Source: Phallusia mammillata
Lineage: Eukaryota
Direction of reading: 5' to 3'
Assembly: GCA_965637545.1 (NCBI GenBank)
Contig: OZ281496.1
Span: 12,028,001 to 12,092,000 of the forward strand
Length of the DNA stretch: 64,000 nt
The notes below the pieces were generated by a model. That model did no database searches. It was given only the letters and a program-made list of their open reading frames with translations, and was not told the DNA's origin. Positions 1-64,000 of this stretch are shown one piece after another. Numbering within the stretch: the stretch's first letter is position 1; the number at the start of each line of letters is the position of its first letter. The translations under genes were made by a program, and so were the position numbers.

Positions 1-990
1 CGCAGACAAAGGTAACTGTACTGTCATCATGAACTGCCCAGACTACAAGAAAATGTCAGACTTATTACTGGATACTTTGACTTACAAGCGTTTAAAGCGT
101 GATCCAACACGTAAGTCGGAACGCATCCTCAATAAGTTTGTGGGGAAATTACACACAGAGACAGGATGCATTTCTGAAGCCACATTCCATCAACTGCATA
201 GCACGGACGGCTCCGCTCCGCGCATCTACTATGGCTTACCAAAAATCCACAAGGAAGGCATCCCTCTCCGACCAATTGTTTCGTTTGTTGGTACTCCAAC
301 CTACAACCTTGCGAAGTACCTAGGGAAAGTTATTTCTCCGCTCGTGGGCAATACAGAATGGACTGTTTCGAACTCGTCCAAGTTTGTTCAAAAGAGGGCA
401 GGAACTTGGCCGAATGGCCTGGCGCGCCTGACCCATATACAGACATAAAAAACCTGATCGGGATTCGTCCTCGGGAGGTTCCTGGGTTCGAACCCCGTGA
501 AGAAAAAAAAAAAAAAAGTTTGTTCAAAAGATAGCACAGTTGCAGCCCCAGTCCAACGAAGAGGTAATGGTGTCGTATGACGTCGTGTCACTTTTTACAA
601 GTGTGCCAGTGGACCTGGCGATGGACATTGCGTCATCCAAGATTTTAAACGACTATAGCCTTAAAGACAGAACAACATGGTCCCGTTGGATATTGTGGAC
701 GGTTTGCGGATTTGCTTGGAGCAATCCTATTTAACATTCAGGGGAAGCTTTTACCAAAAGGTTCAAGGCACAGCGATGGGTTCCCCAGTCTCTGTGGTTG
801 TCGCAAACATGACAATGGAAGCGCTTGAGGAAAAAGCCTTATCAAGATTCTGGCGGCGATGTGTTGACGACATTTTTTTGTGTCATTGCTAAGAACCAGG
901 TTGAGGCATTTTTACGGCATCTCAACGAGGCGCAACCAGGCATTCGGTTTACCATGGAACTAAACTGTCTTACATTTTAGATGTTCAAGT
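1..990 (+). pseudogene. Penelope-like element reverse transcriptase, degenerate and interrupted by a SINE
   Basis: Translations give ADKGNCTV, YGLPKIHKEGIPLRPIVS, VSYDVVSLFTSVP, QVQGTAMGSPVS, WRRCVDDIF and LTFLDV, the PLE RT motif series. Removing 396-532 restores the frame (KFVQK|IAQLQPQSNEEVMVSYDV). Confidence 0.9.
396..516 (+). mobile_element. Short tRNA-derived SINE with poly(A) tail, copy 1
   Basis: A-box TGGCCGAATGG, B-box GGTTCGAACCC and an A-rich tail. Flanked by a 16-bp TSD AAGTTTGTTCAAAAGA (380-395 and 517-532). A near-identical copy lies at 29683-29805. Confidence 0.9.
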
Positions 991-1399
991 CGATAGTTTT
1001 CTCTCAAATTAGTTGCCTGGATAACTTAATATTAGTCCTAAGTGTACTAATAGCATGAATATGTACTTTGTGTGTGTGCTCTTTCTTCCGGCGCATGAAA
1101 CTATCCGGCAGGGTTTCTTTCGGTGGTTTCTTTTCCTGTCGAACCCCACCCTCTTTCCCTAACACGGGTGGTTAGTTTATAGGGCCCCCTCGACTGGTTC
1201 CACCAACGTCCCACCCCCAGTCGAGTTTACCCACAATGCGCCAACCTCACTTTCTTGTAAGCATTTTTTCACTTTGTATTTTCAATCAGTTTTTTTTTAA
1301 GGTATGGGTGACCGCTAAGTAGGTTTAAGAGACTGCCAAGTGTTTCCTTTAAATACACACAAAAAATAGCCATATTTGCTTAAACGAATTATTTATTAG

Positions 1400-2040
1400 G
1401 CTACTGGCAGTGCACAATCACAGAACAAATTTTTCAGATTCTATCTGATGCAACAAAACAGATTCGCAATCCCGTTCCCATCCGCCAGCTTCCATTTCTT
1501 CGTAGTTCGCAGATTCCAACGCCTTCAATGCTCGCACTGTCCCTGTTCGTCGGTCGTTTGTTTTTTGGCCACTTTTTTAATTTCTGTGAGAGGGAAGTTC
1601 GGCGGCTTATTGCAATCGCGACATGTTTACCCACATCAAGACTGTAGTCAGCAGCGACCTCTTTCCAGAGTCGGAATAGGTTGTAGCAGTTGCCCCGCGA
1701 GCGTCTATCTGACGGATATCCAAAAATGCAGTTGCCTGGCGTCTCTTTTTATTGACGTACTGAACAAATGTAATATATTGCAGCAAAGTAGCAATATCGG
1801 TTGTCTCGTCGACCATGGTAGAGCCCAGCATAGGCTTTGCTTGACATCAGCAACGATGCGATCAGTCAGATGGTCGGAGATGAGCTAAATAAACTCCGTC
1901 ACTGCTGTTGAACTGGTCACGAAGCCGGTCATTGTGACCAATGCGGTCAACCAGTGTTAATATACGCGTAACGATCTCAGCAATTTGCACGGAACAATTT
2001 GTTCCAGCGACAGCATTTCTCCAATTATATGTTCAGTAAT
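1400..2040 (-). pseudogene. hAT transposase fragment (ZNF862/ZMYM-like branch)
   Basis: Minus-strand MVDETTDIATLLQYITFVQYV...FLDIRQIDARGATA matches the first catalytic Asp region of hAT transposases. The frame is broken. Confidence 0.6.
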
Positions 2041-2056
2041 TCTAAACCCCTTAGAT

Positions 2057-2602
2057 CAGGTGTGGCCAACACGTCGATCGCCTGCTTTTGACTGGTCGAT
2101 CGCCACTAAATTCTCCACAACTAATCAAACGCTTATTAATTGAAAAACAAATTAAATATTATAAAACAGCACTTCTGTCATTTTGAAACAACGCACACAT
2201 GTGTAATAAGACAATACCTAAGTAATTGTCACTTTCTTTGTTGCGTAACAATTGTTATTTTGGCACCAAATTATGTCGTAACAACTACAATGTTTGTCGT
2301 CACAACTTGAGTGTTTGCTTTAACGAAGCTGTTGCTATTGATTGGGGAGATTTAAAAGTTCCCACTGACTACTTTGATAAAAATTGTGTGCATATGGGAC
2401 GTTTTATTGTTGTAATAACTAGGTGATGCTTGCCAACAAAACTCATGACCATAAATATGTGGCAATTGTCAAGCAAATCGCATGAAAAAATTTGCGTTAT
2501 TGCTTTGTGTTAGTGTCAGCCTAAATTACGACTGATCAGTCGATCGCGTACAATTAAGAAAATTTTCGTCGATCTTAACGACTGGCAAGTTGGCCACCCC
2601 TG
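2057..2602. mobile_element. hAT MITE
   Basis: TIRs CAGGTGTGGCCAAC / GTTGGCCACCCCTG; 8-bp TSD CCTTAGAT / CCTTAGTT. Confidence 0.85.
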
Positions 2603-2879
2603 CCTTAGTTAAATAGTGGATTATTTTTTCAATACTAAATTCCAAATGTGAAGTTAAAATATTTTTATTGGTTTGTTACAGATTACCCCATTTTCATGCT
2701 TTGTTTTGGGTAAAAGATGCGTAATAAAAATACCAACAAAGATTTTTGGGACCTACAAAATTACTAACCAAAACGACGACCCATAGCTGCATGAAATTAT
2801 GACCAAATTGCAGACAGGCCGAAATACACATTTCAAATCATGTAAAAGGTGGAAAAAAATGTTGATTTATGACATTGAA

Positions 2880-3115
2880 AAATGATATTTTTAGGATACA
2901 ATTGCCCTTCTTCATAACTATGGTAACAAATCCAACCCTTCGTCTTTGTTTTGCCATGATTACCTAAAGCAATCGACCAAATATGATACTTACATCCCCG
3001 CGTGACCACCTATTATTGCTGGTCGCCCCTTTCCTCATCTCGGTATGGCCAATGCTTGATACTGTTTTATGTGCTACTTCTCTTTTAAAAGCGTGACAAA
3101 TAAACGATTGATTGC
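2880..3115 (+). repeat. Probable LINE 3' end fragment
   Basis: Ends in AATAAA followed by a short (GATT)n tail (AAATAAACGATTGATTG), as in CR1/L2-group 3' tails. No coding support. Confidence 0.35.
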
Positions 3116-3559
3116 AGAGTGTTGAGTTAATTGGATGCTAGGCTGTATTAGACAAGTAATTCGAAACAATAAGGAGTACTTGAAAGATGCATTTCATGAA
3201 ATATGACTAGATGGAAACAAAAATGCACCGTAAAATAAGCTTCATAGAACGGTTGTGTGTGTGTTCCAACTGGGGCAAACAGTGTCAGGTAAAGTTTGAC
3301 CTATTAAAAGCACTCCTCACCAACAACGTAAATCATTGGATGATGACGACCAAGTTTGATCAATGTTACATTGCATGTTATCACCTTAAACGTTTTGATA
3401 GATAGTTCGGTAGCGTCTAATTGCAACAGCAGTTACACAAAAACTCATCAATATACGATACTGAAATTTTGTGTATTTTCTGCCTATGAATGAATGAGAC
3501 TTCAAACCATCCGATTCGAAACTTGTTTTCACGTGTCACTGAAAGTGTAGGTTTGGTGC

Positions 3560-5690
3560 TTGTCAGTGAACATTTCGAATTGATTAAAAAGACCTAGACA
3601 GAAAAGGAATTTTACGTTTCGAACAGCGGGTACATAAAACACCGTGGCTTGTCCCTTGAGTGGTTCTCGTCGCGCTGAATAGAAAAATCCATATTCTGAA
3701 AGCTATGAGAAACTGGCTGAGAATGTTTTTGAGTCAGGCAACAGAGATTTAGCCCTAAATGAGACTGTTTCAAAGAAAGCAGCACACCAATAACCGAGGA
3801 GGCGTTGCAAAAAAAGTTTGATGGACAAAAAAAGGCACAAAAGCCCCCAGGTTTGTTATAAAATGATCGGACGAGCCGCGTTCTGTTATACTTTGGTCAG
3901 ACGTTGCGAACTTTTCCCAGTTTCTTGGAACAGGAAGTTACAGGCGTTGTCAGTAAAAAGCGTTGATACGCATACAATCTTCGTACGCCATTCGCACAAG
4001 GGTAGAGCACCGATTGCTGTAGGAACGTACATCGCCAATTCTCACAACAAAACATTAATTCAACAAACAAAAAAGAGGCAAACAAAATTTGCGAAAAAAC
4101 GCGCCCAGACTTTTAATTTGCGACGGTAGTGTTCCCCTGATTCAATCTGTTTTGAATGTTTTGAGGAAAGTCTGGAAACCTATTTGACTCATGTTGTAAC
4201 AGGTAAGGCAACCGCAGAAATGCTTCCACAGCCGTTTCTGCATTTGTGTTGCAGGCACACAATCAAGAACATGAAATACTTGTTTAGTCAAAACACGTCG
4301 ACAGGAAGTCATGTATATAATGGGCCTACTTACTTGTGCAGACTCCATGGAGGAAAAAGAAAAAATTGTGTTACATATGACAACTTTGTTTTCAACGCGA
4401 GACCCGCTTCACGCAGAGTAGCTGGAAGATTTTGCAGCAGAAAGTTAGCCGCAATAGTCGTCGACGATGTCCTGATTGGCAAAACTTTAGCTGTTACGTC
4501 CGACGCATCATTTGATAACTTACAAAAAATAGTCACAGACAACATACAGCCAGACGGTACCAACGATTTTTTGTCCAGAACTTTGGGAAAAATTTATTAA
4601 ATACAATCTTCCGAAAATTTGGTTACGGTCAGGTTCTCGGGGATCTCGAGCACACGGGGACACACTTGCTTACAAAAATTATTCCCACATGTTTGTGAAG
4701 GTGCAAAACTTACGAAAGACAATATAGAACGCAAGGTATAAAGGAAAAGATTCAGCAAGAGTTCAGGTGCCAGGGAAGAAGGTTCAAGAGCCTGCATCAG
4801 TTTGCACAGCTTTATGCAGATACGCATCTTGGACTTGTTCGGAAGTATAGTTGTACGAGTAAAAGAAAACAGATTTCACACAAAAAGCATGATAGTTGTG
4901 TACCCGTCGCATGTCGAAAGATTGTTTGGCGAGACGCTGCTGTGCTGACACGTCTATACCAGAATTTTTAATGAATTCTCAAGATTATTCGGATTTGCTG
5001 CAAGCAGATGGATGGTTAGGTGATTCGCACATCGAATCGGCAACGCACAAGTTGGCAGAGCAGTTTCCAAATGTTATGGGTTTACAGAGTTGTTTGGCTT
5101 TCTTCAAGTATGCGGATAATAACAACCCGGTTACAAGCCCACAAAAAAAATTCCAAATCGTTAATGTACACGGAAATCACTGGGTAACTGTATCTAATAT
5201 TTTTTCACCAAACAAACGATTGTTGTTTATGGCAGCGCCCCTAAAGCACACAGCTCCAACACGATCAGTTCATTTGATCCAAACTTGTTTCATGTGAACA
5301 TAAACAGCTAAATTGTATTTTTCCTTGTGTTACCAAACAATCAAATAATTATGGAAATTGTGGTCCTTTTTCAATGTTTGCAGTCGCTGTGTGTTTGGGT
5401 TTTCCTCCAGAAAACGTGCAAGTCGGCGAAAAAAGTTTGCGAAAAGTGGTGTGTCATGGTGGGTTCAAAAGACAACAGTACATCAGAAAGACTAAATTAA
5501 AAGAAAAAGTATGTCAAAGTGCCACAGTGAGAGTTTTCAGATTACTGTATACTGTATTTGTCGTTCAGCTTGCAACGACGAAGACTGGTATCATCCAGGT
5601 TGTGTCGAGGGACGGATTCCTAAAAATCTGGCTAAGAAAACCGATTTTTGGTTGTGTGATTATTGCAAAGAAACGCATTAAAATGCTTTA
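3560..5690 (+). pseudogene. Degenerate MULE/NOF-like DDE transposase with Ulp1-like protease and PHD-like finger
   Basis: Frameshifted segments PRLLICDGSVPLIQSVLNV and FLHLCCRHTIKN (CxxH motif). Ulp1-like WLGDSHIESA...QFPNVMGLQ...QIVNVHGNHWVTVSN...QSNNYGNCGPF. C-terminal CICRSACNDEDWYHPGCV...WLCDYC. Confidence 0.6.
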
Positions 5691-7948
5691 ATAAATTTGC
5701 TGTTCATTTTACATTATAATTTTCAATTGAACCTGCAAACACAAAATAGTATTTTCGAACCACATTCGGATAATTAACATATTGACTCACAATAGTCTGC
5801 CCTTCCCGTTTTGAATCAGTCATTTTCCAGAAACCTGGAGGTAATCATTGATCCCGACAAGAGTCGATGGAGGAAAACTGACAGACTAAGATTGTTTGAT
5901 CTTGTGTTTTCTGCTATACGCAAATCGCTTAAAGCTCAGTGATGGCCCATTTTAAAGACATGGTATACTGTTATTAATATTTCGACATGACTGCGATCGG
6001 AAAGGATTATTATAAAACCCAAAAAGAAAGACCCAAAGTTTACCCATCGTTTTTTGCCAATCCAATAAAACCTGTTACGTCAGCACCGTGACAAATTACT
6101 TAAGTATAGGATGAAATACCACAAGACCGACAAGTTTCACTTTTGCTCTTATTTTTTCTCAGATGTACCTTTTAGTATCATACCAGTTAGCTAAATAAGT
6201 TGGTCAGATACAAAAGATGAAAAACGTGCCGTAGGATTCGGTCTTTTCAGATCAGCCAGGTCCAAAGGCAGTGTCATCACGTTTTCCGCAGCGAACCACC
6301 ATCTATATCGACCTGACGAAAGCAGATGTTACGCTTCCATCGTCGTAAATGATTTTCCTCGGGAACCCCAGCTCTGTCTACCGGATTCCAACAGGAAACG
6401 TTCCGAACAACCCCACTGCTGTTTACGTTAGGCGAGTTTCATTTACCGCGGGTTTAACGAGCGTCTTCCATCGGGACGTATTCTACGGCAAAATATACTC
6501 AAAATTCACGAAGGGAAACATGTTTATTTTGATTGTTGAATAATAATTTTAAGTTTGCCAGTGGTATTGATCTCGAACTCACTAAGTGACTACTACACAT
6601 TGCCGTACAAATGGTCGAGTTTGACGTTAAATTAATTTGGAAACTAGAATAGTTGAAAAACTTAACCCAACTTCAAAAATTTTGTTCGTATTCTTTCTGC
6701 ATCCTTATTGTCATACAATTACAAAAAAACAGTAAATAAGAACAGGAAAAATACTCCCAATTTAATCTCCTGCTTGTACCTTGATGTTGTCGTTCAACGT
6801 CAGTTTTTAAACACAATTTTCCAAAACTTAAAATGTGCTTGATAATTTGATAAACCGACATAGCATAGCTGCGCAAAAACAGCTGATTTTAATCACCAAC
6901 ACCACTGCCTCGCGAAACGTCCGTCCGGTCGTCAAGCTGAGCACTCCCACTGAATTCACACGACTTAATCGTAACAAGTGAATTACTCCCTTGAGAGTTG
7001 AGACTTCTATCTGACTGACAGTGTACACATATTATAGGCTGTAAAAGTAACTATTTGGCCGATTAAGGCAAATTTTTAAATACTAAACGAATGACCTACT
7101 GCATACAATTGTTTAACATTTCAGCACATTAGGGCTTGTATTTCTGGCCTAAAACTTATTATTTTTTTGGGGTTTAAGGGGTGAAAATGGGTGCATCCAA
7201 TAAAAAGGGGGGGGGGGGTAAAGTTGTGTGTAAATTCAAAATGCACATTCACCATTTCTGCGTAAATTTGAAAAAGTTTGAACCATTCTTTCTTGACCAA
7301 AACGTGGGAACAAATCCACGTTAGACGAAAAAAATACAGACAAAAAGGGGACTCATAAAAACGAGTCTCGACCACGGACTCATCATTAGCATGACGACGG
7401 GACGAATAGGGGAAAGGTGAAATTAAAAAGAATAAATATTGAAACGAAGTTTTGTCCAAAAATTTACCTGGATTTGACATCATTGGAAAAGAAATAACAT
7501 TGACAAATGAAACTGTTGCCATTGTTTCAGATAACAGTTTCACCGCAGTAGCAAGTATTTTTCCTACTCAAACTGCTCTCCACGAGTTTACTAAAAACAT
7601 TAACTCGTTGCATTCGAACTTCCGTCCACTTCCTTGACGTCACAGTGGGAAAATCAACAGAAAGTCAACCAACACTTGCCTTAACACCAAATAGGAGACG
7701 ATTTTACACTCTGCGTTTTGCCACAGGGACAATTGTTTCGATAGCCAAAATATCGTTCACTGCAGTTTAGTTTTAGCTAAGCATCATGATCAAACGGCAA
7801 TTGTTGCACAGTTAAAGAAAAGAAAGCGGAATGCATAAGCAAAACATAATTTGCAAATTTTACTCTTACATTAACATTTCAGATGATTACTTCCGGTCAA
7901 CGTGAAGGGCATATTTTATTCTTAGATGTTGAATCTGTCTTGTACGTA

Positions 7949-8997
7949 TGTCTCGTCGAAAATCGACATACGCTACAGTTGCAAGTTTTATTGTTGGGGT
8001 GTTATTATCAAGCGTAATCGCGTTGAAATAAATAGAAACTATGCGTGCAAGTTTATCATCATCTTGATGTGGCAACCCAAGAGCCTGCTCACCGGGTATA
8101 AAACCGACCGACCCTGTGGAAGCTGAAAATTACGTGCATTGCATTGCAAGCTGTTTTCCCTAAATTTAATCATCGATGTTGCAAGTGATCGGCTCTGTTC
8201 TGGAAACCTATTTTTAACAGCTTAATTTTAATCTTGCATTGTAAATCTAGTAAAGACTAAGGCAGCACGACAGTGTGTCTCAAAACCCAACAGGCCGACA
8301 GATTGAATTTAATCGTCGACTGTTATTGCAAGCCGACTGCGAAACTGGACGCGTCAACTTACCAATTGCTCTGGAAAGTGGGGTGATGCTGGTGGCTTTT
8401 CATTGTTTGAAGACGGTACTGGTGCAAGGTGGTTTAGATGATATTTTGGGTAATTCGCCCATAGAAAACCAAGTGCAAAAGTTTTTCTTTTCTTTACAGT
8501 ACAAGCAAGCAGTCCGGTGGATACGGAGATGGCACGATTGGTAGGTGTAGAATATCACAGATCGAAATTGCATCATATCAAAGGTAGTTGTCCTGTTCTG
8601 ATTGCATTTGGTGTTTTATATGCAATTGTTCTTTTTAAGCGACACCGAAATAACACCAAACAAGGTAGCCAGCCATCTTATGAGAGCTGTATCCCAGGGG
8701 AGGGTGACAAGGAACACGGTGATGCTGACCTCGAACTGCAAACTAACAACTGAAAATCAACAGAACAAAGACGAACAACACGAGTAGAATATTCGTGTGT
8801 CGGAAAGTGCAGAACCAAACTTGTGTCTGATTTCTTGACGACTTTGATGCTATTAATCGACTGGTATTTGCGATGCTGCTACCCTCAACGTCGATCAACC
8901 ATCAGCCGGTTCTAGACGGTAAGTTCATTTCCCCACATTGACCGTTTTTTACTGATTTTGTTTTGTTCTTTACCATAGTAAATCGGTTTTTGCATAG
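7949..8997 (+). pseudogene. Diverged relic of the Maverick polB promoter and N-terminal exons (paralog of 54629-56946)
   Basis: Colinear nucleotide similarity including CCGGGTATAAAA, the exon CSG(K/E)WG(D/E)A.G..LFEDG, the SY(E/D)SC.PGEGDK exon, the TTCTAGACG|GTAAGT donor and the final acceptor. Several internal deletions. Confidence 0.85.
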
Positions 8998-9440
8998 GTG
9001 TTGTTCGGCGTAGCGGTTGGCGTCCAACCTGCCAATACTCTCCGCAAGCTACTGAGTCACCCGAAAGATCCTATCAATATCTACCCTTGAACAACGAGGT
9101 GTTGTACATTCCATTCCCTGCGCCGAGTGTCCGTTAATATATATCGAGGAGACTGGAAGGTACCGTTTTGGGTCGCCACTATCAGGAGAAGACCGGTCGC
9201 TTGTTTCATCACTTAATTGGTATCTAAAACGAGCATTTAGAATCATCACAAAGGGTCTACGAATACCCCAGCGTACACGTGCATGTGCGCACACAAGATC
9301 GCCTCGACCAAAATCTGAAATTGTGGGAAATTTGTGGCAGGAAAATGGTTCCGTTCCTTGTCCATATAAATTTGAATCCATTTTGCCTTTTGAATTAAGT
9401 GTAAATCGACCATACAAGTTATTTCAAACCTGTCCTGTCT
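8998..9440 (+). pseudogene. Penelope-like element C-terminal GIY-YIG endonuclease fragment
   Basis: VQPANTLRKLLSHPKD...(frameshift) EQRGVVHSIPCAECPLIYIEETGR, the typical PLE linker plus GIY-YIG N-terminus. Confidence 0.8.
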
Positions 9441-9477
9441 TGTGCGCAAATGATTGGCTCGCAATTTTCGTGTTATC

Positions 9478-11431
9478 ATGCTTAATGAGATTTCTGCTGT
9501 TTCAGCTCCGAGGCTAGTCTTGAAATACGGGAAAGTGTTTTCGAAATTGCCAGGCGCATATCATTTTCCATGTCTAGCTTGTTGCGAGCCTTTGACTTTA
9601 TGTGGACAAGGGTAGAAAACACAAGTTCGCAACGGTAGGTTGAAGCAAATGTAACAAGTAGTCGTAACGCTGATGTTGATACCTTGGGAAAGGATTAAAG
9701 CATGCTGCACCAAAACTGAGTTAAAGATTTTTCCATGTAAATTGTCCGGCAAGCGGAGTCGTTTCTTAAATCCAAAAGCTCGTCTTGAATATCTTCTGGC
9801 ACAGTTGACACGTCAACCATCGCAGAAAATGGATTGCGCGGAAAAGCTTCATCCCTTTTCAAGCGATTGCAAATGTTTAATGATGTCTGATTTTAATTGT
9901 GCGCTGACACCAGCAGATTCAAATTCTGAAACTTTTTCAAACATTGCGAAGTTGTCGAGATTGACTTTTCGGTTCCAGTTCCATATCTTTTCCATGAGCC
10001 CACATAACACATCTTTACATTGCAGAATATTTGTATTCGTTTCTTGAAGTTTAAGGTTAAATTTGTTTAATTGTTCAAAAATGTCCACTAAATAAGCAAG
10101 TCCCTGTAGCCATATTTCATCACATAAGTAGTTGACAAAGTCATCTTTTTTTTCAATTTTTAAACAAGCGGGTAACCAAATTTCCTGTCGAAAGCCACCA
10201 TACTGCAGTATAGAATAAAACAGTTTCGTGGTCAGATTTCAAATCTTTGCACAGTTGTTTAAATAAACGAGAAGTGACACGTTTCTTTACGAAATTTACC
10301 ATTTTGATCACCGAATTTAGCACATCTTTCAAGTAAGCTGGAAGCGTTTTGTAAGCTAGTGCGTGTCAATGTGTCATGCAATGTACTCCTTTCACTTTGG
10401 GAGCTTTTTCTCTTACTTTCATTTGAAACCCCGATTTACATCCGAGCATAGCTGGAGCTCCGCCTGTACATACACCACACAACTTTTCCCACTGAAGCCC
10501 TTCCTTCACAAAAAAGCCGTTTATGCAGTTCATCACAGCTTTTGTGGTAGTTTTTAAAACTGCACAATACAAAAATTCCTCTTTTCGTCTTTCTCACGCA
10601 CATGTCGAACAAAAACCAAAAGCTGGGAGCATGATGCAACATCCGTTGAATCATCAAGTTTTAATTTCCTTCACAACCTGCCGTTTGACGACTGATGACG
10701 TAAGTAAAATGCGTCGACTAATTGTACGGTACAATTGGTACAACTTGTACCATTCGACAAAGAAACTTGTTAAATTTTTCTTGCGCTTGTTTAGCCTAAA
10801 ACTAACTTAACCAACTTCACAGCACAAGGTTTAACTTGTGTTTTCCCGATAGTGTGAGTTTTTTTGCTTGGCAATTTGTAATGCAACTTCAAAGGATGTC
10901 TCCAAGCTTGCAGTGTCTTGTTGGTTAAAATAACCACCAATTTTTGGCGTTTGAAACGTGCTCTTGTCGTTGAAAGAACGACAAGTCCTTAGCTGCATGT
11001 TCAGGATGTTTCTGCTGCAAGTGGCGTTTTAGTTTGGACGGCTTCATTGACTCATTACTAGTACAGTATGACACTAAACGCACTGCGGTTTATTATTGTC
11101 AACGCCTGACGCCGAGGTAAACGCAAGTTTTAGGTAACTGTCTATATACTTCCTCGATTTAGACATAGTTCATAGATAAAACGCTGCTTACGGCCATTAA
11201 CAGACAATAAAGAACAAATGCCGGTCATCATGCGTTAAGGGCTTGTATAAATATCTTTGTAACATTAACAATGGCGATACAAGTCACAATGGACTGTTGG
11301 TTGTCTTGTATAACAAGGCTGATTAACCTGCTTGTTGTAAAAAACGAAGATAATTGTCGGCAATCGAATTTTGTCGGATTCATAACGTGCAAATTCAGAA
11401 GTTGCCGCGGACCCCCGGTTGAGAACCACTT
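9478..11431 (-). mobile_element. Degenerate hAT (Buster/Charlie, ZBED5/FAM200-like) transposon
   Basis: Minus strand gives KYIDSYLKLAF...PQCV.C...NESMKPSKLKRHL, VCTGGAPAMLG, HCMTH, LAYLVDIFEQLNKFNLKLQ and KARNKLDMENDMRLA. One terminus-like sequence GGTTGAGAACCACT at about 11417-11430. Many stops and frameshifts. Confidence 0.85.
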
Positions 11432-12366
11432 GTGACCGCACACGACAACGCAATAGCAAACACGAATGCACTGACCTGGAACCGAAAGAAAAAAGGCAGC
11501 AGACATACAGTTCGTCGAGTACCACCGGTTGCCAGATTAAACACGCCCTTTGCTTGGTTAGAACGAAAACGAGATGATTTGTGGACACACAGTGTGCCTG
11601 TAAAACTAATCAGTCCACTGGGCAGGTTGATGTTTGTTTTTGGTCTGGTGAAAGATTTTTGTAAATCTTAGGGATCTATTACTCAGACCATAATGCGAAA
11701 GTGTAAAAAACACTGGCAACCTTTCGACTGTCAGACTCTGCCACACCACAACAGTAAAGGAGTGCAGTGACCTGTGACCCAAAGAAAAAAGGCAGTCCTA
11801 CAGCTAGTCGAGTGTCGGATTTTTACTGTGTAAATTGACAAGTGTTAATCAAAAAAGTGTATAAATTAGCTGAACGTTTGTACACATGCATAAGCATAAC
11901 ATCATTTGTGTTTATGAAATCCACTACATGGTGAAGCATTTTATAAGACAGTTGTAGCTTCTTTTATAACTGAAGAGCAACAATCTTACTCAACTTAACT
12001 CTATAAGAAAGTCGAAAAGTCAGATCAAGCATTTGCTCATAATCAGGTTCCTTGCACTGTCGTGAAACTATAATTCACGAGATTAAAATTGTGCTTGACG
12101 CTCTTTATGCTAGTTTAATTTAAATTTTGGAATATTGCGAACGTTGTTTCATGACGAATTAAATTTGCAAATATGTAGATCTAACCGTCATTTTCCATTT
12201 AGTTGTGTTTTAAAATGTACGCTTGTTTGTTCCGTTGTCAGCATGTGATTTAGCATTCATCAAATGTTATTCAATTGTTTTCGTTAGAAGCCGACATCCT
12301 GATTCAACTGACAAATTGGTTTGATAAGTAGGATAAGAACGACGGCAATTTGGACTCGAAGCAACC

Positions 12367-13293
12367 GTGTCCGAGTGCTGCGAGGAAATTTTATTTATCG
12401 GTAAACTTACAACATCCTTGCAAAGAGACAAAAAACAACTTTATGAATGTGGGTTATATGAGATATGCTTCAGACGTAAATTTACCCTTAAAATTTTCAT
12501 GATGAATCACAAAAGGAAGAAATCACATCGATGCCTTGTTTGTGCAAAAGGGTTTTGTCATGTTGGAAATTTAAATAGACACATGCTGACTCACACTGGA
12601 GAGAAACCGCACCTATGTAATGTGTGTGGAAAAAGTTTTAGTACTGTTGGAAATTTCAATGCACACATGTTGACTCACACTGGAGAAAAACCATATCGAT
12701 GTAATGTGTGTGAAAAAATGTTTCGTCAAGTTGGACATTTGAAAAGACACGCGTTGTCTCACACTGGAGAGAAACCGCACCTATGTAATGTTTGTGGAAA
12801 AAGTTTTAGTACTGTTGGAAATTTCAATGCACACATGTTGACTCACACTGGAAAAAAACCATTTCGATGTGATGTGTGTGAAAAAATGTTTCGTCAAGTT
12901 GGACATTTGAAAAGACACCTGTTGACTCACACTGGAGAGAAACCACATCGATGTGTGGTTTGTGAGAAACAGTTTAGTGAAGTTGGAGATTTGAAAAAAC
13001 ACATGTTGACTCACACTGGTGAAAAACCACATCGATGCAATGTTTGCAACAAAAGCTTTGGCCAAAAAGTAGGAGTAAAAATGCACATGAGGATTCACAC
13101 TGATGAGAAACCTCACCATTGTTATGTTTGTGAAAAAAGATTTCGCCAAGTCGGACATTTGAAATCACACATGATAACTCACACTGTTGATAAACTTTAT
13201 CCGTGTAATGTTTGCGAACAAGAATTTAGTCGAATGGGAACAATAAAAATACACATGTTGACTCACAGTAAAGAAAATCCGCGTCAATATTAG
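12367..13293 (+). CDS. C2H2 zinc-finger array protein (9 intact fingers)
   Basis: Nine CX2CX12HX3H fingers with TGEKP-type linkers in an open frame. First in-frame ATG at 12499; upstream exons are possible. Fingers 2-3 and 4-5 are a near-identical tandem duplication. Confidence 0.85.
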   Translation: MSECCEEILFIGKLTTSLQRDKKQLYECGLYEICFRRKFTLKIFMMNHKRKKSHRCLVCAKGFCHVGNLNRHMLTHTGEKPHLCNVCGKSFSTVGNFNAHMLTHTGEKPYRCNVCEKMFRQVGHLKRHALSHTGEKPHLCNVCGKSFSTVGNFNAHMLTHTGKKPFRCDVCEKMFRQVGHLKRHLLTHTGEKPHRCVVCEKQFSEVGDLKKHMLTHTGEKPHRCNVCNKSFGQKVGVKMHMRIHTDEKPHHCYVCEKRFRQVGHLKSHMITHTVDKLYPCNVCEQEFSRMGTIKIHMLTHSKENPRQY

Positions 13294-13571
13294 TTTTGGA
13301 CCGAATGTTTTAGTGCCAAACATGTTAGGATTCATACCCAGAACCTTATCAAAATTCCCTGGGTAAAATATTTTAGCCAGAAATACTGTCAGTTGCGTAT
13401 TTTTTTCAACATTCTTATTAAAACATATGTTGCAATGTCGTAAGGTAGTGTTCAAGTACCTAATGATTTGCTTTTTTATTCTTCCCGAGTTATTGTAACA
13501 CGTTGTAACTTGACTATACATTCGCGTTTGCTGACTTATCTGAGACGCATACACTGAGACAGACGCTAAGG

Positions 13572-13880
13572 CAGGGTTTTTTAACCAGGGGGTACGTCAG
13601 TCATTGTAAAATTATTTGCTATTTAAGGATATTTGTGAAGAACGCGTAACAAGTTACTTTGCTATATGTATTTGATTTCAATTGAGTGATTGTTAGTGTG
13701 CTATAAATATTGTTGAACTTACAAGACTATTTTAATGCATGCATTCAACACGTAAGTTATAAATACACTGAGTTTAATTCCTATTATTGTTTACTTCCGT
13801 CGACCATTGGAGACAGGGGGTACAAGAAAATGTCATGAAAGCTTAAGGGGTACGAGCGCTAAAAAGGTTAAGAAACATTG
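13572..13880. mobile_element. hAT MITE
   Basis: TIRs CAGGGTTTTTTAACC / GGTTAAGAAACATTG; degenerate TSD CGCTAAGG / CAGTAAGG. Confidence 0.7.
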
Positions 13881-14022
13881 CAGTAAGGGTTTCACCCATA
13901 CCAAGACTAGAGAAGTTTATACCTACGTCATATCGTGTTTGTCTTGTATACTTTAAGATGTGTTTAGTCGCCGAGTCATATTACGTATTCTCTTCAACGT
14001 CAACGACGCACAACCTATAAAG

Positions 14023-14540
14023 CAGTGCTTCCCAACCTTTTCCAGCTCACGGCCCACTTAAAAAAAAAATTTTGGCGGACCACCGTTTAATATTGCGATA
14101 AAATCACAATGAAAAAGTAACTAAAATTAAGAAAGAAAAATAATAACCGCAGAAGCAATACTTACTTGCTGGTTTGACATGACGAGATCAAGTCGGAATT
14201 TATTGGGAGACAAGCTCACAGTGTTAAGACTGTTTCGTGTGTTCAATTTCGTTATAGTTACTAATACAAGTGGTGTTGTGATGCGACAATTGCAGTTTAG
14301 GTACTGCTATGACGTAACAATTGCAGTTTATTTGTGTGATAAAGCTTTGCTTAACGTGAAATCTTAAGCGGCTTCCATAGGGACTAATATTTTATTTTAG
14401 AGAAATATAGTTAACTTGAAAGTACGTTCACACAAACTGTGTAACTTTTTTGAACTGTGTAATTTTTAGGATGGTAATAGTTTGAAAAGCTACGCGGCCC
14501 ACCAAAAAGAACGTCGCGGCCCACCGGTTGGGAAGCGCTG
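14023..14540. mobile_element. hAT MITE
   Basis: TIRs CAGTGCTTCCCAACC / GGTTGGGAAGCGCTG; perfect 8-bp TSD CTATAAAG. Confidence 0.9.
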
Positions 14541-16071
14541 CTATAAAGGATATAGCTTTGGGTGGCTGGAACATAATTTTCTTTACGGTTAAGACACCAG
14601 CAGACTACAGGCCACATAAATTTGCTATTTCCTGATTTTCTTTTTGAGTGGTGTGTCTTTTTGAGTGGTGATTTCTTTTTGAGTAGCAATGTACAATCAT
14701 GTAGCGGCCTCTCTCCCTATGATTATTTTGTTCTTGCATACCTCCAGCGAACGGGACAGATAGCCTTCTTTTTTTACTCTTGTCCTACGCGTCGTATTCC
14801 TACATTGTGGTATTCTATTTTTGTGAACCTCGAATATCTCGCTACAAGTTAATTTAAATATCAGTCAGAAAAAGGGACAGAATTGAAGGTGTGAAGTGTG
14901 AGCTATGGTTATTAGATCATGACAAAGTAAAATGTACTTGGACATCTATGAATCAAAACATGCATGTAACTTTTCTCTGGCATATTTGTACCCTATAGGC
15001 CTAATTAGTATGCGCACGATTAGACGAAAACAGCTGCCGAACTCCACGCAGGAGAACAATGTAAACACGTGTGCATTGACAAATGAAAAAAGGCACCTTT
15101 TATGTTCGTAAGTTGTTAGCGAACTTTTTAACATTGTGTCGAAAATGTGTTGACATGGGCAGGTTGGCGTATTTTAAACTTCACCTAGGCTTAACGAAGT
15201 AGTTTAAATTACAAAAATGTGATAAGCTAAGTCTGTGTTTTTCAACCTTTTTTTCTTGTAGCGCCCCTTTTACGTGTTCGTAATTTATAAACGCCCCCTC
15301 AAAGCTGACAAAATCAAAACGATCTTGTTTCGCGATCAACTTCAATGCGATAATTGAGAGCAGAATGTTGAACAAGCTATATTTTAGCACTTAATCATAA
15401 AAATTCTAATGGTTAATTCAACATGACACCACTAACTGCAGACAGTGCCCATTGCTTTTAGCTTGGTACCCGTGAAGGGCTAAAACTGCAATTGTTTTGT
15501 TTGCTGTAAAAAAAAAACAATGTAGCAAGCGCAAACGTGTGCGGTGATCTAGCCTAAGCAACAGGTGTATATGCAAGGTGCAGAAACAATTTTTAGTGGG
15601 GTCACAAGTACTTAAAATGCGAAAAAGACATAAAAAATGCACATGACACAACTATTCGCTGCATTGATGTCAGTATACTTTATACACAGGGTTCCTATCG
15701 AGGTGGACCTCAAAGTACTGACAACCGATTTCATACGTAACGAAACAAACGTTTTTAAACAAAAAAATGCTTTTATACTAGCCAGTGGCGGCTCGTGCCT
15801 ACAATTTCTGGGGATGCTGCTCCAAATTTTAGCCTTTATTAGACATGTATAAGTTGGCCACATTTCTAGCTTTCTAGGCATGTTTTGTGTAGAAAAACAA
15901 GTAATACAAATCTTAATTAGCAACTCCATTTTGACGGAATTTGCAGAGCACAGCTCCACTATAACTTATTGACGCCATAATTTCTTTTAAAACAATTTAA
16001 AAAATGCCGATCAAGGCGGAAGTTATGCTTATTATATATTGCTAAAGAATAAAAAAGAAAAGTTTCGATAA

Positions 16072-16119
16072 AAAACGCTCACTGATGATGACAATTTTTT
16101 TTTGTCGAAACGTCTGTTT
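16072..16119 (+). ncRNA. Minimal type I hammerhead ribozyme, Penelope-type
   Basis: CTGATGA-T-GACAA(T-run)TTGTC-GAAAC-GTC core with a palindromic ACGT helix III. Helix I is only partly paired. Downstream CCTTGGCA and AATAAA resemble the 39.4-kb copy. Confidence 0.7.
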
Positions 16120-17510
16120 AAAAAAATGAGTACGTTTTATTCTACATCCTTGGCAATTTGGTTTTTAATAAATGTTTCCAATTAATTAATTACTTCTTTA
16201 CATAATCAACGGATAGATGCACAACCTACGTGAGAGTGTTTTGTTGTCCCATATAGTTTTAGTCGAGTATAGAGATGTAAATAATCCACGGCGAGCAAAC
16301 CGTTCATGTAAGGTTGCGTGGCGTAATGTGATGCATTAAAATTGTTTTTAACACCATGAGCGCAAGACGACCGATTTCAGGCATCGGCTATCAGACGGAT
16401 AATGTGGAATCGGGTTTGGATGTAGCTTGACAAAACAAAACTATGACATTTATTACCAAAACAATAAAATAATGGTTGCAACCACTGATCTCTATAAACA
16501 CTGGATTGCGCTACTCCGTTGAACGGTTGGGTGATTTTTAAAGCAAATTAAACGGGCAATGGAGAGAGAGTGGAAAAATTACGATAATTTTTTTTTTAGT
16601 GGTTTGTGTAGCGATTTTTTCAGATATGATTTGTAGATTAATAGGACGCATGTATTCCAGTGTGTAATAACCAATAAATATGCGTATACTGTGATGTGTA
16701 TTAGTGTATGTGTACTGGGAAAACATTATTCAGTTGATATTGAAATAAATCATTATTAAGTGGTAATAAATGTTTTATTGTGCAATATAAGTAGTTTACA
16801 TGCATTTATTAATATTTAAGACGCAAATCCAACAAGAATGGCTATTTTCTTCACACAAGACGATGTAATACTTTATTCAGCATCACCTTGTGCTGATCCA
16901 AACTGCTGTTTTTGATTGTCAGCAAAGTCTTGGAGCTAAAATATGGCTGTTTAAGAGTTTTATTTTTGTAGTAGGTTCAACATTATTTTGCTTCTATGTT
17001 ACAAACCATAAATCTAGTAAGCTCACAATTAGCTCATTTTATCTACACTTTTCAGTTTGCAAGCAACATGTGTTGAATAAATTTTTTCTGATGTTGTGAG
17101 TTCTCAAACTACAAACTGTTAACAAAATTCCAATATCTCAAAGAGATACATGTGCATATAAATGCATTTAAGACATCATAGCAGTTAAGAGTGGACAAGT
17201 ATAACTACCTAAATGAGTTGCCTATTTATGTACTATTTTAGTCAGAATCATGAAATATTGTTTTTATTCTTTTTAATAAGCAGGTTTCTGCAAAAACACG
17301 TCTACACACCAGTTATCACAAACACTTAAATTCTTGCTAAACAAGTCAACAAATACACCTACCAAGGTCATACAGATATCCTGTAGTTATTGCCAGATGT
17401 ATCACCATTATTGGTGAGCGCATTATAACAGATGGTGCATTCACAAAATAAAAAAACAGCAACCTCAAAGTTGTTTAATTTTAAAATGTGCAGCATATCA
17501 TGTTATAGGC

Positions 17511-20132
17511 CAGGGGTGGGGAACCTGCGGCCTAAAGGCCGCATGCGGCCTATTGGGCCAGCAAGTGCGGCCTACGCGCATTCTTGTTGTTTTGTGCAAA
17601 ATGTCTGTGGTTAGTCAAACCTAAAGCAACGTAATTGTTTTATCTTATTGCAAACAAAAAATCATTGCGTAAGCATCAACATTGTGCACCAATGCTTCAG
17701 TATTATATTTCCAGTGAAGTTGAGCATGTTAGCCTGTAACTCCAGTATGGCAAAGAAACTGAAACGAAGTTTAAAGGAAGAAAAAAGGATTTTCAATGAA
17801 GAATGGGAATTACAATATTTTCTTGTAAGTACTGGATGCAAAATGACTTGTCTGCTTTGCGATTCCACAATTTTAACAGTTAAAAAATTCAATGCCCATC
17901 AGCATTATACCCTTCACAAAGACAATAAGTATGCCATGTTAGAAGGCGAGTCCCGAAAGATAGCGTTGCTGAAACTCAAAGATGGTAGAACAAAGCAAAA
18001 GCAGTTTTTTCAAACTGTGTTTCAACAAGAGAATAAAGCTACAGAAGCCAGCTATAAAGTTGCTTATTTGCTGGGAAGGAAAGGTAAACCATTCATCGAT
18101 TCAGAACTCATAAAGGAATGTATTTTAGAAGTTGTAAAATGTATAGATCCAGAAAATCTTAACAAATACAAGGAGGACAAACGCAGATCGCCAGCATGAA
18201 TTAGCATCTGATGTCACAGATCAGCTGAAAACTATAGTCCAAAAAGAAAATGTATTTTACTCTTTAGCTTTAGATGAGTCGACAGACTCTACCGATTCAG
18301 CGCAAGTGTTGTACTTTATTCGTGCTATAACTGGAGATTTTGAACTGTATGAAGAATTGCTAGCTTTGGGCACTCTCAAGGGAAGGACGCGGGGTATAGA
18401 TGTTTTCAACAACTTCAAAGAGCAATGTCAAAAAGTGGGACTGAATATTAATAATTTGGAAAGTGTTTGCACAGATGGTGCTCCAGCTATGATTGCTAAA
18501 AAAGAAGGATTTGTTGCATATCTTAAAAGAGAAACAAAAGTTCCAGGTTCACTGATTTCTTTTCATTGCATTTTACATCAGCAAAATCTCTGTGCAAATC
18601 TGCCATTTTGAATGACACTTTGCAAAAAATTGTAGGCATTGTGAACTACATTAGAGCAAATGCTCAGAAGCACCGTCACTTTAGAAACATTCTTGCAATG
18701 GATGATGAAGTGAATAGTGTAGATTTGCCTTATCACTCAAAAGTACGCTGGCTGTCACAAGGAAAAGTAATTAAAATAATATCCCTACGAAAGCAAATAA
18801 TTGAGTTTTTCGAAGTTAACAGCAAGAGTTGCGAATGATCAGATCCAAACTTCTACCGAGACGTTGCATTTTTATGTGATGTGATGTCAAAACAAAATTA
18901 GTTGAACATATCCTTGCAAGGGAGTAATAAGTCTATTTATGAAATGTGGCAAAAGGTTCAGGCTTTTAGAAAAAAGTTGTTGTTTTTTAAGTCTCTTCTG
19001 GTTAAATCGAAACTTTCAGAGGAGCATTTCCCCCAGCTTACGAAAGTAATGAGCGAAAATGATAACCTCTCCGGGTCGTTTGAAGAATACGCGTCAGTGT
19101 TGGACTCATTAGTGTAAGAATATAACAGAAGATTTAGTGATTTTGAAAACCATAATATCATTCTGCAAATTGCTTTTCAGCCCCATTTAGTAGATGTGTC
19201 AATGGCTCCAGAAGAATTACAAATGGAACTTATTGAAATGTCTGAAGATAATATCATAAAATCCCAGTTTGAAAACCGGAACGATCCCATGGATATTTGG
19301 AAAAGTGCAATAGAGTATCCTCGTCTTCGTGAATATGCACGTCGGCTCATTTCTTGCTTTTCTACAACATACTGTTGTGAACCGACATTCTCGTACTTGA
19401 CGCAAATCAAGAATTCACTGAGAACTCAGTTAACCGACGAGCACTGGGAGACTCAATTGATACTAAGAACCACTAAGTTGGAACCTCATATCAAAATGCT
19501 TTCTCAAAAGAAGCAAAATCAAAAAAGTCACTAACTTAAAGCAGAGTTGTACTCGAATCAGGCCCTAATTAATAATGTTGTACATTTAAGTCGTAATTTA
19601 ACCTGGACAGATTTACCTTTTGGCAGTGGTTGAATTCGAAATTTTTGTCAGCCGGTTTTATCACAAAATTTATATTTTTCAGCCGGTTCTGATACAAAAA
19701 GTCCTTTGACAGTAACCAGTAATGCTGACTGGTTCGTTGATCTCATAAAATTTCGTAAGACGGTTCTATTGAACCGGCGCGAACTGGCTGAATCGCACCA
19801 CTGCCTTCTTGGCTTGTACTTTTTTTGGATCTCCATCATAAAACTCCGTTCAAGCTTACAAAAAATATTTGGAACTGCTCTGATTTCATTTGTTGTCATA
19901 CTTTTGTGACGTTACTGATAAATTACGAATCCTGTACAAAAAATAGAAAAAAAGTATTCATTGAAACCTGTAAATTACATTGTGTTGTTCTATTTACAAG
20001 CTCTTCCACAGTTCTGTTTTTGATTAAAACTGTTGCTGAAGTCCGTGTCTAGCGTTTTTTGTCAATGCGGCCTTTGCATGGGACGATGGATAGCTATGCG
20101 GCCTTCATGGCCAAAAAGGTTCCCCACCCCTG
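17511..20132 (+). mobile_element. Full-length SPIN/Buster-type hAT with disrupted transposase (about 17726-19534)
   Basis: Perfect TIR CAGGGGTGGGGAACC and TSD TTATAGGC. Motifs LALDESTDSTDSAQ, TDGAPAM, HCILHQQNL, VRWLS and TYCCEPTFS are spread over several frames. Confidence 0.93.
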
Positions 20133-20976
20133 TTATAGGCGGTGTCATAAATGATTACAAAACATACACATTGGAAGTAGAACAGTATTCACACACAAAA
20201 TATTTAATCTGATTCAAATCCCTTCGTAGTGTGTTTGTTGTCGAAAATAGCTGTATTGTAATCCTGCAGTGTCATAAAGCTTGAGGGTTTGGGAGGAGGC
20301 TGAAACATTTCCAGTGGAATTTTTCCAGAGACAATTAAGGTTGCTTATTGGAGAAACATAAACCCTGTTATGTCTGAAATGTTTGGAAACAAATTTATCA
20401 TAAATGTAAAATGGAATTGCAAAATTTCATAATGTCACCATGGCAAGATAATAAAGACCCAAACCAAATGCACTCAATCGAGAGAAAAAGTGAGGTCATA
20501 ATTTCCTGAAGTTTGATAACAGTCAAAAACAGCAGTTTGGATTAGCACAAGGTAATGTCACACAAAGAATTACATCATCTTGTGTGAAGGAAGTAGCCAT
20601 CTTGTTGAATTCATGTCTAAAATACTTAAAAAGCACGAAAACCACTTACATTGCACAATAAAACATTTATTTCCACTTAGTAATGATTTATTTCAACACT
20701 AACTTAATAACGTATATCCAGTACACCTACACTAATACACATCACAGTCAATCTACGCACATTTATAGGTTATTACAAACTAGAATGCATGCGTCCTATT
20801 AACCAAAAATTATACCTGCAAAAATCGCTATACAGATGCCTAAAATAAAAATTATCGTCATTTTTCCACTCTCTCCCCATTGCCCGCAATGCTTTTTTGG
20901 GGCTTCTTTTTCAGCCGCCTTTGCGCTTCAATTTGCTTCAACCGTGACGGCCAGTAGCGCAATCCAGGGTTTATAG

Positions 20977-23236
20977 CAGGGGTGGGGAACCTACTTTATG
21001 ATGAATTGCACCACAGTTTGGGCGGGCCAAATATTTTTTTATTTTCAATTCCGAATAAAATATCCAAAGCATTGTTTCATATTTTACGAGCGAAAAAAAA
21101 ACTCTTAGTGAGATGGCTGATAGTTCTTCTCCTTGGTGAGCCGTGCGATGTTTGCTGCAGTCGAAGATGTTGCTACTCGCAATTCCATTTCAACGTTTCA
21201 TCAGTTAATCTCGAGCGGAATCGACTCTTCGTGAGATTCAGTTTAGAAAAAAATTGTTCGCAGCAGTACGTGCTTCCAAAGAGGGACAAAAATTTGAGAC
21301 CATGTTTCCGCAGGATGGGAAAATCATCAGCATTTATATAGCGTTGATAAAAGTCGGCCAGCGGTGTGTTAAGATACATAGCTTTCAATGTATCATCAGA
21401 CTGGAGCTGAATTATTTCAAGTTGAAACTTACTAGGAACAGCAGCTGCAGTAACGTTGAAAGGAGTGGCAAAAATATCCAACTCTAGTTGCTTGATTTTC
21501 ATGTCCTGGAATTTTTCAGTAAAAACCTCAGAAATCTTTTCACATTCACGAGCATATTTAGAAGGTTTTTGCTCTTGTAAGATGGGAAAATGTGTGGTGT
21601 CATTATTTTGAAGTTGCACTTTCCACAGCTGTAACTTTGTTTCAAATGATTTCACTCTTGCAAACATGACGTGTAAAAGCTGGTTAGGCCCCTGTAGCTG
21701 CATATTGAGTTCGTTGTGATGCTTGCTGATGTCAACCATAAATGCGAGATCACACAACCATTGGCTGTTACTAAGTTCGTCGACAGGGTTTGCCTGCATA
21801 TCCATGAACTGACAGACTTCGCTTCGTAGCGAATAAAAGCGTGTTAACATGTCACTGCGACTCAACCAGCGGACCTCGCAATAGTAAATGAGATTGCAGT
21901 GATCCGCATCTAATACTTCCAAAAAATTTTTAAACAGGCGGCTGTTGAGGCTCCTGCTTTTGATAAAGTTGATACACTTCACTACTGTTGACATGACATT
22001 ACGAAGTTGAATTGACTTTGCACACAAGTTTTGTTGATGTATGATGCAAAGGCATAAAACTAAGGCATCTGCAGCAAGACCGCGAAGAGTCATTTCTTTT
22101 TTAACCAGTGCTGTTAATCATTTTTGTGAACCAATCATGGCTGGAGCACCATCTGTTGTAAGGCCACTTAACTTTTCAAACGAAAGATTAAATTTGCGCA
22201 TTGCCAAGATAAGTTTTTCAAACAAATCCTCACCACGCGTAGTTCCATGCATAGGTTCCAGTGACAACAAACCTTTATCTATTTTGAAATCGGAAGTTAC
22301 TGCTCGAATAAAGATTGCTAGCTGAGCTGTGTTTGTAATGTCAGTAGTCTCATCAAGGGCTAGCGCAAAAAATTCGAAACATTGAACTTTATGTTTCAGT
22401 GTCTTTTCAATATCATCTCCCATTTCCCAAATCCGATCTGACACGGTTCTTCTTGATAAACTAACTTTTTGAAACAATGTGACTTTGTCCGGAGCTAACA
22501 ACTTAGCAGCTGTAACAAGACATTCTTTCACAAATTCTTCCATGTGTGGCTTCAGCTTCTTTGCAATTAGGTTGCTTATTTCATAACTTGTTTGAATAAC
22601 ATCGTTATCGGTTTTGCAGTACCTTTGCAAAGTAGTTTGCTGCGCTTTTAAGCCTCCTTTGAGAACATTAATCTTATCCTGCCTAGCCTGCCCTGTTAAA
22701 TTCTTCAAATTACCATGGCAGGAGTCATAATGACGCTGCAGATTTGATTTTTTCTTTGCTGCGACATGTTTTCCACAAACAAGGCATACAGGTTTGTCAC
22801 TTATTTCAACGAAAACATAAGAGTTTGTCCATTCCTTTTGGAACACCCTAGCTTCATCACTGATCTTTCTTTTTTTGCAAGTAGCCATTTTCCAAGATTA
22901 AACTTTTGAACAACAATAAAAGGATCCAAAGTTTGTATAGCAAACTAATAGCTCTGAAATCAAATTAAAACTAGCACCACATGACGCATGATGTGTTACT
23001 GTAAGGAGAGACAGTCGAGTGGTTGTTACGTCACAGTGGTTGAATGTGTGGCAATTTGTACAGAAGTTTAACGTCATAAAGTTGAATGGAAAGATATTAA
23101 ATACAAATTACCAATAATTTTGATGTCATTTTAAGGGAATATTTGTTCATTAACATTTTATTTATGTTTGTACTGAACAAAATTGAGACGCGGGCCACAT
23201 TAAAAAGGCACGCGGGCCGCAGGTTCCCCACCCCTG
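20977..23236 (-). mobile_element. Full-length SPIN/Buster-type hAT with a lightly damaged transposase (22888 to about 21173)
   Basis: TIR CAGGGGTGGGGAACC and perfect TSD GTTTATAG. Motifs LALDETTDITNTAQL, TTDGAPAM, CIIHQQNLC, EVRWLS and TYCCEQFFS; ORF break near 22100. Confidence 0.93.
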
Positions 23237-23549
23237 GTTTATAGAGATCAGTGGTTGCAACCCAGTTTGATAAGTCAGTGTTTCTCAACTTTTTCCCTGT
23301 ACCGCCCCTTTTAGGTCTGCATAATTTATAAACGCAAGCACGTCACAACGCAACGAAAACACCCCGCGATAACGAATGATTGGGTCTCTAATCTTTAAGC
23401 AGGCGCCTTTAGCACGCTGAAAGCATCACATCAGATGCCATAGATGCCTGTGAACTTCGAGGATACTGTATGTTAAACACTTAGAATGAACAAAAGAGGC
23501 CAGCGAAAACTGTAAAATAGTCACAGCATTCATAAATTGGTTTCTTTCA

Positions 23550-23978
23550 GTTAAGATTTCTTTCAATGCTTGGTGGCCGGCTGATTCGGTATAGCGCCTT
23601 CAATGGGCCTGGCGTACTGTGATTTACTTATGAGTGTGCCGTGATCGCTGGTCTGCATAGACGCTTCAGGGCTGATCCCAGTTATGAATTTATGTTCTTC
23701 TTAACTGATACTGGTCAATCTGGCGATCCCCTACTACGAAGCTGACATGTGCAGCATACGAGGCAGGCAACGGTGCTTGTGATTCGACTTTTGGCGGATT
23801 CTCCAATGAGCCTGTGTAGCTCAGTTGGTAGAGCGCGAGTCCCGGAAAGACTCCTGTCGTGGGTTCGAATCCCACCGCAGGCTAGATTTTTCTAGCCTAC
23901 GCCTTGCCATATGGTGGTGAATGCTTGGTGGCCGGCTGATTCGGTATAGCGCCTTCAATGGGCCTGGCGTACTGTGAT
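23550..23978. mobile_element. Small retroposed element with identical 61-bp terminal direct repeats and an internal tRNA-like gene
   Basis: 61-bp repeat at 23565-23625 and 23920-23980; 13-bp TSD-like TTGGTTTCTTTCA at 23537-23549 and 23979-23991. Confidence 0.7.
23810..23883 (+). ncRNA. tRNA-like cloverleaf with Pol III A/B boxes and a T5 terminator (not a canonical tRNA)
   Basis: Acceptor stem GCCTGTG/CGCAGGC, D arm GCTC/GAGC, anticodon stem GAGTC/GACTC with loop CCGGAAA, T arm GTGGG-TTCGAAT-CCCAC. TTTTT at 23887-23891. Confidence 0.75.
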
Positions 23979-24449
23979 TTGGTTTCTTTCAACAATTAGC
24001 AAGAACCTGTTGGCTGATGCTGAAAAATGGCCTGGAATTGTAATGCAACACATCATCAGATCAAATAATGGAGCACGCATTACCATTTATAATATATCAT
24101 ACCTGTAGCAATTATAAATGGATTTTGGTCACCATTTTTAATTGTGTCTTGCAGCAGTCAGCCGTCCTGTAAAAAAGTAGATATATGAAGGTACAAAATA
24201 TAAATATATACTGCGCAGGAGGAAACCCCGGCTAGATGACGACACAGAAGAGGTAGTCTGTTGTACTAACTTTTGCAGTAGTAGGATTTTAAAAAACTGT
24301 TTAAAGGTCAAACGGAGATGGAACGAATGAAAAGCAAAAAAGATGGTGCGTTTTGTTCGGTTAATGGATTTGATGCGTAATTGCTTCGACGATCATTAAA
24401 AAACAGTTATTGCAATTATTAGAAAAACATTGAAGACCTTTGTAAAGCT

Positions 24450-26925
24450 TTTTTGTTAGTTTCTTTATTTTCAACTGTTAGTTTATTTCAATAAACACAT
24501 ACGTTATTGCAACCTAAATATTTTACGCGCAAACTTAAATAAATAAACAAAAATTTAAAAAAGTTGGATAAATAGGGAAATCGAAATTGTGTACAAAAAG
24601 TAAAATTAAGTATATAGGAAAACAAGCATTTTTGACTGTGCAAAAAAAGCAAACAGTCCAAACAACTAGAAATGTATTAAAATCATTAACTAAACGTAGG
24701 CTAATATACAAATTATTTTTCAAAACTGGAACGACGTAAAGGCAAGTTGTTTGAACAATAATGTAAGGTGCTTGACGATAAAGTGCACCTTCGCTAGATG
24801 GTGCAGCGTTGTTAGCAAACAATTAATCAGATGCGAGTATGTTTTCCTCTAGAACAGGACTTGGCTTACTTCCTATGAATGGTTTGCAGCGCCAAGGCAA
24901 GAGTGGATAGGCTGGGTCACCAAAAAGCATCAATGGTACTTCAACACCTTCTGTTTAGGGTGGTGCCTAAGTAACATACTATATTTGACTTCTGCTATAA
25001 AGCAATCTGTTTTATAATAACTAACTTGGGAAACCTGTAGTGAATAATTTTTTTAATACAACTGCATCATGGCAACCTCCTGACATCTGTTTTTTTTTGT
25101 TTGTTTTTTCAGTTGTTTTTACTGTTATGAGTGAAGTTTCTACATCGAAAATGTTATACAATGTTAAGAGAGCAGTTGGGTTGAAAACGAAGTTATGTTT
25201 TTCAAGTAAAGTTAATTTTAACTTATCCAAAATAGATGTTGATATTTCGCAGTTTGTTAAAAGATGATCAATGTTATCTTCGTTTAAACGACAGAGTTTA
25301 CAAAATGTTAAACGAGTGCGTCCGTTGTTTAAGGTGTACATTTGTTTTTGTTGATAAAAATCACCCCATTTATAGGCTTTTTGTATCGTAAGATATGTGT
25401 GTTGTCTAACCTGATTATTAAAAAACTTTTTAATGCTTTTTTGACGGAAAAGTGCTTTCCTCCAATTGAATTCAGGGAAAGCGGTTGGTTTTGTTGGTAT
25501 TTCAATTTGTTTTAAAAGTTCGAAGTAAAAGTGGCGTAGTTTAGCTTTTTTCCAATTGAAATCATCGTTTGTATCTGTTAGGGTGTTGTATAATTGGTAG
25601 ATATTTTGCCATTCTTGGTTTGTTTTCCAAACGGTTGGTTTAGAGCAGTGGTTCTCAAAGTGGGTCGCGCTATGGTGGTTCAATTCTGCCCAAACGAACT
25701 ATTACTGCATTAAGTAAACACAAACGAATTTACTTAATGCATTAATAAAGTCATCTCACTCGACCTCGTTGTACAGTAAAATGAACCAATCATTGCTACA
25801 TTATCCTTCAAATTTTACTGCGACGCATATGGCGATTGTAACATAGCAGGGTAACAGTGGGATCAGTTAGTCGTGCGAAACTGAACGTGGAGATGTAACA
25901 GTTAGCGTTTAAGGACGAGTAAGCATTCGTGCAAGGATTTTTTTTAGATTAGGGATTCACTTCTATCAATGATCATGGTGCTGCAAAGCCGCAATGTATT
26001 TTGTGTTGTCGAAAGAATTGAGCTCGTTAAGCCTGCAGAAATTTTGACATGGTCAGATTCTTGTTCGGCAGCGACGTGGCCTCGAAATTGCAGCCCTTCT
26101 CGTTATCGAACGGCACAGTGAAAAGTCGAATCACAGACTTTTCACTGAAGAGACAATATTAAGTGGTCCTCCGAATGAAAAATAGAGCCGGGCATTGAAG
26201 ATATTATGAAGGAAAAAAAAGTTTTAATAATCTCATCAAGTTAATCAATTTGTTTGTAATAAATCATTGTTTCATAGTACTGTGTACTACAACTGGTTGC
26301 CTGTGTCTTTTTTCATGTATATAAAAAACACATTTTTTGATGTTTGAGGCTTGGGTCGTGACATGTTCATAAAACAGTTTTGGGTCGCGGTCAAAAAAGT
26401 TTGAGAACCACTGGTTTAGAGTTATCTATGAGACTTGGTTTAATTTTTTGTAATTTAAAGCCAAGGTTATAGGTTGCCCAATTTAACCATAGTTCATTTA
26501 GCTGTTCAGTGTTTATTAGATCTCTTAATTTTTCCAATTGTGTGGCGTCTATTTTTGTTTGTATATCAGCATTTTTAAACTTCCGTTTTCGAATTGTGCG
26601 ATTAGTTTTTTTCGATTAAGTTGTTCTATTTTATTTGGTGCTCAGAAAAATTGAAATAGAATGTAATCGAGATCTTTAATGTGTTTCTTTAATGGTGGGA
26701 AAGCACGTGCTAAAAATAGTATTTTTGGAATTATAAGTGTGTTTATTATAGTGATTTTACCAGGTAATGTTAAGTTTCTGTTTGTAAAACGCTGTGTGAT
26801 GTTTTTGGCGTGACTTATAAACAGTTGCCAATTTTTATGTATAACCCAGCTTTGTGTAGTGCATGTAATCCCGAGTATTTTTACTTCGCTTTTCAGAAAA
26901 TTTGGATAAATTTGCATCTTTTGTT
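24450..26925 (-). mobile_element. 5'-truncated Tx1-clade LINE (3' part of ORF2 and 3' UTR), interrupted by an hAT derivative
   Basis: KITIINTLIIPKILFLARAFPP and RLTFCKLCRLNEDNIDHLLTNC are clearly homologous to ORF2 at 33.1-34.2 kb. AATAAA and an A-rich end near 24450. Confidence 0.85.
25646..26413 (+). mobile_element. Internally deleted hAT derivative
   Basis: TIRs CAGTGGTTCTCAAA / TTTGAGAACCACTG, perfect TSD GTTTAGAG, and residual BED-region coding (KPQCILC; LSNGTVKSRI). Confidence 0.9.
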
Positions 26926-28390
26926 TATTGTAACGCCAATAAACGAAGCGATACGAAAAAACTTAATGCGATAATAAAACAAACACAAAAAACGAAATCA
27001 TCAGACTGATGAATTTCGGGCACGTCACGCCTGGCAACGCAGTGCCGTTACCCCTCGGGGTTGGTCAACAAGAGAAGAAGAAAGTCAGAGGGCCTTTACT
27101 CCCCGCCTTGGCGGATATGCTTGGGCCCTGCGAGAAGCGGCGCGAAGTGAAAAGGGTAAAGACGTCACAAGTACCCGACATAAAAATCGTAGTACAAAAA
27201 ACAAAACACGCACGCACGAAAATAGAAAACAAAAATAACGTCACAAGTACACGACATAAAAATCGTAGTACAAGAGACACGCACGAGAAGATAGAAAGCA
27301 AACGCAAAAGGGTCACGTGAAAGGCAAAAAGACAGGGTCTTCGCTCCCCGCCGACGGATATGCATAGACCCTGGGAGAAGGGCGAAGAGGGAAGGTAGAA
27401 AGGCGCATTGCATACACTACCGGTCTCAACCATTAATTTTAGGGGGAAGATCAGGATTAGAACCCGTGATCTGTTTATTACGGGACTTACGCCGTTACCA
27501 CTAGACTATTCAATGGTAGTGGGCAGCGGTTCAAAATGGCTTTACTCGTGGGAATTATCTGGAGGGGGAGACAAAACACACACAAAAAAAAACTATACGG
27601 TTAAGAAAATGGAAAATACAAAGTCAGGGTCGTCGCTCCCCACACTCGGTGGATATGCTTGACCCTGGGAGGATGCGAAAAGAGAGAAGTGGAAAGCAAA
27701 TACATGCAAAAGTATCGTATTTTTATAAAACTGAGAAAACCATGTCGGAGTTTCTCAACGCGAGATCGTTTCGACGCGGTCCGGACACCCCTTCCTAATT
27801 TGAATAGTACGCATGGCGGACAAGTCGCCATGGTTTCGCCACTATTCGTTTGTGGCGTGCATATATGCACATTGTTCAGGTACTCGGTGGAAGCGCTGCG
27901 GGCCTGCAGCAAATAAAAGGAAAACACAATTTTTGAAACAGGGTCAATGAAAAAAGAGTAACTGGGGATGTTTGATGTTAATCTATGACGCTCTCGGTTG
28001 TCTTTAAAAGTTGCGGATTAAATAAAAAAAAGGCGATACAGTAACGGAAAAAAAAGAAAGAATTAATGCGAAAAATTGGCTGTGCATGCGAAACAAACAA
28101 AAAGACGAAACAAAATTAAGCAGATCGTCAAAATTGGATTTATGCAAATTAGTTCCTACGGTTGGTTGAGATCGGATTTTTATGTGACAACCGGAGACGT
28201 CCCTAGAAGCGTTAGTCTACTACACCATCAAATCCCTGAGGTCTTGAATAATATCCTTGTATGTTGTGTCAACCCTATTGTTTTCGACCCGCGCCAGGGA
28301 TATTCGTTTGGGAACAGGTTATTAACTGATGAAGGGTACGGATGGATCCACGGTCGAGTTGGTCAAAGGTTAAATTATATTTTTCAATAA
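26920..28390 (-). mobile_element. 3' portion of another non-LTR element (probably Tx1-like ORF2 end plus a long structured 3' UTR)
   Basis: The terminal ~150 bp recurs at 43662-43817 and ends in AATAAACAAAA. Weak ORF2-end-like translation (ISLARVENNRV). Contains three related hairpins and a 77-bp tandem duplication. Confidence 0.5.
27444..27516 (-). repeat. Degenerate tRNA-like head (A and B boxes)
   Basis: Minus-strand TAGTCTAGTGG and GGTTCTAATCC at tRNA-like spacing; the stems are poor. Confidence 0.4.
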
Positions 28391-28700
28391 GAGATATGGC
28401 GTTCCAGAGTCATAGAACAAAAAACTAAACTTGATCGAATGAATCAATACTTGAAACATCAAACACAATTTGTTAATAAAATAACCGCGCAAATTTACGA
28501 CAATCTAATCGGACAAATTAAACACACTTTCAAGCTTTATACTGCGAAGAAACCATACAAAATTACTTTAATCTTAACATACACAATACTTAGTTATAGC
28601 AACTTTTCGTTATACTTCTGAATGTTTAATATGAACTGTACCTTGCATAACAAACTATATGTATAAAATTGTCCTAAATGTATCAATGCGTTAACCTTTA
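28391..28700 (+). mobile_element. Short 3' fragment of Tx1 ORF2
   Basis: EIWRSRVIEQKTKLDRMNQYLKHQTQFV aligns with AIWRYTVIKQKIKLDCKNEYLYSHTPFV at about 34.23 kb. Confidence 0.7.
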
Positions 28701-29651
28701 AGCAAGCAAAACGAGCATGCACCTCTGTTTTTGCGTTTATTATCGACTTTGTTTGATTGTACTTTCTGTTCGTGCAACGGAAAATTTCTGTTATCGATCA
28801 TTTTTCGTACCTTTCCGATATTGCGTTTTAGGAGACGACAAATAACTACCGCCGATGTACGGTCGGTCGTCACTTGTTGAGGCCGGGCGGGGCCTTTACA
28901 TGGAAAAAAAAATTTTCTGCGCTTTGCATGTAACTTTGTTTGGTTGTGTTATTTTGGTTTAACCATTATCCGCTAGCAGGACGGTAGTTTTGCCAGCTTA
29001 TTCTTTTTTGTACAGTTTAGCCAGTTGGTGCGCAGGCACACTGCAGGGTTGTTGTGTATATTCTGCTCGCTCTGTCTATCCGACAAACTTAAATTAGGCC
29101 GCTAAAACCCCTCATGGTAAACTCTCTACTCTAATTAACCTGATAACCTGGTTCAACTTTTATAGTAGATAACTTGCCTTCTAAAGGCTCTCTGGCCCTC
29201 TCGTGGTAACTATTCGTCTCACTTGAGTAGTGTGTAGTATATAGTGTTTTGTCTAACTGCCTCTAAGGCCCTTGGCGCACTTAGCTCGCTCTATAACATC
29301 TACCGCCCTCTTTCGTTACCTCCTACCCGTTTCCTGTTGAAACGGTTCGGAGGAATTTAACGAAGGAGTGCTCTTCACCTTTCCTGAGGAAAAGCTCTCT
29401 GGCTCCCTCGTCGGCGTAGTGCCAGCGAGAGGTCCTTTGGGGCTTTCCCTCTTTTGACGTCACTAATTGGTTAACCTACGCCTCGGGCGTAAAGTGAGCA
29501 ATTAGTACTTTGCCTAAGTCGTAGACCACAACTACGTCACATACTTGCTACACTCCACGTCTCTGGACGTGAAACCAACAAACATAAAATTTTTGCCCAA
29601 AACGCCAAATTATTAAAATTTTGAATCAACTTGACATTGCTTATTGTAAAT

Positions 29652-31193
29652 ATGGATATTCGTAAAAATCTCGATATTAATAGGAACTTGGCCGAACGGC
29701 CTGGCGCGCCTGACCCACATACAGACATAAAAAACCTGATCGGGATTCGTCCCCGGGAAGTTCCTGGGTTCGAACCCCGTGAAAAAAAAAATTAAAAAAA
29801 AAAAAAAAAATCTCGATATTAATAAGTTTTATGATCAATATAGATCCCTTCATATACAAATATCGGCCGAAAACAATTTTCAAGTCGGGGATTTTGTTGG
29901 ACTGTTCGCTAGAAGCGCCATTTTTCAAGACTACAAGCCGGCTCTACAGGGCTTTAGAATTATCAACAGGAGGAAACAAATCTTTAAAATCACGTTTTTG
30001 GAAGAGCATAGAAATCTCATTGGGCAGCTTTATGACCGCTTCAAATCAAGCCAATCTTGTAGCTATAAGGACAGCGTAATCACAATCAAAGCAGAAAAAA
30101 CTCCTCGACCTTTAACTAAAGTAACACTTTATCCTGTCCCGCTTGAGCTTACAGAAGATCACTGGAACGATGCGTGCAAACAGTTACAATGGGGAAAATT
30201 TTATAAACACGAATATTTAACCTACAAAGACTATCCAACTATACAAAATGGCTACATGCACTTGTTTCTCGAAGATGCGATTCTAGATAACATGTGGCAC
30301 ACCCATCAAATCTTTGGTCATACAATGCAACTCATCAAACCAGGGGAGTCTTTTGGCCCCAGATGTGCTTATTGCCTTGGCGCTCGGCATTGGGCAAACC
30401 GGTGCCAAACAACTATGCAAAATATGTAAAGTGGCCCATGAATTTTCTGAATGTCCCTGCAAATCTCCTATTGTCCCAGCAGAATCAGAAACAAACAAAC
30501 CAAAAAAACAGCAACCAGACAAATCCACACCAAAATGGAAAACAATTCAACCCATAGTTGCGGAAGATTTAACAGCAGTGCTTGCAGAAATGGATCAAAA
30601 CTCAAAAAGGTTGAACACAAAAATTAACCCAAATAACCAGATGTAGAAGAAAGCTATCCAAGCTATCTTTGAAGAGCAGGCACATTCTTCAACTAATCCA
30701 CCCAACCCAACCTATGAAAGAAGAACACTCTAGATCTCAAACAAAACCCAACGAAAAATCTCAATCTGCAAGATCTAAAGATGATATCCATACCATCTCT
30801 TCTACACCCCCTCGGTCTGCTGAAGGTTCTTCGTCTCCAATCTCTCCCAAGCTCTCAACGCAAAATAGGAACTTGCTCAACAACGCAAGAAAACGCATCG
30901 ACTATCCCGAAAGCGAATCCTCTCACTACGATACTCCCCAAATTCAACCCGAAACGCCAGTTCACCCCCCTCTAACATCGCATAATGCCAAAACTAAAGC
31001 TGCTCCGATTATTTCACAACCACCTGAAACAAGCTTTCAACTAGATACCCTTTTCCAAACCCAACAATCTGAATCAACTCAAGACAAAGAAGAAGACACA
31101 AGATCCAGGAATAAAAGAAACACCTCAGCTCCAGTGGCGAACAGAAACACACTAAGAAAAAAACAAAACCTAAATAGTTCAAAAAACTCGTAA
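29652..31193 (+). pseudogene. Tx1 ORF1 (RNA-binding, two zinc knuckles), SINE-interrupted and frameshifted
   Basis: Excising the SINE restores MDIRKNLDINKFYDQYRSLHIQ. Knuckles CAYCLGARHWANRC and CKICKVAHEFSEC; Ser/Pro-rich tail. Confidence 0.85.
29683..29805 (+). mobile_element. Short tRNA-derived SINE with poly(A) tail, copy 2
   Basis: A/B boxes as in copy 1; 19-bp TSD AAAAATCTCGATATTAATA (29664-29682 and 29806-29824). Confidence 0.92.
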
Positions 31194-31206
31194 CTCAGTC
31201 TGTTAA

Positions 31207-34200
31207 ATGGCGGCAAATATGTTTAGTTTATCCTCACTTAACGTAAACGGTTTAGACCATAACTTATCTAATATTGCTAACTTTAATAAACAAGTTGATT
31301 CAAATGTTTTTCTGATTCAAGAAGTGCACAAAGTAGATGAAACTGTCTTTAAAAATTGGGCAAACAGACAAAATTTGATATATATATTTCTTTAATGTAC
31401 ATTGGAGAAATATGTCGGACCGAAAAGCTAAACATGATGGCACTTTAATTTTGATCAAAAAACGTTTTGGGCAAAACATAGAATTCACTCACCATATCAT
31501 TACCGATTTTAGACTACAACAATTAGACTTTGAGTACAACGACACACTATTTACTATTTACAACATATACATGCCATCTGGACAAAAGGCCGGTTCTTTA
31601 AAGAAACGCCTAGACCTATTTCAAATCATTGAAAGAAGTCTAACTCAACACCTACACCGACATATCATCATAGGCGGGGACTTCAATTTGATCATAGATC
31701 AGATTGACACACTCAGAGCCATGCGCTACGGGAGCGACCGACTCTTTCGGCGCGACACCACTAGAAAACACAACAAATTCATCCACTTCTCTGATCACAA
31801 CCACGCACCAACAATAACTTTGAATCTTAACTTAAACAAACGCTGGGGCAAAAGCCTTTGGAAACTAAACTTATCACTCTTGGACCACTCTGATTATGTA
31901 GCCGACATTAAAAGTATAATTCAAACCCACCAGGAAAATAGGGATCAGTTCGAGAATCCTATTTCTTGGTGGGAAACACAGTATAAAAAAAACATTCCAT
32001 CTCTTTTGCGTTAAGAAAGCGAAAAGCGGAGAAACAAGAAAACTACAATACACAAACAGAACTACAAACACTAATGACACACATGAACCCAAACAACTTG
32101 GAAGCAAATCTTAAATTTGTGGAACTTAAAAAACCACTAGTATTCAAAACTTAACTATCGAAGGTCAAATTGAAACAGATCAAACTAAAATTATTAACGA
32201 AATTCACCAATTCTATTCACAACTCTGGCAAACAAAAAGTAAAACCACAAGTAATGCACAAGAACACTTCCTGTCCAACATCACTGTCAACCAAGAACAT
32301 AATGATCACGACTTTACTCCAATTTCTTTAGAGGAGTTGGACATAACAATACAGAAAATAACCTCAAACTCATCACCTGGACAGGATGGCATCCCAATAG
32401 AGTTTTACGTTAAATTCTGGACACTCATCAAACACGACATATTGGAAGTCATCCATAACATTTACACACGCGAAGAACTTCCTGACTCACACAGAAACGC
32501 CATCGTAAAGCTCATTCCAAAAAAACAAAACATTGATCAAAAACTGGCGGCCAATCTCACTATTAAACACAGACAACAAAATCATCAGCACCACGATCGC
32601 AAACAGACTACAAAAGGAACTCAACAACAAAATATCCACTGAACAAAAATGCGGCCTTTTAAAACGACATTTACACCACATACACTACAACATCAAATCC
32701 ATCGTTGAATACTCTATACAAAAAACCGCACCTCTTGCACTAGTCCTCATAGACATGGCGAAAGCCTTTGACACGCTGGACCACGGTTTCTTGTTCAAAA
32801 CCCTCGACAAACTACAAATTAACGATTACACAAAAACTTGGATCAAAATTCTATACAAAAACATTACAAGCCAGATCAACGGTAATGGGAAATTAACAAA
32901 TAAAATACAAGTAAACCGTGGTGTTCGGCAGGGATGCGGGCTTTCAATGCTTCTGTATGTTGCAATCACGGAAGCTCTCATAACAACCACGAACAACAAC
33001 CCCAAAATAAACGGTGTAAAATTCGGATCAGTCCAACCCAAATTACAGCAATATGCAGACGACACAACATTTATCATAACAGACCAACCCATCTTTGGAC
33101 GCAATCTTCAAACAAATGCACCTATACGAACAAGCCAGCGGACAAAAGATAAACAAAGATAAAACAGAAATCATAGCATTTTCAAAAAATTTACGAACTC
33201 AAATTAATTACGGATACCCAAATTATTTAAAACACGACATTAAAATTTTGGGAGTTATTTGCACCACACAAAATTGGGTACTACACAAAAATTGGAGTAC
33301 ATACATCAGTTACATTAAATCCACCATCTCGAAATACGAACACAGGAAACTAACACAAGGAAAAGTGGTTATTATCAAAACGATAATAATGCCCAAAATC
33401 CTTTTCCTGGCACGAGCTTTCCCACCAACACATGAACATACAAAACAAATAAACCACCTACTACATCAATTCTTTTGGGCACCAAACAAAATCGAACAAA
33501 TCAACCGGAAAAAATTAATAGCTGACTTCAAAAATGGGGGTCTAAGAATGCCAGACGTTGAAATTAAAATTAATGTTACACAATTAGAACAGATCAGGGA
33601 CCTAATAAACACCGACACAATTACAGAGTTCTGGCAACAGTGGGCAATCTATAACTTGGGATATAAATTAAAAACAATAAAACCATCACTCTTCATACAC
33701 AACAAACCAAACGCTTGGATCATGACAAGAGACTGGCAAAACATCTACACACTCTACTACACAACTCTAATTGAAATCGACGCCGATTTCAATTGAAGTA
33801 AAGCCAAACAAACACTTTTACTATGAATTGATACGTCAAAAAGAAATTATCACCATACCAGCACACATCACAGACTTTACATGGAAAAGGGCTTTGTTCT
33901 ACCAAAAGGGGATTCGTAAATACTTCAACAACTTTGAAAGGCAACACACATACCTTTCAATACACCATGGATACAAATGGGGAGACTTTTTCAGAGAAAA
34001 GCAAATGCTAATTTTAAATAACGGGAGGATTAGACGTACTTTTTGCAAATTTTGTCGATGTGATCATGACAACATCGAGCACCTTTTAACAAACTGTGAC
34101 ATAACAAAGCAGATCATTAACACACTCAAACAAATCATTTTTGAAAAAGACAACATAGCTTTCAACGCTACGAATCAACTGCAGTGACCACGAAACACCT

Positions 34201-34400
34201 CTGCTTCTTGTAAAGGCCGTAGCAATTTGGCGGTATACAGTCATAAAACAAAAAATCAAGCTCGATTGCAAAAACGAGTACCTATACTCGCATACTCCTT
34301 TCGTTGAACGACAAGCAGCGATTATCTACAAAACATTGCTGCACCAACTTAACATCTTTGTTGAGCTGTACGGCGAAACTACTGTCGAAACACAGTTCAA
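31207..34400 (+). pseudogene. Tx1 ORF2 (APE endonuclease, RT and CCHC region) with multiple stops and frameshifts
   Basis: SLNVNG, LIQEVH, IYNIYMP, IIGGDFN, SDH, WRPISLLNTDNKI, LIDMAKAFD, GVRQGCGLS, QYADDTT, CKFCRCDHDNIEHLLTNC. Confidence 0.93.
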
Positions 34401-35296
34401 TATCGACACACGAACACTACTCACAAACACTTTTATACGCAAGTCAGATAAATAGAAATAATAATTACGTACTATATATAGTTATATTATATTATTCATT
34501 ATTTATCAAAAATATCTTTAATGTGCTAAGCTTTTCATTGACTCTCGTCCGTTGATTCTTCCTTTTTCTCGTTTCAAATCATGTAACCGTTGTTTTTTTC
34601 GCTCCGTTATATTAAATAATTGCTTTTTTTGTGTTGTGTACGATTTATCGTTGTTTCGTTTTACGTTTAAAAAAATGCAGTTGACAGTCAGGGGGTGTTA
34701 ACAGCCGTCAGATGCATCAACGGTTGTTGCTCAAAAGCCCCTACAGTGGCCAAATGTTTACACATTTGCCGATTTGGACAAAAATTTACAGGACTGTGGA
34801 TTGGGGTAATGTGATTTGATATTTTTTTAGTTTTGGAGTAGAGACCAATTATTTACCCCACTAGCCCCCCAAAAAGGGTGAATGGTTTAAGTAGTGTTCG
34901 AATAGGATGAAATTTGGACAGTTTGTTTATTGTGCCATTTCGTTGATTGTTGTTTTCCAACCTGTAGCCCCAACATTTACCCGTTAGCCCCCTAAAAAAG
35001 TTTTTTTTTTAAACAGATCTGAATTGGATAAACTATGGAAAGCTTGTAGAGGATGCCATTTATAGGTGTTGATTCTTGTGTTCTGCCCTGTAGCGCAAAC
35101 CATTACACCTGCCCCCCCCCCCCCCCCAAAAAAAAATAGGACAATATGTCTGGTATTCAAATCCACTTGATTCTTGAAGTGAATATATGCCGCTGGTAGC
35201 GTATGGTGAAGCTGACTTGATGATTTGGCAGCTTCGGGGTTTTCCTTAAAGACCGGGTGACCAGTAATTACTCGTAAACAAATGAACAAAAGAACT

Positions 35297-37253
35297 TACC
35301 TTGTGCATTTGTTCCACTTTCATTCCCACAGTACGTTTTTTCTGTGACGAGTTTGCATTTTTGGCAGAGGGAAACTTGCACCAATGTGAAAAATATCACG
35401 ACTAACTTTGCAGCTTTCATGTTTTGACAGTAACATTAATACGGTCTGACTGCTGTGCGAATGAGAAATAGTTTAAAACCTATGTTGGCTCACTTTTTTC
35501 ATCCAAACCGATAAACAACAAATCGTAGCCCACGTTTGCAAAGTGAACTAGCAAAGCTTTCAGCTTTTTATGGCTTTATAAACGTGTACAACTGATGCTG
35601 CGACGGCCCAAAGTTTGACACCGACATCACGGTTGACATTTGTTTCGGGAAATATTTAACGATGCGGGAAAACCTTAACACGAATAAGGAATGCGACTTT
35701 TTGCAGCAGACATTTTTGTGAAATTAAAATTGCGTTTTCGTGACAACCAAGTTATTTTAATTGACTTTGCTTGAAAAAGAAACTGTGTGCGTGCGATGTT
35801 TGCCAAAACAATAGAATTGATGTTGGAAATTTTTTTCAATTAGTGTGCACAGTGCATAAGAACGCAATTGGCTGGTTTGCATTTCGGTTACTATTTGCAT
35901 GTTACCAAAGCGGTCTTTTGAAGTCTTACCAAACGGCTAATTTGTTACGTGATTGCAGACGCCTTAGGGTTCCCGTTATACCGGAAGCAATTTTGTTACT
36001 CGTTCGCAATAAGAGCCTTTGTTGTTTTCTTGTTGGTCTAGTAACGAAATTAAAAGCCTTTGCTATAATCATTACATTATCGCAGTCGCTAAAAACAACG
36101 TCTTTTGATTGTGGCAAAGTTGGTTATTGCGTTTTTTTTGTATACACTATCATAAACATATATTTATTAAGGAAAAAATGGCCCAAATAGACTTGCGAAA
36201 TGCTTAAGTAATCAAACACGACGCTTGTTTGTCACTTTTTTATCGAATTTTATGCGACTTTAGGTGTCAAACACAGGTATAACTGATCTCACTGACGGTG
36301 ACATTAGCATTTGCCAAAACGTTTTATTAGTATTAAAGCGTGTTGCTTTTTAAGTCTATTTCGGTATTTTTTCCTTATTAAACGTATGAACAGATCCGTG
36401 AAAAGTGTTCCAAACGAATGTTTAAACATTGGTTTTAACATTGCTTGACCTGATATACTTGTGTCTCTTTCGACTGTCGAAACGTTTCCAATACAAGCTT
36501 TATCAGAGATGTTGATGTTGTATTTATCACAAAAAAAGCACATTACGTGCGAACACCGGCACTTAAAACAAGGACTGCCCTAGTTAACAGGTCAGTCACT
36601 ATGCCAAGAATACCTATGCGTGCTTTACAAAACGATTGCAATCATTGCTTTTTACTCAATAAATCTCGCACTCTTAACTTTTGGTCATTTCGACTCATTT
36701 TTGTAAACTCATGTACAACCCAACCTTACATTTTGTCGATAGTAGCATATAACTCAGTGCAAATAGAATCATGTTTCGTTTTTGCAGAATTTGCAGCAGC
36801 CGAGTGGGTATAGGTTGCCTGATATTTCTGCAGTTTGGAAGTTTATGTTTATATTTTGCTGTAACAGCCCTTACCATATATTAAAAGCACAGTACCAACT
36901 AAAAGCGGTTAACGACAGGCGCATTTCCTTTGTTTATGGCAGCAGCAGGAACTTGTAGCGACATTGAATAACGTTATTCAATTTTTGGCTTTCCTGTTTC
37001 AACTATGTTTTAAACTTTTGATCTTGTTATTATACCGGATTCTTGGTACGTGTGGTATGGCACAACAACTTGTTTGCTCAGAGCAGCAAATGTGCATTTG
37101 CTTTCGATTTGCTGTGTAGACAATACGAATTTTAAACTGTGGCAGAATTAGTGACTTTGTTTACAAACCGTCTACTGTTCGAGGGAACTAAAGTAAAAAA
37201 ACTCAAAGTACTTACCGTGCGTATGTTGGAATATTATATGTTGTAGTCTACTG
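35297..37253 (-). other. Possible small spliced gene of unknown function
   Basis: Several minus-strand GTAAG donors (near 37218, 36872, 36730, 35920 and 35298) with plausible acceptors and short open exons. No recognisable domain, and I could not build one consistent model. Confidence 0.25.
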
Positions 37254-37468
37254 AAAAAAAATAGCTCTCAGATTTACAGTTTAGTTACAAGATGACGTCT
37301 CTTTCTGTGCTAGAATTCCTGTTGCTTTTCGCCCAAACTATAAGTAAGTGCTGCATTATGTATCAGACCGAAAAAGTCAGACAAAACATGGTCAGTTGTG
37401 GTAAACTAAAAGGCTACCACTCGTTTTGAAGAAATTGTGGTTTATGCTTCTACACCTAGTCACTACTG

Positions 37469-37900
37469 TAGGGATGGTCAACCTATGGCGCATGCGCTAA
37501 GACTTTTTTGCCTTATTTACAGGTTGAGAAATACGACTAAGTGCAAATTGTGTGAAAATTTAAATACGTCTTCGGAGTACAACAATGCTGAAAGAAAGCA
37601 ATTGTTCGCGGCTGCGCACAAACTCGATTTTTTTTCTTGTGATTGTGGTGTAACAAACTTCCCTCCTGAACACAATCCTGAACGCGGAAAAACTGAGGCT
37701 CGGTCCAGTCAAAGAATAAAACAAATTGTCAAATCTATTGCAACGTAATAAAGTCTGTATTGGCCTTATAAACACCATTGTGTCCAAAATAAAGCAAAAA
37801 TATTCATAAAATATCTAAACGAAAATTTGATTGGGTGAAGAGTAGAAACATTGTTTCCGATTCGACCATTCAAACTCGGTAAAACTCAGCAGTTTGTAAA
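37469..37900 (+). mobile_element. hAT left end with a degenerate transposase N-terminus
   Basis: TAGGGATGGTCAACCTATGGCGCATGCG is a SPIN-like terminus, followed by a CKLC-containing BED-like segment. No right end found. Confidence 0.45.
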
Positions 37901-38576
37901 AGTCACAAAAAGAGATTTATAGCGCATTTGAAACCCTATGTTGAAAGGTTGAAGCACATGTGGAAAAAAGCGGTGGAAAAAACATGGTTTGAACACGCAA
38001 CTGAAGACTTACAGATCATGGAACGGAGCTAGCATCTATTTTGAATGTGCAGGACACTACCAAAAAAGACTGGTCCACTTGTGTGAGGCTGTAAACTGCC
38101 CAGGTAACAAACCAAACGTTCTACAAATATTTTGTGTCAATAGTGTTTTTTTTTGTTCGATGATGTATACGTAATTCGATTTTTCTCAATAATGTTTATG
38201 TTTGATTCTTTTTCTTATTAAATATCCTGTCGTAATTTATGGTCTGGGCTAGACAGGAGTTTTGCAAAAATACATGGACTTAAGTCGTAGTTAACTAATC
38301 CCAATATTTTTCACAATTTTAATGTGGGCTTTTAAGGTAGCTATCGTGGGCAAGATTACAAAATATGGAAATCACACACCACTCAATTCATTGTGTATAA
38401 ACGGCAATTCACAACTGCAATAGACAACGAATTTTACGATTGATATTTGAGAATACGATTGGAGACTTCAAGCTGTGCGTTAGTCGCCCTGGGAGTTTGA
38501 CCATGGGTCACTGAGCTGGAGACAGATTTATTGAGATTTTTAGATTGTTCGACTTGGGCGCAGCAGTACATTTAAG

Positions 38577-39014
38577 CAGACTTGGACAACTAGATTTTTT
38601 TTCGTTTTTTTTTAAATAGATTAGAATTTTCTTAAAATCTAGAAATTAAACTAGAATTAGATTTAAGCCAACCAACTTTAGTTTGTTTCAAATTTAAACT
38701 TATAGATTTGCACATTTAAAACAATACGATTCGGTGCATCTAAAACGTGTTTAAACGGAGCTGAGTGCCAAATTTTACTGATAAACGTGTTTCAGTGATG
38801 TAGTTTGGTCTTGTTAACTGTATGGTTTTGTGCGCATTGGTTAAAAAATGCATGCTCAGATCACATGCCAAAAAGTGCCGTTGGAGCGATTTTCGGAAAA
38901 CTGTGAATTAGAGTAGAATTAGAGCTTACTCGATAATTCTAAATTAGATTAGAACTAGTGTTACCGCCATTTTGCTCTAATTTGCCCAACTAGAATTCTA
39001 GTTTTCCAAGTCTG
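38577..39014. mobile_element. hAT-like MITE
   Basis: TIRs CAGACTTGGA(C/A)AACTAGA, perfect 8-bp TSD CATTTAAG, and subterminal CTAGAATTAG repeats. Confidence 0.85.
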
Positions 39015-39322
39015 CATTTAAGCAACCCTGATTCCAGTGTCTAAAAGTATACATATCAAAGTATTTTGTTATAAATTTTACAGTATCCTAAAACATTGGT
39101 TAGACATCGTGACCTTTTGCGTAAAACAAGAACAGCAAATTCGCAGCGGGCTGTGCTAATATTTTCTGTTTGTTTAACTTGAAGCTCTTTAAGTTAGCAT
39201 AGTCTTACCGCTTTATGGTCGTTGTTTAGCTACGGTTTGCCAACACAGCATACAGTCATTTTATTATTAAAACCCGGCGTATTGCCTTACATTGCCAAAC
39301 CTAAAACAATTGAAAAGTTAAT

Positions 39323-39493
39323 TAGGAACACTATGCACGGACTTGAAAAGTAGTTTAATCATAAACATTACTGCCAAGGTAGTGGTGTATATAGAATACA
39401 TCGTGTAGACGTTTCGACAATCTCTGTTGTCATCATCAGTACATGTTTTGAAACATTCTATATACACCACTACCTTGGCAGTAATGTTTATGA
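39323..39493 (-). mobile_element. Penelope pseudo-LTR-like insertion with an internal inverted repeat
   Basis: 13-bp flanking direct repeat TTGAAAAGTTAAT (39310-39322 and 39494-39506). 41-bp perfect inverted arms (39357-39397 and 39455-39495) surround a hammerhead. Confidence 0.7.
39398..39446 (-). ncRNA. Minimal type I hammerhead ribozyme
   Basis: Minus strand ACA-TGTA-CTGATGA-T-GACAA-CAGAGA-TTGTC-GAAAC-GTC^TACA-CGA-TGT: intact core, 5-bp helix II, palindromic ACGT helix III, helix I TGTA/TACA plus ACA/TGT. Confidence 0.82.
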
Positions 39494-39769
39494 TTGAAAA
39501 GTTAATGTTTGGTAAAACTTTCATTCAGATTACTATATTTTGAACGACTGAAGAACACTGAGAGAGCAAATTGTATCATTAACAAACATCGACCCGGAAA
39601 CAGCATAACATTGAAATCATCTAATTCATTTCGTTCATACCATAACAATCATTCAATTTCGACGTTCATTCCGTTGCTACATGCTCATTCATTTTACTCC
39701 TACTGTTCATTCCGTCCCGTCGACCCATTCTTTCTATTATGATTGTTCATTTGGTTAATGCAGCTTCCA

Positions 39770-40410
39770 TTCGTTCCATTCCGACAGTTTATTATGTTTA
39801 TACTGCTTAGTTCGTTTCATTCCGAAGGTTCATTCTATTTATACAGCCTCATTGATTTCATTCCGACAATTCCTTCCATTCCTACAGCCCCATTGATTTC
39901 ATTCCGATAGTTCATTTTGTTCCTGCAGCCCTATTCATTTCATTCCGATAGTTAATTCTGTTCATACAGCCCCATTGATTTCATTCCGACAGTTCTTTCT
40001 GTTCATACTGCTTTGTTTTTTTCATTCCGACAGTTCATTCTGTCTATACAGCCCCATTGATTTCATTCCGACAGTTCATTCTGTTCATACAGCCCCATTG
40101 ATTTCATTCCGACAGTTCATTCTGTTCATACTGCTTTGTTTGTTGCATGCCGACAGTTTATTCTGTTCATATAGCCCCATTGATTTCATTTCGACAGTGC
40201 GTTCCGTTCCTACAACCTCATTATTGATTTCATTCCCACAACACCGTCATTCATGTCATTCCGACAGCTCATTCTGTTCCTACAGCTTCATTCCGACATT
40301 CATTCTGTGCATACACCGTCATTCATTTCATTCCGACATTTGATTCTATTCCGACAGTGTTCATTCCATTCCGTATACTAGTGAGCGTTCCGACCATTCA
40401 TCATTCCGTA
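39770..40410. repeat. About 41-bp minisatellite built on TTCAT subunits
   Basis: Repeated TTCATTCCGACAGTTCATTCTGTTCATACAGCCCCATTGAT with variant units. Confidence 0.9.
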
Positions 40411-41290
40411 AATTAGTGTTACCCTAGCAATTAAAACTGGGTCTTTAGTGCATTGTGATATTCCATCTAGTTTTAGTTCTGCAGGAGCTTTGTGTAAAGT
40501 TTGTTTTTGTGACAACAAACTATTAATAATTTTCCACATTCCACCAATATCATTTCTGTGATCTGTTAGTTCATTTTCAATGTATTTATGTTTAGCTTCT
40601 CTCAGAATGCGGTTTAGCTTGTTACGATACTGTTTATATTGGTCATGTTTACTTGTACTTGAAATCCCTGACCTACATAAAGCATGATACATTTTATTTT
40701 TTACTGTGATTGATTACAAATTCCTTATCCAAGGTTTCTTGGCCAGTTTTCTTCCTCTTCTACTCACTGTGGTCAGTGGTGCATGGTTAAATGAAAAAAA
40801 TTGATGTAATATAACAGTGGTATTTTCATAACAGAATCTTCTATATCTGAAATAACTTCTTCACTGATAAATTGGGTCTCATTTTTAAGGAATTTTTCTG
40901 TTCTATCACAGCAAGTTGAATGCAATAAAACAAAAGTTGGCAGGTAGACATTGTTTGTGTAAAAGTGGTCAATAAGAGTTTGGCTGTGGTTCTTCAAACG
41001 AGTTGGTTGACATATTAATAATGAAAAATCATAAATTTGCAAAGAATCTAAAAAGTTTTGAATACTTTTTACTTCCTTGTATTGCATGAGATCTATGTTA
41101 AAGTAACCACATATATACATGTTACAAGTTGTCAATAAGAGTTTGGCTGTGGTTCTTCAAACGAGTTGGTTGACATATTAATGATGAAAGATCATAAATT
41201 TGTAAAGAATCTAAAAAGTTTTGAATACTTTTTACTTCCTTGTATTGCATGGGATCTATGTTAAAGTCACCACATATATACATGTTACGG
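40378..41290 (-). pseudogene. CR1/L2-group LINE ORF2 fragment (APE C-terminus and linker) with an internal ~150-bp tandem duplication
   Basis: YICG(Y/D)FNIDL...QPTRLKNHSQTLIDHFYTNN occurs twice; YKQYRNKLNRILREAKHKY...MWKIINSLL. Confidence 0.85.
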
Positions 41291-43164
41291 CGAAAAATTG
41301 CTCCCCTTTTTTAATAATGTTAATCGTGTGAGACCATAGAAATCGTTTGTAGTGCAGGGACGAAGTGGGTGCGCGCGTGCTGTGTTGTTTCTTCTGCTTC
41401 TCGTGGTTCGTATCGGTCGTCTGCAGTAGGGAGTAAGTTCATTATTACGATTCTTAACGCTTGTTGCATAGAGCCGACATGATCCACAAAAAGATCAATT
41501 TCGTTCTTGTCTTTTATTCTGGTTACAGAACACAAATCAAGCTCATTTATCTCAAGGAAAGGATACGATGGAAAAGAGAAAGATCAACGACAAACATTGG
41601 CTTTTTAAACTGAAACTCATTTTTCGTGCGATCATTCCAGAACAGTACCTTCTTTTACTCACATCGGTTATTAGTTTGTTTTAAGTTAAACGCTTGCAAA
41701 GATATGCAGCACTGCGATGGATTGCACAACTATTTCGAAACACCCAGTTTGCGCAACAGCCTGTCTTATCGTCAAGCTGTTGGAACATACGAAGAAGACG
41801 GGAACATGTAACAACGACACTCAATATTTCCTTCCAAAAGTTACTGAATCATGAGAACCGATGGAACAGTAAAGTTACACCGCTCGATACCATATGTCGC
41901 AAAAGCAGCATATAAATTCCATGGAACGAAAAGTCATGGTTGCAAAGTTACCATTTTCCATTACTTAATGCTTAGCCAAACCAAAGTGCCAAAATGATGG
42001 TTTGAAAGCACTTGACCGCTATAGCAGCGTAACACGAGATTCTTAAATGAGCGACTTGATCTCTCGCAAATAACTAAATTGTATAAATATCTGCTTTAGT
42101 AATAATGTATGTGTTTTATTTAGGAATCAATATTAATTTAATTCAAACAATTATGTAAATGCGGTGAAGTTTCTATAAAGCCATAAGTATTCGGTGAGTG
42201 TGTCAATGCTTCACTTCGCTGTTTCAGTTTGTGACCTATTTGTGTTGCTAAAAAAAAACGCGTGTACGCATGTCTCCGTGATCTCAATTTCGGATGAATA
42301 TACCATCTTGTTGACCGTACATGTCGTTTGAGATTCTTATACAGCTGACTACTTTTTGCCGCCAAGACAGTCAATTATACTGTTAATAGCCACAGCGTGA
42401 CTGTTAGCCGAAAAACGGCAGTCACAACCATATTAATGGCTGTGTGTTAGTTAGTGGTCATTGTTGTGAGCATTTTTTTCTTTATTGTTGTCCAACCAAA
42501 ACACTTAGACTTTTTTCGACTCCTTTATTACAATTTATTTTTCGATTGTTGTGATTTTGCCGTGTTTGCAACCGTTTTTTTCGAGCCTGTGTATTTTTCC
42601 CGAGTATTTCAGTGCCACATTATCACTTCGTGATCCGTGCAAGTAAACAAAGTACACATAAGATACCATCTGTTGTTTACACTCATGTGCATCAATGTGT
42701 GACGAACATAACGTCACAATGGAGTTGCCAATTTAAGATTTGTATTACTTGTTTTTACACAAAATAGAAGGTGTTTCTATATATTGCCAATTTATATTTT
42801 CTATAAAGGCTTGAGAATCTTGGAGCAGCACCCCCAAAAATTTTCGGAACAAGCCGCCACCGTGCAAACCTAAAAACTAATGCAGCTCACAAAAGCGTGG
42901 CGTTCAAAGCACACGCTCTCTCGCGGATGAATATATCAATGCGTCCTCGTCACTAACAAAGGAGAAATGAAATAACCAAGCGAAACAATTCGCTGTGAGA
43001 GTCAGGCATATTAAGTTTAGAAAACTCGAGCATGAGGTTGGGGAAATATCAATAAAGGATCGACTATTTTTTGGGCAATGAATTGCTCTGACGATTTCAT
43101 TTTATATTTTCCACTGTCGAGCAGATACGGCCAAGCGTTTGGCTAATAGCTCGTTGGTCTGAAG

Positions 43165-43632
43165 CAGGGGTGTCGAATTCGTACACGCCATTTTTGTGTG
43201 TAATAACTTAAAAAATTCTACCTACTCATTTTAAACTTACCGTTGCTCTTCTGGGGATTGGATATTGGCAAATACAAACTCTATCGGCCAAAAAGCTATC
43301 GGATTATTTTATGCCTAAAACTATAAATGTTTCTTTCGAATCTAACTGCTTAAAAAAGATCCCAAGCAATGTGCGAAAAGTTTAAACATGTGCTATTGGG
43401 CCCTCGAGGAACATTTTTGAAATTATCCTGCCTATCGTGAAAAAAGTTTAGTTACCTTTGGTTAATACTCCCTCTTCAGATACTAAGATGCAAGCCGGAT
43501 TTGGAGGTCGTTTGATGCAACTGTGGTGATTTCTAGACCAATGATTGTCTGCGTAGCAAACCTTAGTTTAGGCTTGCGATTTTTTGTCTGGGGACTGTCA
43601 TATTCAAGCGTGCCACATGTTGGACATCCCTG
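43165..43632. mobile_element. hAT MITE
   Basis: TIR-like CAGGGGTGTCGAA / TTGGACATCCCTG; degenerate TSD GTCTGAAG / GTCTAGGG. Confidence 0.6.
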
Positions 43633-43661
43633 GTCTAGGGTCCTTTAGTATTTATGAAGTT

Positions 43662-43817
43662 TGACCAACCCCGAGGGGTAACGGCACCGCGTTGTTAGGC
43701 GTGACGTGCCCGAAATTCATCGGTCTGATGATTTCGTTTTTTGTGTTTGTTTTATTATCGCATTGAGTTTTTTTCGTATCGCTTCCTTTATTGGCGTTAC
43801 AATAAACAAAAGATGCC
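43662..43817 (+). repeat. Severely 5'-truncated copy of the 26920-27065 element tail
   Basis: Near-identical to the reverse complement of 26920-27065, including the AAATTCATC(A/G)GTCTGATGATTT palindrome and AATAAA. Confidence 0.85.
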
Positions 43818-45228
43818 TTTCGTATTTATGAAGCGTGATCATCCTTTTCGTCGCCCCTTATGTTGTTGTACAGTTACTGAAAGTGTGTGGAGTCACAAGC
43901 ATTTCAATATGACTTGTTCATGCTTTTGAAAGTGATTTTTAAATCTTCTAAAATTTTAGTGGAATTAAGTGCCTTTCAAATTATACATTCTATTCTATTG
44001 CTGTTAGTAGATTGCTAAGAATAAAACAATCATCTGCTACATCATTCATTCAGGTAAGCCGAGAACAGCAGGCGAGTCTTCGCACAGCTTCTGTGACATA
44101 ATAAACTAATTTCCACCTAAACAGTGTTATTGGAAGCCATATTGTGAGATTGAATTGGTTCATTCGCTCCATAACGTGGTATTATAAGGTGTTTAATTAC
44201 TGCTTATAAATATATATTAGTAACTTACACAGATGGAAAAATGCCACCCAATTAAAGTTTGCAAAGCATATCGCATCTTACAGTCACGAGCCTAGTCAAC
44301 GCCCGATTGTTTAGACAAGAGCCGAATAACCGGTTGACTTGTCTTAAAAGTGGCGAGCCTTCACCGCTCACGTCTTTTCTTTAGCTGTTATGCACCAGTG
44401 GTCGGTGAATATTTCCCATTGTTGTTCGTTTTCAATATTTTGTGAAATGCTGTGTGCATTCATATCGCTGTAGTAAGTCTGCCACAGTCTGGCCCTACAA
44501 GCTATTTGGTGTGGCCCGCACCAACACTAATTAAGAAAAAACATTATTGTGCACGTGTAAAAAAAGTTATATGGTCCTCGCTTGAGGTCCGAAATTGGTT
44601 ATACGGCCCAACTACGAAAAATGTTGCACGCCCCTTATCTGTTTGCAAAATGTTATTTCAAAATAAAGTTCACGTTATACGTGCGAGCCTGTCACACAAG
44701 CAAGGCAAGACTTTTGACAGGACTAGCTTGACCCTCAAACAATGCACCTGGAAATCGACTGAAATCCCAAATAAGGATTACTTAGAATATTGCAATTCAC
44801 TCAAATAAAAGAAATAGCAGCGACTTAAGGAAACGTATAAACCACATCGTAACTACTGCAGCGGTGTATAAATATTTGTGTCGACTACACCACATACAAA
44901 ATGTTCCCCTACACAGCATAAGATTGCTTCCGAAGTCCAATTACCTTCAAAATGATGTTTTTGAATAAAGGCCCTGCAAGGCCCGAAACTTCCTCTACGG
45001 ATCAACACATTTTAATTTTTTGGATGTCAGTGACTTCCTATTAATAAACAAGGTCTTATGACGTAAATCGGTTGTCATTTTGGGATTAATGCCTTGTTGC
45101 GATATATAAAATATCTTAAAAACCAGATGTAAGACTTGACTAACACGCGAAATATTTGACCAAGCCTTTCAGCGCTGTATGTGAGCATACGTTGTTCACG
45201 CTACTTAACCGTGACGACAACTACGCAC

Positions 45229-45420
45229 TGACGTCACTTTAAGAACGGTCAATTATACGGGTCGGTGCGCACAGTAGGAGTTCCAAACATTTGTAGTTGT
45301 GTAGTTCTATTACGAGTGCTGAGTTTTAGTAGAAACGTATTGACTCATTTCTTTCGGCGGGAAAGGAAGTTTTGTGCAGTACTGCCACCAAGGCTTTTTT
45401 AGAGAATAATCAGGGAAAGT
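45229..45420 (+). promoter_or_regulatory. Candidate promoter and first non-coding exon, possibly of the downstream zinc-finger gene
   Basis: CRE TGACGTCA (45229-45236), E2F-like GGCGGGAAA (45356-45364) and a GTAAGA donor at 45419. Motif evidence only. Confidence 0.3.
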
Positions 45421-46064
45421 AAGACGTTTGTTGTACCGACTGACTAGACTGGTTAAAAAGTATTTTTGTTTGGAGCAGAAAAACTATGCAGCATTTGACT
45501 TGTCCCTGCTTGCTTACTTTAATTTTGAAAGATATATATCAAAACGTACAAAAATCGGAGGTATTCTAGTACACAGCTAAAATATTCTATGCGCAGCAAC
45601 TGGTCATATTAGCACAACAGCGATGTAAAGTTGGTGCGTATATTAATCATTTTTGTTGTGGCGCTTTGTTTGCATTCTTTGTTAAGAAAACACAACCTAA
45701 ATATTCTACCAGTGGTCTGTTATGTTGGGCTCGTGGTCTGTCATTAGATAGACTTAACTGTTAAGCAAGCAACGTACTTGTACTACGACCGGAAAATTAT
45801 TAGTTTTTTTACACAAACGAGGCTTATAAGTTTATTTTAGGTCGTTCCTGCACTGCTTCGCTTTTCAATAAAAGCTTAAGTTTGCTTAAAATTTTGTTTT
45901 AGCACTAATTATTTTGTCTAATCAAGTATTTTGATCTATGGTTTGATGTTATAGTTTAATTTCAGTTTTAACATCGCATGTGTGAAAGGGCTTATTTATG
46001 CAATTTTATTGAAAAACAAGTAGCTTAACTTTTAAGCCTAACAAAAACAAGATCCTTGTTAACT

Positions 46065-46452
46065 AGGGGTCCGTGAGGCAATTTTGGGGGGACCGCGAAG
46101 CGGTTAAAGTAATTCTATAATCTTTTTTGGCGTCAGTTTGTGCCACTAAAAAAGTTTAAATCAAAGTAGAATTGAGAATCGACTGTCTTCATTGCTAAAC
46201 AATTGCCTTTATTAAACGACAACTATTAAAAAATGCAATTGTTCGCGCACAATCGTAATGTTTTTGTCCAGTTTGTGATGTCACATGCTGTCTTTGAATG
46301 ATTGTTATGCGCAATTTTGCATAACTAGCTGAAATCCTGCAATTAACTTTCGTTTGTGTGAAATACACATCTAGGCTTAAGGACCGCGAGCCCTCGAAAT
46401 AATGGCGAAGGGGCCGTTTTGCAAATAATATGAAAAAGATTGGGAACCGCTG
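46065..46452. mobile_element. hAT MITE, same family as about 63268-63610
   Basis: Right TIR TTGGGAACCGCTG; the body aligns with 63268-63610. Confidence 0.7.
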
Positions 46453-47353
46453 GATTAGACGAAGATCTGGTTTATCCGCTGTCGTTTTTGTGGGATAAAC
46501 GTTCATAACAAATACCCCCACATTATAAAACGTTCAATGTCCTTTTTATGCAGATACGCTATGCGGCATTTAGCATGTCCCTTTTGTGCTCTGATGGACT
46601 GGTAAATTGCTTCCTGCGATAAAAGAGCGTACAAAAGGCGCAGCCGTACAAAGATTTGAACGTGCAAGCAAAAAGTTTTGCTTTAATCTTTATACATTTT
46701 TGCGTTCACATTAGTTTTAACTCACTGTACATCTGTTGTAATTTTATGGTTAACCCAAAAGTGCATAATTTTGCGATGATATGTCATTAACAGATTTTGC
46801 ATTCATTTAACTAGCAAACAGCCTTAAAACGCCATCCAAGACCAATTGTCTATTGTGTTTGATGCCTTGGCCTTTCTTGATCTACACCTCTCAATCACAC
46901 TTTAGGGCTTTTCGAAAACGATTTGGGTTCGGGCTAATATTTTTGCAAGATAAAGATCACTTAAACTAATTGCGACGATTATCTTAAGTTTCACCGACGT
47001 AGAAAATTACAGGTTTGTTAGGTTGACATTCTCTTGTTCATCCTTACATACTTAAGTTAAAAATTCTATTGTAAGTGGGTTTAAGTGGTATGAAAGCAAC
47101 GGTTAGCAAAATATAGTCTTTGAATTTATTAACAACTACTGTGTCTCGGAACATTTTTTTTCTACTTGACGTTTTGTTTTTGCTTTTTAATAGAGTCAAG
47201 GTAAAATGTTTAGTATATAATGTGCAACGTAACGCCGTTCCAGTAACATTGAAAGTAATCTTGATCACCCAACGTGAAGAGAAATGAATTCCTGGGATTC
47301 AGACTCCAATCAGTCATCCTCGCGAGGTGAAAAGACCTTTTGTTCGTCTACAA

Positions 47354-49977
47354 CAGGGGTGTGCAACCTTTTTCGTCGGTGGGCCATATAAACAATTTCG
47401 GACATCAAGCGCGGGCCACTCTTTTTTCCTATACCGTATTTACACGTTTTTTACCCCACTATTGGTGCGGCTTGCATTGTAATATTATGTCGATATTATT
47501 TCCCCACGCCTGCGCTTTGTTTTATTTTGCGTTTTAATTTTCTTTCATGTTGGCTTTTACACGTCAACAAACACTCCATCGCGTAGAGCTATTTGTGTGA
47601 CTATAACAGCTGTTGACAAATAGGTGCACTCTGTAGCAAAAAAACGAAGTTTTATTATACAACAGTATCTAACATTGTTGTATAGGGCTTGCAATCGTGT
47701 AAGTACGATACACAATAAATTTGAATATTCTTATGACACACAATTTTAGTGGGACACTTGAAGTTGAGAGTCCTTACACAGCTTGTCAATGCGGGCTTTG
47801 ACAGAAGTGGTAGCTACCCTTAACTGACTAACTAAATTTTCATCAGTCAGCTGACTTCTACATCTTGTTTTGGTGAGCTTCATTTTAGAGAAAAATTGCT
47901 CACAGCAATAGGTGCTACCAAAAAGGGAAGTCATTCGTCTTGCATGTCGGGACAAATTGGGAAACTTTTCACACATGTATAGTTTGTAAAAGTCTACCAA
48001 ACTTTTTTCAGAATATTTTCTCTTTGTGTCCATGTCAGCCTGCAGTTCAACGAGTTCCATTTGGTAATCGTCAGGACTGTCTTCCACTAGGAAATCAAAA
48101 GGTTGAGCAAACAATTTCAGTTTCATTTCATTTTGTCTAAAATCTGGAAATCTGTTTCCAAACTCATCATGCAGCTTCTGTACACTTGCTACATAGTTAG
48201 CGCAATCCAGATCAGGAAATTCTCGTTTCCTGGTTGCAAGACACGTGAAATGGATCAACGTAGCTCTACTCAACTGAAATTGGAAAAGTTTTAATTTATT
48301 CTCAAAAGCACTGATATGCTCAAACAGCTTATTCACAAGCTGACTTTTTCCTTGTAATTTCAAGTTCAGGTCAGAGAGATGCTGTGTTATATCTGTGAGG
48401 AAGGCTAAATCATTCAACCAGTTGTCATCACTCAAAAACGCCACATTCTGATGTTTGCTTTCCATGAAAAACTTAATCTCCTCTCGTAGATTCCAGAACC
48501 TCTTTAGAGTGGCAGCTCTACTAAGCCAACGTATTGCAGAGAAGTACACAACATCAGCATACTCACTGTCCATGTCATGCAGAAAAGCTTTAAATTGCCG
48601 ATGGTTTAAACCTCGTGCTCGAACGTAATTTACACACAGGACAACACTTTTCATGACGTCTACAAAATCAAGAACTTTGGTACACAAGTTCTCTTGGTGA
48701 ATAATGCAGTGGCTCACAACTACGTCCTGTGCTTCAACTGCATTGAGAAATTTTGTGGTGAATCCATTTGTTTTACCTTTCATGGAAGGAGCACCATCTG
48801 TTGTAATACCACACAAGTTAGCAGGATCCAGTTCGAACTTTTTCACTACCTTAAGCACCTGTTCACAGATATCCTGTCCTGTGGTTGTCGAATATAGACT
48901 TCCCATATCTAAAAATTCTTCGACAATATCAAAGTCAGCAGTAACAGCTCTGATGAAAATGACGAGTTGGGCTGTGTCACTAATGTCAGTGCTCTCATCT
49001 AAAGCCAGACTGAAAGCTTCACATGATTTTAGTCTCTCTTTTAAAGTCTCTTTAATATCATTTGAAAGACAATTTGTTCTGCGCGAGACAGTAAAGCGCG
49101 AAAGGCTAGTTTGTTTTACCAACTGGGTTTTCTCTGGACATGCATATTCTGCGAATATTGTCAAACAATGTTTAATAAATTCTCCGTCACTGAAAGGCTT
49201 TCCTTTTTCGGCCATACTTTCACAAATCTTAAAACTGAGTTTTGTCACCAGTTCTGTGTCTTTCTTGTAAGTGGTGAAAACATGTTGTTGTTTTTTCAAA
49301 GAATTTTTCAAATGTTCTATTTTGTCCACTCGTACCTGACCAACCATCCCATCATACTGGGAGGAGTGCTTACTCAAATAATGTCGTTTAATATTATACT
49401 CTTTCATGACAGCAATTGTATTTTGGCAGACGAGACAGACAACACCTTCGTTAAGTGGCTCAACAAGATATTTTGTGCACCATTCGCTGTTGAATAACCT
49501 TCCTTCGCCATCAATTTTTCGTTTCCTAGCTGTTAACATTTCGCAAGCCCTGACACTCCTAAAATACCCTTTCAGTCTGCTGTCGCAGATATATAACTTA
49601 AGAAAACATTCCGCAATAAGCTTGCCAAGTCAACTTTAAAATGTGAGGTGCAAGTAAGTTTCGTCCCAACACTGCCTTTCACAACAAAGTAATTGTTTAC
49701 TACACAAAGAGGAATATTACGTCACATTCGGTTTAGATACGCAACAAGCACCTAATGCGAATAGAAGACTAAAGGTCTGGGTGAATTAAGTTCAATGCGC
49801 TGGTTTAGCTTATTCTTGTTACGTATAGCAACTTAGGAGATTTACCGAAAACTAGCCAGGATTTTTTGCTAAAATGTGCATTTTTACTTGCTCTGAATTT
49901 AGAATGTTGTTGCGGGCCACACTAAATGGCTTGGCGGGCCGGATTGTGGCCCGCGGGCCGCGGGTTGCACACCCCTG
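47354..49977 (-). mobile_element. Intact SPIN/Buster-type hAT transposon
   Basis: Perfect 15-bp TIR CAGGGGTGTGCAACC, perfect TSD GTCTACAA and an uninterrupted transposase ORF. Confidence 0.96.
47746..49539 (-). CDS. hAT transposase, 597 aa, apparently intact
   Basis: BED-type CLVC...RHYLSKH; LALDESTD, TTDGAPSM, HCIIHQENL, AIRWLS, TYCCEQFFS and the C-terminal dimerisation region. Confidence 0.95.
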   Translation of the reverse strand: MLTARKRKIDGEGRLFNSEWCTKYLVEPLNEGVVCLVCQNTIAVMKEYNIKRHYLSKHSSQYDGMVGQVRVDKIEHLKNSLKKQQHVFTTYKKDTELVTKLSFKICESMAEKGKPFSDGEFIKHCLTIFAEYACPEKTQLVKQTSLSRFTVSRRTNCLSNDIKETLKERLKSCEAFSLALDESTDISDTAQLVIFIRAVTADFDIVEEFLDMGSLYSTTTGQDICEQVLKVVKKFELDPANLCGITTDGAPSMKGKTNGFTTKFLNAVEAQDVVVSHCIIHQENLCTKVLDFVDVMKSVVLCVNYVRARGLNHRQFKAFLHDMDSEYADVVYFSAIRWLSRAATLKRFWNLREEIKFFMESKHQNVAFLSDDNWLNDLAFLTDITQHLSDLNLKLQGKSQLVNKLFEHISAFENKLKLFQFQLSRATLIHFTCLATRKREFPDLDCANYVASVQKLHDEFGNRFPDFRQNEMKLKLFAQPFDFLVEDSPDDYQMELVELQADMDTKRKYSEKSLVDFYKLYMCEKFPNLSRHARRMTSLFGSTYCCEQFFSKMKLTKTRCRSQLTDENLVSQLRVATTSVKARIDKLCKDSQLQVSH

Positions 49978-51255
49978 GTCTACAAACTAGCAGAAATGAA
50001 CTTCTTTCAATAACACGCAAGTCAACCCATAATAATAAGAAAGTTTCTGAAAGTGAAACTGCAGAAAGGCACGTGTTGACGCACACCAATGAAAAAGCCC
50101 ATGAATGTCATGTTTGTGAAAAACGATTTTCTAGACGTGGAACTTTGAAAAGGCACATGTTGACACACCTAAGTGAAAAAGCCCACGAATGTCTTGTTTG
50201 TAAGAAAAGATTCACCCTAAGTGATTATTTGAAAACACACCTTGTTACACACACCAATGAGAAACCACATCGATGTGACGTTTGTGAAAAACGATTTTCT
50301 CGAGGGGGAACTTTGAAGACTCACATGCTGACACACACCAAAGAGAAACCTTACAGATGCGATGTTTGTGACAATTTGTTTAGTCTAAGAGGAGGATTGA
50401 AAAGACACATGTTTATTCACACCAAAGAAAAACCCCTTCAATGTCATATTTGTGGGAAAACATTTGCTCTAATTGGAACTATGAAAATACATATGCTGAC
50501 ACACACCAATGAAAAAAAACATATATGTTATGTTTGTGAGAAAAAATTTGCCCGTAGTGGAACTTTGAAAACACACATGCTGACACACATCAATGAAAGA
50601 GCCCACAAATGTCATCTTTGTGAAAAAAGATTCACCCGAGGCGATTATTTGAAAACACACCTGGTTACACACTCCGGTGAGAAACATCATCGATGTGATG
50701 TTTGTGACAAAAGATTTGCCCTCCGTGGTTCTTTGAAAAGACACATGTTAATACATACCGATGAGAAACCTCATCGATGTGATGTGTGTGACAAAAGATT
50801 TAATATAAGAGAAGATTTGAAAAGACACATGTTGAGACACCAAAGAAAAGTCTCATTGATGTTTTGTTTGTGAAAAACGATTAGCCCGAGGTTATTACAT
50901 GAAAATACACATGTTTACACACACTAAAAAAAATTAAAAACGCACAACTTCCCCCCTTTAAACCGAACAAACAGATTTGTTTTGGCAAAAGTATCCCTTA
51001 TGTCGTCACACAAACTTGGATTAAAACACAAACACGCATCTGACTTATCAAAACAATCCGCTATACTGTCACAGACTTGCTTGGGTGATATTATCAACTT
51101 TTTATCCAGCCACTAAAAATGTCTAAACTGTCTGTAGACAAAACGAAGATCAGATTTATCAGAACATTGAGCCACTAAATCGTAAATGCTGGTTTAAGGA
51201 AAAACGCAAACAGCTTGTCTCGATGATCCAGGGATCCAGGGCAAACCAAAATCTC

Positions 51256-51534
51256 GACGTGATTTCGTCGCTACAACTACAAACTTTGTCACAAAAGTTG
51301 CTTCCACATATTATTTCTTAGTTTTTGAAAAAGAAAATTTCCTTAACAAATGTTTTGGTTTGTAGATCTTTAGTTAATAATCACATTCTTGCTTTCACAA
51401 CTATGAAACAGATGTAGATTCATGTCGTTTGCACCAAGATGAGGTTGGTTTCAATGAATCAAACGACTTTGCAATATTATAAGCGTGAAATTTCGCAAAT
51501 AACATTTCAACGTGATGTGTGTAGCGACTACGTC
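51256..51534. repeat. Small element bounded by imperfect inverted repeats
   Basis: GACGTGATTTCGTCGCTACA ... TGTAGCGACTACGTC. Confidence 0.4.
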
Positions 51535-51918
51535 ATAATTTGTGCAAACCTTGCAATAGTGCAAATATTCCCTGTTACAGTTAAATCAGGAGGTTGATCG
51601 ACCTTGCTATCTGGTATTTACCCGCTTTAATCGTATGTTTTGTATTGTGCGGTAAATTTGGCGCTGTTTTGTGTGTGAGAAAATGTGCAAGCGCCAACGG
51701 CAAAGGCATAGTTGTACAGTTAATGTCACGTGCTATGAATTTATAAAACGTACCGCTGATATAATGGCTCATAGCAGTTTTAGTCCTACCGCAGTTAACT
51801 CTTTGGCTTACTGTTTAATTACTTGCATTGAAATAATGTGTTGGTTGCTAGTTAAACTTTAATTTATATGTAAACGTTATTACTATTAATTTCTAACGAC
51901 TTGTTTTGTTTCCCAAAC

Positions 51919-51969
51919 ATTCTATTTGAATAAGCATTCTATTTGAATAAGACATTCTATGTGAATAAG
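51919..51969 (+). other. Three tandem genomic copies of the ascidian spliced-leader exon
   Basis: ATTCTATTTGAATAAG at 51919-51934 and 51936-51951, and ATTCTATGTGAATAAG at 51954-51969, matching the 16-nt Ciona SL. No GT donor or SL-RNA intron follows any copy. Confidence 0.85.
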
Positions 51970-52012
51970 AATAAACAAATTTGAGGTACAAAACCCTTGT
52001 TTGTCGAGACTC

Positions 52013-52681
52013 ATGACATTGATTGACGAGGTACAGTCTGAAAGTGAGGACGAAAGTACAGGTAGTCTTTACCTACCACACTTAATACCGCTTGGCGTGC
52101 CACCGCGCCGTCCGCTGGTTTTCTACAGAAACGTATACAGAGACTGGTGGGCTAGATTCTTTGATTCAGTAGACTATTTCGAACTCCCTCCTAGAGAAGA
52201 GTTCGTCGAAGGTGTTTTGCCTAGAGACATTGCCGTGCAAATAAGTTCATTCAATACCAACAGAAGTTACATCACTACAACGTATAGCTTCAATCAACTA
52301 ATCATCAGAGATCCAGACGAGGCTGATCTTTATCACGATCTATACGCTATACGCAAGTTTACCAACATAAACACGGTGTTGCTAAGCAGGTTACGAAGGC
52401 CATTTACTACACCTTTCTACCCACAAACTTTGGTGCTGCCCAAAGTTTGGACACAAGATCTCACCATTCGCTCTGAAACTGTTGATTTACTTCTCGTCTA
52501 TCACGCAAGTGAAATCCCAGCTGAGAGAGGAGGAGGTGTACACATTTTTACCATCCAGACAATAATCTTTGAACCCGACGACACTGTGGAACCTGAGGAG
52601 ATTGCAGCAACCGAAGAAACTGCAGAAACTGAGGAGACTACTAGGATTGAAGAAATCTATAGATCTGTCTATAGTTCATGA
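52013..52681 (+). CDS. Orphan 222-aa protein with acidic termini
   Basis: Single-exon open frame from the first ATG, 43 nt after the SL array. No domain recognised. Confidence 0.7.
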   Translation: MTLIDEVQSESEDESTGSLYLPHLIPLGVPPRRPLVFYRNVYRDWWARFFDSVDYFELPPREEFVEGVLPRDIAVQISSFNTNRSYITTTYSFNQLIIRDPDEADLYHDLYAIRKFTNINTVLLSRLRRPFTTPFYPQTLVLPKVWTQDLTIRSETVDLLLVYHASEIPAERGGGVHIFTIQTIIFEPDDTVEPEEIAATEETAETEETTRIEEIYRSVYSS

Positions 52682-52953
52682 TTTCAGCTGCCCCACGAAA
52701 GGTGAGCAGAATTTGAACTTATATTCTTGGCTGTTATTTTATTACGGCTTGCATGTATTTTGTTGAATGTGTATGATCATTTACGGCCAAACTGTCTAAA
52801 ACAATTCGCCAAGCAACTTGTGGGAATCCTCCCAGTTTACACGAAGTAATTAAATCGGCTGTTAGTCAAAGTACGCGCAGTAAAACGAAACCTAAAGATA
52901 AAGAAAAGCCCAAACAACGTACTGTCGCGTTACAGACCCCGCCTGAGACAACC

Positions 52954-53266
52954 ATGACTACCCCAAATAACGGCGAATCCTCTAAACAAACGTCGCAAAG
53001 CGATAATGCCGTTGCAAATCGAAGTGAAAATGACAAATTACGCATCTCATTAATGAAAATTCCGCCCATTTGGCCTAACCAACATGACATAAAGGAATAT
53101 TTCGCGTTTTTGGACAAATTTTATGAATCTAATCAAATCGGAGATGAAGCAACTAAATTTCAATTGTTTGTTTCTAACTTAACCCCAACGCAATCAGCCA
53201 ATTACAGAAATGCTTTAACTGAAGCAACCGCTTCATTAACAGAACCCTACAGTACGCTTAAACAAG
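52954..53266 (+). pseudogene. gag: Ty3/Gypsy gag N-terminal domain, truncated by the Maverick insertion
   Basis: LMKIPPIWPNQHDIKEYFAFLDKFYESNQIGDEATKFQLFVSNL...EPYSTLKQE matches the KLPPFW...WF...TKF...PY..LK pattern of Gypsy gag. Confidence 0.8.
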
Positions 53267-53715
53267 AGTAGTATTGGTTCGTCCCGGGGCTCCCTCCACC
53301 TATTTTGGTCCCGCCACCCCCGAGTGGCACCCGCTACCTATTTTGGTCCCGCCACCTATTTTATCATTGTTCTGTGAGATCGCGACCGGTCGAGAGAGAG
53401 AGAGAGAGATGAGGGCTAGAGCCGGCGGCGGTTTTTGTCTGGCTTATTTCAGGTATTTGTTCGGGGTCTGTTCGGCGCTGTCTACCTTGCATTTTCGGCT
53501 ATGCTGAGAAGGTTATTTTGTTAAGAAGGTAACTGTCATTTTGCGAAATAAAATAAGCAACTATTAATGAAATTTTGTTTCCAACAACGGCTGCGTGGAA
53601 ATGCTATTCACAACTTAAAAGTCGAGTGAAGAGAGGGCTAGAGCCGGCGGCGGTTTTTGTCTGACTTATTTCAGGTATTCGTTCGGGGTCTGTTCGGCGC
53701 TGTCTGGCTTGCATT

Positions 53716-53783
53716 TTCGGACGACTTCGGACGGCTTCGGACGGCTTCGGACGGCGGACGACTTCGGACGGCTTCGGACGGCT
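53716..53783. repeat. 10-bp tandem repeat TTCGGACG(G/A)C in the Maverick terminal region
   Basis: About six copies, embedded among ~90-bp direct duplications (53411/53633 and 53531/53940). Confidence 0.9.
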
Positions 53784-54810
53784 CGCACGTTTTCGGACGT
53801 TGGTGGTTGGAAGCTATAGGAATTTCTCACAGCTGAAAGCCTTTGAATATCTACGTTGAGAAGGTTATTTTGTTTCTTTGTCTATTTGTTACCATGCTGA
53901 TGTATTGATGCTTTTATTTATTGATATGTTGTTTTTCCGACTGTCATTTTGTGAAATAAAATAAACAACTTATGAAATTTTGTTTCCAACAACGGCTGCG
54001 CGGAATTGCTATTCACAACTTAAAAAAGAAAAAAAATCATTAAACTTTGTTATTCTACAAAGAAAGGGGGGGTCACTGATAATACTAGGAAAACTTTTCA
54101 AACAACTGCTGCGCTAAAATGCTATTTACCAAGAAACAAATAAACTTTGTTATTCTCCAAAGAAAGGCGCTTTTTTATATTAGTAGGAAAACATTTTCAA
54201 ACTTCCGTGCTAAAATGCTATTCACAAGTGAAAAAGAAACAAAAAAATCAAATAAACTTTGTTATTTTGCTAAGAAAGGAAGTATTTAAAAACAGCGGTA
54301 AAACAAGAACTTTTCTGCGCTGTACTGCTTTTACCCTGAAACCGGCGCTGAGCACACTATTAACAACTGTTTTGGTGAAACGTCATTTCTAAGTTTAAAA
54401 TAAAAAATAGATAAACTTCGTCGTTATCAAAGGGTGTTATAATTGAGATTTCGCACTGAAACTCACGCGAAAAAATCGAAACTGGTGAATACTACAAAAT
54501 GCAGCAAAGACATATTGTTAAACCTGTTTTGACTGCGTCTGTAAGTTGTTTGAAGTCTATGCAGCAATTTTCTCGATCGTCCAACCCTGATTTGACATCG
54601 TAAAAATGTAATTACGTCTCAGTCGGTGTGTCTCGTCGATAATAATCGGCGTGCGCGACAGTTGCAAGTTTTATTGTTGGGGCGTTACGCGATCTGTTGT
54701 TTGTTAGCGTAATCCCTTTAAAGGCGGCGAAATTAAAAAACTAGGCGTGTTAGTGTGTGTAAATAAAAGAAAACTGCGTTGTAGATGCGGCAACCCCCGG
54801 GGGCGAACTG

Positions 54811-54823
54811 ACCGGGTATAAAA
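54811..54823 (+). promoter_or_regulatory. TATA-containing promoter motif of Maverick polB
   Basis: ACCGGGTATAAAA is conserved exactly at 8091-8103; a related CCGGATAAAA lies at 60409-60418, upstream of the next ORF. Confidence 0.65.
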
Positions 54824-54935
54824 CTCGCCCTGTAGAATCTGAAAAATTACTTACTTACATTGCAAGCTGTGTTATCTATACATCGTATAGTTGACTATTA
54901 GTTTGTCTTGTGTTTTCAACTCTGAAAAAAAAACT

Positions 54936-57900
54936 ATGAATCCCATGCGTAGTTATCAATGCGGCAAATGTCCGGCTCTCTTCTGGACAGAAGCTAATAT
55001 GCGTGCTCATGAAGCTTCTTGTTCGTCGATTATCAAGTGTTCCTATTGCGATAAGCGGTGAGTGGTATTTTTTTAAGAGTTCTTGCATTGTATTTTTAAA
55101 ACTAATACGTCTTTTTCATCTGTTGCAGACTCTCGACAAAGGCGACCCTGCGTCGTCATGTAAAAACAGCGTGTCGCAAAAACCCCAACAAGTCAGCAGA
55201 CGCTCGATGTCCCCGTTGTGGAATTGTGTAAGTTTTCCTTCGCCTTTAGTTTGAAGTTTACCCTTGAATTTGAAATTATCGCCTGTTATTCCAGGACCAA
55301 GGTGCGAAGCTACACACGGCACCTTGCCAAATGCTCTGGGGAGTGGGGTGAGGCTCGTGGCGTTCCGTTGTTTGAGGACGGTGCTTCCGCAAGGTAGTTA
55401 GGTAATCGCCAAAAAGCGACGGAAATTCAAACATTGCTTTTTATATGCAGTACAAGCAGGCAGTCGGAAAAAATGGAGACGGCACGATCGGCGGGTGTAG
55501 AATCGGAGATCGACACTACATCGGACCAAAGGTAGTTGCCCTGTTCTAATCGCCTTTGGTGATTTTATTTTTGCAATTGTAGTTGTTTTTCAGCGACATC
55601 GAAATTCCGCCAAACATGGTCGCGGCGTCATACGACAGCTGTAGCCCTGGTGAGGGTGACAAGGTACCCGATGACGACCTCGAACTTGCTCATTGGTAAG
55701 TCAACAACGGGTAACCGTTTTCTGAGCAATTGTGCTTATTCGGTTCCTATATTGCAGTGCGAGCGACTATGCCGACAATGAAATAGCGGAAGGTTGGTTC
55801 GAAGAAGAAGAGCCTCCTCTCATCAACACTCGGCCAACCTCGCCCAGTCCCAGTGAGCAGAGTTTCCTGATTCAAGAAGCTGTTAATAACACTTCTGGCA
55901 CGTGGGACGATATTTAAGTTTTTGACACCCATAATAACTGCTTAAAGTAAAATAAAAATTACCGACGTTTTTATGTTACAGAGCGCCAGCGGAAGACGGT
56001 GAAAATCCATCGAGCCAAGGGTATGCTTTCAGAATTTTTAGCAGTCGACATAGAGTCGAGGCACACCTTACTGAAAATATTTCTTTTCTTTTTTCTAGGC
56101 AGGAAACCTTTTCCCAGCTCGTTCAAAGTGATGTAGCTAGCGAATCGGATATTCTTAGGTGGGAAAGAAACAAGGCAGTCTTGTGCGCCGCCTGCGGTTT
56201 TTGGTAAGTAACATAACAGCCGACGTGTCGGATTACTTTGTGACTTTGATAATATTGTCCGACTGTTACAGGCGTTTACCGTTGTCGGCTCACGTGTGCA
56301 ATGTCATCCCATCAGACATGAATATTCAGCCTACTGCAAATTCCAGACCGTAAGTGTCTTTTTGCAGTAACCGTTTTGTGTTTTTTAAATATAAATTGTT
56401 ACTCGTTTTTTTTCGTCACACCGCGGTTACCATTGCCTTTTCGGGCATTATAAAAAAACACTGGACGCTTCTTTTCCTAGGTTAGAACGCGTGTCCGAAA
56501 ATGGACATGAAGAACACCTAAACGAGTCTGATGTTCGTGCATTGGAAAACGCAGAACCGATCCTGTGCGATATCTGCGGTTGTTGGTCATATTTCCTGGC
56601 GACTTTGATGCTATTAACCGACTTGTTTAGGAGTTTACCATCGGAGGGTCACGTCTGCGATGCAACCCCCCAACGACAATTCCGATATTCGCACTGTGGA
56701 AAACGCAAAACCAGGCTTGTGTTGTATCTGCGGCCGTTGGTAAGTACCCTGAAAGCAAAAAGTGTCCTATTTCTTGACGACTTTGATGCTATTAAACCAA
56801 TGTTTTAGGAGTTCGGAGGGGCACGTCTGCGACGCTACTCCAAGCCTCGATCCTCAACCTTCTGCCGATTCTAGACGGTAAGTTTGCATTGACCTTTTTG
56901 TGTGATTTTCTTTTTTTTTTATAGTAAAACGGTTTTTACACCTCAGATCTCGACCAATTCAGCAGGGCGGCGCCGTAGACCGGTCTGAAAAGATGCGGGA
57001 ACCGCGTCCACTGCCTGGCAGTCGCCAACACGTTATAGTCACGGAAACAGCTCTGCGCCCCGCTAGTGGCATCATCGCGGAGCGTTGGGACGCGATACGA
57101 TCGCACCGGGATCTAGGTCCAATTAGTGGTGCGTTCAACTATCGATTGCCGTTGGACTGGCGCACCAGCACTGTCGCGCAGGACATCATGGCTGTGCGCT
57201 AACGGGCCTTCTGCATCAACGCAGGTTTCGGGTTTGGTCACGGGCGAAACGCGATACTTCCACACGTCAGACAACAATTTCCATTTGTTCGACGACACGG
57301 TGTTAATTCGCTCCCTCGACGAGCTCCAGGCCTTTTCTCGAGCAGGTTGCTGAGCGAGATTGCTTGGAGTGGCTTAGGCTTCAGCGCGAGGATTCGTCGT
57401 GGGTCGTGGAAGCGATCACGAATGTTACCTTTTTTTGTTATTATGTGGACGGGCCGTTTATCGGGCAAGCTGAGCAGCTTCCGATCCACTTGTTGCGGAA
57501 TCGTGGCTTGGCGCTTCATAGGAACTGTCCGAGGGCGGCTGATTAAAGACAACCTGTGCTTTTTCCGCTGCCTGGCCTTGTTTCGTGACTCTAGTCCAGA
57601 AACGGTGGAGGCGAATGCGGCAGGCTTCTGTCAGCAATATTGCTTGGCGGTCGATGGCGGTTTTAACCCCGACACTTTTCCCGGTGTGAAACTGGTGGAT
57701 CTGCCAGTCATTGAGGAGCTGTTCAAGCTCAACATCAATGTTTTTCATTTGGCGGCCGACGCTCCTCGGAACGGTTGCGTTTTAAAGTCGCGGAGTGTGC
57801 GTCGCCGCGCATTCAAGGAACCTCGCATCCTCAATTTACACCTTTTCAAGGAGCATTTCAGTTATATAGAAAATTTGGACATACTTGCATCAGGATGTGT

Positions 57901-60098
57901 GTGCAAGGTCTGCAGGAAACACTTTGGAAAGTTGTCCAAGTGCAGTGAGCACGAAAACACCTGCAAAGGTCTGGTGAAAAACGTCTATGTTGGCGGGGTG
58001 TATTCCACGTCTAAGTCAGTGTTGGATGCGCTTGACGAGGCCGGTATAGAAGTGCCCACATCCCTTCGTTTTTTCCCTTTCCGGGCTGCATTCGACCTCG
58101 AGGCGTACTTCAAAACGGAGAATCTCCCTGCAAATGCGTCAAAGACCACCTGGCACGCCGAGCATCTTCCCTTGAGCGTTTCCATTTGTTCTAACGTTCC
58201 TGGCTTCCAGGAGGCCAATTGCTTCGTCACGGATGGGGACGCTGCGAAACTCGTCGATCGCATGCTTTCCTATCTCGTGCGAGTTCAGGAGGCTTCACGC
58301 GAAGCAATGATGGAACGCTTTCAGGGCGTTTTTGACGATTTGGACAGGCTACTGGCTGAATCGTGTAAACGCGAGCCGTGCCAGGAAGTTGACAACCACC
58401 CTCTGGCAAAACTCCGCTCGCGTCTTGTCACGCACCTTACGATTTTGCCAGTCATCAGCTTCAACGGTGGGAAATATGATATCAATTTGATGAAGCGATG
58501 GTTCCTGCTCCAGCTCACCCGAACCGTCACCATCACCTTTGTGGTGAAACGGAACAATAACTTTATGTGCATCCAGACACATAGGTTTAAATTCCTGGAT
58601 ATGAGGAACTATCTTGCCCCAAACCATTCATATGCGTCTTTTCTTCGCGCTTTCGGATGTGACGCCGAGAAGGGATGGCTTCCATACAAATACATGACGG
58701 ATCTGTCCCGACTCCACGAAACAGCTTTACCGCCTATTGACGCGTTTTACACTTCGTTGACAAAGAAGGCTTTGGCGCTTGAAGAATACCAACGCTGCGT
58801 GGAGGTATGGAGCCAGGAGGGAATGTCGTCATTGCGCGACTTTCTCCGATGGTACAACAACCTAGACGTTGTCCCATTTCTTCAAGCGATCCAAAAACAC
58901 TTTGAATTCTTCGAGAGCCGCGGTGTGGATGCTTTATGGATGGTCTGTCCCTACCGGGTCTCACTTTAAATTTTTTGATGAAAACTGTCAGTCACGATGT
59001 CAATCTTACCCTGTTCGGCCCGAGACATCAACACCTTCACCGGTTGATGCGTGAGGCCGTTGTTGGTGGTCCCTCCATAGTTTTTTCAAGATACCAGCAC
59101 GCTGGAAAAACCTGCATTCGTCCGATGAAATATGGCAACAGTGCCAAGGTCTGCGGTTCTGTGGTCGGCTTTGACTGCAACTCGATGTACCTGGACTGTT
59201 TAGGATCGCTGCAATGCACATCATATTTTACAGTTCTGGTTAGCAAACCCGATTCTGTCGACCGTGAAGTCGTGTGAAGTACGGTTGACTGGCGGGCGAA
59301 TGGCTGGACTAACTAACAATGCAAAACACCGGAAGATCAAGTATCTCGACGAGCAACAGGCCCAAGCTGCAGTGGCATTACCGGAGTTTGAGAGACAGAC
59401 CGAAGTTGGCGACGGCATTTTCGAGGTACAACTCCGGAAAAGTCGCTTAGTCCATGACTTGCCCATTCAGTGTGGGCTTCTCGTCTACCAAATGGCTAAG
59501 TTGAGGCTTCTGGAGTTTTACTACGATTGCCTCGATCGTTATGTCGACCGAAGGGACTTTCAATTGGCTCAATGTGACACTGACAGTTTGTACTATGGGA
59601 TATATCAGGCAAACAGATGAGTGACGTCGGCCAAACCTTCGTCGCGAGTTTTTTTAGGCATACCACACGTGGTTTCCAGCGGAGGCTTGCGACGCCCATC
59701 GCAGCGACTTTGTCGAGCGGTCGATCGCTGGAAAGACATTCCATGCAGCGGCATGCTGTAAAGCCAACAAAAAGCACCACCTTAGGACTCCGGGATTGTT
59801 TAAACTGGAATGGGCCGGTCAGGCAATTGTAGCCTTAACGTCAAAGACCTATTACTGCCACGGGTCGACGGATAAACAGGCGGGCAAGGGCCTGAACAAC
59901 GCGCAGAACCCCTTTGACCTACAGCGCTATCTGGATGTTTTGAATTCGGCGACCAGCTCCAGTGGAACAAACGTTGGATTCAGATGCCTGAACCAAAGCG
60001 TTTTTACGTACGAGCAGACCCGTCAGGGTTTGACGTACTTTTAACCAAAACGCAAAGTTCTGGCGGACGGCTTTTCGACTGCTCCACTGGACATCTAA
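54936..60098 (+). pseudogene. polB: Protein-primed family B DNA polymerase with a 12-intron zinc-finger N-terminal extension
   Basis: Exons 54936-55057, 55129-55227, 55295-55393, 55451-55531, 55594-55695, 55758-55901, 55982-56020, 56099-56203, 56272-56349, 56481-56585, 56631-56739, 56809-56877 and 56947-60098. The last exon has AAFDLEAYF, FNGGKYD, KFLDMRNY, KGWLPY, YNNLDV, VGGPSIVF, GFDCNSMY, CDTDS and SKTYYC, with stops and frameshifts. Confidence 0.9.
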
Positions 60099-60508
60099 AA
60101 CCCGGACGACATCCACACACACCCATACACCCAGATCAAAGGTAATTTACGGTTGGGCGTGTGCGAAACACGCTTTGTTTGTTGCTGTTGTTGATAAATT
60201 ACAACCTGTTTTTTTTTTACAATCCACCCCTATCGAACTTAGTTTATTACAGCAGCGAGGGTCATAAAGCGAAATTCACTGTACCAATAAAAGCGCCATG
60301 CCTGCGATAGTTGAGTACTCACACCCAAACTTTACAACCTTACCCGCGGTCGTCGAGGGACATTAAGTACCCCGCCTCGTACGCCGCCACGGCCCCGGGT
60401 CAATTTTGCCGGATAAAAGCGCAACGACGTCGAGTAAATATTCACACTGATTCATTTCCAGACAACTGAACATCAGCAGAAGCAACAGCAAGCAAACAAG
60501 CAAGCAGC

Positions 60509-61150
60509 ATGGAAACACCAACCAAACGACCCATTCTCGCAGATATTACCAACGCCCCGAAGAGAGCTCGTTCGATTTTCGCCGGGATTCGAGGAAAGCG
60601 CGCCCGTGGAAGTAAGTACAAAAATACCTTGCACTAATACCGGCAGCGGAAATAAATTGTATGATAACGCTTGCTCTATTTTCCACAGTCGCTCCAACAC
60701 CGCATTTGCGCTGCGCTACCTTGACCCTCAAAGTTGGCAAAGGCGATTTTTTCGAGACCCAACAGCTCCGCGCTCTCTGCGCCCACCTGTTCGAAGAGAC
60801 TCTCCACATCCTGGTGTTTCCCACACCGGCGGAAGACGGCTACAACCGGGTGCAGGTCGTGTACTGGGCGACTTGCGATAGCGACAAACAATGTCTGATC
60901 GCCACGCGGGTCAGAAGAGGTGAAAAACGATGGCGCGTGGATCAACTTTAAAACCTGAACGGTTTTTGCCGCCGAGAAGTACTTCAAGCCGATCATCAAG
61001 AACGTGGTTTGCTATGAAGTCAACAACAGCTTTCGAAACCTGGTCGATTCAGGCGAGCGCCAGCAACTCGAAATGCTGGAACGCCTGTTTCACGACGAGG
61101 AAGCAACCACGCTGGCCCCACTCAACCTGGCTTTCGACAGCGACTGTTGA
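60509..61150 (+). pseudogene. Two-exon Maverick accessory gene with an N-terminal D-box-like motif and a basic NLS-like stretch
   Basis: Exon 60509-60611, GTAAGT..TTCCACAG intron, and exon from 60689 joining in frame (METPTKRPILADITNAPKRARSIFAGIRGKRARGIAPTPHL...). Frameshift and stop near 60910-60955, then coding-like sequence to 61150. Confidence 0.65.
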
Positions 61151-61390
61151 TTTACTTAAAAAATTTTTTGGCAAAAAAATGATTCTGTAAACCGAGTACT
61201 CTTTCTTTTTGTGTGTTTTTTCTGTGATGTTTTTCTTTTAAAAAAATTTTCGGGGGTATTCGTAACGTAATAAAACAAAGCTATAACTGTCGCACTTGTG
61301 TCAAAAAACAGTTTGTCAGTGTTGAGGTACCACGTTTTATTTGCAAGCAAGTACATACACCCACACACACGCACAAACACGCACACGAAA

Positions 61391-61540
61391 TCACAAGTCG
61401 GCAACAAAATCTTGCACAATGCGGTCGTTGCGCATCAGGTCAGAGTCAAAGCAACGCACGATTTGTTTCAATGCAAATCCACGCACTCGATGTAGCAGAT
61501 AAAACACACAATGCTGCCCGCACGCAGTTGAAAATGGCAG
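61391..61540 (-). pseudogene. C-terminus of Maverick adenain-like cysteine protease
   Basis: PFSTACGQHCVFYLLHRVRGFALKQIVRCFDSDLMRNDRIVQDFV matches the S..CG..C..YL..R..G...ND..V..F Polinton protease end. Confidence 0.85.
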
Positions 61541-63056
61541 GAGATAAACGCATTTTTGGATCAGTTGCCACCATCTCAGCTGACAACCTTGGTGCACACC
61601 AACTTGGTGGCCTGCGTATGTGCTTTAGCAGTGGACGTATATGCAGATTTTGTATGTGCATGCATAGTGATATTAAAAACAAGTGTAAAGAAGCAGATTT
61701 TGTGTTGCGGATTCCTGCTGTTCATAGTATGCATGTTAAAGAAGTGGCTCAAGATGGATCGCTTACAGCTTCCTATGGGGTTGCAAGAGACTGTGTGTTT
61801 AATGTATTACCAGGCATTTCAACTGTGACTGCTTTTCCACCTGACCTTATGCATGATTGCTTAGAAGGAGTTGTTCCGAAGTTCCTCCAGTCCATATTTA
61901 GATATTTGCACATTGAGGGAATCTGTTCTATTGCCTTGATAAACGAAAGGTTAAAAAAGTTCCAAGTTTGGAAAAACTAAACAGAGAAATAAGCCCCGAC
62001 CTCTTCCAGGAAATGTTGTTTTGTCCTCTGGTAAAGTTTCACTTTCAGCAAGTGAAACCCTGTGTTTATTCAGAGTTTTACCTTTTGTTATTGGAGATAT
62101 TGTCCCTACATATGATGAGGCCTGGAGATTGTATGTTCTGATGTCAAATATTATGGAGATCATTTTGGCGCCATCACTCCATGCTGATGTTCTTGACAAA
62201 TTAAAGATTTTAATTGAGGAATTTTATTCCAAGTTTATCAAGTTCGCTCCTGATTTGATAAAACCAAAGCTTCATTTTCTTTTGCATTATCCTCGACTTA
62301 TACAGATGTATGGGCCATTAAGGCACCTGTGGTGCATGCGTTTCCAATCATTTCAAAGGAAAATAAAGTCCATAGCACGGAATTGCCAAAATTTTTAAAA
62401 TATTTGTTTGACTGTCACAAAACGTATTCAGGCTTTAAAGTGTTATGAACAGTGCAATGAAATTTGTTTAACTGATGATTTAGGAGAACTCCGATGTAAC
62501 AACGCCTTATCCATGTATCTTGGCAACTGAACATGCCTACCCTGCTGTATACGTGCAAAAACGTTGGATATGCAATTGCCCAACGTTTGGCGAAGCTTTA
62601 ATTGTGTTAATCACGTCATATTGGATATTCGATGTGAGGTTTCCGAAGGCCCTTACGTGCACGCTGCAGCTTCTATCGTTCGTTCTCAAAATATCGGAAA
62701 CTATTCAAAACCCAACAGTGCAAAAATTATTAATTCGCTTTAAGATTGAGCCAAATAACTTGTTCGTTAATATTTCATGTTTCTTTTCTGCATGATCTTC
62801 AAGCGTTAATAAATGTAAAGGGACATTAATATGTCGTGTGTATTATGTAACCATGGTACACACCATGGTTCGTCAGGCATGGATGGGCATTCCCACCAAT
62901 AAACTTGAAAAACGTTTAGGATGGAAAATACCATCATAAATTTTTCCATCCTCAGGGTTGTGAAACTCCATGGTAGGATGGAAAATTCCATCCAATTGTG
63001 GACCACCCTAGGGGCAAGCAAATTCCACCCTCCGGGTGGGATCCCGATTTACAGTG
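61541..63056 (+). mobile_element. 3' half of an EnSpm/CACTA (CMC) DNA transposon
   Basis: ISADNLGAHQLGG...CRFC...DLMHDCLEGVV, KPKLHFLLHYP and GPLRHLWCMRF. Right terminus TTTACAGTG (complement of CACTGTAAA) with subterminal GGATGGAAAA/TTCCATCC repeats. Confidence 0.88.
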
Positions 63057-63267
63057 TAACAACTAAAAGTCGAATGCGCGAGACACAAAAACATTTTTAA
63101 AGTGGCATCTTTCTTCAAATTTAAAAAGGTCCTTGTGACTCCCATTTACTAAACAGAAGCCTACGCAGAAAGTAATTGACAAGGATCAGATGATCCTAAG
63201 TCACGTTTTCTCGTGTCGCCGTCCGTGTGACTTGAATAGAAGTGTTTGGATCGCAAAAATGGTTAAC

Positions 63268-63610
63268 GCATCAGTTCTCAAACTTGGGTCCGCGGTCCTT
63301 TAGGACATTTTGCGGGGATCTCGAAAAGGTGAAAGAAATTCTATATTCCTATGTGCTGTCAGTTTGTGCAACTGGATAAGTTGTAATCAAAGTGAAAGTG
63401 AGAGTCAATCGTCTCCATTGCTAAACAAAAGGCTTTATTGAATGACAACTAACAAAATTGCAATTGTTCGCCCACAATTGCATTGTTTTGTCTTGTCTGT
63501 GATGTCATATTTAAATCATTGTTATGTGCAATTTTGCATAACAAGCCAAAATTCTGCAATCAACTTTCGTTTTTTTGAAGTACACATTCAGACTTGCGTT
63601 AACACATTTA
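63268..63610. mobile_element. hAT MITE, same family as 46065-46452
   Basis: Colinear similarity to 46065-46452; degenerate left terminus. Confidence 0.6.
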
Positions 63611-64000
63611 GACTTGAAGTTTGAGAAAAAAACGGGTTTAGGCAACCGAGATAAATTTTGTCAGAGATTGTGTTTCATAAAATATGGCAACCCTAAACTA
63701 TGAAATCTGGATGTTTTTGTACTTGACGTAATAAATGTATTTTGATCGCTTCTTAATTCTGCACATATTAGATTAACTTTAGACTCATTGACAACGGATC
63801 GCAGAAGACCATACATCCGAAAAAACGCTGGTGTGAAACCAGGTCGATAAGAGTGGTTGTTATTGTTATGATTTACAGTTTGGTGCACGAAACACTACAT
63901 GGTCTTGTGGACAGATACCGACATTGAAGTATCCATTCGTCGTCTCCGGGATGTAGGTTAAGTGGCTGGTACCTGAACCAAAAACAAGAGCTGCGTAATG

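What the first reader, a model, noticed from the sequence alone, without database searches (positions are those of the whole stretch)
51919..51969. Triple spliced-leader relic: possible record of repeated trans-splicing and retroposition cycles in a chordate
Seen: three head-to-tail copies of the 16-nt Ciona-type SL separated by only C and AC. The two 5' copies are perfect, the copy nearest the ORF has one mismatch, none is followed by a GT donor (so these are not SL RNA genes), and the first ATG of a long intact ORF follows 43 nt later. Established: in ascidians this leader is normally added post-transcriptionally and is absent from the gene; tandem relict SLs that decay toward the ATG are the known signature of mRNA recycling in dinoflagellates. 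Inference: a Gypsy-associated RNA was SL-trans-spliced, reverse transcribed, reintegrated and trans-spliced again up to three times; alternatively the retroelement has captured SL mimics to gain translation or to serve as splice acceptors, since each copy ends in AG. I know of no description of this in tunicates. The null explanation is local tandem duplication of one captured SL.
Basis: partly seen in the sequence, partly recalled or inferred. Interest (0 to 1): 0.9.

Follow-up and report, generated by a model that had tools for sequence, protein, structure and literature searches.

The report
Host spliced leader inside retrotransposon LTR
The three spliced-leader copies are real, but they are a length-variable short tandem repeat built from one captured host leader at the likely transcription start inside the long terminal repeat of a gypsy-type retrotransposon. 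They are not a count of three trans-splicing and retroposition cycles.

Summary
Observation confirmed. Window 51919-51969 holds two perfect copies and one 1-mismatch copy of ATTCTATTTGAATAAG. This is the species' own SL: about 3,180 genomic copies carry a GT donor, and a cDNA contig starts with it.

The block lies 400 nt inside a 906-bp LTR (51520-52425) of a Ty3/gypsy element. A TATA-like box sits about 30 nt upstream, AATAAA follows directly, and a conserved LTR-borne ORF (dN/dS about 0.2) starts 43 nt downstream.

Among about 50 related LTR copies the array has 1 to 6 units, mostly perfect at the 5' side and decayed at the 3' side.

Repeated trans-splicing is nevertheless not supported:
- There is no AG acceptor within 68 nt upstream.
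- The spacers (C, AC) repeat the last U3 bases.
- Partial units and a two-unit block duplication occur.
- Identical arrays sit at independent insertions with different target-site duplications.
- A first-unit variant is inherited at about five loci.

Best reading: one SL was captured from a trans-spliced RNA, became the start of the LTR's R region, and was then expanded and contracted by slippage or template misalignment.

An unrelated gypsy family has the same layout, so the SL-in-LTR design looks general and, as far as I could find, undescribed. The scan had already noted SL-tagged repeats elsewhere in this genome (s1-375378, s1-375379).

The parts
51520..52425 (+). 5' LTR (906 bp) of a Ty3/gypsy-type retrotransposon. 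It starts TGTAG and ends CCCACA. Relative to other copies, this copy lacks about 44 bp near 51561.
   Evidence: The repeat boundaries are shared by more than 40 genomic copies. Solo copies have 4-bp target-site duplications. Relatives carry RVT_1 and RT_RNaseH_2 internally.
51520..51918 (+). Inferred U3, about 400 nt. It diverges fast: 75% identity between subfamilies against 90% for the ORF part.
   Evidence: It is shared at about 95% identity with a second LTR type (L031-type) that has a different downstream part.
51884..51890 (+). TATA-like TATTAAT, 29-35 nt upstream of the first SL base.
   Evidence: Read. An unrelated gypsy family has TAAATAAT 22-29 nt upstream of its SL. Promoter function is inferred, not shown.
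51901..51914 (+). Pyrimidine tract TTGTTTTGTTTCCC followed by AAAC. No AG lies between 51851 and the array.
   Evidence: It is conserved as TTTCYYAAAC before the first SL in 46 genomic copies.
51919..51934 (+). SL unit 1, perfect.
51936..51951 (+). SL unit 2, perfect, preceded by spacer C (51935).
   Evidence: This unit is absent from sister copies such as L002.
51954..51969 (+). SL unit 3 (T8G variant, here called V1), preceded by spacer AC (51952-51953). It is a positional homologue shared by most younger copies.
51970..51975 (+). AATAAA directly after the array: candidate poly(A) signal. In the older subfamily it is the tail of a degenerate SL-like unit (ATGTTGATTGAATAAA).
   Evidence: Its use as a poly(A) signal is inferred.
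51919..51990 (+). Inferred R region: the SL array plus about 20 nt.
   Evidence: Identity with L031-type LTRs stays high from the LTR start to about 28 nt past AATAAA and then falls to noise. A cDNA contig of an analogous family begins at SL base 1 next to the template-switch-oligo tail. The limits are not mapped by RNA ends for this family.
52013..52681 (+). ORF of 222 codons with no known homologue. The first 137 codons lie inside the LTR, and it reads through the primer-binding site.
   Evidence: It is open to the LTR end in nearly all 30 copies examined. dN/dS is 0.16-0.24 between subfamilies at dS of about 0.3. No Pfam family, no homologue and no Atlas lead were found.
52431..52443 (+). 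Primer-binding-site-like TGGTGCTGCCCAA, 5 nt after the LTR end.
   Evidence: The cognate tRNA was not identified.
52426..53267 (+). Start of the internal region, with a gag-like ORF (52954-53271, DUF7041). This copy is cut off at 53267.
   Evidence: Relatives L002 and L037 continue into the RT and RNase H region, while nothing downstream in the window matches them.

Best explanation
The triple SL is one allele of a short tandem array derived from the host spliced leader. The array forms the start of the R region, at the U3/R boundary and therefore the likely transcription start, of the LTR of a Ty3/gypsy retrotransposon family.

Proposed sequence of events:
1. One SL exon entered the family long ago, through reverse transcription of a trans-spliced element RNA.
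2. Since then the SL has been copied as ordinary LTR DNA.
3. The array has grown, mostly next to its first unit, and shrunk by slippage or misaligned template switching over this A/T-rich repeat. The repeats AATAAG, AATAAA and AAAC supply microhomology. The slippage could happen during reverse transcription (first-strand transfer over a repetitive R) or during DNA replication.

The resulting element RNA would begin with an SL-like leader, followed by a 43-nt untranslated stretch and a conserved ORF that starts inside the LTR. It would therefore resemble a host trans-spliced mRNA.

Shown here: the LTR anatomy, the copy-number ladder, inheritance of arrays through transposition, the slippage marks and ORF conservation. 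Inferred: the transcription start at the SL, use of AATAAA as the poly(A) signal, the single capture event, and any benefit of the leader.
For: LTR identity:
- Boundaries are shared by many copies.
- The LTR has TG..CA ends, and seven solo copies have different 4-bp target-site duplications.
- A PBS-like site follows the 5' LTR, and the purine-rich stretch ggcgtggggtat precedes six 3' LTRs.
- A full-length relative has RT and RNase H.

Position at the U3/R boundary:
- A TATA-like box lies about 30 nt upstream and AATAAA lies directly downstream.
- A second LTR type shares U3, the array and about 28 nt more, then diverges, as expected from recombination at R.
- An unrelated gypsy family (L112/L113; RT and RNase H; tRNA-Pro-like PBS) has the same layout: TATA-like box, SL, then AATAAA. 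A cDNA contig of that family starts at SL base 1 next to the template-switch-oligo tail.

Slippage rather than serial splicing:
- No AG lies within 68 nt upstream.
- Spacers C and AC equal the last U3 bases.
- There are partial units AATAAG and TTGAATAAG, 4-nt duplications in the old relic, and a two-unit block duplication in L101.
- Another family has TGG+SL four times and TTAATTGG+SL twice.
- Identical arrays occur at independent insertions: L006 and L007; L008, L009, L012 and L016.
- The first-unit variant CTTCT... is shared by copies on four chromosomes.

ORF reality.
Against: - No RNA 5' or 3' ends were obtained for this family. The only runs available were assembled contigs, so the transcription start and the limits of R are inferred.
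- Growth is polar. New perfect units lie next to the first unit, and older units (V1, then the ATGTTGATTG relic) lie 3' of them, with 0, 1, 1 and 4-5 mismatches. Undirected slippage predicts this less well than addition at the 5' end.
- Every unit, full or partial, keeps its 3' AAG, and junctions vary only at the 5' side of the next unit (-2, -1, 0, +C, +AC). The -2 junction recurs in three families. This hints at a process tied to RNA 5' ends.
- A cDNA contig shows SL followed by a 2-nt-shortened SL for the third family, a form that has no DNA copy in the reference assembly.
Confidence: 0.6

Rival explanations
1. Serial recycling. The element RNA is SL trans-spliced, reverse transcribed and reintegrated, and each round lays a fresh SL upstream of the previous one. 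The number of units would then record the number of rounds.
For: - A ladder of 1 to 6 units exists, with perfect units at the 5' side and progressively decayed units at the 3' side.
- All units keep the exact SL 3' end, as splicing would give.
- 5'-shortened internal units (TTCTATTTG.., TCTATTTG..) match the commonest truncated SL forms seen in Ciona full-length cDNAs (Table 1 of PMC1488885).
- A cDNA contig carries the template-switch-oligo tail, an SL, a shortened SL and then LTR sequence of the third family. The reference genome holds only single-SL DNA copies of that sequence.
Against: - No AG acceptor lies within 68 nt upstream of the first unit. The junctions would need AA, AC, CA or AT as acceptor dinucleotides.
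- The array is embedded in the LTR behind 400 bp of conserved U3.
- Spacers copy the U3 end.
- The same array is found at independent insertions, so cycles occur without any gain.
- The first-unit variant CTTCT is inherited at about five loci, so the first unit is not renewed each cycle.
- Partial units, block duplications and flank-including duplications cannot come from splicing.
- The double-SL cDNA may simply come from a copy that is polymorphic in that animal.
Confidence: 0.13
2. SL as a trans-splice landing pad that doubles as R. Element precursors start upstream, in U3 or in flanking genes. They are trans-spliced at the AG that ends a genomic SL unit, using the pyrimidine tract just upstream. 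The mature RNA therefore starts with a true capped SL that matches the SL in the 3' LTR, and this allows first-strand transfer. Array length would still change by slippage. This is a functional variant of the best explanation, not a rival for the origin of the three copies.
For: - A 14-nt pyrimidine tract ends 4 nt before the first SL, and each unit ends in AG.
- Two unrelated gypsy families have the same SL-then-AATAAA layout.
- A cDNA 5' end falls exactly at SL base 1.
- Gypsy RNAs can be SL trans-spliced in C. elegans: a Cer1 subgenomic RNA carries SL1 (PMC3315495).
Against: - The inherited CTTCT first-unit variant argues that the 5'-most base is DNA-templated in that lineage.
- A TATA-like box at the right distance suggests ordinary initiation at the SL.
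- No RNA evidence was obtained for outron-containing precursors.
Confidence: 0.15
3. DNA-level capture of a fragment of an SL RNA gene, or chance or convergent resemblance of an initiator region to the SL.
For: SL RNA genes are very abundant, at about 3,180 copies, and the main array lies on the same chromosome about 0.9 Mb away.
Against: - Homology to the SL RNA gene covers exactly the 16-nt exon. Neither the gene's upstream sequence nor its GTAAGC intron is present.
- Perfect 16-mers recur in several families.
- Chance expectation in the window is 0.07 matches even with 2 mismatches allowed.
Confidence: 0.04

Closest known systems
Relict DinoSL copies at the 5' end of dinoflagellate retrogenes (mRNA recycling). 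Library papers: PMC6050394, PMC12014239. The original description is recalled from memory.
   Same: Both are genome-encoded copies of a leader that is normally added post-transcriptionally. Both can be tandem and more decayed toward the coding region, and both imply passage through a trans-spliced RNA and reverse transcription.
   Different: - Here the copies are inside an LTR, behind 400 bp of conserved U3, not at the edge of a retrocopy.
- The units are full length rather than cut at an internal AG.
- No acceptor AG lies upstream.
- Spacers copy the upstream flank.
- Unit number changes without relation to transposition cycles.
R-region and U3 tandem repeats of retroviruses and LTR retrotransposons, which change in length by template misalignment during strand transfer (general retrovirology, from memory).
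   Same: A short repeat at the U3/R boundary varies in copy number between otherwise near-identical copies, and is inherited through transposition.
   Different: Here the repeat unit is the host's spliced leader, exact to the base. To my knowledge that has not been described for an R region.
Cer1, a Ty3/gypsy element of C. elegans (PMC3315495).
   Same: It is a gypsy-type element in an SL trans-splicing host whose RNA can receive the host SL.
   Different: In Cer1 the SL is added to a spliced subgenomic RNA and is not encoded in the element. The genomic RNA is not trans-spliced.
Retrotransposons that target SL RNA genes: SLACS, CZAR and CRE in trypanosomatids and NeSL-1 in nematodes (from memory).
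   Same: Both involve a physical association between a retroelement and SL sequence.
   Different: Those are non-LTR elements inserted into functional SL RNA genes. Here an exon-only SL sits inside dispersed LTRs and no SL RNA gene is involved.
Ty1 of yeast, whose gag ORF begins inside the 5' LTR (from memory).
   Same: An element ORF starts in the LTR downstream of the transcription start and reads across the primer-binding site.
   Different: It is a different superfamily, and the ORF here is an orphan upstream of a separate gag-like ORF.

Membership tests
LTR of a Ty3/gypsy retrotransposon | A discrete repeat with TG..CA ends, flanked by short target-site duplications when solo. | tested here: met
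   The ends are TGTAG...CCCACA. Seven solo copies have seven different 4-bp duplications: AATG, CACA, GACA, GACG, CAGT, AATA and ACTC.
LTR of a Ty3/gypsy retrotransposon | A primer-binding site after the 5' LTR and a purine-rich tract before the 3' LTR. | tested here: inconclusive
   TGGTGCTGCCC lies 5 nt after the LTR, but no tRNA was matched. ggcgtggggtat precedes six 3' LTRs.
LTR of a Ty3/gypsy retrotransposon | An internal region with gag and with pol in the order RT then RNase H (gypsy type). | tested here: met
   The full-length relative L037 has a DUF7041 gag-like ORF, RVT_1 and RT_RNaseH_2. Integrase was not looked for. The window copy keeps only the first 842 bp.
SL RNA gene | The SL exon is followed by a GT donor and an intron with a stem and an Sm-like site. 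| tested here: not met
   The units are followed by CA, AC and AA. True genes read SL, then GTAAGC, a stem and a T-run.
Serially recycled retrocopy with relict leaders (dinoflagellate type) | The leaders sit at the 5' boundary of the retroposed unit, and the upstream sequence is unrelated between copies. | tested here: not met
   400 bp upstream of the array is conserved in all copies.
Serially recycled retrocopy with relict leaders (dinoflagellate type) | Each junction lies where a canonical AG acceptor preceded the older leader. | tested here: not met
   There is no AG within 68 nt upstream. The implied acceptor dinucleotides would be AA, AC, CA or AT.
Serially recycled retrocopy with relict leaders (dinoflagellate type) | A ladder of copy numbers with older units toward the ORF. 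| tested here: met
   There are 1 to 6 units, with 0, 1, 1 and 4-5 mismatches from 5' to 3'. Exceptions are L032, L034 and L101.
Serially recycled retrocopy with relict leaders (dinoflagellate type) | One unit is gained per retroposition cycle. | tested here: not met
   Identical arrays occur at independent insertions with different target-site duplications.
Short tandem repeat evolving by slippage or misalignment | Partial units, duplicated blocks, duplicated units that include flanking bases, and microhomology at the junctions. | tested here: met
   AATAAG and TTGAATAAG inserts, the L101 block duplication, spacers C and AC equal to the U3 end, TGG+SL four times in L038, and AAAC on both sides of the array.
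R region of an LTR (transcript start to poly(A) site) | RNA 5' ends at its first base and poly(A) addition at its last. | not testable with these tools
   Only assembled contigs were available. Indirect support comes from the TATA-like box, AATAAA, the U3+R sharing that ends about 28 nt past AATAAA, and a cDNA start at SL base 1 in an analogous family.

The most novel reading that the evidence does not exclude
Gypsy-type retrotransposons of this ascidian use the host spliced leader as the terminal repeat (R) of their genomic RNA. The RNA 5' end would be a true SL, trans-spliced onto the AG of the genomic SL copy behind a pyrimidine tract. The matching SL in the 3' LTR would then guide first-strand transfer. 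This would make replication partly independent of an own promoter and disguise the RNA as a host mRNA. Occasional splicing or template jumps just upstream would add units. This would be a new way for an LTR element to define its ends, found independently in at least two families.
Probability: 0.15. Interest if true: 0.85.

Novelty: new variant of a known kind. Interest (0 to 1): 0.6.

Why it matters
Genome-encoded spliced leaders are a natural tag of reverse-transcribed, trans-spliced RNA. They have been exploited mainly in dinoflagellates.

Here a chordate genome carries about 680 such copies outside SL RNA genes. At least two unrelated gypsy families have fixed the leader at the likely start of their transcripts, in front of a conserved ORF.

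If the leader is functional, as a translation or stability signal, an acceptor, or a strand-transfer repeat, it shows a retroelement adopting a host mRNA identity mark. It would also give a direct handle on how trans-splicing and retrotransposition interact in tunicates.

If it is only a relic, it is still a useful marker for dating and tracing retroposition. It is also a caution that SL-primed RNA methods will pick up retroelement transcripts that were never trans-spliced.

Tried and rejected
- **RNA evidence.** The single runs search and the single read-laying run gave only assembled contigs. There is no information on starts, ends or strand for this family. Contigs spanning the whole LTR may be read-through RNA or DNA.
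- **ORF identity.** The 222-codon ORF has no Pfam family, no homologue in the 5.8-billion protein set within the tool's length limits, and no Atlas neighbour above the noise level (best 0.85). I did not fold it.
- **Terminal inverted repeat idea.** I tested whether the many non-gene SLs are the ends of a DNA transposon. No inverted partner lies within 400 bp, so I rejected this. They belong to a short repeat of about 100 bp that starts at the SL and carries a hammerhead-like core.
- **Rfam.** The search on SL gene and repeat loci gave only sub-threshold microRNA-like hits on a palindromic locus.
- **L042.** Its 5.94-kb-spaced SL pair is a long tandem duplication, not an LTR pair.
- **L031-type.** This proved to be a 668-bp LTR piece embedded in a 75-bp satellite, not a clean element.
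- **5' versus 3' LTR arrays.** Comparing them within single full-length elements would separate changes at transposition from later slippage.
- **Literature.** Searches found no description of an SL inside an LTR or of SL relics in tunicates. The library is incomplete, so this is not proof of novelty.
- **Not attempted.** I did not build a consensus or a repaired element, and I did not single out any copy as intact.

Full report
**1. The observation**

The sequence is as described.
- ATTCTATTTGAATAAG occurs at 51919-51934 and at 51936-51951.
- ATTCTATGTGAATAAG occurs at 51954-51969.
- The spacers are C and AC. None of the three units is followed by GT.
- The next ATG, at 52013, lies 43 nt downstream and opens a 222-codon frame.
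- Shuffles of the window give 0.07 matches at up to 2 mismatches, against 3 observed.

**2. Is this the species' spliced leader? Yes.**
- The assembly has 240 Mb, and the window is C3:12,028,001-12,092,000. It holds 3,860 exact copies of the 16-mer.
- 3,179 of these are followed by GT. Most lie in a 553-bp tandem array at C3:11.108 to at least 11.147 Mb. Its unit reads SL, GTAAGC, a short stem and a T-run, which is the form of an SL RNA gene.
- In run X9, a 55-nt cDNA contig carries the tail of a template-switch oligo (GAGTACGGG) joined directly to the first base of the 16-mer.
- The 16-mer is identical to the main Ciona SL in Table 1 of PMC1488885.
- About 681 copies are not followed by GT.

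**3. What the block sits in**

Genome searches with the flanks show that 51520-52425 is a discrete 906-bp repeat.
- Its ends are TGTAG...CCCACA.
- Seven solo copies are flanked by seven different 4-bp duplications.
- Six copies are preceded by the same purine-rich stretch.
- In the window, TGGTGCTGCCC follows 5 nt after the end.
- Downstream, 52426-53267 matches the start of the internal region of a full-length relative (L037 plus L005, about 8.6 kb). That relative encodes a DUF7041 gag-like ORF, RVT_1 and RT_RNaseH_2.

The repeat is therefore the LTR of a Ty3/gypsy element. The window holds a 5' LTR plus 842 bp and is cut off at 53267. The SL block starts 400 nt into the LTR.

**4. Position within the LTR**
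- TATTAAT lies 29-35 nt upstream of the first SL base.
- A 14-nt pyrimidine tract ends 4 nt upstream of it.
- AATAAA follows the last unit directly.
- A second LTR type (L031-L036, L040 and others) is about 95% identical from the LTR start, through the array, to about 28 nt beyond AATAAA. It is unalignable after that. This pattern is expected when two elements recombine at R during first-strand transfer.

I therefore place U3 at 51520-51918, R at 51919 to about 51990, and U5 from there to 52425. This is an inference. No RNA ends were available for this family.

**5. An independent family with the same design**

A 5-kb element on C7 (L112/L113) has 554-bp LTRs that are unrelated to the window's LTR except for the SL.
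- It has RT and RNase H and a tRNA-Pro-like primer-binding site.
- Its SL lies at nt 423 of the 564-nt LTR stretch examined. TAAATAAT is 22-29 nt upstream and AATAAA is 2 nt downstream.
- Its relatives (L104-L111) carry one SL, one SL plus a partial unit, or two SLs.
- The X9 cDNA contig mentioned in section 2 belongs to this family. It reads oligo tail, SL, TCTATTTGAATAAG and then the family's post-SL sequence. So an RNA of this family begins at SL base 1.
- That double form has no DNA copy in the reference: there are only two hits, both with a single SL. It may come from a copy that is polymorphic in that animal, or from a fresh SL laid on a relic. I could not tell which.

**6. The ORF**

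The frame from 52013 is real.
- It stays open to the LTR end in nearly all 30 copies examined.
- Between the two subfamilies the ORF part is 90% identical, against 75% for U3.
- dN/dS is 0.16-0.24 at dS of about 0.3.
- It runs through the primer-binding site and ends about 270 nt before the gag-like ORF.
- It has no recognisable relatives.

**7. The ladder**

About 50 arrays were read.
- **Older subfamily (17 copies).** One SL, then C, then ATGTTGATTGAATAAA. This last stretch is a degenerate SL-like unit (11 of 16 bases) whose tail is the AATAAA.
- **Two intermediate copies (L089, L090).** SL, a 1-mismatch unit, AC, V1 (the T8G unit), C, the same old relic now ending in AAG, AC, then AATAAA.
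- **Younger window-type copies (18).** Two to four units. L002 has SL-AC-V1. The window has SL-C-SL-AC-V1. L006 and L007 have SL-AATAAGC-SL-C-SL-AC-V1.
- **L031-type copies (17).** Two to six units.

Perfect units are mostly at the 5' side, and the oldest units are at the 3' side.

**8. Why I do not read it as serial trans-splicing**
- (a) No AG lies within 68 nt upstream of the first unit. The junctions would need AA, AC, CA or AT as acceptors.
- (b) The spacers C and AC are the last one or two bases of U3 (AAAC), so the duplicated segment reaches beyond the SL.
- (c) Partial units occur (AATAAG, TTGAATAAG), as do 4-nt duplications in the old relic and a two-unit block duplication in L101. 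AAAC flanks the array on both sides, and AATAAG/AATAAA give internal microhomology.
- (d) A different, 5'-truncated, non-LTR-like repeat family has TGG+SL four times (L038) and TTAATTGG+SL twice (L077), while its other copies have one SL.
- (e) Identical arrays occur at independent insertions with different target-site duplications: L006 and L007; L008, L009, L012 and L016. Transposition therefore proceeds without gaining a unit.
- (f) The first-unit variant CTTCTATTTGAATAAG is shared by copies on C1, C5, C6 and C7. The first unit is therefore copied from DNA and not renewed by splicing in that lineage.
- (g) Perfect units also occur 3' of mutated ones (L032, L034, L101).

**9. What remains unexplained**
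- Growth is biased to the 5' side.
- Every unit keeps its 3' AAG, while the 5' edge of the next unit varies (-2, -1, 0, +1, +2).
- The -2 junction recurs in three families.

Microhomology at AATAAG explains part of this. Constraint on the first unit, as initiator or leader, may explain the bias. A process tied to RNA 5' ends is not excluded, for example template jumps at the end of minus-strand strong-stop synthesis, or rare splicing.

**10. Best explanation**
- One SL exon, with exact exon boundaries and no SL gene flanks, entered the family through a trans-spliced RNA. This happened before the two subfamilies split (dS about 0.3).
- It became the start of R.
- Its copy number has since drifted by slippage or template misalignment.

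The three copies in the window are one allele of this array. They are not a count of cycles. I give this reading 0.6. I give the serial model 0.13 and a functional landing-pad version 0.15. The landing-pad version is compatible with slippage as the source of the copies.

**11. Comparison with what is known**
- Relict leaders in dinoflagellate retrogenes share the principle but not the anatomy (PMC6050394, PMC12014239).
- Cer1 shows that a gypsy RNA can receive an SL, but Cer1 does not encode one (PMC3315495).
- SLACS and NeSL-type elements insert into SL genes, which is a different relation.
- I found no report of an SL inside an LTR or of SL relics in tunicates. The paper library is incomplete.

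**12. Earlier scan notes**

Earlier notes of this scan on the same genome fit a genome-wide theme of SL-tagged repeats.
- An SL fused to a hammerhead ribozyme (s1-375378). I saw this family myself.
- A LINE whose 5' end is the SL (s1-375379). I did not check it.
- The orphan ORF after this array (s1-408768). I tested it.

**13. Limits**
- The organism's name is coded. That it is an ascidian is inferred from the SL.

Noticed in passing
G000:C3:11,108,338 to at least 11,147,465 (locus L083); about 0.9 Mb before the window on the same contig: A large tandem array of SL RNA genes with a 553-bp unit. Each unit reads SL, GTAAGC, a short stem and a T-run. It accounts for most of the 3,179 SL+GT copies.
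   Followed up: partly
Loci L044, L045, L057, L059, L064, L065, L067, L074, L079, L081, L082 (C1, various places): A short repeat of about 100 bp starts exactly at SL base 1 and continues with a hammerhead-like core (CTGATGA, a short stem, GAAA). It has dozens of copies at 75-85% identity. Some copies form head-to-head palindromes (L045, L074). It matches the earlier scan note s1-375378.
   Followed up: partly
L038 (C7:2,940,052-2,940,124); relatives L058, L076, L077: A repeat family with a common 3' end and variable 5' truncation, which is the pattern of non-LTR retroposons. It carries an internal SL. L038 has TGG+SL four times, L077 has TTAATTGG+SL twice, and the other copies have one SL.
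   Followed up: partly
L112/L113 (C7:13,571,617 and 13,576,666); relatives L104-L111 including L039/L111 (C6:7,550,401): A second, unrelated gypsy family has the SL inside both LTRs, between a TATA-like box and AATAAA, and a tRNA-Pro-like primer-binding site. Its copies have 1, 1.4 or 2 SLs. A cDNA contig with the template-switch-oligo tail starts at its SL and shows a double-SL form that is absent from the reference DNA.
   Followed up: partly
L031 (C3:9,717,000-9,726,999): 668-bp pieces of LTR (U3, array and about 170 bp) are embedded in long arrays of a satellite with a period of about 75 bp. The pieces recur every 2,373 bp.
   Followed up: no
L042 (C1:2,665,000-2,674,999): A tandem duplication of about 5.94 kb, with no ORF of 150 or more codons, carries an SL followed by a degenerate hammerhead-like stretch. 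The same spacing recurs nearby at C1:2,684,816 and 2,690,753.
   Followed up: no
window 47746-49539 (-), 49926-50873 (+), 57347-59620 (+): The neighbours of the LTR are other mobile or repeat-type genes. One ORF has hAT dimerisation and DUF4371 domains. One ORF has eight or nine C2H2 zinc fingers.
   Followed up: no
window 51560-51564: The window's LTR lacks about 44-47 bp that all other copies have at this point in U3. RNA and DNA contigs show the longer form.
   Followed up: no

What the first reader, a model, noticed from the sequence alone, without database searches (positions are those of the whole stretch)
54936..60098. Maverick DNA polymerase built from 13 exons with 12 uniformly phase-2 introns, adding six zinc-binding modules
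Seen: starting at ATG 54936, twelve short introns (45-131 nt, GT-AG) can be spliced so that every intron is phase 2 and ten of eleven internal exons are multiples of 3 (exon 11 has one extra base). The product reads through three C2HC fingers (YQCGKC..HEASC; KCSYC..HVKTAC; RCPRC..HLAKC), an acidic linker and three CxxCGxW..HVC modules, then joins in frame via IQQGG to the terminal-protein/PolB region. Established: Polinton and adintovirus polB genes are generally described as intron-poor, with variable N-terminal accessory domains. Inference: a virus-like element that evolved a host-style, exon-shuffled, alternatively spliceable N-terminus, where any symmetric exon can be skipped, perhaps released by its own protease near QQGG. 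This copy is now a pseudogene. Two donors are weak (GTGGGA at 55902 and a deletion-damaged GTCATA at 56586).
Basis: partly seen in the sequence, partly recalled or inferred. Interest (0 to 1): 0.85.

Follow-up and report, generated by a model that had tools for sequence, protein, structure and literature searches.

The report
Intron-rich leader of Maverick polymerase
The DNA polymerase gene of a virus-like Maverick element in an animal genome begins with a long zinc-finger leader cut by twelve short introns, most of which are seen removed in public RNA-type data; they all share one reading phase, likely because the leader grew by repeated duplication around one ancestral intron, and this copy is broken.

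Summary
The introns are real. Three RNA-type runs (two studies) skip 9 of the 12 in the listed joints, a DNA-type run none; overlapping contigs link exon 1 to the polymerase. One correction: donor 6 lies at 55914, not 55902 (still phase 2). It and donor 10 are damaged here; the core has stops, frameshifts and a large deletion, so this copy is a transcribed relic. An unbroken sister Maverick family (53% identity) has the same layout: 16 of 17 predicted introns phase 2 in a phase-blind model, and 8 versus 6 tandem exon+intron units in two near-identical copies. Five of the twelve introns cut CxxC modules at the same offset, so uniform phase likely reflects duplication and growth inside introns, not exon shuffling or designed skipping. 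The first fingers are ancestral: distant relatives carry 2-4 fingers in one open frame with PolB. Papers read call Maverick core genes intronless; this scan has noted spliced Maverick polB genes in other genomes (unchecked AI notes). New variant of a known kind.

The parts
53277..53360 (+). Left end of the element (AGTAGT terminus and terminal repeat)
   Evidence: the same sequence bounds related ends elsewhere in the genome, one beside an ATPase gene
53400..54305 (.). Subterminal direct repeats
   Evidence: D11, D13-D15, D17
54817..54822 (+). TATA box, likely polB promoter
   Evidence: RNA-type contigs begin at 54871 and 54895, none in 54300-54773; role inferred
54936..55057 (+). Coding exon 1: start codon, finger 1, first half of finger 2
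   Evidence: only ATG in 54800-54940
55129..55227 (+). Exon 2: end of finger 2, start of finger 3
55295..55393 (+). Exon 3: end of finger 3
55451..55531 (+). Exon 4, linker
55594..55695 (+). Exon 5, acidic linker
55758..55913 (+). Exon 6, acidic linker (corrected end); its donor at 55914 is damaged in this copy, and retention ends the frame at 55915-55917
55982..56020 (+). Exon 7, 39 nt
56099..56203 (+). Exon 8: first half of CxxC-x9-H-x-C module 1
56272..56349 (+). Exon 9: second half of module 1
56481..56585 (+). Exon 10: first half of module 2; the following donor is damaged by a deletion and intron 10 is retained in this haplotype
56631..56739 (+). Exon 11: end of module 2, start of module 3; carries a frameshift
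56809..56877 (+). Exon 12: end of module 3
56947..60098 (+). Last coding exon: QQGG motif, terminal-protein-like domain, OTU-like domain, PolB core; broken by stops near 57200 and 60042, frame changes near 57236, 57334, 57530, 58931 and 59610, and a deletion of roughly 280 codons near 59256-59309
   Evidence: domain folds from the sister copy
60142..60461 (+). 320-nt GT-AG intron after the polB stop; spans an AATAAA at 60286 and joins to the next gene's first exon
   Evidence: 3 of 3 RNA-type runs, not X11
60509..61150 (+). Second gene (homolog of the 220-codon ORF of the sister element), phase-1 intron at 60612-60688, frameshift near 60930
   Evidence: (table 7)
61394..61537 (-). Remnant of the adenain-like protease gene; no other core gene found beyond it in the window or the next 20 kb

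Best explanation
This is the spliced polB gene of a Maverick/Polinton element, whose zinc-finger leader likely grew by repeated duplication and exon gain around an ancestral phase-2 intron, and this copy is transcribed but broken. Shown: the element end, the exons, splicing of most introns, linkage of leader to polymerase by overlapping contigs, the same layout in related copies, and tandem exon+intron units that differ in number between two near-identical unbroken sister copies. Inferred: the ancestor had 2-4 fingers fused without introns to TP-vOTU-Exo-Pol; one lineage gained a phase-2 intron two codons and two bases after a CxxC; duplicating a unit that spans an intron, or forming a new exon inside an intron, keeps the downstream polymerase in frame only if the new exon is phase 2-2, so every later intron inherits the phase. 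In working copies the host spliceosome would make one constitutive mRNA for a long polyprotein. Predicted, untested: the leader binds zinc and probably DNA, and is cut off near Q-x-G-G/Q-x-G-x-G by the element's adenain-like protease.
For: Splicing and linkage: (X5 contig 20 spans exons 1-8; X1 contig 2 spans exon 9 to 57993). Same offset: introns 1, 2, 8, 10 and 11 of the window and 2 of 17 in the sister copy fall two codons plus two bases after the second Cys. Visible duplication: introns 8, 10, 11 are homologous (z 7.5-13.7, 0 of 300 shuffles each) and so are exon pairs 8/10, 9/11, 9/12, 10/11, 11/12. Sister family: TIRs, 6-bp target duplication, integrase, protease and ATPase genes; a phase-blind splice model gives 16 of 17 introns phase 2, score 70.6, against a maximum of 46.2 and 91 of 229 phase 2 in the 20 of 40 shuffles that gave a chain; a hand-checked chain is 17 of 17; 8 versus 6 copies of a 258-nt exon+intron unit. 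Its last exon has no Met before residue 59 although the terminal-protein-like region starts earlier. A third family keeps a 141-nt phase 2-2 exon of different sequence, and the three form one clade (SH-aLRT 100, quick tree). Fingers are ancestral: L014, L015, L019 have them in one frame with PolB; 80 of 114 homologs reaching the N-terminus carry at least one. Selection on the spliced frame: 10 of 18 listed leader variants and 20 of 38 overall are synonymous; mismatch in relatives by codon position 0.157/0.122/0.195.
Against: DNA-level homology is clear for only 3 of the 12 introns; 9/12 (8 of 300 shuffles), 2/8 (1 of 300) and 2/4 (4 of 300) are weak given 66 pairs. The origin of linker introns 3-7 is not shown. 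The sister copy's introns are predictions with no RNA laid, the model was trained on the window's junctions, eight identical units inflate its score, and one hand-chosen donor (3820) is weak. Tandem copy numbers can be assembly errors. Contigs are not single molecules and drop rare isoforms. Exon 11 may be 109 nt in the other haplotype too, so no fully open allele of this family was shown. The tree is quick and midpoint-rooted; gain rather than loss rests on parsimony. The 120 homologs are highly redundant.
Confidence: 0.75

Rival explanations
1. The symmetric exons are kept so that the leader can be alternatively spliced, giving polymerase variants with different finger sets.
For: All introns phase 2 in two diverged families with unrelated linker sequences; linker introns 3-7 show no clear duplication; 9 of 11 single-exon skips make no stop codon.
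Against: Introns cut fingers in the middle; skipping exon 6 or 12 makes a stop; no skipping joint among the 15 listed, though 7 were not shown and contigs drop rare forms.
Confidence: 0.1
2. The locus is being domesticated: with donor 6 dead it would make a 220-residue three-finger acidic protein, or a regulatory RNA, for the host.
For: Held by RNA-type runs of several studies; contigs identical to the broken polB occur in two samples; the element has lost its right arm.
Against: Another haplotype splices past this stop; synonymous excess runs through leader and core alike; contig depth is low; no ortholog in another species was tested.
Confidence: 0.08
3. The leader is a host gene fragment captured with its introns and fused to polB.
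For: Host-style introns and C2H2-like fingers; nematode Mavericks carry intron-containing cargo genes (10.1101/2022.07.12.499685, passages).
Against: Relatives across animals have the fingers in frame with PolB; the DNA search with the 5' exons found only element copies among 14 matches (a lower bound); linkers differ between families while the architecture is shared.
Confidence: 0.05

Closest known systems
Maverick/Polinton elements of vertebrates (PMC8097293, passages read) and nematodes (10.1101/2022.07.12.499685, passages read)
   Same: pPolB, rve-chromodomain integrase, adenain-like protease, IVa2/A32-like ATPase, TIRs with AGTAGT ends and 6-bp target duplication in the sister copy
   Different: Those papers describe the core genes as intronless; here polB has 12 introns (17 predicted in the sister family) in its leader, and its RNA splices on into the next gene
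Polinton pPolB domain order TP-vOTU-Exo-Palm (10.1101/2024.03.18.585575, passages and section 5 read)
   Same: The model of the sister copy's last exon matches OTU domains (best Z 8.5, rmsd 4.3, 118 aligned) and, more weakly, Y-family polymerase little-finger domains (Z about 5)
   Different: A spliced leader of several hundred residues lies upstream of TP; the passages read mention no zinc finger or intron
Adintoviruses (PMC8502044, passages read)
   Same: OTU-bearing PolB; best viral fold match is a 'C2H2-type domain-containing protein' of Drosophila-associated adintovirus 2 (E 1.9e-14); CxxC-rich 'Oncoid' ORFs are described upstream of PolB
   Different: There the CxxC ORFs are treated as separate genes; here CxxC exons are spliced to PolB; no LxCxE motif seen by eye in the exon peptides
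Introner-containing Maverick-like proviruses of dinoflagellates (10.1101/2025.03.18.643946, passages read)
   Same: Introns inside Maverick-like elements
   Different: Those are mobile intron insertions; these are confined to a leader, share one phase and expand as exon+intron units
Genes built from tandem exon-intron repeats of one phase, such as collagens (recalled, no call)
   Same: Uniform phase through duplication of intron-spanning units
   Different: Host genes, not a viral replication enzyme

Membership tests
Maverick/Polinton | Protein-primed family B polymerase | tested here: met
   45-61% identity to the unbroken sister PolB, whose homologs carry PF03175; its own Pfam hit is weak (E 0.006, below cut-off); the window pieces gave none
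Maverick/Polinton | TP and vOTU domains before the exonuclease | tested here: met
   Model of L005:7950-9059, mean pLDDT 79.5; OTU matches fill the top 22 rows, TP-type little-finger match only Z about 5; tested on the sister copy
Maverick/Polinton | [quoted passage not shown] | tested here: inconclusive
   Left end present at 53277, right end not found; both met in the sister copy on C7
Maverick/Polinton | Integrase, ATPase, protease and capsid genes | tested here: inconclusive
   Only a protease remnant in the window; integrase, ATPase and protease met in the sister copy; the two capsid ORFs are assigned by size and position, no Pfam hit
Maverick/Polinton | Intronless core genes, as described for vertebrate and nematode elements (descriptive, not a formal criterion) | tested here: not met
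   this is the variant trait
Adintovirus Alpha or Beta PolB class | Similarity to the reference Alpha or Beta PolB | not tested
   No reference sequence was compared; the weak PF03175 hit only hints at the divergent class
Exon-shuffled modular gene | Introns at domain boundaries | tested here: not met
   5 of 12 introns lie inside CxxC modules at one offset
Alternatively spliced cassette gene | Exon-skipping isoforms in RNA | tested here: inconclusive
   None among 15 listed joints; 7 not shown; contigs only
Zinc fingers | Zinc coordination by Cys/His | not testable with these tools
   Motif spacing only; C-x2-C-x9-H-x-C spacing is shared with the sister family

The most novel reading that the evidence does not exclude
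A Maverick lineage uses a phase-locked array of exon+intron units as an accordion in front of its polymerase: units are added or removed between copies, and perhaps skipped in RNA, without breaking the frame, so a viral replicase gains a fast-evolving, protease-released accessory protein; the same RNA also carries the next gene.
Probability: 0.2. Interest if true: 0.8.

Novelty: new variant of a known kind. Interest (0 to 1): 0.6.

Why it matters
Surveys define working Mavericks by intronless ORFs and discard short upstream 'exons' as noise (PMC8097293, passages). RNA-supported introns in polB show that some lineages depend on nuclear splicing and that their polymerase N-termini are mis-annotated. 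Near-identical copies that differ by whole exon+intron units give a small system in which intron multiplication and phase inheritance can be watched directly.

Tried and rejected
Donor 55902 rejected. A phase-0 intron predicted inside the sister polB frame was rejected as spurious and vanished. Pfam found nothing for the window's polB pieces. A stretch at C2:7343635-7354326 with family ends on both sides is an inverted duplicate across a run of N, not a full copy. No unbroken copy of the window's own family was found among the scored candidates (lower bounds). No run is on record as RNA: 'RNA' is the tool's guess, backed here by GT-AG joints absent from X11; X11 may be the assembly's own source. 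Only 4 of 19 listed runs could be laid, and only on the window. Kapitonov and Jurka 2006 is not held, so it was not seen; it is cited only through PMC8097293. Paper searches listed no report of a spliced Maverick polB leader; Repbase entries, subscription journals and supplements were not seen and may describe one. Term searches in PMC11131425 (0 hits), PMC10294476, PMC8363768, PMC6431247, 10.1101/2023.08.22.554363 and 10.1101/2024.03.25.586562 gave nothing on this point. The careful tree did not finish. Look-ups of earlier findings by place and by sequence were empty. The structure of the whole spliced leader remains open.
Full report
What was checked. The window is G000:C3:12028001-12092000 of a 240-Mb assembly; the host is taken to be an animal from the element type and its relatives, and was not identified. 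All 12 proposed introns have GT-AG ends, lower GC than the exons, and phase 2 when each exon is read on its own.

RNA evidence. Fourteen of 19 listed runs hold part of the stretch; four were laid. In the three RNA-type runs (two studies) the listed joints match introns 1-4, 7, 8, 11, 12 (3 of 3 runs) and 9 (2 of 3); the DNA-type run lists none of them; 7 joints were not shown. Intron 5 appears in table 5c. Contigs start at 54871 and 54895, just after a TATA box at 54817. X5 contig 20 spans exons 1-8 and X1 contig 2 runs from exon 9 to 57993, so leader and polymerase form one splice graph; contigs do not prove single molecules.

Corrections. Intron 6 starts at 55914, not 55902: contig length (766 predicted, 766 seen) and bin depth (6.3, 6.3) fit only that site, and 3 of 4 relatives have a canonical donor there against 0 of 4 at 55902. 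Phase is unchanged. In this copy that donor is damaged; X1 depth (14.8) fits retention (12.4-15.1) better than splicing (9.6-11.7), a weak test; retention ends the frame at 55917 after 220 codons. Intron 10 is retained in contigs identical to the window. Exon 11 is frameshifted, and the core has two stops, several frame changes and a deletion of roughly 280 codons. Contigs in X1 and X5 run on with other sequence at the deletion and X5 differs at some other breaks, so a less damaged haplotype or copy exists; no fully open one was shown.

Context. The element starts at 53277, carries polB, a second gene and a protease remnant, and is cut off near 61540. Many more degraded relatives lie between about 11.5 and 17.7 Mb of C3, several lacking 58603-60280. 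A sister family (53% identity over 429 columns) has two unbroken, 99% identical copies with TIRs, a 6-bp target duplication and all core genes. A model of the start of its last exon (pLDDT 79.5) matches OTU domains and, weakly, Y-family little-finger domains, the TP-vOTU order described in 10.1101/2024.03.18.585575 (passages and section 5).

The layout is inherited. Upstream of the sister PolB frame a phase-blind splice model finds 17 introns, 16 in phase 2 (score 70.6; best of 20 shuffle chains 46.2; 91 of 229 shuffle introns phase 2); a hand-checked variant is 17 of 17. It has two fingers, an unrelated linker, and one C-x2-C-x9-H-x-C module where the window has three. A third family keeps one phase 2-2 exon. 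The three form a clade in a quick tree of 52 rows (45 of the 120 homologs were offered to it). More distant families in the same genome have three fingers in one open frame with PolB, and 80 of 114 homologs that reach the N-terminus carry 1-4 finger patterns (redundant set; two are named, from Branchiostoma lanceolatum and Apostichopus japonicus, and could be spliced gene models). The fingers are therefore old, and the introns and long linker are likely gains of one clade.

Why one phase. Five window introns (1, 2, 8, 10, 11) and two sister introns sit two codons and two bases after the second Cys of a CxxC or CxC, the mark of one intron copied with its module. Introns 8, 10 and 11 and exons 8-12 are still homologous as DNA. 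The sister copies hold 8 and 6 tandem units of a 123-nt exon plus 135-nt intron. Duplicating a unit that spans an intron, or forming an exon inside one, keeps the polymerase in frame only with a 2-2 exon (reasoning from the genetic code). The origin of linker introns 3-7 is not shown, which leaves room for the splicing rival. The next gene's intron is phase 1 and absent from the sister copy, so the phase lock is local to the leader.

Selection. Of 40 listed differences (148 in all; 2 dropped as untranslated or at the frameshift), 20 of 38 are synonymous, 10 of 18 in the leader (p 2e-4 and 0.005 against a recalled 25% expectation). In 12 genomic relatives third positions differ most and splice dinucleotides least. 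The spliced frame was under purifying selection until fairly recently.

Against designed skipping and exon shuffling. Introns cut modules in the middle; skipping exon 6 or 12 makes a stop; no skipping joint is listed (limited). Cleavage: Q-x-G-G or Q-x-G-x-G motifs occur at the start of the last exon in both families and in two small ORFs of the sister element, one with a weak adenovirus protein X hit; the adenain consensus is recalled, and cleavage is untested.

Comparison. PMC8097293 and 10.1101/2022.07.12.499685 (passages) call Maverick core genes intronless; PMC8502044 (passages) describes CxxC ORFs upstream of PolB as separate genes; 10.1101/2025.03.18.643946 (passages) reports mobile introns in dinoflagellate elements. 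Ten searches listed no paper on a spliced polB leader, with the gaps noted. Earlier notes of this scan describe spliced Maverick polB genes in other genomes; they are unchecked AI notes, but they make intron-bearing polB look recurrent. What this locus adds is RNA support, the number of introns, the single phase and a visible mechanism. Verdict: real, new variant of a known kind, interest 0.6.

Noticed in passing
window 60142-60461: RNA-type contigs of 3 of 3 runs splice from 43 nt after the polB stop, over an AATAAA, into the next gene; none covers the skipped part. Suggests a two-gene RNA, or a promoter inside polB. The sister element has its own AATAAA and TATA between the two genes.
   Followed up: partly
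window 56984 (run X4, table 7): One contig continues from early exon 13 into sequence matching the element's left end (53299 onward) in the same orientation: a head-to-tail or circular form, or a rearranged copy.
   Followed up: no
window 7946-8994: Degraded, internally deleted paralog of the promoter and leader exons, 66-84% identity.
   Followed up: partly
G000:C3 about 11.5-17.7 Mb: Most degraded copies of this family found cluster in one region that also holds C2H2 zinc-finger arrays; several share a deletion of window 58603-60280, also seen as a DNA joint in X11.
   Followed up: partly
window 12337-13293 and 49926-50873: Tandem C2H2 zinc-finger ORFs with 84-nt period; similar finger stretches sit at both ends of the unbroken C3 element.
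   Followed up: no
window 47746-49629 (-): 626-codon open frame with Spin-doc zinc finger, DUF4371 and hAT dimerisation domains: hAT-type transposase.
   Followed up: no
window 61228-62800: Transposase-like remnant (weak DUF4218 hit) that cuts off the Maverick after the protease remnant; CACTA-like by recall.
   Followed up: no
L014:4764-5370 and L015:4480-5430: In the distant families an acidic ORF lies upstream of the finger-PolB frame, followed by an intron-like stretch ending in an acceptor just before the start codon; perhaps the seed of a spliced leader (read by eye).
   Followed up: no
L005:7000-7380: Three 140-nt repeats inside a 623-nt predicted intron of the sister leader.
   Followed up: no
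window 39665-40357 and 40960-41285: 41-nt and 163-nt tandem repeats.
   Followed up: no
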